From Octopus sinensis (lineage: Eukaryota), in the NCBI RefSeq assembly GCF_006345805.1, contig NC_043000.1, forward strand, positions 17,236,001 to 17,300,000: a stretch of 64,000 nt of DNA. Reading direction: 5' to 3'. The notes beneath the pieces were generated by a model. It did not search any database, had not been told where the DNA came from, and saw nothing but the letters and a program-made list of their open reading frames with translations. A program made the position numbers and the translations under genes. Shown here one piece after another: positions 1 through 64,000 of the stretch (positions are counted from its first letter, which is position 1; each line of letters opens with the position of its first letter).

Positions 1-182
1 TTGCAATGCTTCACTAAAATGGGGAATTCTAATTGTCACTAAATGTGACTAGCGTGTTGAAAAACATCTTACATTGCTAGAAATAAGAGCTAAAATGCTC
101 TAATGCTGCAGTTAACGCACCTGAATGAAAACATATACACTAACAAGAACCATAATTGTCCGAAAAATAACGACCGAGAATT

Positions 183-234
183 CTTAAGACTAACGCGTCA
201 GTTTCGGCAATTTCCGTTGTCATCATCAGTTAGG
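183..234 (-). ncRNA. Minimal (PLE-type) hammerhead ribozyme motif, slightly degenerate
   Basis: Minus strand reads CCTAA-CTGATGA-T-GACAA-CGGAAA-TTGCC-GAAA-CTGA-CGCG-TTAG-TC/TTAAG: canonical core, stem II with one mismatch, 5-bp stem III, GTC triplet, short stem I with one mismatch. Confidence 0.6.
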
Positions 235-270
235 CTAGCTCAGTGTTCAGCTTTTTCGGTGTTCGGCTGT

Positions 271-1302
271 TTGTGAGTGGCTTTGGTACACGGAAACTGA
301 AAGAAGCCTGTCGTATGTATGTGTGTACATATGTATGTGTGTGTATATATATATATATAATATATATATATATATAGCAATAATAATTCTCTAAATGAGA
401 TATAGACAGTGACTGCTCCATAATATAAGGGACATTAGCCAACTGAATATGGCTAGGGACAGGGCAGGGTGGTGGGGGTGTCACTGTTGCATTTAGCCCC
501 AGGCGAACATCAACGTCACCAGATAGGCCGACGCCATCACGGCGTCCTCTATCTTGCAAAGGGAGATCATTCCCCAAGAAGCGGATGCCACACACGGACC
601 TAGGTTTCAAGGTGTATTGCCTATTATCAACGTGTGGTAGGCACCGCTTCTCGACGAACGACTCACCGAGCAAGATATATATAAAGATTTTCAAGTAAAT
701 ACATTTACTGATTTCGAAAATCTGTTCGACAGCAATAATAATTCTCTAAATGAGATATAGACAGTGACTGCTCCATAATATAAGGGACATTAGCCAACTG
801 AATATGGCTACGGACAGGGCAGGGTGGTGGGGGTGTCACTGTTGCATTTAGCCCCAGGCGAACATCAACGTCACCAGATAGGCCGACGCCATCACGGCGT
901 CCTCTATCTTGCAAAGGGAGATCATTCCCCAAGAAGCGGGGGAATGATCTCCCTTTGCAAGATAGAGGACGCCGTGATGGCGTCGGCCTATCTGGTGACG
1001 TTGATGTTCGCCTGGGGCTAAATGCAACAGTGACACCCCCACCACCCTGCCCTGTCCCTAGCCATATTCAGTTGGCTAATGTCCCTTATAATATATATAT
1101 ATATTTATATATATATATAAACTTGTGTGTCTGTATTTGTCTACCCACCAACGTTTGACAACCGATCCAATGTTAGAGGTTCGGCAAAAGAGAACCGATA
1201 GGATAAGTACTAGGCTTACAAAAATAAGTTCTGGGGTTGATTTGTTAGACTAAAAGCGGTGCTCCTGCATGGCCGCAGTCAAATGACTGAAACAACTAAA
1301 AA
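271..1302 (+). mobile_element. SINE family B copy (5'-truncated), split in its (TA)n linker by a 713-bp rearranged insert
   Basis: 271-330 matches the family B 5' half (ttgtgagtgg...acggaaactgaaagaagcc); 1120-1302 matches the 3' half ending catggccgcagtcaaatgactgaaac. Confidence 0.8.
377..1089. repeat. Tandem duplication plus fold-back inverted duplication
   Basis: 377-583 is repeated at 731-938; 939-1089 is the reverse complement of about 781-931, with a 7-nt loop (aagaagc). Confidence 0.95.
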
Positions 1303-1319
1303 ATTTTTTTTTAATATAT

Positions 1320-1343
1320 ACATACATACATATATACACACAC

Positions 1344-1376
<33 letters not shown>

Positions 1377-1545
1377 TGTGTGTATGTATGTGTGTATGTA
1401 TGTAGTGTATGTATGTATGTATGTATGTATGTATATATGTATGTAAATATGTATGTATGTATGTATGTGTGTATGTATGTATGTATGCATGCATGCATGC
1501 ATGCATGTATGTATGTATGTATGTAGTATGTATATATGTATGCAC

Positions 1546-1576
<31 letters not shown>

Positions 1577-1690
1577 TGTATGAATGTACGTATGTATGTA
1601 TGTATGTATGTATGTACGTATGTATGTATGTATGCATGTATGTATGTATGTACGTATGTATGTATGTATGCATGCATGCATGCATGTATG

Positions 1691-1722
<32 letters not shown>

Positions 1723-2050
1723 AATGTATATATGTATGTATGTATATATGTATGTTTGTATGTATGTATGTATGTATGTATACATTATGTATGTATGTGT
1801 GTATGTATATATGTATATATGTATGTACATATGTATGTATGTATGTATGTATGCATGCATGATGCATGCATGTATGTATGTATGTATGTATGTATATATG
1901 TATGAATGTACGTATGTATGTATGTATATATGTAGGATGTATGTATGTATGTATGTATGTATGTATGTATGTATGTATTTATGTATGTATGTATGTATGT
2001 ATTTATGTATTTATGTATGTATGTATGTATGTATGTATATATGTATGTAT
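1320..2050. repeat. (TATG)n microsatellite with TGCA variants
   Basis: Direct inspection; source of the YVCM/HTYI pseudo-ORFs. Confidence 0.97.
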
Positions 2051-2348
2051 CACGCACACAAACCTACATACAAAGTCGTGTACAGCAAAATAAATGCACC
2101 CATAAGAATATCTTTCGACATTTAACCTGCTCATCTCTGTAAATCCCTTCCTCTCCACTCCACACCACACATTGTGAGGCTGGGATTGTCATCGTTCGTT
2201 TAACATCAACAACAACCCAGGTTTTAAATGTTGCTGAAGTCGGTGGAACTTCATGACAGGGCGTTGCCGTTTGTTCCCTTTCGGAAGTTCAATAATGTAC
2301 GCGCTACATATAGTCTATGTATGTGTTTCGTGCGCGTATGTGAGTCTG

Positions 2349-2437
<89 letters not shown>

Positions 2438-2713
2438 TGTTGTGCTGGCATGTAATGTAGTTGTTTGTATATGGATATGTGGGTATGTAGTTATGTATTG
2501 CTGTGCATAATTTAAGAGAGCACTGACATATTGAAAGTTCAGATAGCAAGGTGCACAGCGTATATGTATATGTGTCTACATACATACATACATGTATGTA
2601 TGTATGTATGTATGTATGTATGTATGTATGTATATTTATATATATATATATATATTATATATATATATATATATATAGACATACATATATATGTATATAT
2701 ATATGTAAATATA

Positions 2714-2745
<32 letters not shown>

Positions 2746-2753
2746 CGTATATG

Positions 2754-2789
<36 letters not shown>

Positions 2790-2864
2790 AATACATACAT
2801 ATATATACATACATATGTGTGTGTGTGTATTTACATACATACATATGTGTATGTATATTAATAT

Positions 2865-2900
<36 letters not shown>

Positions 2901-2985
2901 TTTATGTATATATGTGTGCGTGTGTCTATGTATGTGTGTGAATGTATAATATATATATAGAGAGAGTGAAATAGATTGAGCGGTC

Positions 2986-3059
<74 letters not shown>

Positions 3060-3072
3060 CAGATAGATAGAC

Positions 3073-3104
<32 letters not shown>

Positions 3105-3802
3105 GGACGGACGGACGGACGGACGGACGGACGGACGGACGGATACTGTATTTAATGTGGTAATTCGAAATTAATTTTAATCCATTGTTGCAATATCCCT
3201 AACAACTGAAGATGTTAAGTCATTAGCATTAAGGAAAGATGCTCTTTAAAAGAGCAAATACTAAACCTCAAATTTCCTCAGACTAAAATTTCAATGTAAA
3301 TATGCAGAGTTAAGAGTCTATTCGTTGATAGCTACGATGACACCTTACAATATATTCCAGTCATCTTCGCGAAAGTATTGTCCAGTCATACATGTTATGA
3401 CCTCTGGAGTACTAACAGATATAGGGGTTTTTCTTTTTCTTTTTCTTTTATCCCAAAATAATTCTCTATTCAGGCAAATCAAACTAATTCTTTTCAAGTT
3501 GGTACCTATTTTAACGACCCGGAAAGGAGAAAAAGCAAAGTCGACCTCAGCAGAATTTGGACTCACAACGTAAAAACTAGAAGAAATGAGGCGAATCAAA
3601 AGAAAAACAGTGCAGAAGAATATCTATGAGTCATTCTAAAGACTTGATTATTTTGAGTTGACTATGATTCGCTGATTCAGTTTAAGACAACATAAACTAG
3701 TCGGGCGGTTACATGAGAGCTACCAAAGGTCAAACACATTCCTCTTCGTTGTTATTGCTTCGTTGTTATTAAATCTTTTTAATGTTGACTTATGCAATTC
3801 AA

Positions 3803-4118
3803 TGAAGGCGCATGGCTTAGTGGTTAGGGTATTCGGCTTACGATTGTAAGATCGTGAGTTCGATTTCCGGCGGTGTCTTGAATCCGTGAGCTTGACACTT
3901 TATTTCCAGTTGCTCCGGTCCACTGCGCTAGCAAAAATTAGTAGTACCTGTACCTCAAAGATCCAGCCTTGTCACATTCTGTGTAACGCCGAATCTCACT
4001 GAAAACTACGTTGGGGGTTCGTATATCTGCGGAGTACTCAGTCACTTGCTATGTAATTTCATGGAGCAGACTTTTCCGTTGATTGGATCAACTTGAACCC
4101 TCGGCGTCATTACCGATG
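3803..4118 (+). mobile_element. Old tRNA-derived SINE: head + CORE-like middle + family A tail
   Basis: A box tggcttagtggttagg, B box gttcgatttcc, CORE-like gagcttgacacttta..gctccggtccact..aaaaattagta, then a diverged family A 3' half. Confidence 0.7.
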
Positions 4119-4370
4119 GAATGACTCTGTGCGATTCGAGCATTCTTGTACAAGTTTTTACAAAGCAAATCATGTATATTTGTGTCCTTGATACTTCAAA
4201 TGTTTCCGCATATCACCAGTTTTCAAACCGCACAGCGATTGTTGGACGTAGATCCACACTTCCTTCTTTCTATCAGCCTGCTCATCAGTCACTATATATT
4301 TTATATATTGTTAGACTCGCAATGGTGTTGGAGGAATTGGTTGAGACAGCTTATGTACTGATTCACCTGT

Positions 4371-4751
4371 GGAGGCGCAATGGCCCAGTGGTTAGGGCAG
4401 CTGACTCGCGGTCGTAAGATCGCGGTTTCGATTCGCAAACCTGGCGTTGTGAGTGTTTATTGAGCGAAAACACCTATAGCTCCACGAGGCTCCGGCAGTG
4501 GGTGGTGGTGATCCCTGCTGTACTCTTTCACCACAACTTTCTCTCACTCTTACTTCCTGTTTCTGTTGTACCTGTATTTCAAAGGGCCAGCCTTGTCACT
4601 CTGTGTCACGCTGAATATCCCCGAGAACTACGTTAAGGGTGCACGTGTCTGTGGAATGCTCAGCCACTTACACGTTAATTTCACGAGCAGGCTGTTCCGT
4701 TGATTCGGATCAACCGGAACCCTCGTCGTCGTAACCGACGGAGTGCTTCCA
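4371..4751 (+). mobile_element. SINE family A (about 385 bp, tRNA-derived)
   Basis: A box tggcccagtggttagg, B box gtttcgattc; near-identical to eight other copies; about 12-bp TSD actgattca(c/t)ct at 4357 and 4755. Confidence 0.92.
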
Positions 4752-6076
4752 CCCACTGATTCATCTTTAATGTTTGGACAAACAACAGGACGTCGCGTGG
4801 TTTGTTTGTTGCTTGAGTTCAGCGGGTCAATGATGATATATTCCAAACATTTGACTCGCCATTGTGAAAGAGGATGGCTTAATTATCATTGCTGTCTGAA
4901 CATTATCTCAGCATTGTTGTAATGTACGTGTGGAGTGTCTTACTGGCTGCGTGAATAAAAACTGAAGCAAGCTCGTGAACATTTAGCTGTAATATATATA
5001 TATATATATATATAATGAACAGTATTAACAATTGCCGACTGGGATGAGTGAAAAGCACCTCTGTGATGTAGAAAGCTAGCTACCAGTGGGACATCATGTG
5101 GTGTGTCTACCTGAAATTGTCTGAGCAAAAGTCCGAGGCGGACCGTGGCGTCAGCAGTCTATCGGCCGTCTGGGCTCTAAGTTAAGCGCTAAACGGTATT
5201 TGTAAAGTGACAGGGGGTAAATTCTAGAACTTTCGTGAAAGCCATATCACGTCATAGCTTTGTACTGATTGGTCGATTTATAGATCAATTACGTGAAACT
5301 GTGATGGCTCACTTGTGATGCTTAACCGAGTATCTAGCGGCTAGGGTTTGGATCCCCACTACAAGGGTATAGGTTTCTACCAAGTCTGGCTTTTCAATCT
5401 TTACTACAAGATTTGTTTATGCGATAGCAAGCCAATTTGTTTATCAGTCTGGCCGCTATTAATTCTTTGAAATAGGGAATTTAGGGAATTTCTGATTTAC
5501 TGATCTACACTCTGTTGAGTTGGTTTAATTGTACAAAAAGACACGTTCAAGAATATATTTTACACCATCTTCTACACCGGGATGTCTGTTGTTGACAACA
5601 CCATCCCGTATATATGTATTTGTGTTTGTTTGAGTGTGGGTGCATGTGCTGTGTTTCTTTATTTCTTCTTGATTGATGTCTTGGAGCATCTTGGACCAGT
5701 ATCCAACTATTAAATTTCTTCCTAGTACCTTCCCATTATGCAGATTCCCTACAGCTTTGACGAACGGTAACGGAGCCGCTTACATAAGTTTTACTGTTTG
5801 TGATGGTAAAGTATTCTTCATTGTATCTAGCCATGAAGCATTCTGATTAAAATCTCTCTAATAATGAATTATTTCGTTATTGCATGCACTTCAAATTCTT
5901 TAGGGTGTTCCATCAGAGTGGCAGCAACTGTATACAAAAAGGCATTCATATTCCTGTGTGTATTATAGCAATTCTTCCATTAGTCCGCAATGAATCACCA
6001 ATAATTCTTAGCATGAGAATGGTTAACTTTTTCCCCGCTACCCTCATGAAAAAATACTTGTTATTTAACAGTAGGT

Positions 6077-6462
6077 TGGAAGCACTCCGTCGGTTACGAC
6101 GATGAGGGTTCCAGTTGATCCGAATCAACGGAACAGCCTGCTCGTGAAATTAACGTGTAAGTGGCTGAGCATTCCACAGACACGTGTACCCTTAACGTAG
6201 TTCTCGGGGATATTCAGCGTGACACAGAGAGTGACAAGGCCGGCCCTTTGAAATACAGGTACAACAGAAACAGGAAGTAAGAGTGAGAGAAAGTTGTGGT
6301 GAAAGAGTACAGCAGGGATCACCACCATCCCCTGCCGGAGCCTCGTGGAGCTTTTAGGTGTTTTCGCTCAATAAACACTCACAACGCCCGGTCTGGGAAT
6401 CGAAACCGCGATCCTATGACCGCGAGTCCGCTGCCCTAACCACTGGGCCATTGCGCCTCCAC
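6077..6462 (-). mobile_element. SINE family A
   Basis: Full copy; TSD taacagtaggt at 6066-6076 and 6463-6473. Confidence 0.95.
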
Positions 6463-8077
6463 TAACAGTAGGTTAGAGATATTGGAAACTATGGTTTTTA
6501 AATGTTTTTAAGCTGTTTATATTCTACGATCATCTCTGTCCACTCAATACATGAAGATAGACGAAAAATGAGTGACGGTAGTGATGGCGTCGTTGATTTG
6601 TTTGTATTTTTATCGGTTTCTATGTTTTGGGCTGATTTGGAATATATTCAGAAAGTCGACCAACATCAAAGGAATTAGAATAATGATTGCTATCTGTAAT
6701 AGCAAACAAAAACCTAAAATAAAAAAGATGTTCAGTGTCGAGATTTCTTAAATATGAAGTGACTTAAGCTTGAATGATCTTCGTCCCATTAGTTTTAATA
6801 GTTTTATGTATCAAATGGGGATCACCAGGGATTTTTCATTGTACCAGAGTTCGTTTTGATTTAAATATAACGACCATATAAAGTACGTAGAATACTTACG
6901 TCGCCTCGGGTGGCTCACAGATGTGGTAACACTACTGGTATCGGTATTGGTGTTATCGTTATCGACATCAGCCAGGATCGTTTAAAAGAAATACAGGGTA
7001 GTAAAAAGTATTTTTTACTGTCTAGTCCGAATGGTTCTGAGTAAATGGCGTTTCTTATTGGTATCAGAATAAGAAAAGAACCAGTTACTGGTCTATGCAA
7101 TGTTGAGTTGGCTTAAATGAATAAAAGATATGTTCAAGAAAACATCTCACACCATCTTTTGCAGCTAGAGCTAGAGAGACTTGTAGGGTGTGGGACGTCG
7201 TTTCACAGTGGCTGACAGTAAACTTCATTTTTCCCTCTGACCAAGGTTCTAGCTGGTCAGCCAGACTTCGTTGAGTCGTCACCATCTGTGACTAAGTCGT
7301 TGAGTCGTCACCGACTGGTGACTAACTGATTGGTGTCTTTGAGCATATTTTCACCTACTGTTTGTTCAGTGTTGGGCCTGGAAAAAATATATACAAAGAG
7401 GGGGCTGGTTGTCTGTCTTGTTCGTTTCATCAGCTTTGAATAGGTTTTTATTATTGATTCAGATATGGTATCCCTCTGTAGCATATGAATCATAGAGCTA
7501 GATTTCTTCTCCCAAAATCCAAGTTTGGCCATATTTTAATCCAAGTGGTTCGCTTGGATTAAATGACGGTTATAAAGCAAAAAGAGAATTCCAGAAACGA
7601 GATCCATAAAGTCTTCCTCGAAAGCCCACCTAAGTTGACACATACATACATATGTACACACATACATACGTACATACATACATACATGTATAAATAAAAA
7701 CATGTACATACATGCATATATGTATAAGTATGTACATACATACATATGCATATAAAAATATATACATACGTAAATTTGTTTAAATTATCTGCACTTCAAA
7801 GATGAAGCTTTGTATCTTTGTTAGAAACCAGTTCCTTTCTTACAAGATTTCGAAAAATTAAAAATAGAAAAGAACACACGCACACATACATACATACATA
7901 CATACATACATACATACATACATACATACATACAACATACATACATACATACATGCATGCATAAATGAGCATGTCTAGACATGTAGATATATGCACGAGA
8001 ATACATGCATAAAACAAAACATGCAAATATACACATATACATGCATACATACATACATACATACATACATACATACA

Positions 8078-8110
<33 letters not shown>

Positions 8111-8253
8111 GCAAAAATATCCTGTTGATGTTGTTGACACTCCAACGAAGGAGCCTTGGATCTAGGTTAGAATCCGGCTCTTTCTAATCTTGAAATAAAA
8201 CTAAATAACGACATATATACATATATTTACGTATATACATCATTTTATATATG

Positions 8254-8388
8254 CGCTTCTTTCAGTTTCCGTTGATCAAATTCACTCACAAGGCACTGGT
8301 CGACTCGAGGCTATTGTAGAAGAAACTTGTCCAAGGCGCCATGCAGTGGGACTGAACCCGGAAACATATGGTTGGGAAGCAAACAGCC
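8254..8388 (-). mobile_element. SINE family B, 5' half fragment
   Basis: gcttctttcagtttccg...actgaacccggaaacatatggttgggaagc matches family B. Confidence 0.75.
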
Positions 8389-8629
8389 ATATTAAATTTT
8401 ACTTCCTCATGTTAAGGCTACCGAAACAAGTTATTCGACCCTACCAATGAATGGAGCTATGAAACATTGACACGGGAACCAGTTAAAGATCATGTCCCGT
8501 CACCAACAACAACGACATTATAACAAGGAAATACGTATTATTAAGGAAATTTAAACACTGAAAAAAAAAAGGACAGTGGAAAATAGACGAAGGAGTACTT
8601 TAAAGTTGCTTTTTAGCTAAAACACACGC

Positions 8630-8676
<47 letters not shown>

Positions 8677-8962
8677 AAAGAACATCTTTTCCTCATTTCT
8701 GCATGCACAGACTCAAATAATTTCTCGCTCTCTAGTTCTCTCTCTCTCCTTCTTTCAAACACGGGCGAATGAAGAATGACAAAATCCTCATAACACTTTA
8801 AATATAAGTTTAGGTTGACTAAAAAAAAAGCTTCTTCTGAAATATGGGAAGTAAAAACTGCGAGAAAAACGAATTTATGTAAGTGAATAAGATCTCACTT
8901 GACTAAGGTACCACGCAGTAACGTGGCAATTGGGACCTTGTAATTATGAAATGATCAGTTGT

Positions 8963-9385
<423 letters not shown>

Positions 9386-9717
9386 TCTATTTATATGTGT
9401 GTATATGTATACACATACAGAGAGAAAGAGAAGGGGGAGAGAGGGAGAGAGAGAGAAATACAGGTATGTCAAATACCGTACAACAAAAATTCTTGATTTA
9501 TCAAAATTATCTCCGCCTCTAGATGATGTAATATAATTGCCTAATGTTAATTATGATCCGGTCCACTTGAGAAGAGGCGATAATCTAAATACTCAAGAAT
9601 TTCTCCAAAGCTGACTAGCCATAAAGGAAAGAAATAGGCTTATTGTCTGGGGATAAGAGAACAGTTGTTGACACGTGTTTCTGGCTGTCTTCAGGGCACA
9701 GAACAGTATACCGTATA

Positions 9718-9801
<84 letters not shown>

Positions 9802-10048
9802 CTTCGAAACGTAGAGTAGATGAAACCATGGCGACTGAAGAAGGGGTTTCTTCTTTGTGTTAATTGTCCTGTACTCTATTTTTTTGTTGTTTAAAAAAAT
9901 GTCCAGTTCCTTGGGTTTGTGTCTATGTTTTCGTTTCTCATTGTGTTCGACGTCTTTTTGGTGTCCTGTACTCACATATGCGTGTATATATACATGTAGA
10001 GGTAGGTACGTACATATATGTTTATATATATGCATATGTTTTATTTAT

Positions 10049-10128
<80 letters not shown>

Positions 10129-10201
10129 TGTATGTATGTATGTATGTATGTATGTGTGTGTGTATTAATAAATGTATTCATATATATTGATACATATATA
10201 T

Positions 10202-10304
<103 letters not shown>

Positions 10305-10949
10305 TACTTATGTGTGTATTTACAAATGCATAGATATATATGCATATATGCAGCGCATAACACACACACACACTCAACATGCACACACACACATACATTT
10401 TCCACCATCTTTTTTCCTCTCCATTCTTATTTTCTTGACATTATTCGAAAAGTACATTGCAATTGGGGATTGCTAGTCACCCTTTTCAACGTATATTTGT
10501 ATCTTCCCTCCGATAAAAATATGAACTATTGCTTTAATACTATTAGCAAATTTAAAAGATATGTGAACTTAAATAAAATATCAATGTGTTTCGAATTACA
10601 TTTACGGCTGTATCACTATGATTTATTACACTTTTAATGTGCAATTCCAACCAGATCGATAAACTTACCAAACTAGTACAACTCTAAAATCTGTGAAATA
10701 CATGTTCACCATATCATTTACACCAAAACGACATAACTCTTAAGTATCAACTGATGCTCCTATTAATACTAATGCTAACGATTTTCTTTATGCGGATAGC
10801 ATGTTCTCCGAAGGTTTCTGTTTTATTTCTGTTTTTTTTTCTCTTTTTTTTTTTTTTCTTTTTCCTGCAGCATAACTTTTGGAAAGTCTCTGCTTTGAAT
10901 ATGTTAACACCAATTTAACTATATTTCAATTTATTATTATTATATTATT

Positions 10950-11129
10950 GGGGGGCAAAGGAAAGTGATTGCGTCTCTCATAGCCTCTCCTCTCCAGGTG
11001 TAATGATCGCTGCAGAACTTCTACCTGGCTGCGCCTTGCGGAAAGTTCTTGCTTGTGGCCTCTCCTGCACTACTGTGTCCACAGCAGCACCTTCACGCGG
11101 TACCCCCTGTTCTCACTGAGCCTGCTGTG
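10950..11129 (+). ncRNA. HDV/CPEB3-like self-cleaving ribozyme candidate (no P4, long J1/2)
   Basis: P1 GGGGGGC 10950-56 / ACCCCCT 11102-08; P2 CACAGCAG 11080-87 / CTGCTGTG 11122-29; P3 ACC 11089-91 / GGT 11099-101; L3 TTCACGC; GT 11109-10; J4/2 CTGA 11116-19. Confidence 0.75.
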
Positions 11130-11670
11130 TGGCGCGACCGGGTGCTTGGCGGTATAACCAGGTGGGCAGACTGGGCTCGTTAGCCTTGGTTGGCAGCCAG
11201 TCTAGGAGAAGGAAAACTCTGACTCCAAACCCTCGCTCCGCTGCCTTGCGGATGCTCTTGGGATAGGGAAAGGCTATGGGAGTAAACCCAGACAGAAAAT
11301 CTGGAGTGGAGCCCCGAAGGCGGTAGGGTGTCGAATCTCGACCCTTTTCCGGCAACTCCTGCAGCCAACCAGACTCCAAATGTACTGCACTGCATTCCTT
11401 TGAATTATGTCTGGGGGGCCGAGAGGGAGATTCTGGTGTCTGGGCAGCCCAGTGTCTTCGTTCCTACCGCCCAGGCTTGCGCCATGGAGAAACTACTTCA
11501 TCGATGGAACAAGCTGAGATGGCAGTTACGAGTTTTAAGCAAGAGTGAATTGGCGTAATCCCGGTGGGAGGGATCATTGAAGTCCCACTGGTCAGCTACC
11601 GCCCGCCTTAAGCTGGGCAGCCCCCGGCCAATAATGGTGCTGACCCGCCACAGACTGCCCGCTTCAATGG

Positions 11671-14600
11671 GTGCTTGGAGCTAGGACAAAATCTGAAAAG
11701 CAGACTGAAAACCCTGCACCAGCAAACAAAGGAAAAACAAATACCCAGTCACCAGTCTTGCGACTGGCCACCTGGAATGTCAGGACCATGTGCCCTGGCA
11801 TCATTGACGATCTACGACAGATGAACGACAGTAGGAAGACAGCAGTCATCAACACCGAATTGAAAAGGCTGAACATCGACATAGCGGCGCTGCAAGAGAC
11901 CAGGCTCGCCGCAGACGGCATGCTACGGGAGAAGGACTACACCTTCTACTGGCAGGGGAGACCCGTCGAGGAGGCCCGCCAGCATGGCGTGGGGTTTGCC
12001 GTGAGGAACAGCTTGCTCCCCATGGCGATCCCTCCTTCAAATGGCTCAGAGCGCATCCTCACTCTTGGCCTTGCAACATCAACGGGGAAGGTAAACATAA
12101 TTAGTGCTTATGCCCCAACACTCCACTCTCCTCAGGAAATAAAAGACCGGTTCTATGAGGAGCTCGACGCCACCATCAGCCAGATACCAGGGTCGGAGCC
12201 CATCTTCCTTCTGGGCGACTTCAACGCAAGGGTGGGATCCGATCATGGGGCATAGCCAGATTGCCTTGGACGCTTTGGCGTGGGGAAGATGAATGAGAAT
12301 GGCCAGAGATTGTTGGATCTTTGCTCTTACCGGAAACTCTGCGTTACCAACACATTCTTCGTGACTAAGCCACAACACCAGGTCTCATGGAGGCACCCAA
12401 GGTCCGGATACTGGCACCAACTGGACATGGTCATCACCCGGCGAGCCCACCTCGGCAGTGTGCTTCTCACACGCAGCTACCATGGTGCTGACTGTGATAC
12501 AGACCACTCTCTGGTGTGCAGCAGGGTCCGATTGGCCCCAAAGAAAATCCGCCGTCCCGTAGGGAAAAGCCGCCCACGCATCAACACCGCCAGGACATCA
12601 TCAACCGCATGGAGGAAGCCCTTAAAGATCACGCAGCCACGTCCATCGAGGAGAGATGGCAGCTTATTCGCGACACCACTTGCAGAATAGCCATGTCATC
12701 CCTAGGAAAGAGGGAGCGGAGAAATCAAGACTGCACCTGCCTGAGATGGAGCCTGTCATTGCTGCCAAGAGGGAAGCACTGGTCAACTATAAGCGCGACC
12801 CATCAGAAAAGAACCTGGCTACTCTGAGAACAGCCAGAAGCGACGCCCAGAGGACGGTCAGACGTTGCGCCAACATCTACTGGCAGAACTTATGCCAGAA
12901 CATCCAGTGCTGTGCTGACAGTGGTAACGTGAAAGGGATGTACGAGGGGATGAAGAAAGCATTCGGGCCCACTGTCAGCAAGGTTGCTCCACTGAAGTCC
13001 AGGGATGGCGAGGTCATCAGGGACCAAGCGAAGCAGATGGAGAGGTGGGTCGAGCATTACCAGAACCTCTACTCCACTGAGAATGTGGTCACCAGGTCTG
13101 CCCTCGCCGGCATTCCTGCTCTGCCTGTCATGGAGGAGCTTGACCTGCCTCCAACAAAGGAAGAACTGAGCAAAGCAATTGACTCACTCGCTCGGGGCAA
13201 GGCACCAGGGCAAGACGGCATCCCCGCAGAAGTCATCCAGTGCGGGAAGCCAGCCCTTCTGGGCCATCTCCACGAGCTGCTCTGTCAGTGCTGGGAGGAG
13301 GGCTCTGTCCCTAAGGATATGCGTGACGCAAACATCATCACACTGTATAAAAACAAAGGGGACAGAAGCGACTGTAATAATTACAGGGGCATATCACTGC
13401 TCAGCACTGTCGGTAAGGCATTTGCCAGGGTGGTCCTGAAGAGGTTGCAAATGCTTGCAGAGCGTGTGTACCCCGAGTCTCAGTCTGGCTTTAGGGCAGA
13501 GAGGTCTACAATCGACATGATCTTCTCACTCAGGCAGCTTCAAGAAAAGAGTCGAGAACAGAGACAGCCCCTATACGTGGCCTTCATCGACCTGGCTAAG
13601 GCGTTCGACTCAGTCAGCAGGGGCTATTTGCGCTCCTGGGTAGGATAGGTTGCCCTCCCAGACTGCTGAAACTCATCATCTCCTTTCACGACGGTATGCA
13701 GGGAACAGTGCATTTTGACGGATCGCCCTCGGAGTCGTTCCCCATCCAGAGTGGAGTGAAACAGGGTTGCGTTCTGGCGCCAACGCTCTTCGGAATTTTC
13801 TTCTCCCTTGTCCTGTCCTATGCCTTCAGAACGTCCGACGACGGAGTGTTCCTCCACACCAGGGCTGATGGTGGATTGTTCAATCTTGTGCGCCTCAGAG
13901 CTAAGACCAAAGTCCGTCAGGTGCTGATCAGAGAGATCCTCTTTTCTGACGATGCCGCCCTAACATCACACAACCAGCCGGGTCTCCAGAGGCTGGTCAG
14001 CTCCCTGGCGGATGCCTGCCAAGAGTTCGGCCTTACCATCGGCCTGAAAAAGACAGAGATCATGGGCCAGGACGTCGGAGGGGTCCCCAGCATCAGTGTC
14101 GGCGACCACAGCTTGCAGGTGGTGAACGAGTTCACTTACCTGGGATCGACGGTCTCCAGCAGCCTGTCCCTCGAGCCGGAGCTGAACAGACGGATTGGGA
14201 AGGCTGCTGCTGCCATGGCTAAGCTCTCCAGGAGAGTGTGGGAAAACAACATGCTCACAATAACCACCAAGATCGCAGTGTACCGAGCCTGCGTGCTGAG
14301 CACCCTACTCTACGGCAGCGAGATCTGGACAGCATACACCCGGCAAGAATGCCGCCTCAGCGGCTTCCACATGCAGTGTCTTCGACGGATCCTTGGCATC
14401 TCCTGGAAGGACCGAGTACCAAACGGAGTCATCCTAGAACAGACTAATATGCCAAGCATGCATGCCCTCCTCGTGCGGAGACGACTGCGCTGGCTCGGAC
14501 ACGTCTGCCGCATGCAGGACGGTCGCATGCCTAAAGACATCCTGGGAGGTAACAGCTGCTGACCGCTCTGCTTGGCGTCGGACAGTGAGGAAAGGCGTTT

Positions 14601-14776
14601 CCATGGCTGAGGAAAGGAGAGCACAGCTGTGGTCGGACAGGCGGGACAGGAGGAGGACAACTGCAGCAACACCCCACACGTACCCATCGATGTTCGTGTG
14701 CAGCAACTGTACCAGGGACTGCCTCTCTAGAATTGGACTGTTCAGTCACAGCAGACGCTGCTCATCATCAAAGTAG
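11671..14776 (+). pseudogene. RTE endonuclease-reverse transcriptase ORF with in-frame stop, frameshifts and internal deletions
   Basis: APE motifs LATWNVRTM, ALQETR, SAYAPT, GDFNARVG, DTDH; RT motifs YRGISLLS, QSGFRAERST, FIDLAKAFDSV, GVKQGCVLAP, LFSDD, YLGS; TAG at 12253-55; frame breaks near 12600, 12735, 13622; deletion near 14545. Confidence 0.93.
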
Positions 14777-14839
14777 GCCCCACCCTTGGCGCGACCCATT
14801 GTCTATCAAGACAGACGGGGAGAAGAGAAGAGAGAGAGA

Positions 14840-14875
<36 letters not shown>

Positions 14876-15417
14876 TTAGAAAAAGATTGTCAAAAGTAAA
14901 ATGTAAAGCTTTGTATAAGCTTTGTTGTGTTAAGTACTGGTTATCACAAAAGTATTAAAAGACAGTTATACAGTTTTTTGATAATGATAAGAAAATGTTA
15001 AAAACAGTTTACAAGAAAGTATTTAAGAAAGTATTCAACACAAAATAGTATGAGTTCAATATAGACCAACAAAATAAAACCTGGTAACAGAGATTTGAGA
15101 AGACCACAATTGAGTTGGGCAACAACAAGGAATGGACAGGGGGAAATATGGGGAAGTTGGCTGAAGTCTTGAAAGGAAAGGTGTTTGTGTCCCTGGCTGT
15201 GTACCTACGGCCACCCTACACTATAAATTTTCACACACACATAAATGTATCGGGTATGATCATGCTGGAGCACTATCTTATATCTGTCTATCAATTTGTC
15301 TGACTATCAATGTATCTATGTATGTATTTATGTATCTACTTAGCTATCTGTCTGTCTGTCTGCCTGTTTGCCCGTTTGTATACAGTGAATAATTAAGATA
15401 AGCACTAGTATAAATAT

Positions 15418-15805
15418 GTGGAGGCGCAATGGCCCAGTGGTTAGGGCAGCGGACTCGCGGTCGTAGGATCGCAGTTTCGATTCCCAGACCGGGCGTTGTG
15501 AGTGGTTATTGAGCGAAAACACCTAAAGCTCCACGAGGCTCCGGCAGGGGATGGTGGTGATCCCTGCTGTACTCTTTCACCACAACTTTCTCTCACTCTT
15601 ACTTCCTGTTTCTGTTGTACCTGTATTTCAAAGGACCGACCTTGTCACTCTCTGCGTCACGCTGAATATCCCCGAGAACTACGTTAAGGGTACACGTGTC
15701 TGTGGAGTGCTCAGCCACTTACACGTTAATTTCACGAGCAGGCTGTTCCGTTGATTCGGATCAACCGGAACCCTCGTCGTCGTAACCGACGGAGTGCTTC
15801 CATCC
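15418..15805 (+). mobile_element. SINE family A
   Basis: Full copy; TSD agtataaatat at 15407 and 15806. Confidence 0.95.
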
Positions 15806-16020
15806 AGTATAAATATTTATTCCTACGTACGTTTTACCATAATAGTTATTTAAATCTCAGCATTGGATGCGGTCCAAGTGCATGCCATTGCCTAATCGCA
15901 ATGGATTATCAAGAAAAACAATCCTGGAAGCTGGCTGGATAATGATAATCTAATGGTGCTCTCACTCATACAGTAGTAGTCGTACGTCTAACTGTACATA
16001 CAACACACACACACACACAC

Positions 16021-16095
<75 letters not shown>

Positions 16096-16149
16096 AAACT
16101 TTACATATATAAATATAAATAACGTGAAATACACGAAGGGACGAACATG

Positions 16150-16320
16150 AAAAACAGACAGGTCATTCAAAGCCTTCATTCTTCAGTCAGAAACCGATTC
16201 ATCATTGCAAATTTCGGCTGTTTAATTCTAAGATCTGCTCTGAATCGGCCAGCCCCAAGGAAAACTAAGCTGTGGGCATTAGATCGCTTGGTAGAAGGAA
16301 AGAATGCAAACGCAACAGAG
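16150..16320. repeat. Unclassified interspersed repeat (family D), homologous to 52920-53110
   Basis: Shared cttcagtca..aaccg..atttcggctg..ggccagccccaaggaaaactaagc..gcattagat; both copies lie next to (TA)n. Confidence 0.7.
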
Positions 16321-16724
16321 ACGAACTTTTTTGAAGACAGTAACGGTTAAAAACAAGAATGACACAGGCGTCCTACGACTTTGAGACAAAATGAGACACA
16401 AAAACAATTTATCAGCAAGCGTGGAAAAACAATTACCTTTTCGGTGAGGAGACACGTGTTGAACAAGCAGCCATCGCCAACGGAATGGCTCAGAGGCAGA
16501 TATATATATATATATAGCTCGCGTTAATGGTGACAGGCTTCATTTCTTGCAATGCCTTCTGGATATGTTAGAGGCACGTAGCAATTGTGTACTGCCGCCA
16601 GTAAGCCCTCAAGTTAAAATTTTCCTCTTCCTCTTCTTGGGCGGCATCCACAGAAGCAACCAGGTTCGTCAGGGCATATTTTAATGGGTTTAATGAAAAA
16701 TTTTAAGTGTTCATATATATATAT

Positions 16725-16790
16725 TTTTTTTAATCCGCGAAGTCGTGAATCCGCGATAGTTGAACCGCGAAGTAGCGAGGGATCCCTGTA
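16725..16790 (-). mobile_element. Terminal fragment of a Tigger/pogo-like MITE
   Basis: Minus strand TA-CAGGGATCCCTCGCTACTTCGCGGTTC resembles pogo/Tigger-type termini; the other end was not found. Confidence 0.45.
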
Positions 16791-17066
16791 TTGTTGTATT
16801 TCGGGATAGTCATTTTTTTTCTTGCCAAATAAACACACGCACTGTATATTCGTTCTTCACTCGTTTATTACTGTTCTTATTTTAACTCATGTCCATTGTC
16901 TGGAAATATTTCGTCATATATCTATGACCTCTTCAGCAACACTCTCCGTCCTCCTGTGTGTTCCTGCTCTGTTTAGTCCATTCTAAGCAGTAATAAACGC
17001 GTGAAGAACGTATATATAGTACGTGAGTTTATTTGGCAAAAAAAATGACCATCCCGAAATATAACA

Positions 17067-17069
<3 letters not shown>
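16789..17069. repeat. About 85-bp imperfect inverted repeat enclosing a degenerate hammerhead motif (16898-16940, minus)
   Basis: Arms 16789-16875 and 16985-17069; the loop contains CTGAAGA-G-GTCATA-GATA-TATGAC-GAAA-TATT-TC on the minus strand. Confidence 0.7.
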
Positions 17070-17124
<55 letters not shown>

Positions 17125-17139
17125 GAGAGAGAGAGAGAT

Positions 17140-17172
<33 letters not shown>

Positions 17173-18049
17173 CATACATACATAATACATACATACATAC
17201 ATACATACATACATACATACATACATACATGCATGCATGCATGCATACATACATACATACATACATACATACATACATACATACATACATACATACATAC
17301 ATACATACATACATACATACATACATACATACATAGGAGTTTACTATATTCTGTTATGCTATGTAACTTATTCGCAAATTGTATAGCAGAAAACAATACA
17401 GTTAAAATACATTACAAATATATGCTTAAAATAAAAACAGTAAGAAAACATAGCTATAAAGATATAATTTTAAAATGGGTGATTGATAGATTCTGTGTGT
17501 AACAAGTAATAGAGTGGCTGGATAGGCAAAACAAGAGATCCTTGTACGGATGTCGTCAATGGCTTGTTTTTCATTTCTTCTTCAAACTGGTTTTATCATC
17601 CTTTGACTATACATATTCATTCACACACGCACATACACGTACACATGCAGACATACATATATATATATGCACACGCATATACTACAATTATAGTTCTCAG
17701 TCCATGGTTAAACGGTGTGGTATGCATATATATATATATATTGCGGTTTTAGCCGCTTCACCAGTTTCCCGTTCGCCTGTAAGATCGTAAAGTGTGAAAC
17801 TCCATTGATGTGTGAGTGTGTGTGTGTATGTGTGTGTGTTTGTGTATGTATGTATATATGTGAATGTGTGTGTGTGTATGTATATGTGTGTGTGTGCGTG
17901 TGTGTATGTGTGTGTATTTAACTACTTGCTTATTATACACAAGCACATTCATACAGGCATATACGAGCAGTAATATGCGCTTAGAGGCACACCCTCAGCA
18001 GCAGCAGCAGCAGCAGTAGCAGCGGCAGCAGCACTAGTAGTAGTAGCAG

Positions 18050-18164
<115 letters not shown>

Positions 18165-19262
18165 TCACAAGTTGCTAAATAAACAAATAGAGAAAAAAGA
18201 AACCAAATCTCAGAGATAGCAACTAAATGTCATTTAGATTTGAAATTGAAGGCGCAGACGACAGTTTCCACCATTAACTGCAATTATTGCGTCAACAACA
18301 ATCTGGCGTAATTTTAGTTGCTGTAATTTTCACTGAAAATTTAATGAGTTTTATTTCATTGGGGATTAAAGAACCGATTTAGAACTACTGGTTTTAAACA
18401 CTGTTTAATAAAAAAAAAAGTGACAGCCAAGCATAATAATAATCTCACTGTTAAAGCTAGGAAGATATGCGTAGACATTTGACTTCAAAATCTTCACGAT
18501 AACATGAAAGGTTACGTAGTAAATTGATTTGACATTGTCTGCTGTGATACTGATGACATAGGATGGTTTGGTTTAACGCCCTCTGCATTGGAAATATGCA
18601 TTTTTTTTTCGACATAGTTCTAAATAATCAAGCTTAAAAGTGGATGGTTATTATATGTGTACCTACAAATTTCTAAACATAAAACTTCCGTGAAGGTAGA
18701 TACCCGATTATTTGAAAAGAAAGATCGGTACTGTTCCATGTGAGAAATATTGTTCTTCTTTTTCGTTTTTCTTTTTTTTTTCCCCTTAATTGCATATATC
18801 AATACGAATACCATATGTACGTAGTTTGTATCTTTCAACAGATTGTGATGAAAAGGTAAGAAAAAAAAATCTTGTTTGGAATGTGTTTTTAAACAAACAA
18901 ACAACTAATCATTCTCACTTGTGCAAATGTTTCATTTGGTTTTTATCCTTCAACATTTTCAAACAAATAACGTGCCAGCCTGTCACTTAGAAACAAGGTT
19001 CCAGCGTTTATATTCAGAGAAGAATAACCATTAGAGAGACTAATGGTAATTGATCTGATTCCTTGTTTGTACTGACCGGCTTACAGAGGAAATTTTCATT
19101 ACTCCGATTAATTGTCTGTTACGTGTGTACCTAATGCTGATAAGGACATTGTACAGTACTGCAATTTCGAAACTGATAACCTACATTGTACATGCTGTCT
19201 CGCGAATTTATAACAGTTGATTGCACCAACTTAGTACAACTACTAGTAATTAATTTGCAGTG

Positions 19263-19791
19263 TAGTGTCGTAAAAAATTAACAGTAAATTGCGATAGAAA
19301 CCGGAAGTGACGACATTGGAGACGTATTTTTTTCTCTCTATCTATAGAACATGAAAACGACGCATGGAACGCACATACAGCTTTTTCACGGCGTCTGAAG
19401 CCATTTTACCACATGTTCTCATAAAAATACGATGTAAATAAAGCAACTCCCGTTTAGCATTGTCATTTGAGTTTCTTCTTGGCATGTCTACGTGAGGATT
19501 TCCTCATCACTGGATGAACAAAATCTCAAAATCTAAAGAATGATTCGCGACTTCACAGCTATATATGAGGCTTAAACTAAAACAAAGTCCACCCCTTGTC
19601 CCTGTGGCTTTCCAACTGATGTTTGCTGTTGGTTATAATTCGTCGCAGCGGTATACTTCTGCTGCTGTTTCAGAAATGCACATGCTATCACAAAAAGGTA
19701 TTATATAACTTAGGTGCTTGCGTTTATGAAGTGAAAAGATTTCACTTTCGTCACTTCCGGTGAAATTCATTTTCACTTTTTCACGACACTA
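19263..19791. mobile_element. MITE-like element with imperfect 45-50 bp terminal inverted repeats
   Basis: Left tagtgtcgtaaaaaa...accggaagtgacga; right tcgtcacttccggt...tttttcacgacacta; no internal ORF. Confidence 0.65.
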
Positions 19792-20090
19792 AACTACATG
19801 CTATCCCCATTAATCCATCAATACACAAACCTTCACCCACCAACACAGATAAATAAATCTTCACTCACCAGTACACTACAACCATTATAACGCAGACATA
19901 CATACATCCACTCACCAATGCTGCAACCGCTTAAAAACAAACACCAAATTTGCCAATACCACAATGACCACCACCAACAACAACATACCAACAAGGAAAG
20001 TTCTGTGTGTTCGATTTATCAAAACTAACAACCAAATCATTTTTCCTATTGCAATCTACACAGGATAGACTTCTTTGACTCTTGCGCTTT

Positions 20091-20277
20091 ATCTTTTACT
20101 TGTTTCAGTCATTAGACGGCGGCCATGCTGGAGCACCACCTTGAAAAATTAGTCGATCGAATCGACCCCAGTACTTTTTTTAAAGGTTGGTACTTATTCT
20201 ATCGGTCTCTCGTTTGTTGAACTGCTAAGTTACGGGAAAGTAAACAGACCAACACCAGTTGTCAAGCGTTGGTATAT

Positions 20278-20344
<67 letters not shown>

Positions 20345-20500
20345 GACGAGCTTCTTTCGGTTTCCGCCTACCAATTCCACTCACAAATCAGTGGTCGGCC
20401 CGAGGCTATAGTAGAAGACACTTGCCCAAAGTACCACGTAGTGGGACAGAAACCGCAACTGTGCTGTTGGGAAGCAAGCTTCTTACCACACAGCCATGCC
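20091..20500 (-). mobile_element. SINE family B
   Basis: Head, CORE-like gggcaagtgtcttctactatagc, internal (TA)n, 3' half and (taaaaga)n tail. Confidence 0.88.
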
Positions 20501-20719
20501 GTTTTCGTTTTGTTTTTCTTTTCATTTTCTTTTCTTTTCTTTTTTCTTTTTTTTCTTTTTTTGCTTCAGTATATGAGATAGTCATGTTTGGAATGCTTTC
20601 AATCATGGATGATGACGTAGGAGTTAACAAAAACAATGAAAATCATAAGACGAACTCCACTGCAACAACCACAAAATGCCAATACTCTAAGAGGAAACAT
20701 CATTATTTTCAATATCTCT

Positions 20720-21260
20720 GACACCACCAAACCAATATCATCATCTCCACCTCCACCACCATCACCACAACCACCACAAATACAACGACCATTACCATTA
20801 TTGTAAATACACTCCCTACCGTCACAATTGCTTACTTCAACCTCAGCTACCATTACATCAACAGTACCACTACTACGACTACTATGAATACTGCCACCAC
20901 CACCACCAACAATAACAACCGACCACCTCCACCATCATCATCATCACCATCTACTGCCACAACAAGCAGCAGCACCACTGCCACCACCATCGCTACAACC
21001 ACCACCATCACTACAACTACCACCATCGCTACAACCACCACCATCGCTACAACCACCACCATCGCTACAACTACCACCATCGCTACAACTACCACCATCG
21101 CTACAACTACCACCATCGCTACAACCACCACTATCGCTACAACCATCACCATCGCTACAACCACCACCTTCGCCACAACCGTTATTAGCTACTACTATCG
21201 GTTTCACCACAACCATCAACACCATCAATCACCATCATCTACTTTCATCCTTACCACAGT
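20720..21260. repeat. ACC/ACT low-complexity tract with an 18-bp unit (accaccatcgctacaac[c/t]) repeated about 10 times
   Basis: Direct inspection, regular at 20985-21180. Confidence 0.9.
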
Positions 21261-21359
21261 AACCATAGCAACAGACTTCTAATTAGGAAGGATGCCACTA
21301 TAATTATTTAATTAGATCTTCTTCACTGACATTTAAGAATGTAGAACCATCCTGTTGCA

Positions 21360-22380
21360 CTGGCTACTCTGTCTACCTTTAATATATTCACTTTTACTGT
21401 CTACCTTCATTGTCTACTTATATCGTGTCTACTTTTACTGTCCACCTATACTGTGTCTACTTTCACTATCCAGTTATACTATGTCCACCTTCACTGCCCC
21501 CCTATACTTTGAGACAGTGACCATGAAAATATCCGCTTTTATTGTCCACCTATACAATGTCTACTTTCACTGTCCATTTATAATGAGTCCATCTTCACTG
21601 TCCCCTTACATTGTGAGACAGTGATAGTGAAAATATTCTCTTTCTTTGTCCACCTATATACTGTGTCTAGTGGAGGCGCAATGGCCCAGTGGTTAGGGCA
21701 ACGGACTCACGGTCATAGGATCGCGGTTTCGATTCCCAGACCGGGCGTTGTGAGTGTTTATTGAGCGAAAACACCTAAAGTTCCACGAGGCTCCGGCAGG
21801 GGATGGTGGTGATCCCTGCTGTACTCTTTCACCACAACTTTCTCTCACTCTTACTTCCTGTTTCTGTTGTATCTGTATTTCAAAGGGCCGGCCTTGTCAC
21901 TCTCTGTGTCACACTGAATATCCCCGAGAACTACGTTAAGGGTACACGTGTCTGTGGAGTGCTCAGCCACTTACACGTTAATTTCACGAGCAGGCTGTTC
22001 CGTTGATTCGGATCAACCGGAACCCTCGTCGTCGTAACCGACGGAGTGCTTCCATCCATATACTGTGTCTACTCTCACGGGCCACTTATGCTGTACCCAG
22101 CTTCGTTATCCAGTTTAATGTATTCACTTTCACTGTCTACTAATACCGTGTCAACTTTCACTGAGTCCACCTACGTTTATGTCCACCTTCACTGTCCACC
22201 TATCTTTTGTCTACTTTTATATCCACCTATATTGTGTCTGTCTTCTAGCTATTCGGTGTCCACTTTTACTGTCTACTTATACAGTGTCTATTTTCAGTGT
22301 CCACCTTTAGTGTGTCCACTTTCGCTGTATACATTTACCGTGCTTAACATCACTGTGTCTGCCATCACTGTCCACCTTTA
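21360..22380. repeat. Degenerate about 28-bp minisatellite (tatactgtgtctactttcactgtccacc), interrupted by a SINE
   Basis: Recurrent tgtctac/tgtccac half-units on both sides of the SINE A insertion. Confidence 0.75.
21670..22057 (+). mobile_element. SINE family A
   Basis: Full copy; 14-bp TSD atatactgtgtcta at 21656 and 22058. Confidence 0.95.
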
Positions 22381-22384
22381 CCGG

Positions 22385-22610
22385 GAGCGTTCCGAGCTAA
22401 CAAGGAGCCCGTATTCAAGTCGACCGATCTGCTAGAAATAAGCACCTAAATCTTCTTTCTTATCTCACATTACTGTTTTGAAAGATGAAGGAAACATTTA
22501 GATAATATATTCCTGGCTATTGCTTGAAACAAAAAATAAAGATGAGATGATCATGGCTGGAATGTCTTTGTTCATAGGTCTACTCAATCAGCACTTCGTT
22601 TGGGGCTAAA
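22385..22610 (+). mobile_element. Old SINE-like family E; other copies about 23580-23920 (-), 24690-24790 (+), 51700-52140 (+)
   Basis: Shared ctgctagaaatagca..aaatct, atggctggaatg..tttg..catagg..gatcagg..ggggctaaac and a (CAA)n tail at 52125. Confidence 0.6.
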
Positions 22611-22914
22611 CGCTTGTTTGTTTTTTTCTTTTTCTCTTTCCCTGTCTCGGAATCTGCAAGAATATCATTCGGCCGGTACTTATGTACCAATTTTGATATT
22701 TACATAATGTTGTGTGTGTATTATTATTCCGACCTAGCGAGGTGCTTCAATTCAACTGAATCTTACATAAAAAATAAGTAAAATACTAGGCTTACAAAGA
22801 ATGAGTCCTGGGGTCGATTTGCTCAGTTAAAATCAGTGCTCCAGCATGGCTGCATAACTGAAACAAATTAAAGAGTAAAAGAGTATGTATGTATGTATGT
22901 ATGTATTATGTATG

Positions 22915-23180
22915 TGATGATGATGATGGCAATCCCTCAAGGTCGAGGATGATGGTCTTCGCGCAAATTTACTGGTGAGTCCGTAGGTGACCGATAAGAC
23001 CAATTCTTGCTTGAAAAGATCGGTCGCAGTGCGGACATCTAGTGCCGGAAGGGAGAGTCGCACGTGGTTGCTGTTGGCGCTCCTTCCGTCGTCAAAAAAC
23101 AGACCACTCTGGAAAACCACCATCCATGAGGGAACGGCGACTTTCGAGTCGAAAAGGTCTGCAGAGCTGGAGGAGAAAAA
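22915..23180 (-). mobile_element. RTE LINE 3'-end fragment (third family)
   Basis: Minus strand encodes RCPHCDRSFQARIGLIGHLRTHQ*, then hairpin cctc-gacctt-gagg and a (cat)n tail. Confidence 0.8.
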
Positions 23181-24099
23181 AATTATGTATGTATGATGTA
23201 TGTGTAAGCATGTTGCGGACTTGAGAAATCATGAAACATTTTTAAGTCGTAGTTATTTATGATTACAAGGGTTTGGTATACGAGACTGTTTCGTTTATAT
23301 GCATAGTGGTTGAAAGTATTCTGGGTGTTCTCAAGGTCTCTGTTTCATAAAGTCAGATTAGTTCTGAAGTATGATACAAAGGATACGGGTGTGAAAATCT
23401 AGAGAAGGTTTGAAAGATGGTATTGATTACATAGGAGTGTTTGTATTGTTAAAAGTGGTCTGCAGGCCAATCATTAATACACAGAAGAACGAGTAATATG
23501 AGGGGATATATAACATAAGCTTGTGATACGCTAAACTATAAAACGGAACGGCTGTAAACTTCCAGTTCGAGTAAGGAGAAGCTCCAGATCAGCCTTGATT
23601 GAAGGTAAGGAGAAGCTCCAGATCAGCCTTGATTGAACAGTCGCATGAACAAAAGCACTCCAGCCATGACTATCGTGTCTTTTCCCATTATACAGAGAAC
23701 CACATTATTCAACATAACCTTTTTGTAAAGATGTCAGGGTGTGATTTGAAGGAGATTTAACTACTCTTAGCCAGGAGGTTATCGTCTCATATCATACGCT
23801 GCCCTACCTCATTGCACAGCTGTTTTTGTTTTTGTTTCGTTTTTTCGTGTAACCCAATGTAGGAGCCTCTACGCTATTATTCAATCTGCTACAAATAGCA
23901 GTTGAACGTCCCTCAAATTATGGCATACCACTTTGATACGCAATAACTGAGTGAAGGAGAAAACGAGAAGTGTTCATCGGTAGAAGGCTATTTAACGGAT
24001 GGTCTTCTTAATCAGGTCTGGCTTATGACAAAGCAAAAGCTGTTTAAATCCAGCCTGTAAATATGAGATGCAACATATAATCTTTTATGATGCAACCAC

Positions 24100-24530
24100 C
24101 CACTACCACTACCGCTATCACCACCACCACCATCATCATCGTCATCACACCACCACCATCACCACCACCACCATCACCACCATCACAACCACCACCGCCA
24201 TCACAACCACCACCACCACCATCACCACCACCACCACCACCATCACCACTACCACCACCACCACCGTCACCACTACCACCACCACCACCATCACCACTAC
24301 CACCACCACCACCATCACCACTACCACCATCACCACCACCATCATCACCACTACCACCATCACCACTACCACCATCACAACCACCACCACCACCATCACC
24401 ACTACCACCATCACCACCATCACCACCACCATCATCACAACCACCACCATCACCACCACCACCGTGACCACTACCACTACCATCGCCGCCGCCATCAACA
24501 TCATCATCATCATCATCAACAACAACAATC
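24100..24530. repeat. (CAC/CAT)n trinucleotide low-complexity tract
   Basis: Direct inspection. Confidence 0.93.
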
Positions 24531-25392
24531 ACCCCGCCTTCTTTGGTGGTATTTTACATGAATGCACCACCACCAAAACCACCATTGCAACTACCATTGC
24601 TACAAAGGCAACTATGGAAAGAAAGACCACAGTAACTATCAACTCCACCGCTGCAGCTACTATCACAGCCACCACCATGACTATCGGCGGTTACCCGATC
24701 TGCTAGAAATAGAAAGTAACCAAATCTTGAAATCATACTACATTGTCCTAAATGATGATGCATTGGAATGATGATAGTCCCTTGATATACCAAAATACCA
24801 AAACTTGGGGATTAGGCATACTGGAACGCATTTGATCATAGATCTTTGGATCGAGTTATTTTTTCATTCGCAAAATATGCATTTTTTTAAAAGACAGTAA
24901 AAAATCTGAAAATCGGCTATAATAATGTAGCCTTCCAGTTTCATTGCTTTGAAGGTATGATATTGTGGAGAAAAAATTGGAGAAAAAAGTTATAGGGGTT
25001 TAAAAATCGAAAAGCTGTATATTTTTAGCCAATAGCGAGAAGAAATTTTCTGCGTTTAGCGGAGCGGTGTCAACTTTTAGGTTGTACCCTGTGAAATTTA
25101 TAGTTTAGCGTCTGACCTGTTCATTGTAAGTTTCTAAATAAACAGAAATACGTAATAAAATCAAAATATATCATCTTACTGTTTCTTTTGTCTCTTCATT
25201 GATTTATAGTTTTATTATTTTTTTAATTTGTTATATTAAAATATTTGTCTACATGTGTTTACTTTATGCGTATTCCAGTATTATGTATACCTGTCATGTA
25301 TTTGTGTACATCATTAATATATAAGTGCATGTAGATGTATGTGTTCATATATAAGTTTATATGTACATTTATGCATTCATGTATGTGTGTCT

Positions 25393-25462
<70 letters not shown>

Positions 25463-26282
25463 TGTGTGTGTGTGTGTGTGAAGGGGACGTCTGTCTCCAA
25501 AACTCCAAAGTTGAGTAACGTTTCCATGCTAGGATTTGTAAACTACGATAAGAATAAGATTGGTCAGCAAAGAATTTGTCTCAAAGAAAAGAATGCCCGT
25601 ATCTTATTCGTTTTGCATGTACAATTTTAAATTGTCAAATTATCTATATCACCCACAGTTTCTCTGTTCCACGATAACTCTCTCAGTTTCTGTTACGTGG
25701 GCTAAATTTCAGTTAAGTTGTTGAAATGTGAAGCTAACGGTTTAAGAAATACGGCGATCGAAAGATCGCCAGAAATACTCTTAATTAAAATGTTTATGAA
25801 CAGAATTAACCTAGTGAAATCATAAATCTGAGTCAATGAGTCCCAAGAATATATGAAATAAAAAAAATACGTAAAAATACTAACACAGAGAAAAAGGCAC
25901 AGAAAAATACTAACACAGAAAAAAGCACATAAAATATGTAATGTACTAACACACAGAAAAATTAAAACAAAACGCGGGTGAAAAGAATCTCGTGGTGTGA
26001 AGAATCAAGTGTGAAAAATCAAGAGACAACAGTGAACAACACAGCGTGTTGTTGTCATGGTAACAAGCAGCTAATGCCACGCTATCTGTTGATTGGCTAA
26101 AATTACCCAAATTTCCCAATTTAATACCAAATAACATCAGATTCTTTCATTTACGAGATAAAGTAACTGGTCGATCGAAATCAAAATTCGGAGTTGCATC
26201 AATGCACCAAAATTGAAAATTTTCTGAGCAAAATTATGGGGGTCTCATTTTGCGAAAGAGAAAGACTAAATCCGATCTGATT

Positions 26283-26671
26283 TTTTTTGGAAGCACTCCG
26301 TCGGTTACGACGACGAGGGTTCCGGTTGATCCGAATCAACGGAACAGCCTGCTCGTGAAATTAACGTGTAAGTGGCTGAGCACTCCACAGACACGTGCAC
26401 CCTTAACGTAGTTCTCGGGGATATTCAGCGTGACACAGAGAGTGACAAGGCCGGTCCTTTGAAATACAGGTACAACAGAAACAGGAAGAAAGAGTGAGAG
26501 AAAGTTGTGGTGAAAGAGTACAGCAGGGATCACCACCATCCCCTGCCGGAATTTCGTGGAGCTTTTAGGTGTTTTCGCTCAATAAACACTCACAACGCCC
26601 GGTCTGGGAATCGAAACCGTGATCCTATGACCGCGGGTCCGCTGCCCTAACCACTGGGCCATTGCACCTCC
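26283..26671 (-). mobile_element. SINE family A
   Basis: Full copy; TSD ccgatctgatt at 26272 and 26672. Confidence 0.95.
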
Positions 26672-26737
26672 CCGATCTGATTAATCAGGACCGACTGAAA
26701 GCTAAACAATAACATATAGGCGCTTCAAGAAATAGTG

Positions 26738-26861
<124 letters not shown>

Positions 26862-27570
26862 TCTGATCGCCTTCTACTATCTTAAATACGGATGAACAAT
26901 TTGATAATGATATATTAAATAGTCTTTAAAAGTGTGTCACATCAGAGCTGTCTTAAGTAAATCTGAACTGAAATCTCTGGGAAATATACAGAGATCTGCA
27001 AGTAACTTCACCACCACTGGCACCACCATCACGTTTTCAACTAAGATATTTATGCCATTTCGTAGCAAGAAAATCGCTTTAAAATCAATCCTGTCTACGA
27101 AAGTCTATGTTATTGTAGATGATGCTTTCGATATCCATGAGGGAAAGAAAGAAGATTGATTTACTGCTGTCCCAGTGCAGTTTCAACGTTGGGAAATACA
27201 AGATTCCAACTTGTCTGAAACGATTTTCGCTCTGTGTCTGGAAGATACTTTCATTCTTCGTCTTGGATAATGAAATGTTTAATTTGTGTATATCCATTGA
27301 ATAATTGTATTGTAATCAATATCTTCATGATAAGCATTTGCCAATGTTCACACTTTTTCACGCAACTCATTACAATAATTTTTTTTTTTAACTGCCTGAA
27401 GACGGAAAACAGGCGCCCAATGTTTTTTTTTTTTTTTTTGTTTTTTTTATAGCTTTCTGCTCGTTTTGTGAAGAGTTCAGAGAGTCCAGAAAAGAAGTCT
27501 AAACATACGTGCAGAAGACAATCCTAATAACGCCCCTACCTCCTCCACCACCTCCACCACATTGATAATT

Positions 27571-27988
27571 ACTCTTTTAGTACTCTTTTACTTGTTTCAG
27601 TCATTTGACTGCGGCCATGCTGGAGCACCGCCTTTAGTCGAGCAAATCGACCCCGGGACTTATTCTTTGTAAGCCTAGTACTTATTCTATCGGTCTCTTT
27701 TGCCGAACCGCTAAGTGACGGGGACATAAACACACCAGCATCGGTTGTCAAGCAATGCTGGGGGGGACAAACACAGACACACAAACATATACACACACAC
27801 TTATATATATATATATACATATATACGACGGGCTTCTTTCAGTTTCCGTCTACCAAATCCACTCACACGGCATTGGTCGGCCCGGGGCTATAGCAGAAGA
27901 CACTTGCCCAAGATGCCACGCAGTGGGACTGAACCCGGAACCATGTGGTTGGTTAGCAAGCTACTTACCACACAGCCACTCCTGCGCC
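27571..27988 (-). mobile_element. SINE family B (young, full length)
   Basis: All modules present; near-identical to 35578-36049 and 41174-41572. Confidence 0.93.
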
Positions 27989-28616
27989 TTGATAGTTATT
28001 ATATTGGATTTCTTTTCCTGTATGTGCTATAGTAATGATGGTGGTTGTAATGGTGGTAGTTGTAATGATGGTGGTGGGTGATACTGCATCATAAAAGACT
28101 ACATGCAATATAGTGATATCTTCAGACATTTGTCGGTGGGATTGAAAACAGGTGTTGTTTAACTACGGACCAGACCTTCGATTTGAGAGTTCCATCTATG
28201 ATCACCCATTCTGTCTTTCGCTCTAGTATTGCGTATCAAAATGATGAGTTGTAAAGTGAGGGATATTTGGCTGCATATTGTATAAGAATTTAGATCCTCT
28301 TTGATTCCTAGATAAACAAAACAGTTATGCAACGAGATTGGGGGACATTGTTTAGTAATGTAAAAGTACAGTGGGTCCAAAACATGTTTCCACCTTGAAT
28401 TTTTCACTTTCATCAAGAAGTCTCTTCCACTGATACATCTTCTAAAACAGTGCTTCCCAACCATATTTCCTATGGACCCCTTTGATTCTTATTTTATTCG
28501 TATTAACATTCATAGCTATTCGATGTGTACAAAAATTCTATTACATTCTTGTAGTTAAATGTTATTAGTAATTGTATTAAAAAAATTCTTAAAATATTTT
28601 ATGTATTGTAGAAGTG

Positions 28617-28781
28617 TAAGTGGCTGTGTGGTAAGTAGCTTGCTTACCAACCCCATGGTTCCGGGTTCATTCCCACTGCGTGGTACCATGGGCAAGTGTC
28701 TTCTACTATAGCCTTGGGCCGACCAAAGCCTTGTGAGTGGATTTGGCAGACGGAAACTGAAAGAAGCCCATCGTATATATG

Positions 28782-28830
<49 letters not shown>

Positions 28831-28982
28831 ATATGTATGTATGTATGTATGTGTGTGTGTGTGTATGTATGTATGTGTGTGTGTGTGTGTGTGTATATAT
28901 ATGTTTGTGTGTCTGTGTTTGTCCCCCGAGCATCGTTGACAACCGATGGTGGCGTGTTTACGTCCCCGTAACTTAGCGGCTT
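28617..28982 (+). mobile_element. SINE family B, 3'-truncated
   Basis: Head to ...gtaacttagcgg, then joins a minus-strand SINE A variant. Confidence 0.85.
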
Positions 28983-29238
28983 CCCGGTTTCTGTGCCCCC
29001 CCCCTTCCCCCCAGCTAGACGGGACGCCAGTTCATCGCAGCGTTACTCAAGAAACAGTGAGAGAAGATTGTGACGAAAGAGTACAACAGGGGTCGCTACC
29101 ACCACCATCCCTACCGGAGCCTCGTGGAGCTTTTAGGTGTTTTCACTCAATAAACACACAACGCCCGGTCTGGGAATCTGAAACCGCGATCCTCCGACCA
29201 CGAGTCCGCTGCCCTAACCACTAGGCCATTACGCCTCC
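28983..29238 (-). mobile_element. SINE A head and middle fused to alternative tail 2
   Basis: Family A head and middle followed by gagtaacgctgcgatgaactggcgtcccgtc...gaaaccggga, the tail seen at 48455-48530. Confidence 0.75.
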
Positions 29239-29574
29239 AAGTAGTAACTGTACTGAGAAGTAATGCTTATTGTCACTTCAATATGGATATTCCGTAGAAA
29301 CGTCGGTTCCTGCACCACAGTCATAGTGAAGTGACGATAAACAGAAGTATAACAAATTTATTGCATATAAACACTAACAACATAATCTTACATGGACCCC
29401 CAAGGGTCACCACTCTAAAAAGCACACTTCGCTTCCTAATACATTTGTCTCCATCGTTTAATTTTGAATTCGTTTAGCTTTCGCTTCATTTTCACTGATG
29501 TTAGATCACATTTAAGATGGTTCGGCAGTTCCAAGGTTTGAGGAGAATGGAACCATCTCTTAGCCACTACTGTT

Positions 29575-30218
29575 CTCGCGTCTACTCTGACCCGGAGCAG
29601 TATCTGTCAGTCTCTGACTCGGGGCAGTATCTGTCAGTCTCTGACCCGGAACAGTATCTCGCGTCTACTCTGACCCGGAGCGCAGTGTCTGTCAGTCTCT
29701 GACTCGGAACAGTATCTCGCGTCTACTCTGACCCGGAGCAGTATCGTGTCTACTCTGACCCGGAGCGCAGTGTCTGTCAGTCTCTGACTCGGAACAGTAT
29801 CTCGCGTCTACTCTGACCCGGAACAGTATCGCATCTACTCTGACCCGGAGCAGTATCGCGTCTACTCTGACCCGGAGCAGTATCTGTCAGTCTCTGATTC
29901 GGAACAGTGTCTCGCGTCTACTCTGACCCGGAGCAGTATCGCGTCTACTCTGACCCGGAACAGTATCGCATCTACTCTGACCCGGAACAGTGTCTCGCGT
30001 CTACTCTGACCCGGAGCAGTATCTGTCAGTATCTGTCGCGTCTACTCTGACCCAGCACAGTATCGCATCTACTCTGACCCGGAGCAGTATCGCGTCTACT
30101 CTGACCCGGTGTAGTATCTGTCAGTCTCTGACCTGGAACAGTGTCTCGCGTCTACTCTGACCCGGAGCAGGGTCTGTCAGTATCTGTCGCGTCTACTCTG
30201 ACCCGGAACAGTATCTGT
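29575..30218. repeat. GC-rich variant-repeat minisatellite, 22 units of about 27-31 bp
   Basis: Core ctctga[c/t][c/t]cgga[g/a]cagtatc counted 22 times, with alternating linkers gcgtcta / tgtcagt. Confidence 0.95.
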
Positions 30219-30481
30219 AACCTTGCTAAAGGTTAACATGTAAATGGGGATCATCTGGGAATATGGTAGTAAACAGCTCGGTCCAAATCATTTGTGGCCT
30301 TTTGGTAAGACCTAGCACCCGGTAACCACTAGCACCAGAGTTATACTGAAACCATGGGATGCAGCATGCTGGATGCGAACTATTTCGGATGTGAACTTAT
30401 TGAGTCAATAGCGAATATCTCTAGATGTTGAGCGGATGAACAGACAATAAGATGTCAATGGTCAGGATCAACCAGTTCGAA

Positions 30482-30897
30482 AGGCGACGAGCTGGCAGAA
30501 ACGTTAGCACGCCGGGCGAAATGCGTAGCCGTATTTCGTCTGCCGTTACGTTTTGAGTTCAAATTCCGCCGAGGTCGACTTTGCCTTTCATCCTTTCGGA
30601 GTCGATAAATTAAGTACCAGTTACGCACTGGGGTCGATGTAATCCACTTAATACGTTTGTCTGTCCTTGTTTGTCCCCTCTGTGTGTAGTCCCTTGTGGG
30701 CAGTAAAGAAATAGGTATTTCGTCTGCCGCTACGTTCTGAGTTCAAATTCCGCCGAGGTTGACTTTGCCTTTCATCCTTTCGGGGTCTATTAAATAAGTA
30801 CCAGTTACGCACTGGGGTCGCTATAATCAACTTAATCCGTTTTATCTGTCCTTGTTTGTCCTGCCTGTGTTTAGCCCCTTGTGGGTAGTAAAGAAAT
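30482..30897 (+). mobile_element. SINE family C dimer (full unit plus 5'-truncated unit)
   Basis: tRNA-like head (agctggcagaa..gagttcaaattcc), gtcgactttgcctttcatcctttcggggtcgataaattaagtacc middle; single TSD aggatcaacca[g/a]ttc at 30464 and 30898. Confidence 0.9.
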
Positions 30898-31685
30898 AGG
30901 ATCAACCAATTCAATTAACGAACTATCACCAGCAGTCATAGCATGATCAGATGAGACATCCAGTTATCGAAAGACTTTATTGATCCATGCAAGTCGCCTG
31001 ACGGGGTGATGATAAAATACCCAGCCTAGAATGGGTATCTTATTTTATCAATCCCGTGCAGAGAGCCGGAAAAATTACCATAAGACTGTTTATCCTACTC
31101 TCAAAAGGACTCTACCAAATCATCGCCTTGCTGGCTAGTGTTGCATAATTTCTCTAGTATTAAACTCTTTTGTTTAGCGTAGGCACTATGTCGTCAATTA
31201 GAAAGTGCACACAATCAAGCGAGTGTCTTTACACTATAGTAATTATCGAACGGAAATATTCGATACTGAAACTAAATCGATTAGACCAGTGTTGGAAAGA
31301 GATGCCGAAATTTGAATTTGAATCAGGTAATTCTAAATATTTACAAATGATCTAACGTTCTTATGCATATTGGCGAAACAGGAATTAATAGCAATTCTTA
31401 ATTATTCTAAATAATATTATTAGCATTATTGTGATAAATTTTAATGAATTTTAACTAGTTCGAGGAAATTTGAATTTCAATTGGATTATAACAAACATTT
31501 ATAAGTGTTGCATTGCATGTGCAAATATCGAAGATTGAATCGGACTTTCAAATAATAAATTTTTCTGAAAACTGCTTTGATTCTGACAATCATCTCTAGA
31601 ATATCCTAGATATGCACCACACACCACACACACACACACACACACGTACTTATGCATGTATGCATGTATTTATGTGTGTGTATGC

Positions 31686-31723
<38 letters not shown>

Positions 31724-32162
31724 AGGAATTCCAACTCTGTTTTTTTATGTTTTATTTATACTCTTTATAATATTAATGTAGAATATAGAATATATAGTAT
31801 ATATAGTATATATAGTAAAAGGAAATGAAGTATTGATTGTTTTATTGAATAGATGAAATATTGAATATCAAATATTAAGGGACTAGTATACTTTCATGCG
31901 TTATAGCAGTTTTCAAGCTCCCAGGTTGTGACAAGAGTGTATATATATATGAGCTTTTATGTATTCATATATGTATTCATGCATAAATGTATGTATGTGT
32001 GGATATATACATGTATACATGTATACACGGTGTGTCTGGGGTATTTAACGTGGATGTAAACATACACGTGCATTAATGTAGGAGTATCCCGGAGATGACT
32101 GTTTCAATCCAAACGTTTTTCAATACATACATACATGCATATATATATATATACATATACTT

Positions 32163-32380
32163 TATTCAAAGCAGCAGAAAATTCAACAAAACCTGTTACT
32201 CTGAGTTTCCCGTTGCCGTTCGTCGGAAAGCAAAAACTGTCCGACGAACGGCAACGGGAAACTCAGAGTAACAGGTTTTGTTGAATTTTCTGCTGCTTTG
32301 AATATAAAGCATATTACTCTACCACTGGTATTTGAGTACTCTTTTTTCCACCTTGTTTCACATTTATGTGTTTACTCCGG
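32163..32380 (+). mobile_element. PLE-like terminal fragment forming a perfect 65-bp-arm palindrome
   Basis: Arms 32163-32227 and 32240-32304, 12-nt spacer; contains a hammerhead core in each arm. Confidence 0.75.
32232..32279 (+). ncRNA. Minimal hammerhead ribozyme motif with U4C core variant
   Basis: AAAACTGT-CCGACGA-A-CG-GCAA-CG-G-GAAA-CT-CAG-AG-TA/ACAGGTTTT; GNRA-capped stem II, palindromic stem III, GTA triplet ending at 32270. Confidence 0.65.
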
Positions 32381-32461
32381 TATATATACATATATATATA
32401 TATATTATATATATATATATATAATTATATATCGATATATATTTATATATATATATATATT

Positions 32462-32506
<45 letters not shown>

Positions 32507-32582
32507 ATATAATATATATGTATATACATATATATATATTATATTATATAATATATTTATATATATATAATATATATATATA

Positions 32583-32620
<38 letters not shown>

Positions 32621-32646
32621 TATAATACATATCTAATATATCTAAC

Positions 32647-32678
<32 letters not shown>

Positions 32679-32752
32679 CTATATTATATTATATACATAT
32701 ATATATATATAATATATATAATATATATATATATATAATATATATATATATA

Positions 32753-34359
32753 GCAGTAGGCCCGATAGGTTCCCTGCTTGTGTCCTGAAGGTGTGTCGAC
32801 ACCAACTTGCATCTTCCCTTGCTAATCTGTGGAGAAACTCACTGGATGCTGGCTATATTCCAAAAAACCTTCTGTCCAGTCTGTTGTCCCAGTTTTCAAA
32901 AAGGGAAACAAGTCCCTTGCAGTGAATTACCGTCCGATCTCACTCACCTCTCATATCATCAAGGTATTTGAGAGGGTGGTGAGATCTCGAATAACCCAAT
33001 TTCTGGAAAGCCACAGACGGCTGATCTCCCAACCAACATGGGTTCCGTAATGGAAGGGACTGCCTAACGCAGCTCCTGCATCACTTTGAGGACATTTTGA
33101 GAGCTTTGGGAGAGGGCTCCAAACACCGATGTCATCTACCTTGATTTCAGTAAGGCCTTCGACAGGGTCGATCACAAGATCTATTGAAAAAACTATCCAA
33201 CATTGGTGTCTCTGGAAAGTTACTGAAATGGATTAGTGTTTCCTGACAGACAGATCTCAACATGTTGTAGTTGAAGGGGTAAAATCAAGCCCAGCCAAAG
33301 TCAGTAGTGCGTCCGCAAGGCACTGTGCTGGGCCCACTTCTTTTCATCATTTACATTAATGACATTAAAGACATCATCAAGCACAGCACATAAAAATCTT
33401 TGCAGATGACTCCAAGCTACAGAAGGTCATAAATGAGGCGAGTGACCGACATGCCTTCAGTCAGATCTACTGGCTGTTATCCAATGGGCAGAAAAAAACA
33501 ATATGCTGCTGAACGAGGATAAATTTGAGCTAATCCACTTTGGAAAGAGGATGCCCTGAAACTCCCATACTCCCTTCCTTCAGGTGAACTCTCGCGGCGT
33601 CCAACAACATCAGAGACTTGGGAGTAATTGTGGACAACAACGTAAGTGGGCCACTCATATAAACACCAAAGTTGACATGGCCCCGCAGCAGAATGTTTCC
33701 TGGATTCTCAGAACTTTCCAGTCGAGAGATATCCACACCATTATCCTTCTCTTCTCCACTTTTGCCCGACCCCACCTTGAATACTGTTGTCACTGTGGTC
33801 TCCCCACACAATACAAGGTATCATAAAAGTTGAAGCACCTCAAAGGGCAATCACAAAAAAGATAGATGGCAGGACAGACCTCGACTATTGGGGTCGACTA
33901 GAAAAGCTAAAAACTCTATTCTCTCCAACGTCGTCGTGAGCGCTACATCATCTGCATGATGTGGAAAATATTCCATCAGCATTCCCCAAATGATGTTGCA
34001 TCACTTTAAGGTACATCCAAGCTGGGCCCCGTGCCATCCGCCCAAACAAAAATCGCACTCTCATCTCATAACAACAATACGGCACAATTATTTCACCTCA
34101 ATTGGCCCCGCTATCTTTAACATTACACCAAAACACATTAAAACAGAAACTGACCCTATAGGGTTCAAGAAGTCTTTGGACAGATTCCTTCAAGAAATCC
34201 CGGAAAACCCCCTACACCCGGAGATGTCTCTGTAACAATAACTCTCTACTTGAGTGGGCCATAGTGCCCAAATTCTGACTTGAAAGACTTCACCAGGTGG
34301 TGCTATTAAGTTAGACATGGCCGGGCCAATAATGGCCGAAACCTATCAAAGTATCAAAA

Positions 34360-34360
<1 letters not shown>
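32753..34360 (+). mobile_element. CR1-clade LINE, 5'-truncated, inserted in (TA)n
   Basis: RT motifs GPDRFPA, NYRPISLTS, NQHGFR, YLDFSKAFDRVDH, PQGTVLGP, FADDSKL, RDLGV, RPHLEYC across many 1-bp frameshifts; tail (tatcaaag)2. Confidence 0.9.
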
Positions 34361-34413
<53 letters not shown>

Positions 34414-34512
34414 TATATATAGTATATATGTATATAGAGAGTCAGAGTGAGAGAGAGAGATACAGGCATATCAAATACCATACAAAAACATACACACGCA
34501 TGTAGACAAATA

Positions 34513-35466
34513 ATGTAATGTTCGTCCTTCGGTTCGAAGATGACCAACTGACATCATCTGATGGAACTGCCGCCATGAGACCGGAGGTGGCTGGTGAGGC
34601 CAATCGGGCAAGGAAGCCCTCCCACAGGTGGGGCAGAAGTGGGTAGGGGCAGTGCTACTGGTGCAGGGCGGCTCTGACTTTACGCATCTGACGTTTCTGC
34701 TCCGCGACCGAATCCGTCCCTCCTCGGCTGTCCCTGCTCCCACGGTGATTGCGCCTGCGCCAGGATGAGCGGTTGGCAGCAAGTGTCTCCCAGGTCTCTG
34801 TTCCGATGGAGAAGTCTTTGAGAGAGACCTTGAGACTATCCTTGTAGCGTTTTTCTGCCCTCCGACTTTGCGCCTGCCCTGGCCGAGTTCACCGTAGAAG
34901 AGCTGTTTTGGGATGCGAGTGTCGGACATGCGGGGGAGACATGGCCCGCCCATCTCAGCTGGGCCTTGCGCATGATTGTGATGGTGCTAGGGAGATCTGC
35001 CTGCTTCAGAACTTCCGTGTCTGGGACTTGTCCTGCCAGCGGATGTGAAGGAGATTCCGAAGACACCTGAGATGGAGTGGAAGTGTTTATCTGGCGCTCG
35101 TGCCTTCGGTAAGCAGTCCACGTCTCGCAGCCGTAATAGTAGAGTGGTAAGCACGACTGCCCGGTAGACTTTCAGCTTGGTGTTGAGGCTGATTCCTCTC
35201 CGCTCCCAGACTTTCTTTCGCCAGTCTCCCAAACGCGCTGCTTGCCTTGGAGATTCTGTTGTGGTGTTTCAGCATCTATGTTGGCATTGCAGGAGAGAGT
35301 GCTGCCCAGGTAGGTGAAGTTTTCCACCACTCGTAAGATCCGTCCGTTCACCCTTATCTGAGGCTCATGGTATTGTTTGCCGGGGGCTGGCTGAAACATC
35401 ACTTCGGTTTTCTTTGCACTGATGGTGAGACCGAAGTTGTCACAGGCTGATGAGAACCTGTCCATC
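34513..35466 (-). mobile_element. RTE LINE 3' part (second family), 5'-truncated
   Basis: MDRFSSACDNFGLTISAKKTEVM, FTYLGS, QLRWAGHV, RIPKQLFYGEL, HFCPTCGR; perfect 12-bp TSD tgtagacaaata at 34501 and 35467. Confidence 0.92.
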
Positions 35467-35577
35467 TGTAGACAAATATAGATACTTTAAATGCCAAACG
35501 TGTGTGTCTGTGTGGTTGACTACTACTGAAAGGGCAAGAGTCACTTCAAGGTTTTAGCTTGTTGAGGAATTTGTATA

Positions 35578-35827
35578 TTCTTTTACTCTTTTACTTGTTT
35601 CAGTCATTTGACTGCGGCCATGCTGGAGCACCGCCTTTAATCGAGCAACTCGACCCCAGGACTTATTCTTTTGTAAGCCGAGTACTTATTCTATCGGTCA
35701 TTTTTTGCCGAACCGCTAAGTAACGGGGACATAAACACACCAGCATCAGTTGTCAAGCAATGCTAGGGGGACAAACACAGACACACAAACACACGCACGC
35801 ATATATATATATGTGATATATATATAT

Positions 35828-35860
<33 letters not shown>

Positions 35861-36049
35861 CTTATATATATATATATATGTATATATGACGGGCTTCTTT
35901 CAGTTTCCGTCTACCAAAACCACTGACAAGGCTTTGGTCTGCCCGAGGCTATAGTAGAAGACACTTGCCCAAGGTGCCACGCAGTGGGACTGAACCCGGA
36001 ACCATGTGGTTGGTAAACAAGTTACTTACCACACAGCCACTCCTGCGCC
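35578..36049 (-). mobile_element. SINE family B
   Basis: Full copy with expanded internal (TA)n. Confidence 0.92.
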
Positions 36050-36344
36050 TATATCTATTTATATTTAGCTTAGATTATATCTTTATATAATTCCTTTATT
36101 CATTTCGATGAAATATAGTTCTTAAAGCCATTGGTAGTCATGAATAGCACAATTTTGTTCCCGTTTTGGATTCGTCAGCAGAACATAGCTCGGAACTTGA
36201 AATCAATTAAACAAAATTCATTGTCGTTATTATTGTTATTCTAACAGTAGGAAAAGAGCTTTTGCTTTTTACGCGCGCGCGCACGTATGCACGCATGTAC
36301 ACATACATGCACACACACTCACACACATACATTCTTTTATTCTT

Positions 36345-36785
36345 TTGTCATTTTTTCAACCATTTAGCTGCAGCCATGCTGGAGCACCACCTTAAAAGGT
36401 GTTTTAGTCGAAGAAATCGACTAAAACCCCAGGTCTTATTCTTTGTAAGGCTAGTACTTATTCTGCCGGTGTCTTTTGCCGAACCGCTAATTTACGGGGA
36501 CGTAACCACAACACCGGTTGTCAAGCAATGGGGGGGGGGAACAAACACAGACACAAAGACACACTAATATACATATATGCATGTGTGTGTGTGTGTGTGA
36601 ATGTGACTTTTTGTCTATGCTTGTGTCTATGTTTGTCCCCACCATCACTTAACAACCCCGTAAATTATATATACAACGGGCTTCTTCCAGTTTCCGTCTA
36701 CCATATACACTCACAAGGCTTTGGTCGGCCCGATGCTACAGTAGAAGATACTTGCCCAAGGTGCTACGCAGTGGACTGAACCCGT
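36345..36785 (-). mobile_element. SINE family B, older and 5'-truncated
   Basis: Same modules, diverged. Confidence 0.8.
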
Positions 36786-37110
36786 ATATGTTATATATAT
36801 ATATATTATATATATATATATTATATATATATATATATACAAGATAAAAAATGGAGAAATACATCTAAATCAAATATCAATTACACGATAATACTCAATC
36901 ACATACTTTATTAAACCATTACATAAGAGACTGTAGGGTTACATATAAAAGGCAGAACAAATCAGTGTACATACAGTAGTGTACATAAAAAAGTGTGCAT
37001 AAAAGAGTAATGATGTATAATAAGTAGAATATATATAAAAGAGAATATAAATATAAGTAAATATAAATGTTATCCCATGGAGGGTTGCATTTACAACCCC
37101 TATCTCAATT

Positions 37111-37156
<46 letters not shown>

Positions 37157-37896
37157 AATATATATATATATATATCTTATGTATGTATGTATCTTTTAAA
37201 TTCGTTTAGATAACGTTAGGGGTATGCAAATAAGCCTTCTGTTTCATTATGCCGGCTTCCGTTTAATGACACTGACTAATGAGTCATATTTTGGGGGTTG
37301 CATCATGGTCATACCGATATAATGTAGAATAAATATAATGACAATAATACCAGGATGAAATTTATAAATATTTAATACATCGGTACGTACATTTCCACAG
37401 ATCAGATGATTTTGACATCAGAGTCAGGGCTGGTTCTAAGTGCAGCGTCCCCATAGCCAGCCATAAACTAATTAAGATAACTGATTTGAAATAATAGTCA
37501 TTCGTTATCTTAGCTTTTCGCATACATGTTATAACCACTCCTTCCAATTTCTCTGTAAATTCTAATGTTATTTTTTTAAATACTACTTACCAAATATGTT
37601 GGTCGTATTCGTCATCATTAAGATTTCATTTCACCTCTTTATAACTGTTTAAAATTTTGCCTGAAGATGGTATTATAGGCTATGATGTATGTTCTAATCC
37701 TTTCGTCTGACTATTATAACACCCACTCCAGTATAACAGTATAGTAAGACAAATAAGATCACAACTATCTATGACCGTCTACTTCGTACTGTCTACTTAT
37801 ACTGACACTGATAGAGAGTATTTATAACGACTCTCACATACCACTCGTCACGCAGGAGTAGTGTATCGTTATTACTATTATCCCCATAATAATGTA

Positions 37897-38069
37897 CCAT
37901 ATTTTAACTGTATAAAGAACCCTGGTAGAAAAGGAACCCCCTAACTTTGGGGGCTTAAAATTTGGAAAAATGGTTTTGTAAGGGATACTATCCATATAAA
38001 AGAAACTCCCATAATTTTTTAGACAAATTTTTGACAAAAAGTGGGTTCCTTATACACTGTAAAATACCG
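37897..38069. mobile_element. Tc1/mariner-superfamily (pogo/Tc2-like) MITE, 173 bp
   Basis: TIRs ccatattttaactgtataaagaaccc / gggttccttatacactgtaaaataccg with TA on both flanks. Confidence 0.7.
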
Positions 38070-38559
38070 TAATTTATGAATACATCAATAAAATTCTACC
38101 GAAACAGTTGTAAATTTTATACTCTATTTTTGTTCTTGCACACACTCGCACCCATGCGCGTGCGCGCACACGCACAAATAAGTATGCGTGAGCGTGCGTG
38201 CGTGCATGCGCGCGGGTAGGTGCCAGGAATAGTGGGTATGTCAAATTGGTGGGTGGATAACACCACATTACTCTATCACTGTCCCGAGAAAAACAAATAA
38301 ATATCAATATTCATAAAAATTACTAATTATACCAACAAGCAAAAGGAAACTATCAATTTGATGAACAAGAATTAAGATCACGCTTGCTGCGCGGTGTTAT
38401 TTACTCCGGTGGGCAAAACGGTGGAATGGTCACGTTTGGAATACTTTTGATCATACGCCTGCTTAATAAGGATTAACTTGAAGTTAAATAGTAACAACAC
38501 GCAACATCACGATTATCAGCATCACATCACATCCCATCCCGTTTACTATTAACAGCAAG

Positions 38560-39180
38560 AACAAACCACCGCACTTACGAACACAGCACCAGTATATCAC
38601 CTCCTACAATTATCAACGCCATCACAACCACCACCGTCTCAGCAACTAAAAGACATCTCGACCACTCCTACCATCGAGTTCACCATCACTACCACTACCA
38701 ACAACCACTACCTACAACAATAACAACAACAACATCAGCACCACCGCCACCAACAACACCACCAACACAACCAGCGACACTATCAAACCAACCTCCGTTA
38801 CCACCATCACCTCTACCACCACCATCACCGACACCATCATAACATCACCTGTTACCACTACCATTAACACAACTGCTGTCACCAACACCACCACCACCAC
38901 CACCATCAGCACCCCCATCAAACCAACCTCCGTCATCACCAGCACTACCACCGTCACCATCAAAACAAACTTCATCGCCCCCACCCACCTCTCATACAAC
39001 CACCGTCACCAACAACAACACCGTCATCAAAACAAACTTTATCGCTACCGCCAACACCAAGAAAACAACCACCGTCACCGCCACCACCACCACCACCACC
39101 ACCACCAACACCACAACCAGTATCACCACCTCCACTGACACGTCGGACGTCATCACCGCCACCAACACAACTATCTCCCA
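38560..39180. repeat. (ACC)-rich low-complexity tract
   Basis: Direct inspection. Confidence 0.85.
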
Positions 39181-39444
39181 GAGATTCCACACAAATCTCT
39201 ATTCATTTGAATGTAGACCAATCAACAATGACAAGGTTATCTAACCGGGTCAAAATCTAAAGTAGGTGACAGGGGGAGGTTTCCTACCTTAAAATATTTC
39301 ATCACCACTCTCATCTCACACGAAATAAATAAATAAACACTTCATTTGAACGGCGGTGGTAATAATGAGGCGAAATAGTATTTAGACAATGCATAAACCA
39401 CTGGTTGATTGGCGTACACATTTTCATATGCGCATATTTATGTA

Positions 39445-40727
39445 TTGGGTTGTCCGGAAAGTTCGTGCCGATTTCTAAAGGAAAGAAAAAGGTCAATAAA
39501 TACTTGCTATTACATTTTTAATCTACCAAATATGAACCATTTTGTTGCACAATGCATCTCCATCTTTCCTTTAACTTGAAAAATACCCTCTTCCCAGAAT
39601 TGAGGTGGTTTCGGGGCAAAGAATTCATCAAAGTATCTTTTTACGTCAGCCAAGGAATTGAAATTTTTACCATTAAGACTATTCTGCAGAGACCTAAATA
39701 AGTGGAAATCCGAAGGAGCAATATCTGGTGAATATGGAGGGTGGGATAACACATCCCAGCCGAGCTGCAGTAATTTTTGTCTGGTTCCCAAACAAACGTG
39801 CGGTCTTGCATTATCATGTTGGAAAACAACACTCTTCCTGTTGGCCAATTCTGGACGTTTCTCTTGAATTGCTGCTTTTAACTCGTCCAGTTATGTGCAG
39901 TATTTCTCAGAATTAATTGTCTGGTTACTCAGGAGAAGCTCATAGTACAGAATTCCTTTCCAATCCCACCAGACACAAACATGACATTTTTCGGGTGAAG
40001 GCCCGCTTTTGTGGTGGCTAAGGGTGGCTCATGTCAATTACTCCAGGATCGCTTTCTCTGAACATTTCGGTAGATAATCCATTTCTCATCACCTGTCACA
40101 ATTTGCTTTAAAAAAGGCGCGTTTTCATTCCGTTTATAAAGCGAATCACAGATGGAAATGCGATCCAAAAGGTTCTTCTCACTAAACTCATGTGGTACCC
40201 AAACAACGAAGCGATTTGTGTACCCAAGCTTTACTAGGTGCTCAAGAACGACGGATTTTGATAGGTTGAGGCTTTCTGCCAATTCTCGGGTTGTGCAATG
40301 TGGGTTATTCTCAATTAATGACTTCATTTGGTCATCATCTGTAGTGGATGGTCTGCCTGATCGCTCTTTATCAATAAGGCTACAATCTCCAGCTCGGAAC
40401 TTTGCGAACCACTTCCGTACAGTTCTTTCAGATAAAGAAACATCACCGTAAACTGCGCATATTTCTTTGGTTGCTTGTGAGGCATTTTTCCCTTTACAGA
40501 AAAAGAAAAGCATCAACTGCCGAAAATGACTTTCTTATCTTCCATTTTAAAGGGTTACAGAATTAACACAGTTTATAGGAACATAAACCTTCTTCCACGA
40601 AAAGATAGCTTAAACTTTGCTCTAAATGGAGGTGTAGTCAAATCCTATTTTATGGACTCAACCATGTTCTAAAATAAGTTGAAAGGTAAACTACTATAAA
40701 TCGGCCCGAACTTTCCGGACAGCCCAA
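39445..40727 (-). mobile_element. Full-length mariner element (mellifera-subfamily-like), 1283 bp
   Basis: About 30-bp TIRs ttgggttgtccggaaagttcgtgccgattt / aaatcggcccgaactttccggacagcccaa; TA TSD at 39443-44 and 40728-29. Confidence 0.93.
39518..40545 (-). pseudogene. Mariner D,D34D transposase pseudogene
   Basis: WVPHE, TGDEKW, HDNARPH, HPPYSPDIAPSD motifs; two in-frame stops and several 1-bp frameshifts. Confidence 0.92.
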
Positions 40728-40764
40728 TATTTATATATTGATTTCAGATTTTGGCACAATGCCA

Positions 40765-40955
40765 GCAAGTTCGGGAAAAGGAAATGAGTGGATTACATCG
40801 ATCCCAGTACTCAACTGGTACTTCTTTTATCGACTCTGAAAGTGTTCTGAAAGGCAAAGTCGACCCTGGCGGAATTTGAATTCAGAACATAAGATCGGAT
40901 GAAATGCAGCTAAGTATTTTGCCCGGCGCGCCAACGATTCTGCTAGTTCGCCACC
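40765..40955 (-). mobile_element. Old SINE family C variant (alternative tail); similar copies about 49560-49772 and 51478-51600
   Basis: ggcgaactagcagaa..gaattcaaattccgcc..gtcgactttgcctttca with a tail ending ttgtgccaaaatctgaaat. Confidence 0.7.
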
Positions 40956-41044
40956 TTGTTATTCATATATCAAAATTTTGAAGTAAAGTTGATTGATTAC
41001 GACGCAACTAATAAATACTATCCTGTGCTTGTGTGTGTGCGTGC

Positions 41045-41086
<42 letters not shown>

Positions 41087-41117
41087 ATATATACATACGT
41101 ATACATACACGCACACA

Positions 41118-41173
<56 letters not shown>

Positions 41174-41175
<2 letters not shown>

Positions 41176-41572
41176 CGCAGGAGTGGCTGTGTGGTAAGTA
41201 GCTAGCTAACCAACCACATGGTTCCGGGTTCAGTCCCACTGCGTGGAATCTTGGGCAAGTGTCTTCTGCTATAGCCCCGGACCGACCAATGCCTTGTGAG
41301 TGGATTTGGTAGACGGAAACTGAAAGAAGCCTGTCGTATATATGTATATATATGTATGTGTGTCTGTGTTTGTCCCCCTAGCAGTGCTTGACAACCGATG
41401 CTGGTGTGTTTACGTCCCCGTCACTTAGCGGTTCGGCAAAAAGAGACCGATAGAATAAGTACTGGGCTTACAAAGAATAAGTCTCGGGGTCGATTTGCTC
41501 GACTAAAGGCGGTGCTCCAGCATGGCCGCAGTCAAATGACTGAAACAAGTAAAAGAGTAAAAGAGTAAAGAG
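41174..41572 (+). mobile_element. SINE family B (young, full length)
   Basis: Full modules, (taaaagag)n tail, flanked by (TA)n. Confidence 0.93.
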
Positions 41573-41874
41573 TATATATATATATACACGCGCGCACACA
41601 GAGAAAGAGGTGTGACTGAAATTCCACAAGATATATAGTGCGGTGCTCTTCTACGTCTGCCATCTACCACCCTGTTTGCCCTCTACAGATTGTACGCACA
41701 TCAGAACAGGATTCTGACATTACAGTTAGACTAGTAAACAAGGCAATAGCTATGCACTTATAAATGTATTCTTGCCATTTAGATTTACATAATATTTCTG
41801 ATACTCCACCGCCCTTCAAAATAACAATAGTTAGATTATACACATACAAAAATAAATAAATAAATAAATAATGG

Positions 41875-42260
41875 TGCAGGCGTGGCTGTGTGGTAAGAAG
41901 TTTGCTTCCCAACCACATGGTTTCGGGTTCAGCCCCACTGCGTGACTAAAGCCATGTGAGTGGATTATGTAGACTGAAACTGTTTTTTTTCATCTGTCTG
42001 TCCGTCTGTCTACGCTATGTGTGTGTGTGGTGTGTGTGTGTGTCTGTCCCCCATCACTGCTTGACAACCGGTGTTGGTGTGTTTACGTCGCCGTAACTTA
42101 GCGGTTCGGCAAAAGAGAAAACGATAGAATAAGTACCGAGTTTAACAAGCTAAAAAAAAGTATGGGGGTCGATACATTCGAGTAAAAATACTTCAAGGCG
42201 GTGCCCCAGCATGGCCGCAGCCTAATGACTGAAACAAGTAAAAGATAAAAAAATAAAAGA
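41875..42260 (+). mobile_element. SINE family B, older with internal deletion
   Basis: Head and 3' half are recognisable. Confidence 0.8.
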
Positions 42261-42534
42261 TGAACGAACGGGTAAATGAATAAGCAACAACGATAATAAG
42301 AATAATTCCATCATTGGTACGGACCACATATTTTAAGTGAAGGAGAATGCCGGTTTAATCGATTCCATTATTTACGTGGTAATATTTCATCGAACACGAA
42401 AGAAAGATAAAGTCAACTTCAGGTGGAATTTGAACCTAGAAGATAAAGATAACTAAATGCCACAATTTATTTTCCTCCATGAGCTTCAGGTTCCTGCTAC
42501 TCACCTGCTCTGGAATCTATCTGGAAGGTAACAT

Positions 42535-43572
42535 ACAAACATACATGCATGCATGCATACATACATACATACATACATACATACATACATACATACATAC
42601 ATACATACATACATACATACATTACATACATACATACATACATTTATACATACATGCATACATACATACATACATACATCATACATACATACATATGCAT
42701 ACATACATACATACATACATACATACATACATGCATACATACATACATACATGCATACATACATACATACTACATACATGCATACATGCATGCATGCATG
42801 CATACATACATACATACATACATACATACATGCATACATACATACATACATACATACATACATGCATACATACATACATACATACATACATACATACATG
42901 CATACATACATACATACATACATGCATACATACATACATACATACATGCATGCATGCATACATACATACATACATACATACATACATACATGCATACATA
43001 CATACATACATTTATGCATACATACATACATACATGCATACATACATACATGCATACATACATACATACATACATACATACATACATGCATGCATACATA
43101 CATACATACATACATACATACATACTACATGCATACATACATACATACATACATACATACATACATACATAATACATACATGCATACATACATAGATACA
43201 TACATACATACATACGTACATACATACATGCATACATACATACATACATACATACATGCATACATACATACATACATACATACATGCATACATACATACA
43301 TACATACATACATACATACATACATACATACATACATGCATGCATACATACATACATACATACATACATACATACATACATACATGCATGCATACATACA
43401 TACATACATACATACATGCATGCATACATACATACATACATACATACATACATACATACATACATACATGCATGCATACATACATACATACATACATACA
43501 TACATGCATACATACATACATACGTACATACATACATACATGCATACATACATACATACATACATACATGCA

Positions 43573-43603
<31 letters not shown>

Positions 43604-43800
43604 CATACATACATACATAATACAACATACGTACATACATACATACATGCATACATACATACATACATACATACATGCATACATACATACATACGTACAT
43701 ACATTCATACATACATACATACATTCATACATACATGCATACATACATACATACATACATACATTCATACATACATACATACATACATACATACATACAT
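42535..43800. repeat. About 1.26-kb (TACA)n microsatellite with TGCA variants
   Basis: Direct inspection. Confidence 0.98.
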
Positions 43801-44066
43801 TGGCATACATATGTGTATGTATGTATATATATATATAGAGAGAGAGAGAGAGGGGGGGCTAACGGTGTCATTGAGACCCAAAGGTGTCAGGTAATGCTGA
43901 ATAATTGCTATGGATAGACCGTAGTTAAGTTCCAGGTTCGGTGATTATGCGAATAAGGAGTCCAACGTAGGGCCATATATCAGTGTGTGTATATAAATTT
44001 TTTTTCTGTAATGAGATAAAAAAAAAACCAAGGGTGTGTAGATTTTAGAACATTTATAGATAGAAG

Positions 44067-44114
44067 GTCTTACAGCTGTTTCTAGGATATTTATTATATC
44101 CTTTCATCGGAGAC
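44067..44114 (-). ncRNA. Minimal hammerhead ribozyme motif with U4C core variant
   Basis: GTCT-CCGATGA-A-AGGATAT-AATAA-ATATCCT-A-GAAA-C-AGCT-GTA/AGAC: perfect 7-bp stem II, palindromic stem III ACAGCTGT, 4-bp stem I. Confidence 0.72.
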
Positions 44115-45053
44115 GGTGTGAGAAGATGGTTAAGCAATAGTTAATTTAGATAAGATACGAATAGAGAGATGATTTCTTTTATAACACTATCTCACCGAAT
44201 CTGGCAAATTCATAGTGTAGAAATAAACTATTTTATGTTGATGGTAGTTTGAAATTCGTATGGAATGGTTGTACTTACGAGAATTTAGCAATTTCGATCT
44301 TTTGTTTAAGCTTGAAAAATGTGTTATTAGAATGTAATTATTCTCCTGGAAACAAAGATCATGCTTTTGGACTCAATAAATAAACGTGGAGGCATGTTCT
44401 GTAAAGGCGCATTCGATTTTTTTAAACTATGGCTATCGTCATCCTTTACGCTCCAAATATATCTGGTCAGTGAAGTGGTGACGAATCCCTACATATGTCA
44501 AAATATTATGTGAAAGGGGTTTTTCTGTAACCTTGACATAGCTTTTCTGTAAGGAAGGCTATAGTTCGATAAACTACTACTTTCGAAAGATGTCGCTGAG
44601 AAGAAATGTATCAGGATCGTTGCAATTACATGGAGAAAAAGTTTTACGCGTTTCTGAAAAAGGCTTCATCTATCTGTACTGGCTTTGGAAGAAGCAAAGT
44701 TCATCTTGATGCAATTTTTATTAAACATTTTATTATATGTATGGTCTATGGGGAAATGCTTATTTATAAGGTTTAGCAAAATCCTAGCATCATTGGAACA
44801 AACAGGACTATACCACATTTAACTGCCTGTTACTCTTTATAATGTCTCACATCTTCAAGGCCACTGTCTTTCAGTGCTTCATTGTCATAAGGATCAACTA
44901 AGTTAAAAGATTTAATTGCCAACGGATAAGCGGTTACTAACGTCAATGACAAAGTTAAAGATTTTTAAGGAATGGCTGGAATGATATTAATATACTGTAA
45001 TTCTCGCTAGAGCAAGAATTATTTGTAAATCTAGAGTTATATCTAAGAAATTC

Positions 45054-45439
45054 GGAGGCGCAATGGCCCAGTGGTTAGGGCAGCGGACTCGCGGTCATAG
45101 GATCGCGGTTTCGATTCCCAGACCGGGCGTTGTGAGTGTTTATTGAGCGAAAACACCTAAAGCCCCACGAGGCTCCGGCAGGGGATGGTGGTGATCCCTG
45201 CTGTACTCTTTCACCACAACTTTCTCTCACTCTTACTTCCTGTTTCTGTTGTACCTGTATTTCAAGGGGCCGGCCTTGTCACTCTCTGTGTCACGCTGAA
45301 TATCCCGAGAACTACGTTAAGGGTACACGTGTCTGTGGAGTGCTCAGCCACTTACACGTTAATTTCACGAGCAGGCTGTTCCGTTGATTCGGATCAACCG
45401 GAACCCTCGTCGTCGTAACCGACGGAGTGCTTCCACCCC
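45054..45439 (+). mobile_element. SINE family A inserted in the PLE RT
   Basis: 13-bp TSD atctaagaaattc at 45041 and 45440. Confidence 0.95.
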
Positions 45440-46647
45440 ATCTAAGAAATTCACAATGTTTAGTTTCGTATCGGCAGTTATCTTTAAATCTAATAGTATC
45501 CATTGTGGCTATTCGTACTTTCCTAAATGTGTTGTCATCTAAATAAAGACCGTACCTGAAGAACAAAATCTCTCCTGAAATAAATTTAAAATTTACGATC
45601 CTATTAATCTACAAATCTTAGTTCCATCGCACGATTCCGGGCTACATCATCAAACGATTCTTACCCACCAAGTTTAATGAAAAAATTATAGTAAAAATCA
45701 ACAATTTCCTTGCGGTTATATTAATATTAATGTTAATGTTCAAATCACTATCTAAAATAAAAGTTCAATCAAACTCTAAATAATTTTGAAGGAATATTGT
45801 TGAGGATAGCTATAAAACTTCCGTATCGAAATGCATAAATTTAAAAGATGGTTATTTTATTACCGAACTACTTGATGAGAGATAAAGTATTATTTCACAA
45901 CGTGAGACACACAACCAATGTAACGTTTAAAATGATCAAACTTTAAATATTTTTACTAATCCCAATCATTCTCCTCGTCCCCAGATTTATTAGCCTGGAC
46001 CTGAGTATAGCAAGGGAATTAACATTATGACATTAAATAAAATTTTATGGTTAACGTAGTGCTAAAGTTTCTACTCTATCTTCTATTTTTAGGCTGGCAG
46101 CCACTACTTTACCTGCCAAATTAATAGCATGTAAGTTCAAAGATAGGAGGATACATTGGGTTTTCTTTATATAGATATTGGCGATATTATTAGAAAAGTG
46201 TCTATGGTATGTGCGGCTATCAGTATTGCACACATTTTTGTTTTATCTACAGAAACACAGACGTGTGTTGAGTTCTTAAATTTCGTTTAATCCTTATGTA
46301 ATAAATTTTGAATGTCGGATATTTTTAAAGGTTCTAGTGTATTTCTGTGTGAAGGAATCCATGACATCCGAAGTCGATCTTGTTTTTCTAGGTAGTATTC
46401 GTATTCCGCCTATTTAAGGAATGTTCCATCTCATCCTATTGATCTGTTCTTCAATATTTTCTATTAAACATATAAATTACTTAATTTTGCAGAAAATTTC
46501 GGGAGGTGGTGTTTCATTTTCAGTTTTTTTTAAACCCTATTTATAGACAAAGTGGCAAATTAATGAGCAGTATATAGATTAATGAACGTTTGTAGCTACA
46601 AACAGAAAAAAAGTACTCACAACATAAACTCTGTTTTATATATTAAG

Positions 46648-46732
<85 letters not shown>

Positions 46733-47063
46733 TCACTGAAGAGAGAGAGAAAGCTGAAGCATTAAGACGTGTAGTATAGTCTAAGCGAAATGTAGTTATG
46801 ATAGGGCTCAAAAGATCTAAAACGCTTTTAAGATGCAAACTAAGATCTTAATACTTGAAAATCGCTGGCAGTTACGCCAATGAAAAACTAGTGGAAGCAT
46901 CGCATAAACACACACACACAAACGCGTGCATACAAATATGGCAGAGAGAGAGGGGGGGAAGGGAGCGAAGGAGTATGTCATTTCTATCATTTGGGGTTTT
47001 TACTTCGTGTCAGCTATCACAGCTAAAATATAACTTGTTACTACTTTTAGTGTTGGCCGAATA

Positions 47064-47433
47064 ATGGATGGAAGCACTCCGTCGGTTACGACGATGAGGG
47101 TTCCGGTTGATCCGAATCAATGGAACAGCCTGCTCGTGAAATTAACGTGTAAGTGGCTGAGCACTCCACAGACACGTGTACCCTTAACGTAGTTCTCGGG
47201 GATATTCAGCGTGACACAGAGAGTGACAAGGCCAGCCCTTTGAAATACAGGTACAACAGAAACAGGCAGTAAGAGTGAGAGAAAGTTGTGGTGAAAGAGT
47301 ACAGCAGGGATCACCACCAGCCCCTGCCGGAGCCTCGTGGAGCTTTTAGGTATTTTCGCTCAATAAACACTCACAACGCCCGGTCTGGGAATCGAAACTG
47401 CGATCCTATGACCGCGAGTCCGCTGCCCTAACC
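47064..47433 (-). mobile_element. SINE family A, lacking about 20 nt at the 5' end
   Basis: Sequence identity to family A. Confidence 0.92.
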
Positions 47434-47827
47434 TATATATTTGTAAATCGATGTTTAGTGCTGATGGTTTCAAATTGTTAATGACTCGCGATATGTCGCT
47501 TGAAATTTATCCTTAATCACTACTAGAGTTGCAAGTTGATTGCTCAGAGAGTTTCGAGAAAACAGACTCTTCTGCCCTGGTTATAACCCCTAACAGATGG
47601 TTGGTCTGGATTTCTAGAAAGTCGTGTATCCAAACATCATTAAACTATTCCGGTGGAAATTTTAGTTAAGCCTCTTAAAATTTTCGGAAGATAACTGAAC
47701 AACTCTGCCGACCTTTAAATTCCGAACTGCTCCCGGTTTCACAGCTGATAATAGTACGTAAAGAAGGCAGTTTAATTGCTCAATAATAAACAATCTCAGA
47801 AAACACGCACAGACGCGCACGCACGCA

Positions 47828-47863
<36 letters not shown>

Positions 47864-48311
47864 CACACAAACACACACAAACACACACACACACACACAT
47901 GAATTTACGCGACTACGTGTTTGCGCTTACCGATGACCTACGTGAGTTGGTTTGTTACAAACTACACTAACAATATCTAAAAATAGATAGATAAATAAAT
48001 AAATAAATCGTATAGTCCAATCACTCAGTCTTTACGAAACCAACAATTTAGAAGTTAATTCCGTCAGCAAATACTTCCAAGTCTATTTGTTACCATTCAA
48101 CCCACTTTTGTAGTTCATTAACCCTTTTAAAATGGTTGACGTAAATTTACGCACGCAACGCACATGCTTTAAATCGCGATTACCGTTGCTCCGTGCAAGC
48201 AACCGAATGAATCACCGCCGTAAACTGGTTAAAATGGTTTTTGATTGGTGTATTTACTCTATTTCTTTTCCTTGTTTTTTTTTTTCTTCCTTGCAGTACA
48301 TTCAGTGATAT

Positions 48312-48560
48312 GGAGACGCGTGGCTTAGTGGTTAGGGTGTCAGCACCATGATCGTAAGATTGTGGGTTCGATTCCTGGACCGGTCGACGCTTTGTGTTCT
48401 TGAGCAAAACACTTCGTTTCACGTTGCTCCAGTCCACTCATCTGGCAAAAATGAGTAACGCTGCGATGGACTGGCGTCCCGTCCAACTGGGGAACACATA
48501 CGCCATAGAAACCGGGAAACCGGGCCCATGAGCCTGTCTAGGTTTCAAAAGGGCGCATTT
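48312..48560 (+). mobile_element. tRNA-derived SINE: head + CORE-like middle + tail 2
   Basis: A/B boxes, tgtgttcttgagcaaaacactt..gctccagtccactca..aaaatgagta, then acgctgcgatggactggcgtcccgtcc. Confidence 0.75.
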
Positions 48561-48966
48561 ATTTATATTTTTTTACATTCAGTGAAATAAAACACAACGC
48601 TGGCGAGATGTTTGTGAAGTCTGGAGGCCTAGTGCTTAGGATATTCGATTCATGCGTATAAAATTGTGGGTTCGATTCTTGGGACGGGTGGAGAATTGTA
48701 TTCCCGAGCAAGACACTTCGTTTAATGTTCCCCTCGTTTACTGAGCCGTAAATGAGGAAAATAGTCATACCAGTTGGGTGCCAGTACACCTCTTTCCCTC
48801 CATCTGGCACATACTGTGTTTGCAACAAGGTGGACAGTGTTGAAAGGATGTCTGTGTTTGCCCGGGATTGCATAGGCACCGAAAACAATTGATGACCGCA
48901 TCGGTTGTAGTAGAACTTAGAGTTCAGAGAGTCGGAACAAACACCGCGAGATAATTTTGTTCGATA

Positions 48967-49196
48967 GACGGCGAGCTGGCTGAAACGTTAGCGCGCCGGG
49001 CGAAATGCGTAGCCGTTTTTCGTCTGCCGTTACGTTCTGAGTTCGAATTCCGCCGAGGACGACTTTGTCTTTCATCCTTTCGGGGTCGATAAATTAAGCA
49101 CCAGTTACGCACTGGGGTCGATGTAATCGACTTAATCCGTTTGTCTGTTCTTGTTTGTCCCCTCTGTATTTAGCCCCTTGTGGGTAGTAAAGAAAC
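48967..49196 (+). mobile_element. SINE family C (young monomer)
   Basis: 18-bp TSD agataattttgttcgata at 48949 and 49197. Confidence 0.94.
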
Positions 49197-49867
49197 AGAT
49201 AATTTTGTTCGATACTCTAACGACTCTCGCAATTAGTACGTGTGCGCGTGTCAACGCTTATAAACGCGCGAGCACGTGCATGGTGGGGGTATCCTAAGCG
49301 GCTTTTCAATATGTTGCAAGCCATCGCCACAAATGGCCTCCTCGTCAACTTTTCACTGTAGATATCATTCGGCAGATGTTGAGGCGCGACATCAGCTACA
49401 TTCATCTCGCCAGTGGTGGTGGGGGTGCTGCAGATTCCTGAGTTTTCCTTCTATCTCCCGAATGAATAACTTCAAAGAAAAAAAAAGACAAATAAAAGGT
49501 TTCATTACTCATTCAGACTTTCTATCTATATCACTACTTGCTTTAAATTCATTATAAATGTTGGTTTCAAGTTTTGGCTCAAGGCCAGCAATTTCGGGGG
49601 GTAATGGGTGAACCGATTGCATCGACCTCAGTTCTCAACTGATATTTATTTTATCGACCCCGAAAGGATGAAAGGCAATGTCGACCTTGGCAATGTCGAA
49701 CTCAGAACATAGCGGCGGGCGAAATACCGCCAAGCATTTCGTCCAGCGTGCTAATGATTCAGCCAGCTCACTGCCTTTTTCATTATGGTAATAACAGCAT
49801 GAGAAAGCAAATTGCTTTCAATTCTGTCAGTATACAAGCGGCCCTCAAAAAACATTTTGTGATTAAA

Positions 49868-50283
49868 GGCAGGAGTGGCTGTGTGGTAAGTAGCTTGTTT
49901 ACCAACCACATGGTTCCGGGTTCAGTCCCACTGCGTGGCACCTTGGGCAAGTGTCTTCTACTATAGCCTTGGGCCCACCAAAGCCTTGTGAGTGGATTTG
50001 GTAGACGGAAACTGAAAGAAGCCCGTCGTATATATGTATATATATATATATGTGTGTGTGTGGTGTGTGTTCGTGTGTCTGTGTTTGTCCCCCTAGCATT
50101 GCTTGACAACCGATGCTGGTGTGTTTATGTCCCCGTTACTTAGCGATTCGGCAAGAGAGACCGATAGAATAAGTACTGGGCTTCCAAAAGAATAAGTCCT
50201 GGGGTCGAGTTGCTCGATTAAAGGCGGTGCTCCAGCATGGCCGCAGTCAAGTGACTGAAACAAGTAAAAGAGTAAAAGAGTAA
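49868..50283 (+). mobile_element. SINE family B
   Basis: Full copy, followed by a second diverged B-type tail (about 50310-50400). Confidence 0.92.
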
Positions 50284-51180
50284 AGTGGCCCGCAATGTAA
50301 TTCGAGTTGGCCAGGCCTGGACTAAACTCTTGAAGGCATTGTACCAATATGGCCGCAGTCCAGTGACTGAATCAAGTACAAGATGAAAAATAAAAGATAG
50401 ACAGATACATCTCTTCATCCAGTAACAACAATTTTTTAATCGGACGAGAGAAAATTAATGCCGTTTTTCTTCTTTTTTTGTATTAGATTTTTTTTTGGTG
50501 GGGGGATTAGCGAAAATAACGATCAAAACCTTGACAAAATGTCAAACACATTGTAAATAATTCAGTGAATTAATTTCACAAAATGATAATATCATTTTAC
50601 TTGGCCCATGATATTTTCAATTATCATGTAAACGATTTTTCTTTCCTTTGGTCACAAATACTAACTATTCTTCATAATCACTGATGATTTATTATGGCGA
50701 CTAGTTAGCTTACAACGTTGTGGAAACTGCATTGGAAAAGGTTAGTTTTCCTCTTCAGGGACAGAAAAAAAAAGCTTCCTTTTTGAATATGTGCTGACCC
50801 TCCACAAAGCACAGTTACGACCCTCATTAAAACACAACACGCACCAAAGACGCTAGTGGTGGTGGTACCGATGCTACAGCACACGCACACTTACTCTCTC
50901 TTTCCTACACACACGCGCGCGCGTGTAAACATTTATACATTTCAGAAAGCATCTGACTGATTGGCAAATATTCATTCACCATCACATTGCATCCACCAGC
51001 CATGGTCAATGACTGATGGACTTTCAGAATGGAATCTGTGCCGGCCTTTACCTAAATAAAACCGTCTTAGTCATCTTGAAGTTTGAGAGGATCCCCATCT
51101 GTCAGGGTCCCAAAACAATCTTGTTCCACATTGACAAATTTCTCTCGGGTCCCTCCCACAAACTCATCAATACAAGGACC

Positions 51181-51297
51181 AGCGCAATGACACAACCACT
51201 AGCGAAATGATACAACCACTAGCGCAATGATACAACCACTAGCACAAGGATACGACTACTAGCGCAGTGATACGACCACTAGCGCAGTGATACAACG
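51181..51297. repeat. 20-bp tandem repeat x6 (agcgcaatgatacaaccact)
   Basis: Exact 20-bp periodicity. Confidence 0.95.
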
Positions 51298-52813
51298 AAC
51301 TCAGTGAATCCCTATCTTCTGCTCTTTTTACAAAGGGTGTTAAACAGTTCCCGTTTCTCTCATCCAGAAGATGAGTACCACATACTCCATACACTATTTT
51401 TCTTGTCGATTCTTACTGTCTGTGTTTTACTTTACCAAATGGTTCCTTCTAAGATCTGTTCTTGGAAGATTTGGACTACTTATTTTATCGACTCTGAAAA
51501 GAAGAAAGTCGATTCCAGTGAGATCTGAACTCGAAAACCCGAAGGACATAACAAAAGACTGCAAGATATTTTGCCTGGAGTTTCCGTTGACTCTACCATC
51601 GGGCTCCCTTAAAACTTTTACAATAAAACTTTTTTTAACGTTATTTATGCCATACTAAGGAAGCCATGTGAAACCAGCAGTACTTGTTATCACAAAGCTG
51701 TGTGCGAGCAGTCGAGAGAGCCTTTACGTGATTACTCGACCAACTAGAAACAACAGCAAAATATCCCTCATTTTACTATTTTAAAAAGCCCCGCTGCATT
51801 GCATCGCTCGGGCTAGGGGTGGTTATAATGTTGTTAAGGTGGTTTTGCAAGGGTTAAACAATAACAATAACAAACCTACTATCGCTACTAACAATAAGGT
51901 TATGTGGTCGATGAGCCCGTTAGAAATAGCAGTCAAATCTCCTTCAAAATACACTGTAGTCTTTTAAAAAATAATTTGGGAATGCAATAAATAATGAAGT
52001 CTAATATATGTTATTACTGACAAAAGCAAATACAAAAAAAACACAGGATGGTCATACATAGGTTTTCTTTGATTATAAAAAAGTCTACTGGATCAGGCCT
52101 GACATGGGACTGGGGTAAAACAAGAGCAACAACAACAACAACAACAACAACAACAGCAACAGCAACAGCAGCAGCAACATTATCATTAAGACTATCGGTA
52201 TCTCAAACATCCATTGCTATCCACCCGTTTCCGTCTTCATTCACCACCAACAATGACAACAGCAACATCTCCAACAACAGTCAGAACAACAATAATATTT
52301 CAGCAAAACGTGAATGAAAACCAGTTTCTAATACAAATCCGCTTTGTTCCCCAACAACGCAGTGGTTTGTTTAAAATGGCCGTATTTCCGTCAGATGCCG
52401 TTTCAGTTGTCGTCTGACACAATACTTGATAACAATGGAGTCGTCTGCTGAGAACAGATTTAGAAACTCAAGAGTTTTAACCGACGTTTCAGGTAGTTTT
52501 CTTCCAGTCGAAGTATTTATGAAATATATATCATAAGAGATCAGATACATGCGGGTGGGCTCAGTGTCTACGTGTGAGTGTTTGTGCGCGCATGTGTGTG
52601 TGTGTGTGATATCTATATATCTGCGAGTATGTATAAACACACACACACACACGCACAAAACAATCACGCGGAAAGAATAGGTACAAGGAAGAAAAGGCAT
52701 TGTTATATATATGGAGGTATATATTCACATATATGAATATGTATATATATATGTATGTTTATATTTATATATATAATATATACATATGCATATGTATATA
52801 TATATACATATGC

Positions 52814-52889
<76 letters not shown>

Positions 52890-53133
52890 GAAAAATACAA
52901 ACTGGGACAAGAACGTAAAACATTTAGAAGATGATACAAAAAACACGGACGGGACATTCGAAGCCTTCAATCTTCAGTCAAGAACCGGATCATCCTTGCA
53001 ATTTCGGCTGATTAATCTTGAGATCGCTTCGATCCGGCCAGCCCCAAGGAAAAACTAAGCTACGAGCATTAGATTTCTTGGAAAAAGGATCGAATGTATA
53101 CGAAACAAGGACAGAAAAACGGAGTTAGTTTAC

Positions 53134-53254
53134 CATTTTCAATTATATATATATGTATGTAACAATGCCTTCTCTTCCGAGTGTCCATTGTTTTGAGCTC
53201 ATTGTATTAAATTATGTGTGTATGTAATATACATGTATGTATATATATATATAT

Positions 53255-53352
<98 letters not shown>

Positions 53353-53406
53353 CATGTATATTTACATACACACATAATTTAATACAATGAGCTCAAAACA
53401 ATGGAC

Positions 53407-53446
<40 letters not shown>

Positions 53447-53549
53447 CATGTATATTTACATACACACATAATTTAATACAATGAGCTCAAAACAATGGAC
53501 ACTCGGAAGAGAAGGCATTGTTACATACATATATATATAATTGAAAATG
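53134..53549. repeat. About 110-bp inverted repeat around (TA)n with a partial tandem duplication
   Basis: Arms about 53134-53240 and 53440-53549; extra partial copy about 53346-53408. Confidence 0.9.
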
Positions 53550-54699
53550 CATTAAATACTACAAAACGTACACGTAGGACAGACACCAGAACCGTAATAT
53601 TTCATCAGTTATCGACCAAAAATGCTAATACCTAGTCTCATGCCTTTAATGATAAGACTAGGAATTTCATATACCGGTGGCACCCATAAGATTTACGGAG
53701 AATTAGGGCTCGAGCAAACGAAATAATACAGGGTGGACGTACGAAAGTAAACAACAGTCATTTGAAGCGATAGACGATAGATAATATATATATATATATA
53801 TATCAAAGAAGGCAATGCACATAATTTACATAGTTTTAATATTTTTTTAGTATGTTTTATAAGTGAAAGAGTATTGTGTTTGTCGACCGGTTTCACTTTC
53901 GCTAATCACATCATTGAAGTTATTGTAATTTCATATTTTCTTAAGAAGATTTTAGTCCATGTTTGAGTGAAGAAGCTTGTGAATGAATGATTCAACAAGT
54001 AGAAAAATCTAAGGGGAGGTTGACATCTGCTCTTCTCTCCATTCTCGCAAGCTCATTTCACCCTTTTTGGATAGACTTCTGGCTGGTGAGGAAAAATGGA
54101 TCTTCTATCGAAATGTTAAACGTCGTAAAGAGTGTGTAACGAACTTAGTGTGAATATCTTCTCTTGTACTTTCGGGGTACAAGAAAGCAATCACTATCCG
54201 TTGCTTTAATAATCCAGAATTCTACCAGTCAGAAACAACAAGACGCAGACGTAAATAATATATATACTACTTTATTCTCTAATGTGGTAACAGTAACAAT
54301 AAGTGGTTATCTGGTATCCCTTTGGTATAAATGTGTCAGTGCTGAACCTTATCGCTGTAAGATAAGAAAGTGTTCAAATGCAAAACGACACTGGTCAAAG
54401 ATGGCGTCGAACAATGGAGACGATGTTGGTCTGCAACAATTTGGTTAAAGGCCTTTTGGTAAGGTGCTGCTAGAATCAAGTTCGGACGGAGAGAAAATAT
54501 ACGTGACCGTCGCCTTCAGTCGTTGCTGTCTCAAGTCGCTGCTTGCTGGACGATGGTGGTCAACGTCTTACGACCCCCTTGCCTCGGCTAACTGCTACGT
54601 AGGCAAAAGGGTTCTTCTTCCGGTGGTGAAAGCACCAACCCCGCACGCGCGAAATACAAATGGACGGTGCGCGAGCGCGCGCCGTTGTATAGGATCACT

Positions 54700-55306
54700 A
54701 CAAGTGGCTTGGTAAAAGGGAAAAAGCTCAACCACAACCGAAAGGGAACTTCATGGGGAAAAGGTTCTTTTCTCTATCTGCTGAGATTGCAAAGGAGTAA
54801 TTCACTTTGAATTATTACCACCTAATGCAACAATCAATGTTCAAGTCTACTGTCAGCAATTAGAACGTTTGAACCAAGCTTTGAAGAAAAAAAGACCTGC
54901 TTTAGTGAATCGAAAAGGAGTGATGTTTCATCAGGACATTGCGCGACCCCACGCTGAAAATTTCACATCACAGAAGATCGAAGAGCTTGGTTGGGAAAAA
55001 ATTCCTCATCCACCTTATTCTCCCGACCTTGCTCCTTTAGACTACCATTTGATTCGTAGTTTCCAGAATTATTTGGGGGACATAACTTTCGCCAGCCAGG
55101 AGGAGGTCGAAACTGGCATTTCAGAGTTCTTGGCTTTGAAATCAAAAGAGTTTTACATTGATAGGATTAAAAATCTTGTATATAGATGGAAGGAAGTCAT
55201 AGATAATCAAGGAAAGTACACTGATGATTAAATTTCAATTAAATATAACATTTGATCACTTGTTTTCTTTATTCAAAATTCGGACAGAACTTATGGGATG
55301 ACATGA
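54700..55306 (+). mobile_element. 3' half of a second mariner element
   Basis: ELLPPNATIN..YCQQL, FHQDIARPH, HPPYSPDLAPLD, RWKEVIDNQGKY; 3' TIR ..cggacagaacttatgggatgacatga followed by TA. Confidence 0.88.
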
Positions 55307-55830
55307 TACATACATAAACTGTGTCCAGAAAATTAGAAAAACTAGAAATCCGGAACACTTCCGATCCCAAACTTGCCGGATAATTGGTATGGTACTGTTA
55401 TAAACATATTTCTACCTAAAATAGATTATTCCTAAAAAAAAATTTTTTTTAAGGCGTGGGTGAAGTAGCTGTCAGCTAGGTTGGTCGCGTGAGTGAGAAA
55501 CTCTCACTGACTATGTCAAATGTCTAACAAATGTAAAACAACTTCTTTTAGTGTTTTCGTTACAATTCAGTTGGGCTACTAACAAAACAATCTTATTTTT
55601 GCTAGCATTTGTCTTTATAAATGTGTCTGTGTATGTACGTATGTGTATGTGTGTGCGTGTGCGTTGTCGTCTGTGTGTGTCTTCGAGTGTACGTATGTGT
55701 GTGTATGTGTGTCTGTGCGTTGTCGTGTGTGTGTGTTAGCGTGTACGTATGTGTATGCACGCGTTGTCATGTGTGTGTGTGTGTTCGAGTGTACATATGT
55801 GTGTGTGCATGTGCTTGTTTATGTATGCGC

Positions 55831-55862
<32 letters not shown>

Positions 55863-55864
55863 TC

Positions 55865-56310
55865 CTTTATTGTTTTACTTCTTTCAGTCATTTGATTGAC
55901 TGCGGCCATACTGGAGCACCACCTGAAAGGATTTTCTTTTTTAGTCGAAGAAATCGACCTCAGGACTTATTCCTTGTAAGCCTATTACTTATTCTTTTGC
56001 CGAACTGCTAAGTTACGGGGACGTAAAAACACAAAAATCGGTTGTCAAGCGATGGTGGCTGGACAAACACAGACACACACACACACACACACACATACAT
56101 ACATACATACATACATACATACATACATACATACATACATACATACATACATACACACACGCGTACACACACGCGCATACAATGGGCTTCTTTCAGTTTC
56201 CTTCTACCAAATTCACTCACAAGGCTTTGGTCGACCCGAGGTTATAATCGAATAAACTTCACTGAACCATGTGGTTGGGAAGCAAACTTCTTACCCCCAC
56301 AGCCACGCCA
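55865..56310 (-). mobile_element. SINE family B, diverged
   Basis: Module match with internal (CATA)n. Confidence 0.8.
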
Positions 56311-56331
56311 CGCGTATGTATGTATGTAGTT

Positions 56332-56646
56332 AAGGCGCGTGGTTTAGGGTATTTGGCTCATGATCATAAGATCGCAAGTTCGATTCCCGGCGGACGTCGT
56401 GTCCTCGAAGAAGACACTTTATTGTCCTTTGCTCTAGTTTGCTAACCTGGCAAAAATGAGTGGTACCTGTAATTTAGAAGGGCCAGCCTGGTCACATTCT
56501 CTGTCACACTGAATCTGCCTAAGAACTACGTTAAGGGGTACACGAGTCTGTGGAGTACTCAGTCACTTCCATTTAATTTCACGAGAAGGCTATTCCATTG
56601 ATCGGATCAACTGGAACGCTTATCGTCGTAATCAACGGAGTGCCAG
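56332..56646 (+). mobile_element. Old SINE: head + CORE-like middle + family A tail
   Basis: Same architecture as 3803-4118. Confidence 0.75.
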
Positions 56647-57129
56647 GTAAGGTATGTATATATGTATGTATGCAAGTATGTATGTATGTATGTATGTATG
56701 TATGTATGTATGTATGTATGTACGTATGTACGTATGTATGTATGTATGTATGTATGTATGTATGTATGTATGTATGTATGTATGTATGTATGTATGTATG
56801 TATGTATGTATGTATGTATGTATGTAGGTATGTATGTATGTATGTATGTATGTATGTATGTGTATGTATGTATGTCATTATTCAGTTTATTTCAAGATTT
56901 CTTGCCAATAGAGAAAGAACCGGTTTCTAACCTAGATCCAAGGTTCCTTCATTGGAATTTCAACTTAAACAACAGGTTATTTTTGTTTGTTTGTATGTAT
57001 GTATGTATATATATGTACGCATGTATGTACGCATGTATGTACATATGTATGTATGTATTATGTATGTATGTATGTATGTATGTATGTATGTATGTATGTA
57101 TGCAAATATGTATGTATGTACGTATGTAC

Positions 57130-57160
<31 letters not shown>

Positions 57161-57205
57161 TGTATGTATGTATATATGTATTATGTATGTATGTATGTAT
57201 GTATG

Positions 57206-57236
<31 letters not shown>

Positions 57237-57430
57237 TTTAAAAAATAGGATAAAATTTTTAAAATTTGTTCCGAAAAAGCACGTTGTTACCGAAATGCAA
57301 TTCGAAAGAGCCCGCCATTTACATAGGTGTATGATGGGTAAACATTTCCATATGCTACGATGGAGGTGATGGTTGTCTATCTGGTATGATGTTTTTTTTT
57401 TTTTGTTTATTCATGATATATCTTGGATTC

Positions 57431-57494
57431 GCTTCACTGAAGAGCAAGGGACGCGGATACTGCGTTAATTGCGAAATCACAGGTGATCTGGAGC
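57431..57494 (+). ncRNA. Type I hammerhead ribozyme with canonical core
   Basis: Stem I GCTTCA/TGGAGC, core CTGAAGA, stem II GCAA/TTGC (extended by ACGC/GCGT), GAAA, stem III ATCAC/GTGAT, ATC triplet; predicted cut after 57488. Confidence 0.8.
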
Positions 57495-57627
57495 TAAATT
57501 CTGTTTTTAAATCACTCGCTTCGAGAATTGTATTCGGTACGATTTGTTAATATTTGGTAGTTATGACTTTAAGAGTTCCTCCTAGTGTGCGGCATTTATG
57601 TGTAATAATGCCCTCTATACAATATAA

Positions 57628-57658
<31 letters not shown>

Positions 57659-57724
57659 TGTATGTATGTATGTATGTATGTATGTATGTATGTACAGATT
57701 TGTATATTTTATGCATGTATTGTC

Positions 57725-58420
57725 ATGCATAGAGTTACATATCTAGACTTGCTCATATATATTTAAATGATAAACTTCTGGAAAGTTTTACAGATATTTA
57801 CAATTCCAGTGATGGATCGAATCTGAATTAGCTTTCTCCTTTCTGGTTTTGAGAAGCTTAATTTCTCAAGATTGGTATTTAGGCAGTGTGCTACATATCC
57901 CAGGACCCCAATGATTACCGGTATAAACCTGAACTTCTAATCTGGATAGAGTAACTGTAGATTTCTCAATAGTTCAGCATAGGTGTTCTCTTTTTCACTG
58001 ATCTTCAGCCTTATGAAGCCTTATATATCAATAACTATAGATATAAAGAACTAGAGAATAGGATATATATAACTTGGCTACACCGATGACGATAGTTATA
58101 CATGATAATCAAAATATATAGTACTACACACCAATAATTATAAACATAGATGATAGCTAGTGTTTAAGGTGCATATCTCATTGAAATGATAGTTATGGAT
58201 ATAAGAATATTTAACGAAATGCAACAATAATTATGTCTATACGCAAGAATATGCAATCATAATCAATGGTGTTGTAAGCCGTGATTATTTGTAGATAATG
58301 TACTTTCCTATCAGTCATCTACCGAGTAGTTGATCTCTATAACAATAAGCCGCTTTTGTTTTCTTTTCCATATAACAATATCAGGTTTGTTGTGTTTGAA
58401 CTGGTATAGGGTTTTATTTA
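57725..58420 (-). mobile_element. C-terminal fragments of an RLE-type (R2/R4/NeSL group) non-LTR element
   Basis: HNKPDIVIW..LIVIEI (about 58340-58410) and LKISEKENTYAELLRNLQLLYPD..FIPVIIGVLGYV (about 57870-58010) match the PD-(D/E)xK endonuclease region. Confidence 0.7.
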
Positions 58421-58954
58421 AATAGTCTATATTTATACAAAGTGTGGATAAATTTCGAGTCTTTGGCACGTTTGATTTTTATCCGACCGGTTAAGTCAAA
58501 CTTCCTACAAATAGCACAGAGTTGAGATTAATATTATACAAGAGTTGTATAGTTATTTTAGGATAAACGTATACATATACTATAGCGAACATAAATATTG
58601 TGAAAGCAATGTTAATCAATATTCCCGAGGGATTTTACAAAACTCTTTTATTATAAATACACTTGAATCAACCCATAAGCACACACAAGATAACAAGTCG
58701 TATGCGTTCCAGGAACGACAGCTATATTTTCTTTCCAAACAAATGAATACGAAATCATGTAAAGCTAGCTTTAGTGTTTCGCGATGTTTAGGAATACAGT
58801 ATAAGTCTATTCGTAAGGTGGTGAGCTGGCAGAATTGTTATCGCGTCGGGCAAAATGCTCTCATCGGCATTTTGCCCCTCGTTACGTCCTGAATTCAAAT
58901 CCCACTGAGATCAACTTTACTTTTCATCCTTTCGGAGTCGATAAAATAAGTACC

Positions 58955-59349
58955 TATTTATTTACTACCCACAAGGGGCTAAACACAGAGAGGACAAACA
59001 AGGACAGACAAACGGATTAAGTCGATTACATCGACCCCAGTGCGTAACTGGTACTTAATTTATCGACCCCGAAAGATGAAAGGCAAAGTCGACCTCGGCT
59101 GAATTTGAACTCAGAACGTAGCGACAGACGAAATAAGGTTACGCATTTCGCCCAGCGTGCTAACGTTTCTGCCAGCTCGCCGCCTTAAAAGGCAAAGTCG
59201 ACCTCGGCGGAATTTGAACTCAGAACGTAACGGCAGACGAAATAAGGCTACGCATTTCGCCCGGAGTGCTAACGTTTCTGCCATCTCGCCGCCTTAAAAG
59301 GCAAAGTCGACCTTGGCGGAATTTGAACCCAGAACGTAAAGACAGACGA
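58955..59349 (-). mobile_element. Young SINE C with triplicated head, nested inside an old SINE C (about 58816-59440, +)
   Basis: 14-bp TSD ataaaataagtacc at 58941 and 59350; about 109-bp head unit repeated. Confidence 0.9.
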
Positions 59350-59779
59350 ATAAAATAAGTACCACTTGAGCAAGGGGGTTGATGTAATCGTCATATCCTC
59401 TCCTCCGAATTTGTTGGTCTTGTGCCAAGATTTGAAACCAATATAAGTCTATTCAAGTATATTTATGGTATTATTTTTATTCTTTTACTAATTACACTCA
59501 ATGGAGAGCGGTCATACTGGAGCACATAAACATGCGAAGCCACACAGTATATCAAGTTGCGGCCTTCATGTTAAAAGGCATCTTAGCCATTTGATAACCA
59601 GGAAGCATGATCTGTAGAATGTACCATACTTTAGTTCAGACATGGGCAGTATTTTTTCGAGAAGCAGGCTGCATGAGACATGGTTCATCAAGTAGACTAT
59701 TCCACTAAAAATAATTCAAGGTAATTTTCCGTTTGTCATGCCCTTTCCATTTTGTCTACAGATGCATGCTTAGAGTAGG

Positions 59780-60090
59780 TTCACTCACTCGGGCCATTCT
59801 TGCAACATTCATTCACCTTATAACAAAATTACTGTGGGGAATAACTTCCCTCCCCACCCTCACTTTCCTTTTCAAGTGAAATTTGAAAAGGTTGATGAGG
59901 GCTTGGCCAAAGAGGAAAGTGTCTGTCTTCAGCCCTTTCAACCTGGTCCATCACACGACCTCTTTCACTAAGGCAAGAAAAACAGCCTACCCTTCCCGGC
60001 CACAGAAAGGTGATGGGGCTACCCTCACAATGGACTCAGCCGATAGCAGATTCGTCCTACATGTGACAGCAGATGTTCGACATAAACCCA
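59780..60090 (-). mobile_element. Tx1-type LINE C-terminal fragment
   Basis: Homologous to 61090-61350 (ggccaaagag.aaagt.t.tgtcttcagccc, tgttcgacataa.cccaca); 5' junction abuts (AAT)n. Confidence 0.75.
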
Positions 60091-60124
60091 CAATATAATA
60101 TAATAATATTAATAATAATAACAA

Positions 60125-60188
<64 letters not shown>

Positions 60189-60190
60189 AG

Positions 60191-60574
60191 TGGATGGAAG
60201 CACTCCGTCGGTTACGACGACGAGGGTTCCGGTTGATCCGATCAGCGGAACAGCCTGCTCGTGAAATTAACGTGTAAGTGGCTGAGCACTCCACAGACAC
60301 GTGTACCCTTAACGTAGTTCTCGGGGATATTCAGCGTGACACAGAGAGTGACAAGGCCGGCCCTTTGAAATACAGGTACAACAGAAACAGGAAGTAAGAG
60401 TGAGAGAAAGTTGTGGTGAAAGAGTACAGCAGGGATCACCACCATCCCTGCCGGAGCCTCGTGGAGCTTTAGGTGTTTTCGCTCAATAAACACTCACAAC
60501 GCCCGGTCTGGGAATCGAAACCACGATCCTATGACCGCGAGTCCGCTGCCCTAACCACTGGGCCATTGCACCTC
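60191..60574 (-). mobile_element. SINE family A within a (TAG)n tract
   Basis: Sequence identity to family A. Confidence 0.93.
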
Positions 60575-60647
60575 TTGGTAGTAGTAGTAGTAATAATAAT
60601 AATTTCTTTATTAACCACAAGGAATTTACATCATGATTATGATGATG

Positions 60648-60683
<36 letters not shown>

Positions 60684-60751
60684 TAATAATAATAATAACA
60701 ACAACAACAACAACGACGACGATGACGATGATGATGATGATGATGATGATG

Positions 60752-62125
60752 ATTTCTTTATTAACCACAAAGGTTTACATTAAGAAAAACATTATGGATT
60801 GAACAGGACAAAACAAAGAACATATGTGTGTACGTGTGTGGGTGGGTGTGGTTGTGAGGGTTTTGCGTGTAAACAAGACTAACGAATTTTTTAAGAATCA
60901 ACAACGTGTGATCCTCGATAGGGAGGAGACGTTCGAGGGCTGCTCATGGTAAAACCCAATAAAAAAACATGGGTACCATGACTTTTGGGGAGCAGGTGCC
61001 TTTTTTCCTTTCCTTTCTTTCCAACTACAGGCGTTTGCCCAGGACAGACCCGTTCCCTCGTACTGTTCTCGCCACTTTCGTCCATCTTTCAGCAAACTGA
61101 CTAGAAGACGAAACTTTCCTCTCTACCCTTATTTTCCTTTTCAAGTGATCAGGGATTGGCCAAAGAGAAAAGTATTTGTCTTCAGCCCCTTCAATCTCGT
61201 CCACCAGACAACCTCTTTCGCCATAGCCACCCGGCATATAAACACACCGTTTCCTTCCCGGTTAAAGGAAGGCAACGGGGCGATCATCACGATGGATTCA
61301 GTTGACAGCCGGACCCGTCCCACACGTGACAACAGGTGTTCGACATAAGCCCACAGGTCAGAAATGCTCGGGTACTGGACGAGTGCATGAAAGATCATCT
61401 CGTCGTCCTGCGCGCATCTCGGACATGCTCAGTTGACGGCGCTTCCGTGCTTGTAAAGTTTATTGCGAAAAGGCAAAACTCCTCGGTAGCACTGCCAGGC
61501 CAGAGATTTTTGAGAATTATCCATTGGTCCAAGCCCGAAAGATCTCCGGAAAAGAACGGCTAGTTGATCTTCTTCGACGCCCAATGTCTTCCCGAGAATG
61601 CCATTGCACTTTTTCTCCACTAATCCTTTATAAAAAGCTGAAGTGGACGATCGACCTATCGCAGTGTCCGATTGGCTGAGGGCTGTGAGCGCTTGAAGAC
61701 ATTCCACTTTTCAAATGCTCTACCTTGGTCTCTGTTGTACCCAGGACTGCAGCTCCGTTAAAGAAACTAGCTGCGAACAGCGACCACATCTGTTCACCGC
61801 CAAGGAAGCACTGGAGAGGTCGTAGCTTCAGTGCATACCTGTGCATCATCAACAACGGCATGCCCAAGCCACCACTCAACGGGTGTTGACAGCAGGTAGA
61901 CAGCCTGACCATCGGGACTCGTCCCTTCCTCAATAAGCGGAAGAGTATACGCTCCAGCGTATTCAGACGGTTGCTAGGACACGGCACGACGGTCAAGCGA
62001 CAGTAGATGACGAACGCGATATACGCGTTAGCCACCTCTGCCCGACTTTTCAGTATGATAATGACAGCCGACTGGTGTCTGCGCTCACAAAATATACCAG
62101 AGCAAACAAGACCGAACGCTCTGAG
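60752..62125 (-). mobile_element. Tx1-type (L1 group) LINE, 5'-truncated 3' part
   Basis: KSRAEVANAYI..YCRLTVVPCP, LSGGLGMP, ETIFHALVQYP, AKEVVWWTR; 3' end cctttgtggttaataaagaaat; microsatellite on both flanks. Confidence 0.8.
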
Positions 62126-62152
62126 AAGTAAAACAATAATAATAATAATTGC

Positions 62153-62192
<40 letters not shown>

Positions 62193-62193
<1 letters not shown>

Positions 62194-62555
62194 CTTGCTG
62201 TCCGGTAGCAAGTTTTCTGAAAGGTGGGTGAATTGTGTGAGAATGGCCAGTATAAATGGACCAGTTCTCAGGTTTCGCCTGTGATTCAAAAAGGTAATAT
62301 AAAAGGAAAATAGGGACTCTCTACCCCCCTTTTTGACCAGGCTCCCGTTGGCTTTTATGGGGTTTTTTCCACCAGGAACCTTTCGAAGCGCCTCCCCCTA
62401 TTGGGAGTTTTTCCTTGTTACAATCTTTCGTTGTTACACTGTTTTTACACGATTTTTTCACAAACGGATAAAACCCTTTGTAACCTTTCGTCCTGTTCTC
62501 TCCCTTTATGTTTTCTAATCATGTGTGTCAGCCCTTGTGGCCAATAAAAAAGAAT
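62193..62555 (+). mobile_element. Tx1-type LINE 3'-end fragment (related subfamily)
   Basis: RWVNCVRMASINGPVL aligns to RWTKVARTVRGNGSVL; ends cccttgtggccaataaa; (ATT)n on both sides. Confidence 0.7.
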
Positions 62556-62659
62556 TAATTATTATTATTATTATACATGCGTTTGTTTTACTAACGGAAC
62601 TGAAAAAAATCGACCTTGTTTCTGAAAATTTTTGAACCTGGATTTGGCACCCACTAAGC

Positions 62660-63078
62660 ACTTACTGATACGTCGCGTCACTCCAATCAGGAATTAGAAC
62701 CTGTAGTGACGTCATTTTGGGATGTTCATCTGCGCATGTGCAAGGATTAGTGTCTTCTGGTAGGCCTGCCGGAAGTCCCTTATGCGCATGCGCAGTCATC
62801 AGCAGCAGCTAGGCAAGACCGCTATTCTCTCTCTCTCTCTTAGCTTCCTGCTGTCGACGGATTCAGACGTGACCAGATAAAGCTCCGAGCGCAGGTGAGC
62901 AAGACTTGGGGGCTGCGAAGAATGCCTTCAACAGGTGTGATTTAAACCGACTCTGCTGTTTCCTACCTCAGGTGTTCACGCTACCGATGTCCAGAGATGA
63001 AATGCTTATTTCCGTGAAAATAAACTATTATTGTTATTTGTTCGGAGTTTCGTGTTCCTGCTATTTTTCCTTTCTACA
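62660..63078 (+). promoter_or_regulatory. CpG-rich promoter-like segment or candidate solo LTR
   Basis: CCAATCA, TGACGTCA, CCGGAAGT, GCGCATGCGC; TGTAG 62702 ... CTACA 63078 termini; AATAAA 63019; no matching TSD. Confidence 0.45.
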
Positions 63079-63235
63079 ACTATGGAGGGAATTGTGTGAG
63101 GCACCCAACCAGTGCAAATATCACACATTGATATCCTACAAACCTATGACTATATATGATCGTGAGCCCAACACCTCTAATCACTTGGCCACGCACCATC
63201 AAAATATTCAATTGAGATATAAAATAAGTTACCAA

Positions 63236-63434
63236 GAGTGGCTGTGTGGTAAGTAGCTTGCTTACCAACCACATGGTTCCGGGCTCAGTCCCACTGCGTG
63301 GCACTTTGGGGGAATGTCTTCTACTATAGCCTCGGGCCGATTAAATCCTTGTGAGAGGAGTTGGTAGACGGAAACTGAAAGAAGCCCGTCGTATATATGT
63401 ATATATATATATATATGTTTGTGTGTGTGTGTGT

Positions 63435-63476
<42 letters not shown>

Positions 63477-63686
63477 TGTGTGTGACGGTGTTTGTCCCCA
63501 CCAACATCGTTTGACAACCGATGCTGGTGTGTTTACGTCCCCGTAACTTAGCGGTTCGGCAAAAAAACCGATAGAATAAGTACTAGGCTTACAAAGAATA
63601 AGTCCTGGGATCGATTTGCTCGACTAAAGGCGGTGCTCCGGCATGGCCACAGTCAAATGACTTGAAACAAGTAAAAGAGTAAAGAG
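63236..63686 (+). mobile_element. SINE family B
   Basis: Full modules. Confidence 0.9.
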
Positions 63687-63849
63687 ATACAGATATATGT
63701 TGGGAGTTGGTAGACATGATCGATTAGCATCTCTCGATGGAGATACCCCAGCGTGGCCGCAGTTCAACTATGAAACCATTGAAAGAATGGAAGAATATCA
63801 TAAAACATAATGACAAACAACTGTGAGAGATGGCAGGGTGGCTTAATGG

Positions 63850-64000
63850 CGGCGGCGAGCTGGCAGAAACGTTAGCACGCCGGGCGAAATGCTTAGCGGT
63901 ATTTCGTCTGTCGCTATGTTCTGAGTTCAAATTCCGCCGAGATCGACTTTGCTTTTCATCCTTTCGGGGTCGATAAATTAAGTACCAGTTACGCACTGGG
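63850..64000 (+). mobile_element. SINE family C, cut by the window end
   Basis: Head and middle match 48967-49196. Confidence 0.9.

What the first reader, a model, noticed from the sequence alone, without database searches (positions are those of the whole stretch)
10950..11129. P4-less CPEB3/HDV-like ribozyme defining the 5' end of a full-length RTE element
Seen: a nested double pseudoknot can be drawn. P1 is G6C/ACCCCCT (G1.U wobble and terminal C.A mismatch), P2 is 8 bp, P3 is ACC/GGT, L3 is TTCACGC, then GT, then only TCTCA before J4/2 CTGA (CNRA with the putative catalytic C at 11116). The predicted cut site (10949/10950) coincides exactly with the junction between (ATT)n and the element. 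Known: HDV-like ribozymes process the 5' ends of R2, RTE and L1Tc transcripts; L3 and the one-pair P1.1 here closely resemble the CPEB3 ribozyme (L3 UUCACGU, recalled from memory). Inference: this combines a minimal P4-less core with a 120-nt J1/2 insert. I am not aware of this combination being described in a cephalopod RTE. One bulged C at the P2/P3 junction may be a mutation or a sequencing deletion in this copy.
Basis: partly seen in the sequence, partly recalled or inferred. Interest (0 to 1): 0.85.

Follow-up and report, generated by a model that had tools for sequence, protein, structure and literature searches.

The report
Self-cleaving ribozyme heading an octopus retrotransposon
The first 180 bases of an octopus RTE jumping gene fold into a hepatitis-delta-type self-cleaving RNA that lacks the usual P4 arm and would cut exactly at the element's first base; the fold is well supported by comparison with relatives, but it is a new example of a known trick, not a new kind of thing.

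Summary
The drawn structure is in the sequence at the stated coordinates. A purpose-written HDV-type descriptor hits it as the only GC-rich match in the window. About 0.07-0.1 comparable hits are expected per 64 kb.

Two diverged relatives from unknown animals (L007, L009) keep the same fold. With L009's uncertain P1 strand masked, 8 of 20 pairs show compensatory double changes, against 0-1 in slid controls. All three lineages have only a 5-7 nt pyrimidine-rich linker where P4 should be, and a C-N-G-A J4/2.

Four independent insertions start exactly at G1 of P1. Three are Octopus copies with different microsatellite flanks. The fourth is L007, where a 12-bp target-site duplication abuts G1.

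One correction: the "bulged C" (11088) pairs with G11120 and covaries with it. The real, conserved bulge is nt 11121.

The novelty claim is overstated. RTE 5' HDV-like ribozymes are known, silkmoth R2 ribozymes combine a very long J1/2 with no P4 and still cleave, and an abalone ribozyme has 5 nt in place of P4 (PMC3774820).

No Rfam model matches, and cleavage is untested. Verdict: a real, probably functional, new member of a known kind. This copy's ORF is broken.

The parts
10931..10949 (.). 5' flanking (ATT)n-type microsatellite. It is target DNA, not part of the element.
   Evidence: The same repeat type follows the 3' end (14840-14875). Sister copies L001 and L002 have (TA)n/(CATA)n on both sides instead.
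10950..14839 (+). RTE-type non-LTR retrotransposon. Its ends are complete but its coding capacity is broken.
   Evidence: Exo_endo_phos at 11671-12255 and RVT_1 at 12656-14562. The ORF is split by one in-frame stop and three frameshifts. It is 96% identical to two Octopus sinensis copies that start at the same base.
10950..10956 (+). P1 5' strand (GGGGGGC). The predicted scissile bond is 10949/10950.
   Evidence: Pairs with 11102-11108. L007 has GGGGGUC/GACCCCU: pair 6 changes G-C to U-A and pair 7 changes C.A to C-G.
10957..11079 (+). J1/2 insert of 123 nt, probably a folded peripheral domain.
   Evidence: It is partly conserved in L007 and L009. RNAalifold predicts a closing helix, 10997-11002 (GGUGUA) with 11066-11071 (UGCACU), kept in all three lineages, plus two inner compensatory pairs. 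Folding energy alone is not significant.
11080..11088 (+).
   Evidence: Five of its nine pairs show compensatory double changes.
11089..11091 (+). P3 5' strand (ACC).
   Evidence: L007 has GCG/CGC, so two of the three pairs are compensatory.
11092..11098 (+). L3 (UUCACGC). C11094 is the P1.1 partner. U11092 and G11097 correspond to the U20.G25 metal-site pair.
   Evidence: U1, C3 and C5 are invariant in the three lineages. The CPEB3 positions U20, C22, A23 and G25 come from PMC4836649.
11099..11101 (+). P3 3' strand (GGU).
11102..11108 (+). P1 3' strand (ACCCCCU).
11109..11110 (+). J1/4, forming P1.1: G11109-C11094 plus U11110.U11093.
   Evidence: G-C is invariant. In L009 the second pair becomes a Watson-Crick U-A (L3 UACACGU).
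11111..11115 (+). 5-nt linker (UCUCA) in place of P4.
   Evidence: L007 has UUUCCA and L009 has UUUUUCG. No stem of normal size exists in any lineage.
11116..11119 (+). J4/2 (CUGA), with the putative catalytic C11116.
   Evidence: CUGA, CCGA and CUGA in the three lineages: C, G and A are invariant.
11120..11129 (+). P2 3' strand (G-c-CUGCUGUG). C11121 is a conserved single-nucleotide bulge.
11133..11160 (+). Strongly conserved block immediately 3' of the ribozyme (GCGACCGGGTGCYTGGCGGTAKAAC). Its role is unknown.
   Evidence: Nearly identical in octopus, L007 and L009.
14840..14875 (.). (ATT)12 directly after the element's GA-rich 3' end. It matches the 5' flank, so it is a microsatellite target or duplication.

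Best explanation
Bases 10950-11129 encode an HDV-like (nested double-pseudoknot) self-cleaving ribozyme that forms the 5' end of an RTE-type non-LTR retrotransposon of Octopus.

Inferred mechanism. The element is transcribed as part of a longer read-through transcript. P1 (G1.U wobble), P2, P3 and a one-and-a-half-pair P1.1 then assemble. C11116 in J4/2, helped by a Mg2+ held by the L3 U.G pair, catalyses attack of the 2'-OH of nt 10949 on the 10949/10950 phosphate. This releases element RNA that begins with a 5'-OH G1. Reverse transcription of that RNA to its end gives copies that all start at G1.

The P4 arm is replaced by a 5-7 nt linker. The 123-nt J1/2 insert is probably a folded peripheral domain that holds P1 and P2 together.

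Shown: the fold, its conservation and covariation, and the coincidence of the cut site with four insertion boundaries. Inferred: catalysis, the co-transcription route, and the role of J1/2.
For: 1. Every helix is present at the stated coordinates. A descriptor scan finds it as the only + strand hit in 64 kb, against about 0.07-0.1 expected for P2 of at least 8 bp.
2. The same descriptor independently hit the 5' end of a 72%-identical relative, L007. L009, found through a conserved UTR block, has the same core.
3. Covariation: 9 of 20 pairs have changes on both sides (8 of 20 with L009's P1 masked), against 0-1 in every slid control and 0/500 shuffles. 94% of cells are paired.
4. The putative catalytic C and the G and A of CNGA are invariant. 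So are the G-C of P1.1 and U1/C3/C5 of L3.
5. Three octopus copies with different flanks ((ATT)n, (TA)n, (TA)n) start at the same G. In L007 a 12-bp target-site duplication, ATATATAGGCCT, abuts G1.
6. Precedent: RTE elements carry 5' HDV-like ribozymes. P4-less, long-J1/2 R2 ribozymes cleave 10-40% in vitro, lose activity on C-to-U, and need part of J1/2 (PMC3774820). J1/2 peripheral helices speed up large HDV-like ribozymes about 1000-fold (PMC4908430).
7. RNAalifold finds a conserved closing helix in J1/2.
Against: - No Rfam HDV-type family (HDV, CPEB3, drz-Agam) matches, even at E<=10 on a 401-nt slice.
- No cleavage data exist.
- Only three independent lineages were obtained. Nine other related loci share the 5' UTR only from element position 214-348 onward, lack it, or are cut short, and none has the ribozyme.
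- L007 has A instead of G at L3 position 6, the G25 equivalent.
- L009's best P1 5' strand starts with A, has an A.C mismatch, and is no better than chance (my estimate: about 0.8 expected in 60 nt).
- P1 in the octopus copies has a C.A mismatch, and P2 has a bulge one pair from the active site.
- MFE folding is not better than shuffles.
- A competing 3-bp hairpin (11112-11114 with 11118-11120) can also be drawn in all three lineages.
Confidence: 0.78

Rival explanations
1. The region is a conserved, HDV-shaped structured 5' RNA module that no longer cleaves, or never did. It would serve instead as a binding site for the element's protein or as a translation-initiation structure. The 5' end would be set by transcription initiation at G1.
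For: Covariation proves structure, not catalysis. L007 lacks the L3 G and L009 has A at +1. There is no P4 and no Rfam hit. The block just 3' of the fold and UTR positions 215-420 are strongly conserved across phyla, which suggests further RNA functions.
Against: The residues that matter only for catalysis are kept: the G.U at the cut site in octopus and L007, the invariant C and G-A of J4/2, and the L3 U...G in octopus and L009. The boundary of four insertions falls exactly at the base a ribozyme would leave. P4-less, long-J1/2 versions do cleave in silkmoth R2.
Confidence: 0.12
2. It is a ribozyme, but in a different register. A vestigial 3-bp P4 (C11112-G11120, U11113-A11119, C11114-G11118, loop ACU) forms, C11121 is the catalytic C, and C11088 is a true bulge at the P2/P3 junction.
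For: Read directly from the sequences, the hairpin can be drawn in all three lineages: CUC/GAG in octopus, UUC/GAA in L007 and UUC/GAG in L009. The outer pair changes C-G to U-A to U.G.
Against: J4/2 would then be a single nucleotide with no purines after the C, too short to cross P3 in the known HDV-type architecture (general knowledge of the fold). Nucleotide 11121 is U in L009. C-N-G-A is invariant, as expected for J4/2. The C11088-G11120 pair covaries equally well. A 3-bp stem with a 3-nt loop is thermodynamically marginal.
Confidence: 0.06
3. It is a chance match to a permissive motif at a GC-rich 5' end.
For: The descriptor is loose: J1/2 up to 200 nt, P4 region 0-80 nt, spacers allowed. 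It yields 0.4-0.7 hits per 64 kb in random sequence.
Against: The start coincides exactly with the element's first base. An independent descriptor hit falls at the homologous site in L007. Eight to nine pairs are compensatory, against 0-1 in controls.
Confidence: 0.03

Closest known systems
HDV-like ribozymes at the 5' ends of non-LTR retrotransposons (RTE, R2, R4, L1Tc; Ruminski et al. 2011 as cited in PMC3774820)
   Same: Nested double pseudoknot at the first bases of the element. The cut is at the 5' junction, so full-length copies start at +1. The cleavage site is a G.U wobble and the catalytic C lies in J4/2.
   Different: The host is a cephalopod and the RTE lineage is different. P4 is missing. 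No Rfam drz or HDV model recognises it. I could not read the Ruminski paper, so I cannot say how close the mosquito RTE ribozymes are in sequence.
Silkmoth R2 ribozymes (Bombyx, Samia and others; PMC3774820)
   Same: They combine a very long J1/2 with no P4 stem. They are active in vitro, and part of J1/2 is required for that activity. Around L4 and J4/2 only the catalytic C and one A are conserved.
   Different: They belong to the R2 clade and sit in 28S rDNA, and they cut 28 nt upstream, inside the rRNA. Their J1/2 is 216-498 nt, against 123 nt here. There is no sequence relationship.
Abalone (Haliotis discus) HDV-like ribozyme with 5 nt instead of P4 (Webb & Luptak 2011, as cited in PMC3774820)
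   Same: It is also from a mollusc, and it also has exactly a 5-nt replacement of P4.
   Different: Its sequence and genomic context were not available to me. It may or may not belong to the same RTE family.
Mammalian CPEB3 ribozyme (Rfam RF00622)
   Same: L3 has U, C, A and G at the positions of U20, C22, A23 and G25. P1.1 is one G-C plus one U.U. J4/2 is 4 nt (PMC4836649). From memory only: a G-rich P1 with a C.A top pair in the human allele, and a CAGCAG/CUGCUG core in P2.
   Different: CPEB3 is intronic in a mammalian gene, has a P4 hairpin and has a 1-nt J1/2. The Rfam CPEB3 model does not hit the window. This is not a member of that family.
Large HDV-like ribozymes with a J1/2 peripheral domain (drz-Agam-2-1; PMC4908430)
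   Same: They have a long J1/2 whose helix pinches P1 and P2 together. A conserved closing helix is also predicted here.
   Different: drz-Agam-2-1 has a P4. The J1/2 helix here rests on three lineages only and leaves about 40 nt on its 5' side unaccounted for.

Membership tests
HDV-like self-cleaving ribozymes | Nested double pseudoknot: P1 and P2 cross each other, with P3 and P1.1 nested inside | tested here: met
   It can be drawn at 10950-11129. 94% of cells are paired across the lineages, and 8-9 of 20 pairs are compensatory, against 0-1 in slid controls.
HDV-like self-cleaving ribozymes | Catalytic cytosine in J4/2, followed by purines (CNRA) | tested here: met
   CUGA, CCGA and CUGA in the three lineages; C, G and A are invariant. 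This is a sequence-level test only.
HDV-like self-cleaving ribozymes | G+1 in a G.U wobble closing P1 at the cleavage site | tested here: met
   G10950.U11108 in the window. The same holds in L001, L002 and L007. L009 is uncertain (A at +1).
HDV-like self-cleaving ribozymes | L3 U...G pair (the U20.G25 equivalents) that holds the active-site metal | tested here: inconclusive
   It is present in octopus (UUCACGC) and L009 (UACACGU), but the G is replaced by A in L007 (UUCUCAU).
HDV-like self-cleaving ribozymes | P4 helix | tested here: not met
   There is only a 5-7 nt linker in all three lineages. The literature treats P4 as dispensable: HDV mutants, silkmoth R2 and an abalone ribozyme lack it (PMC3774820). 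It is therefore a usual feature, not a defining one.
HDV-like self-cleaving ribozymes | Match to a curated covariance model (Rfam HDV, CPEB3, drz-Agam-1, drz-Agam-2-2, F. prausnitzii) | tested here: not met
   No hits at gathering score in the window. No HDV-type hit at E<=10 in 10850-11250. This is expected if the 123-nt insert and the missing P4 are penalised, but it is still a failed test.
HDV-like self-cleaving ribozymes | Mg2+-dependent site-specific self-scission giving 2',3'-cyclic phosphate and 5'-OH ends | not testable with these tools
   This needs in vitro transcription and a cleavage assay.
Retrotransposon 5'-processing ribozymes | The cut site coincides with the 5' boundary of full-length genomic copies | tested here: met
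   The window, L001 and L002 start at the same G with different flanks. In L007 a 12-bp TSD abuts G1.
CPEB3 ribozyme family (RF00622) | Recognised by the family model; P4 hairpin; short J1/2; intron of CPEB3 in mammals | tested here: not met
   There is no Rfam hit, no P4, a 123-nt J1/2, and a retrotransposon context. The resemblance is limited to L3, P1.1 and P1 (plus memory).
RTE clade of non-LTR retrotransposons | Single ORF with an N-terminal APE endonuclease plus RT; about 3-4 kb; no poly(A), with a 3' end in short repeats | tested here: met
   Exo_endo_phos plus RVT_1. The element is 3.9 kb and has a GA-rich 3' end followed by a microsatellite. The best named homologues are 'craniofacial development protein 2-like'; that this annotation marks RTE/BovB-derived APE sequences is my own knowledge. 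Phylogenetic placement was not done.

The most novel reading that the evidence does not exclude
The most novel reading that the evidence does not exclude has two parts.

1. This ribozyme plus 5'-UTR module is an ancient unit shared across phyla by marine RTE lineages. It is kept at about 72-76% nucleotide identity even where the adjacent endonuclease is only about 44% identical in protein.
2. Its CPEB3-type core (L3 UUCACG, a one-pair P1.1, a G-rich P1 with a C.A top, and CAGCAG in P2) reflects common descent. On that reading the mammalian CPEB3 ribozyme would be an exapted 5' end of an ancient RTE insertion.
Probability: 0.08. Interest if true: 0.65.

Novelty: new member of a known kind. Interest (0 to 1): 0.35.

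Why it matters
- It extends HDV-like 5'-processing ribozymes to a cephalopod RTE family. I found no paper linking HDV-like ribozymes to octopus.
- It adds a second, independent retrotransposon clade in which P4 is naturally absent while J1/2 is long. This supports the idea that a J1/2 peripheral domain can stand in for P4.
- It gives a compact natural scaffold for testing that idea.
- It gives annotators a marker for true 5' ends of this RTE family.
- It does not change the known picture of how such elements are processed.

Tried and rejected
- Rfam at gathering score over the whole window gave 0 hits. Rfam in E-value mode on 10850-11250 gave only noise: SBWMV pseudoknot, mir-422, SCARNA8 and an EIAV frameshift element, all E>3.
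- A self-BLAST showed no second copy in the window.
- Thermodynamic folding of J1/2 and of the whole 181 nt gave z-scores of +0.5, -0.5 and +1.3, so it is uninformative.
- Nine related loci fetched by protein look-up or DNA pattern gave no ribozyme:
  - L003 (Acanthaster), L005 (shark), L008, L010, L012 and L014 (amphioxus) share the UTR only from element position 214-348 onward.
  - L004 and L006 align only from about position 800.
  - L011 is truncated at position 1356.
  - L013 aligns only from about position 746 and has just 646 nt upstream of its APE ORF before the contig ends.
  - None matches the descriptor or model R1.
- The viral-contig scan and the first metagenome pattern (the block right after the ribozyme) found nothing.
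- L009's P1 5' strand (AAGGACC at 804-810) was chosen by complementarity and is no better than chance. I therefore masked it for the stricter count.
- A loose descriptor run produced hundreds of microsatellite artefacts and was discarded.
- I could not obtain the CPEB3 sequence or the Ruminski 2011, Webb 2009 or Webb & Luptak 2011 papers. The full CPEB3 comparison therefore rests partly on memory.

Full report
**What is there.**
- GGGGGGC (10950-10956) pairs with ACCCCCU (11102-11108): a G.U wobble at the first pair, five G-C pairs and a terminal C.A mismatch.
- CACAGCAG (11080-11087) pairs with CUGCUGUG (11122-11129).
- ACC (11089-11091) pairs with GGU (11099-11101) around the 7-nt loop UUCACGC.
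- GU follows P1, then UCUCA, then CUGA.
- J1/2 is 123 nt.
- The (ATT)n/element junction is 10949/10950.

**The host element.** It is an APE+RT, RTE-type non-LTR retrotransposon of 3.9 kb.
- Exo_endo_phos lies at 11671-12255 and RVT_1 at 12656-14562.
- The reading frame is broken by one in-frame stop and three frameshifts.
- The GA-rich 3' end at 14839 is followed by (ATT)12.
- The best homologues are Octopus sinensis 'craniofacial development protein 2-like' and RT proteins at 96-97% identity. The window is therefore from O. sinensis or a close relative.

**More than chance.** I wrote an HDV-type descriptor: a G.U-initiated P1, a 3-bp P3, a 7-nt L3 with C at position 3, G after P1, CNRA, P2 of at least 6 bp, J1/2 up to 200 nt, and 0-80 nt in place of P4.
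- It finds this site as the only + strand hit in the window. One weak AT-rich hit lies on the other strand.
- First-order Markov sequences give 0.4-0.7 hits per 64 kb, and 0.07-0.1 with P2 of at least 8 bp.
- None of this uses the fact that the hit begins on the exact first base of the element.

**Comparative evidence.** There is no second copy in the window.
- *Octopus copies.* Two O. sinensis loci (L001, L002) carry copies 96% identical. They begin at the same G after (TA)n-type flanks and have an identical ribozyme core.
- *L007.* I searched the protein database with an accidental 88-aa ORF that overlaps the 5' UTR on the minus strand. This led to L007, from an unidentified ENA assembly, whose 5' UTR is 72% identical. 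The descriptor hit L007 de novo at the homologous place: P1 GGGGGUC/GACCCCU, P3 GCG/CGC, L3 UUCUCAU, GU, linker UUUCCA, CCGA, P2 AUAGCAAU/A-c-UUGCUAU.
- *L009.* A scan of metagenome contigs with a conserved UTR block gave L009, a third lineage: P2 GCAACAGC/G-u-CUGUUGC, P3 ACC/GGU, L3 UACACGU, P1 3' strand GGUCCCU, GU, linker UUUUUCG, CUGA.
- *Pair counts.* On a J1/2-trimmed alignment, 94% of cells are paired and 9 of 20 pairs show changes on both sides. Partners slid by 1-3 columns give 0-1, and 0/500 shuffles reach the observed value. L009's P1 5' strand was chosen by me and is no better than chance, so I masked it. Eight of 20 pairs remain: one in P1, five in P2, two in P3.
- *Model search.* A covariance model of the core finds only these five sequences among 14 loci.

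**Corrections to the drawing.**
- C11088, called a bulge or possible error, is present in all octopus copies. It covaries with G11120 (C-G, U-A, C-G), so P2 is 9 bp and abuts both P3 and J4/2, as in canonical HDV-type folds.
- The real bulge is nt 11121 (C, C, U), conserved as a feature.
- The second P1.1 position is U.U in octopus and L007 and becomes U-A in L009.
- No lineage has a P4. The linker is 5, 6 or 7 pyrimidine-rich nucleotides.
- A competing 3-bp hairpin (11112-11114 with 11118-11120) can be drawn in all three lineages and cannot be excluded by covariation. It would leave a one-nucleotide J4/2, which I consider sterically implausible. C11116U against C11121U would decide.

**The 5' boundary.** Each octopus copy is flanked on both sides by the same microsatellite type, and that type differs between copies: (ATT)n in the window, (TA)n/(CATA)n in L001 and L002. 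The repeats are therefore target DNA, and the element proper starts at G1. In L007 a 12-bp target-site duplication, ATATATAGGCCT, directly abuts G1 at the 5' end and follows the 3' end. Four independent insertions in two lineages thus start at the predicted scissile bond.

**J1/2.**
- Energy-based folding is not significant.
- RNAalifold on the three lineages predicts a closing helix, GGUGUA (10997-11002) with UGCACU (11066-11071). It is kept through one-sided changes, and two inner pairs are compensatory.
- This fits the 'peripheral domain' that accelerates large HDV-like ribozymes (PMC4908430), and the finding that P4-less silkmoth R2 ribozymes need part of J1/2 (PMC3774820). With three lineages this is only suggestive.

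**What argues for caution.**
- No Rfam HDV-type model matches.
- L007 has A at the L3 position equivalent to G25, and L009 appears to have A at +1. Single genomic copies may be dead.
- Nine other related loci either share the 5' UTR only from position 214-348 onward, align still later, or are cut short by truncation or a contig end. The ribozyme head is therefore either often lost by 5' truncation or is a module of only part of the clade.
- Nothing here measures cleavage.

**Comparison with what is known.**
- HDV-like ribozymes at the 5' ends of RTE, R2, R4 and L1Tc are established (PMC3774820, citing Ruminski 2011).
- The supposedly new combination, a long J1/2 with no P4, is described for five silkmoth R2 ribozymes. 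They self-cleave 10-40% and are killed by C-to-U. An abalone HDV-like ribozyme has 5 nt in place of P4.
- The CPEB3 resemblance is real at the checked positions: U20, C22, A23, G25; P1.1 of G-C plus U.U; a 4-nt J4/2 (PMC4836649). The rest rests on memory, and the Rfam CPEB3 model does not match. This is resemblance, not membership.
- Searches for HDV-like ribozymes together with octopus or cephalopod returned nothing relevant.

**Verdict.** I put about 0.78 on a genuine HDV-like self-cleaving ribozyme for the family, and somewhat less for activity of this particular copy's sequence in vitro. It is a new member of a known kind, of moderate-to-low interest (0.35).

The most novel reading still open is a cross-phylum RTE ribozyme/UTR module related by descent to the CPEB3 ribozyme. 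I think that is unlikely (about 0.08), but it would be notable if true.

Noticed in passing
window 10931-10949 and 14840-14875; L001:5080-5139 and 9184-9200; L002:6540-6638 and 10690-10710: Each of the three octopus copies is bracketed on both sides by the same microsatellite type, and the type differs between copies: (ATT)n here, (TA)n/(CATA)n in the other two. This suggests that the RTE family inserts into microsatellites, or primes on them.
   Followed up: partly
window 11133-11160 and 11164-11370: The 5' UTR downstream of the ribozyme is conserved at 68-84% nucleotide identity in loci from Acanthaster, a shark (Heterodontus), amphioxus and unidentified marine assemblies. In L009 the UTR (76% nt) is far better kept than the adjacent endonuclease (44% aa). 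This points to an unexplained functional RNA region or to horizontal spread.
   Followed up: partly
window about 14543: The window copy lacks about 107 nt that both O. sinensis sister copies have at element position 3594. Together with one in-frame stop (12253-12255) and three frameshifts, this makes the copy non-autonomous.
   Followed up: partly
window 14788-14812: The 3' UTR holds a small conserved hairpin (CCCAUUGUCUAUCAAGACAGACGGGG; UGUCU/AGACA stem). It is also present in L001, L002 and, with changes, in L007. It is possibly the RT recognition stem typical of RTE 3' ends.
   Followed up: no
L007 5483-5513 (minus strand): L007 has a 31-nt self-complementary insertion (AGUGAG...CUCACU hairpin) immediately after P1 that is absent from the octopus element. 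J1/2 therefore tolerates an added stem at the P1 junction.
   Followed up: no
L009 785-812: The putative cut site in L009 lies inside a near-perfect palindrome (UAGGUCCUU CCUAUG AAGGACCUA). The upstream arm could compete with P1, as known upstream attenuator pairings do, or it may be coincidence.
   Followed up: no
window 10820-10870: A long polypyrimidine tract ending in ...ttcctgcag lies about 80 nt upstream of the element and looks like a 3' splice acceptor. If real, the element sits just inside an exon or transcribed region in the sense orientation, which would supply the read-through transcript.
   Followed up: no
window 8930-9520, 9750-10300, 16970-17400: Extensive tetranucleotide and other microsatellite arrays (TCTA/TATC-type, TA, TGTA/CATA) produce long spurious ORFs such as 'SIYLSIYL...' and 'MYVCMYVC...'.
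   Followed up: no
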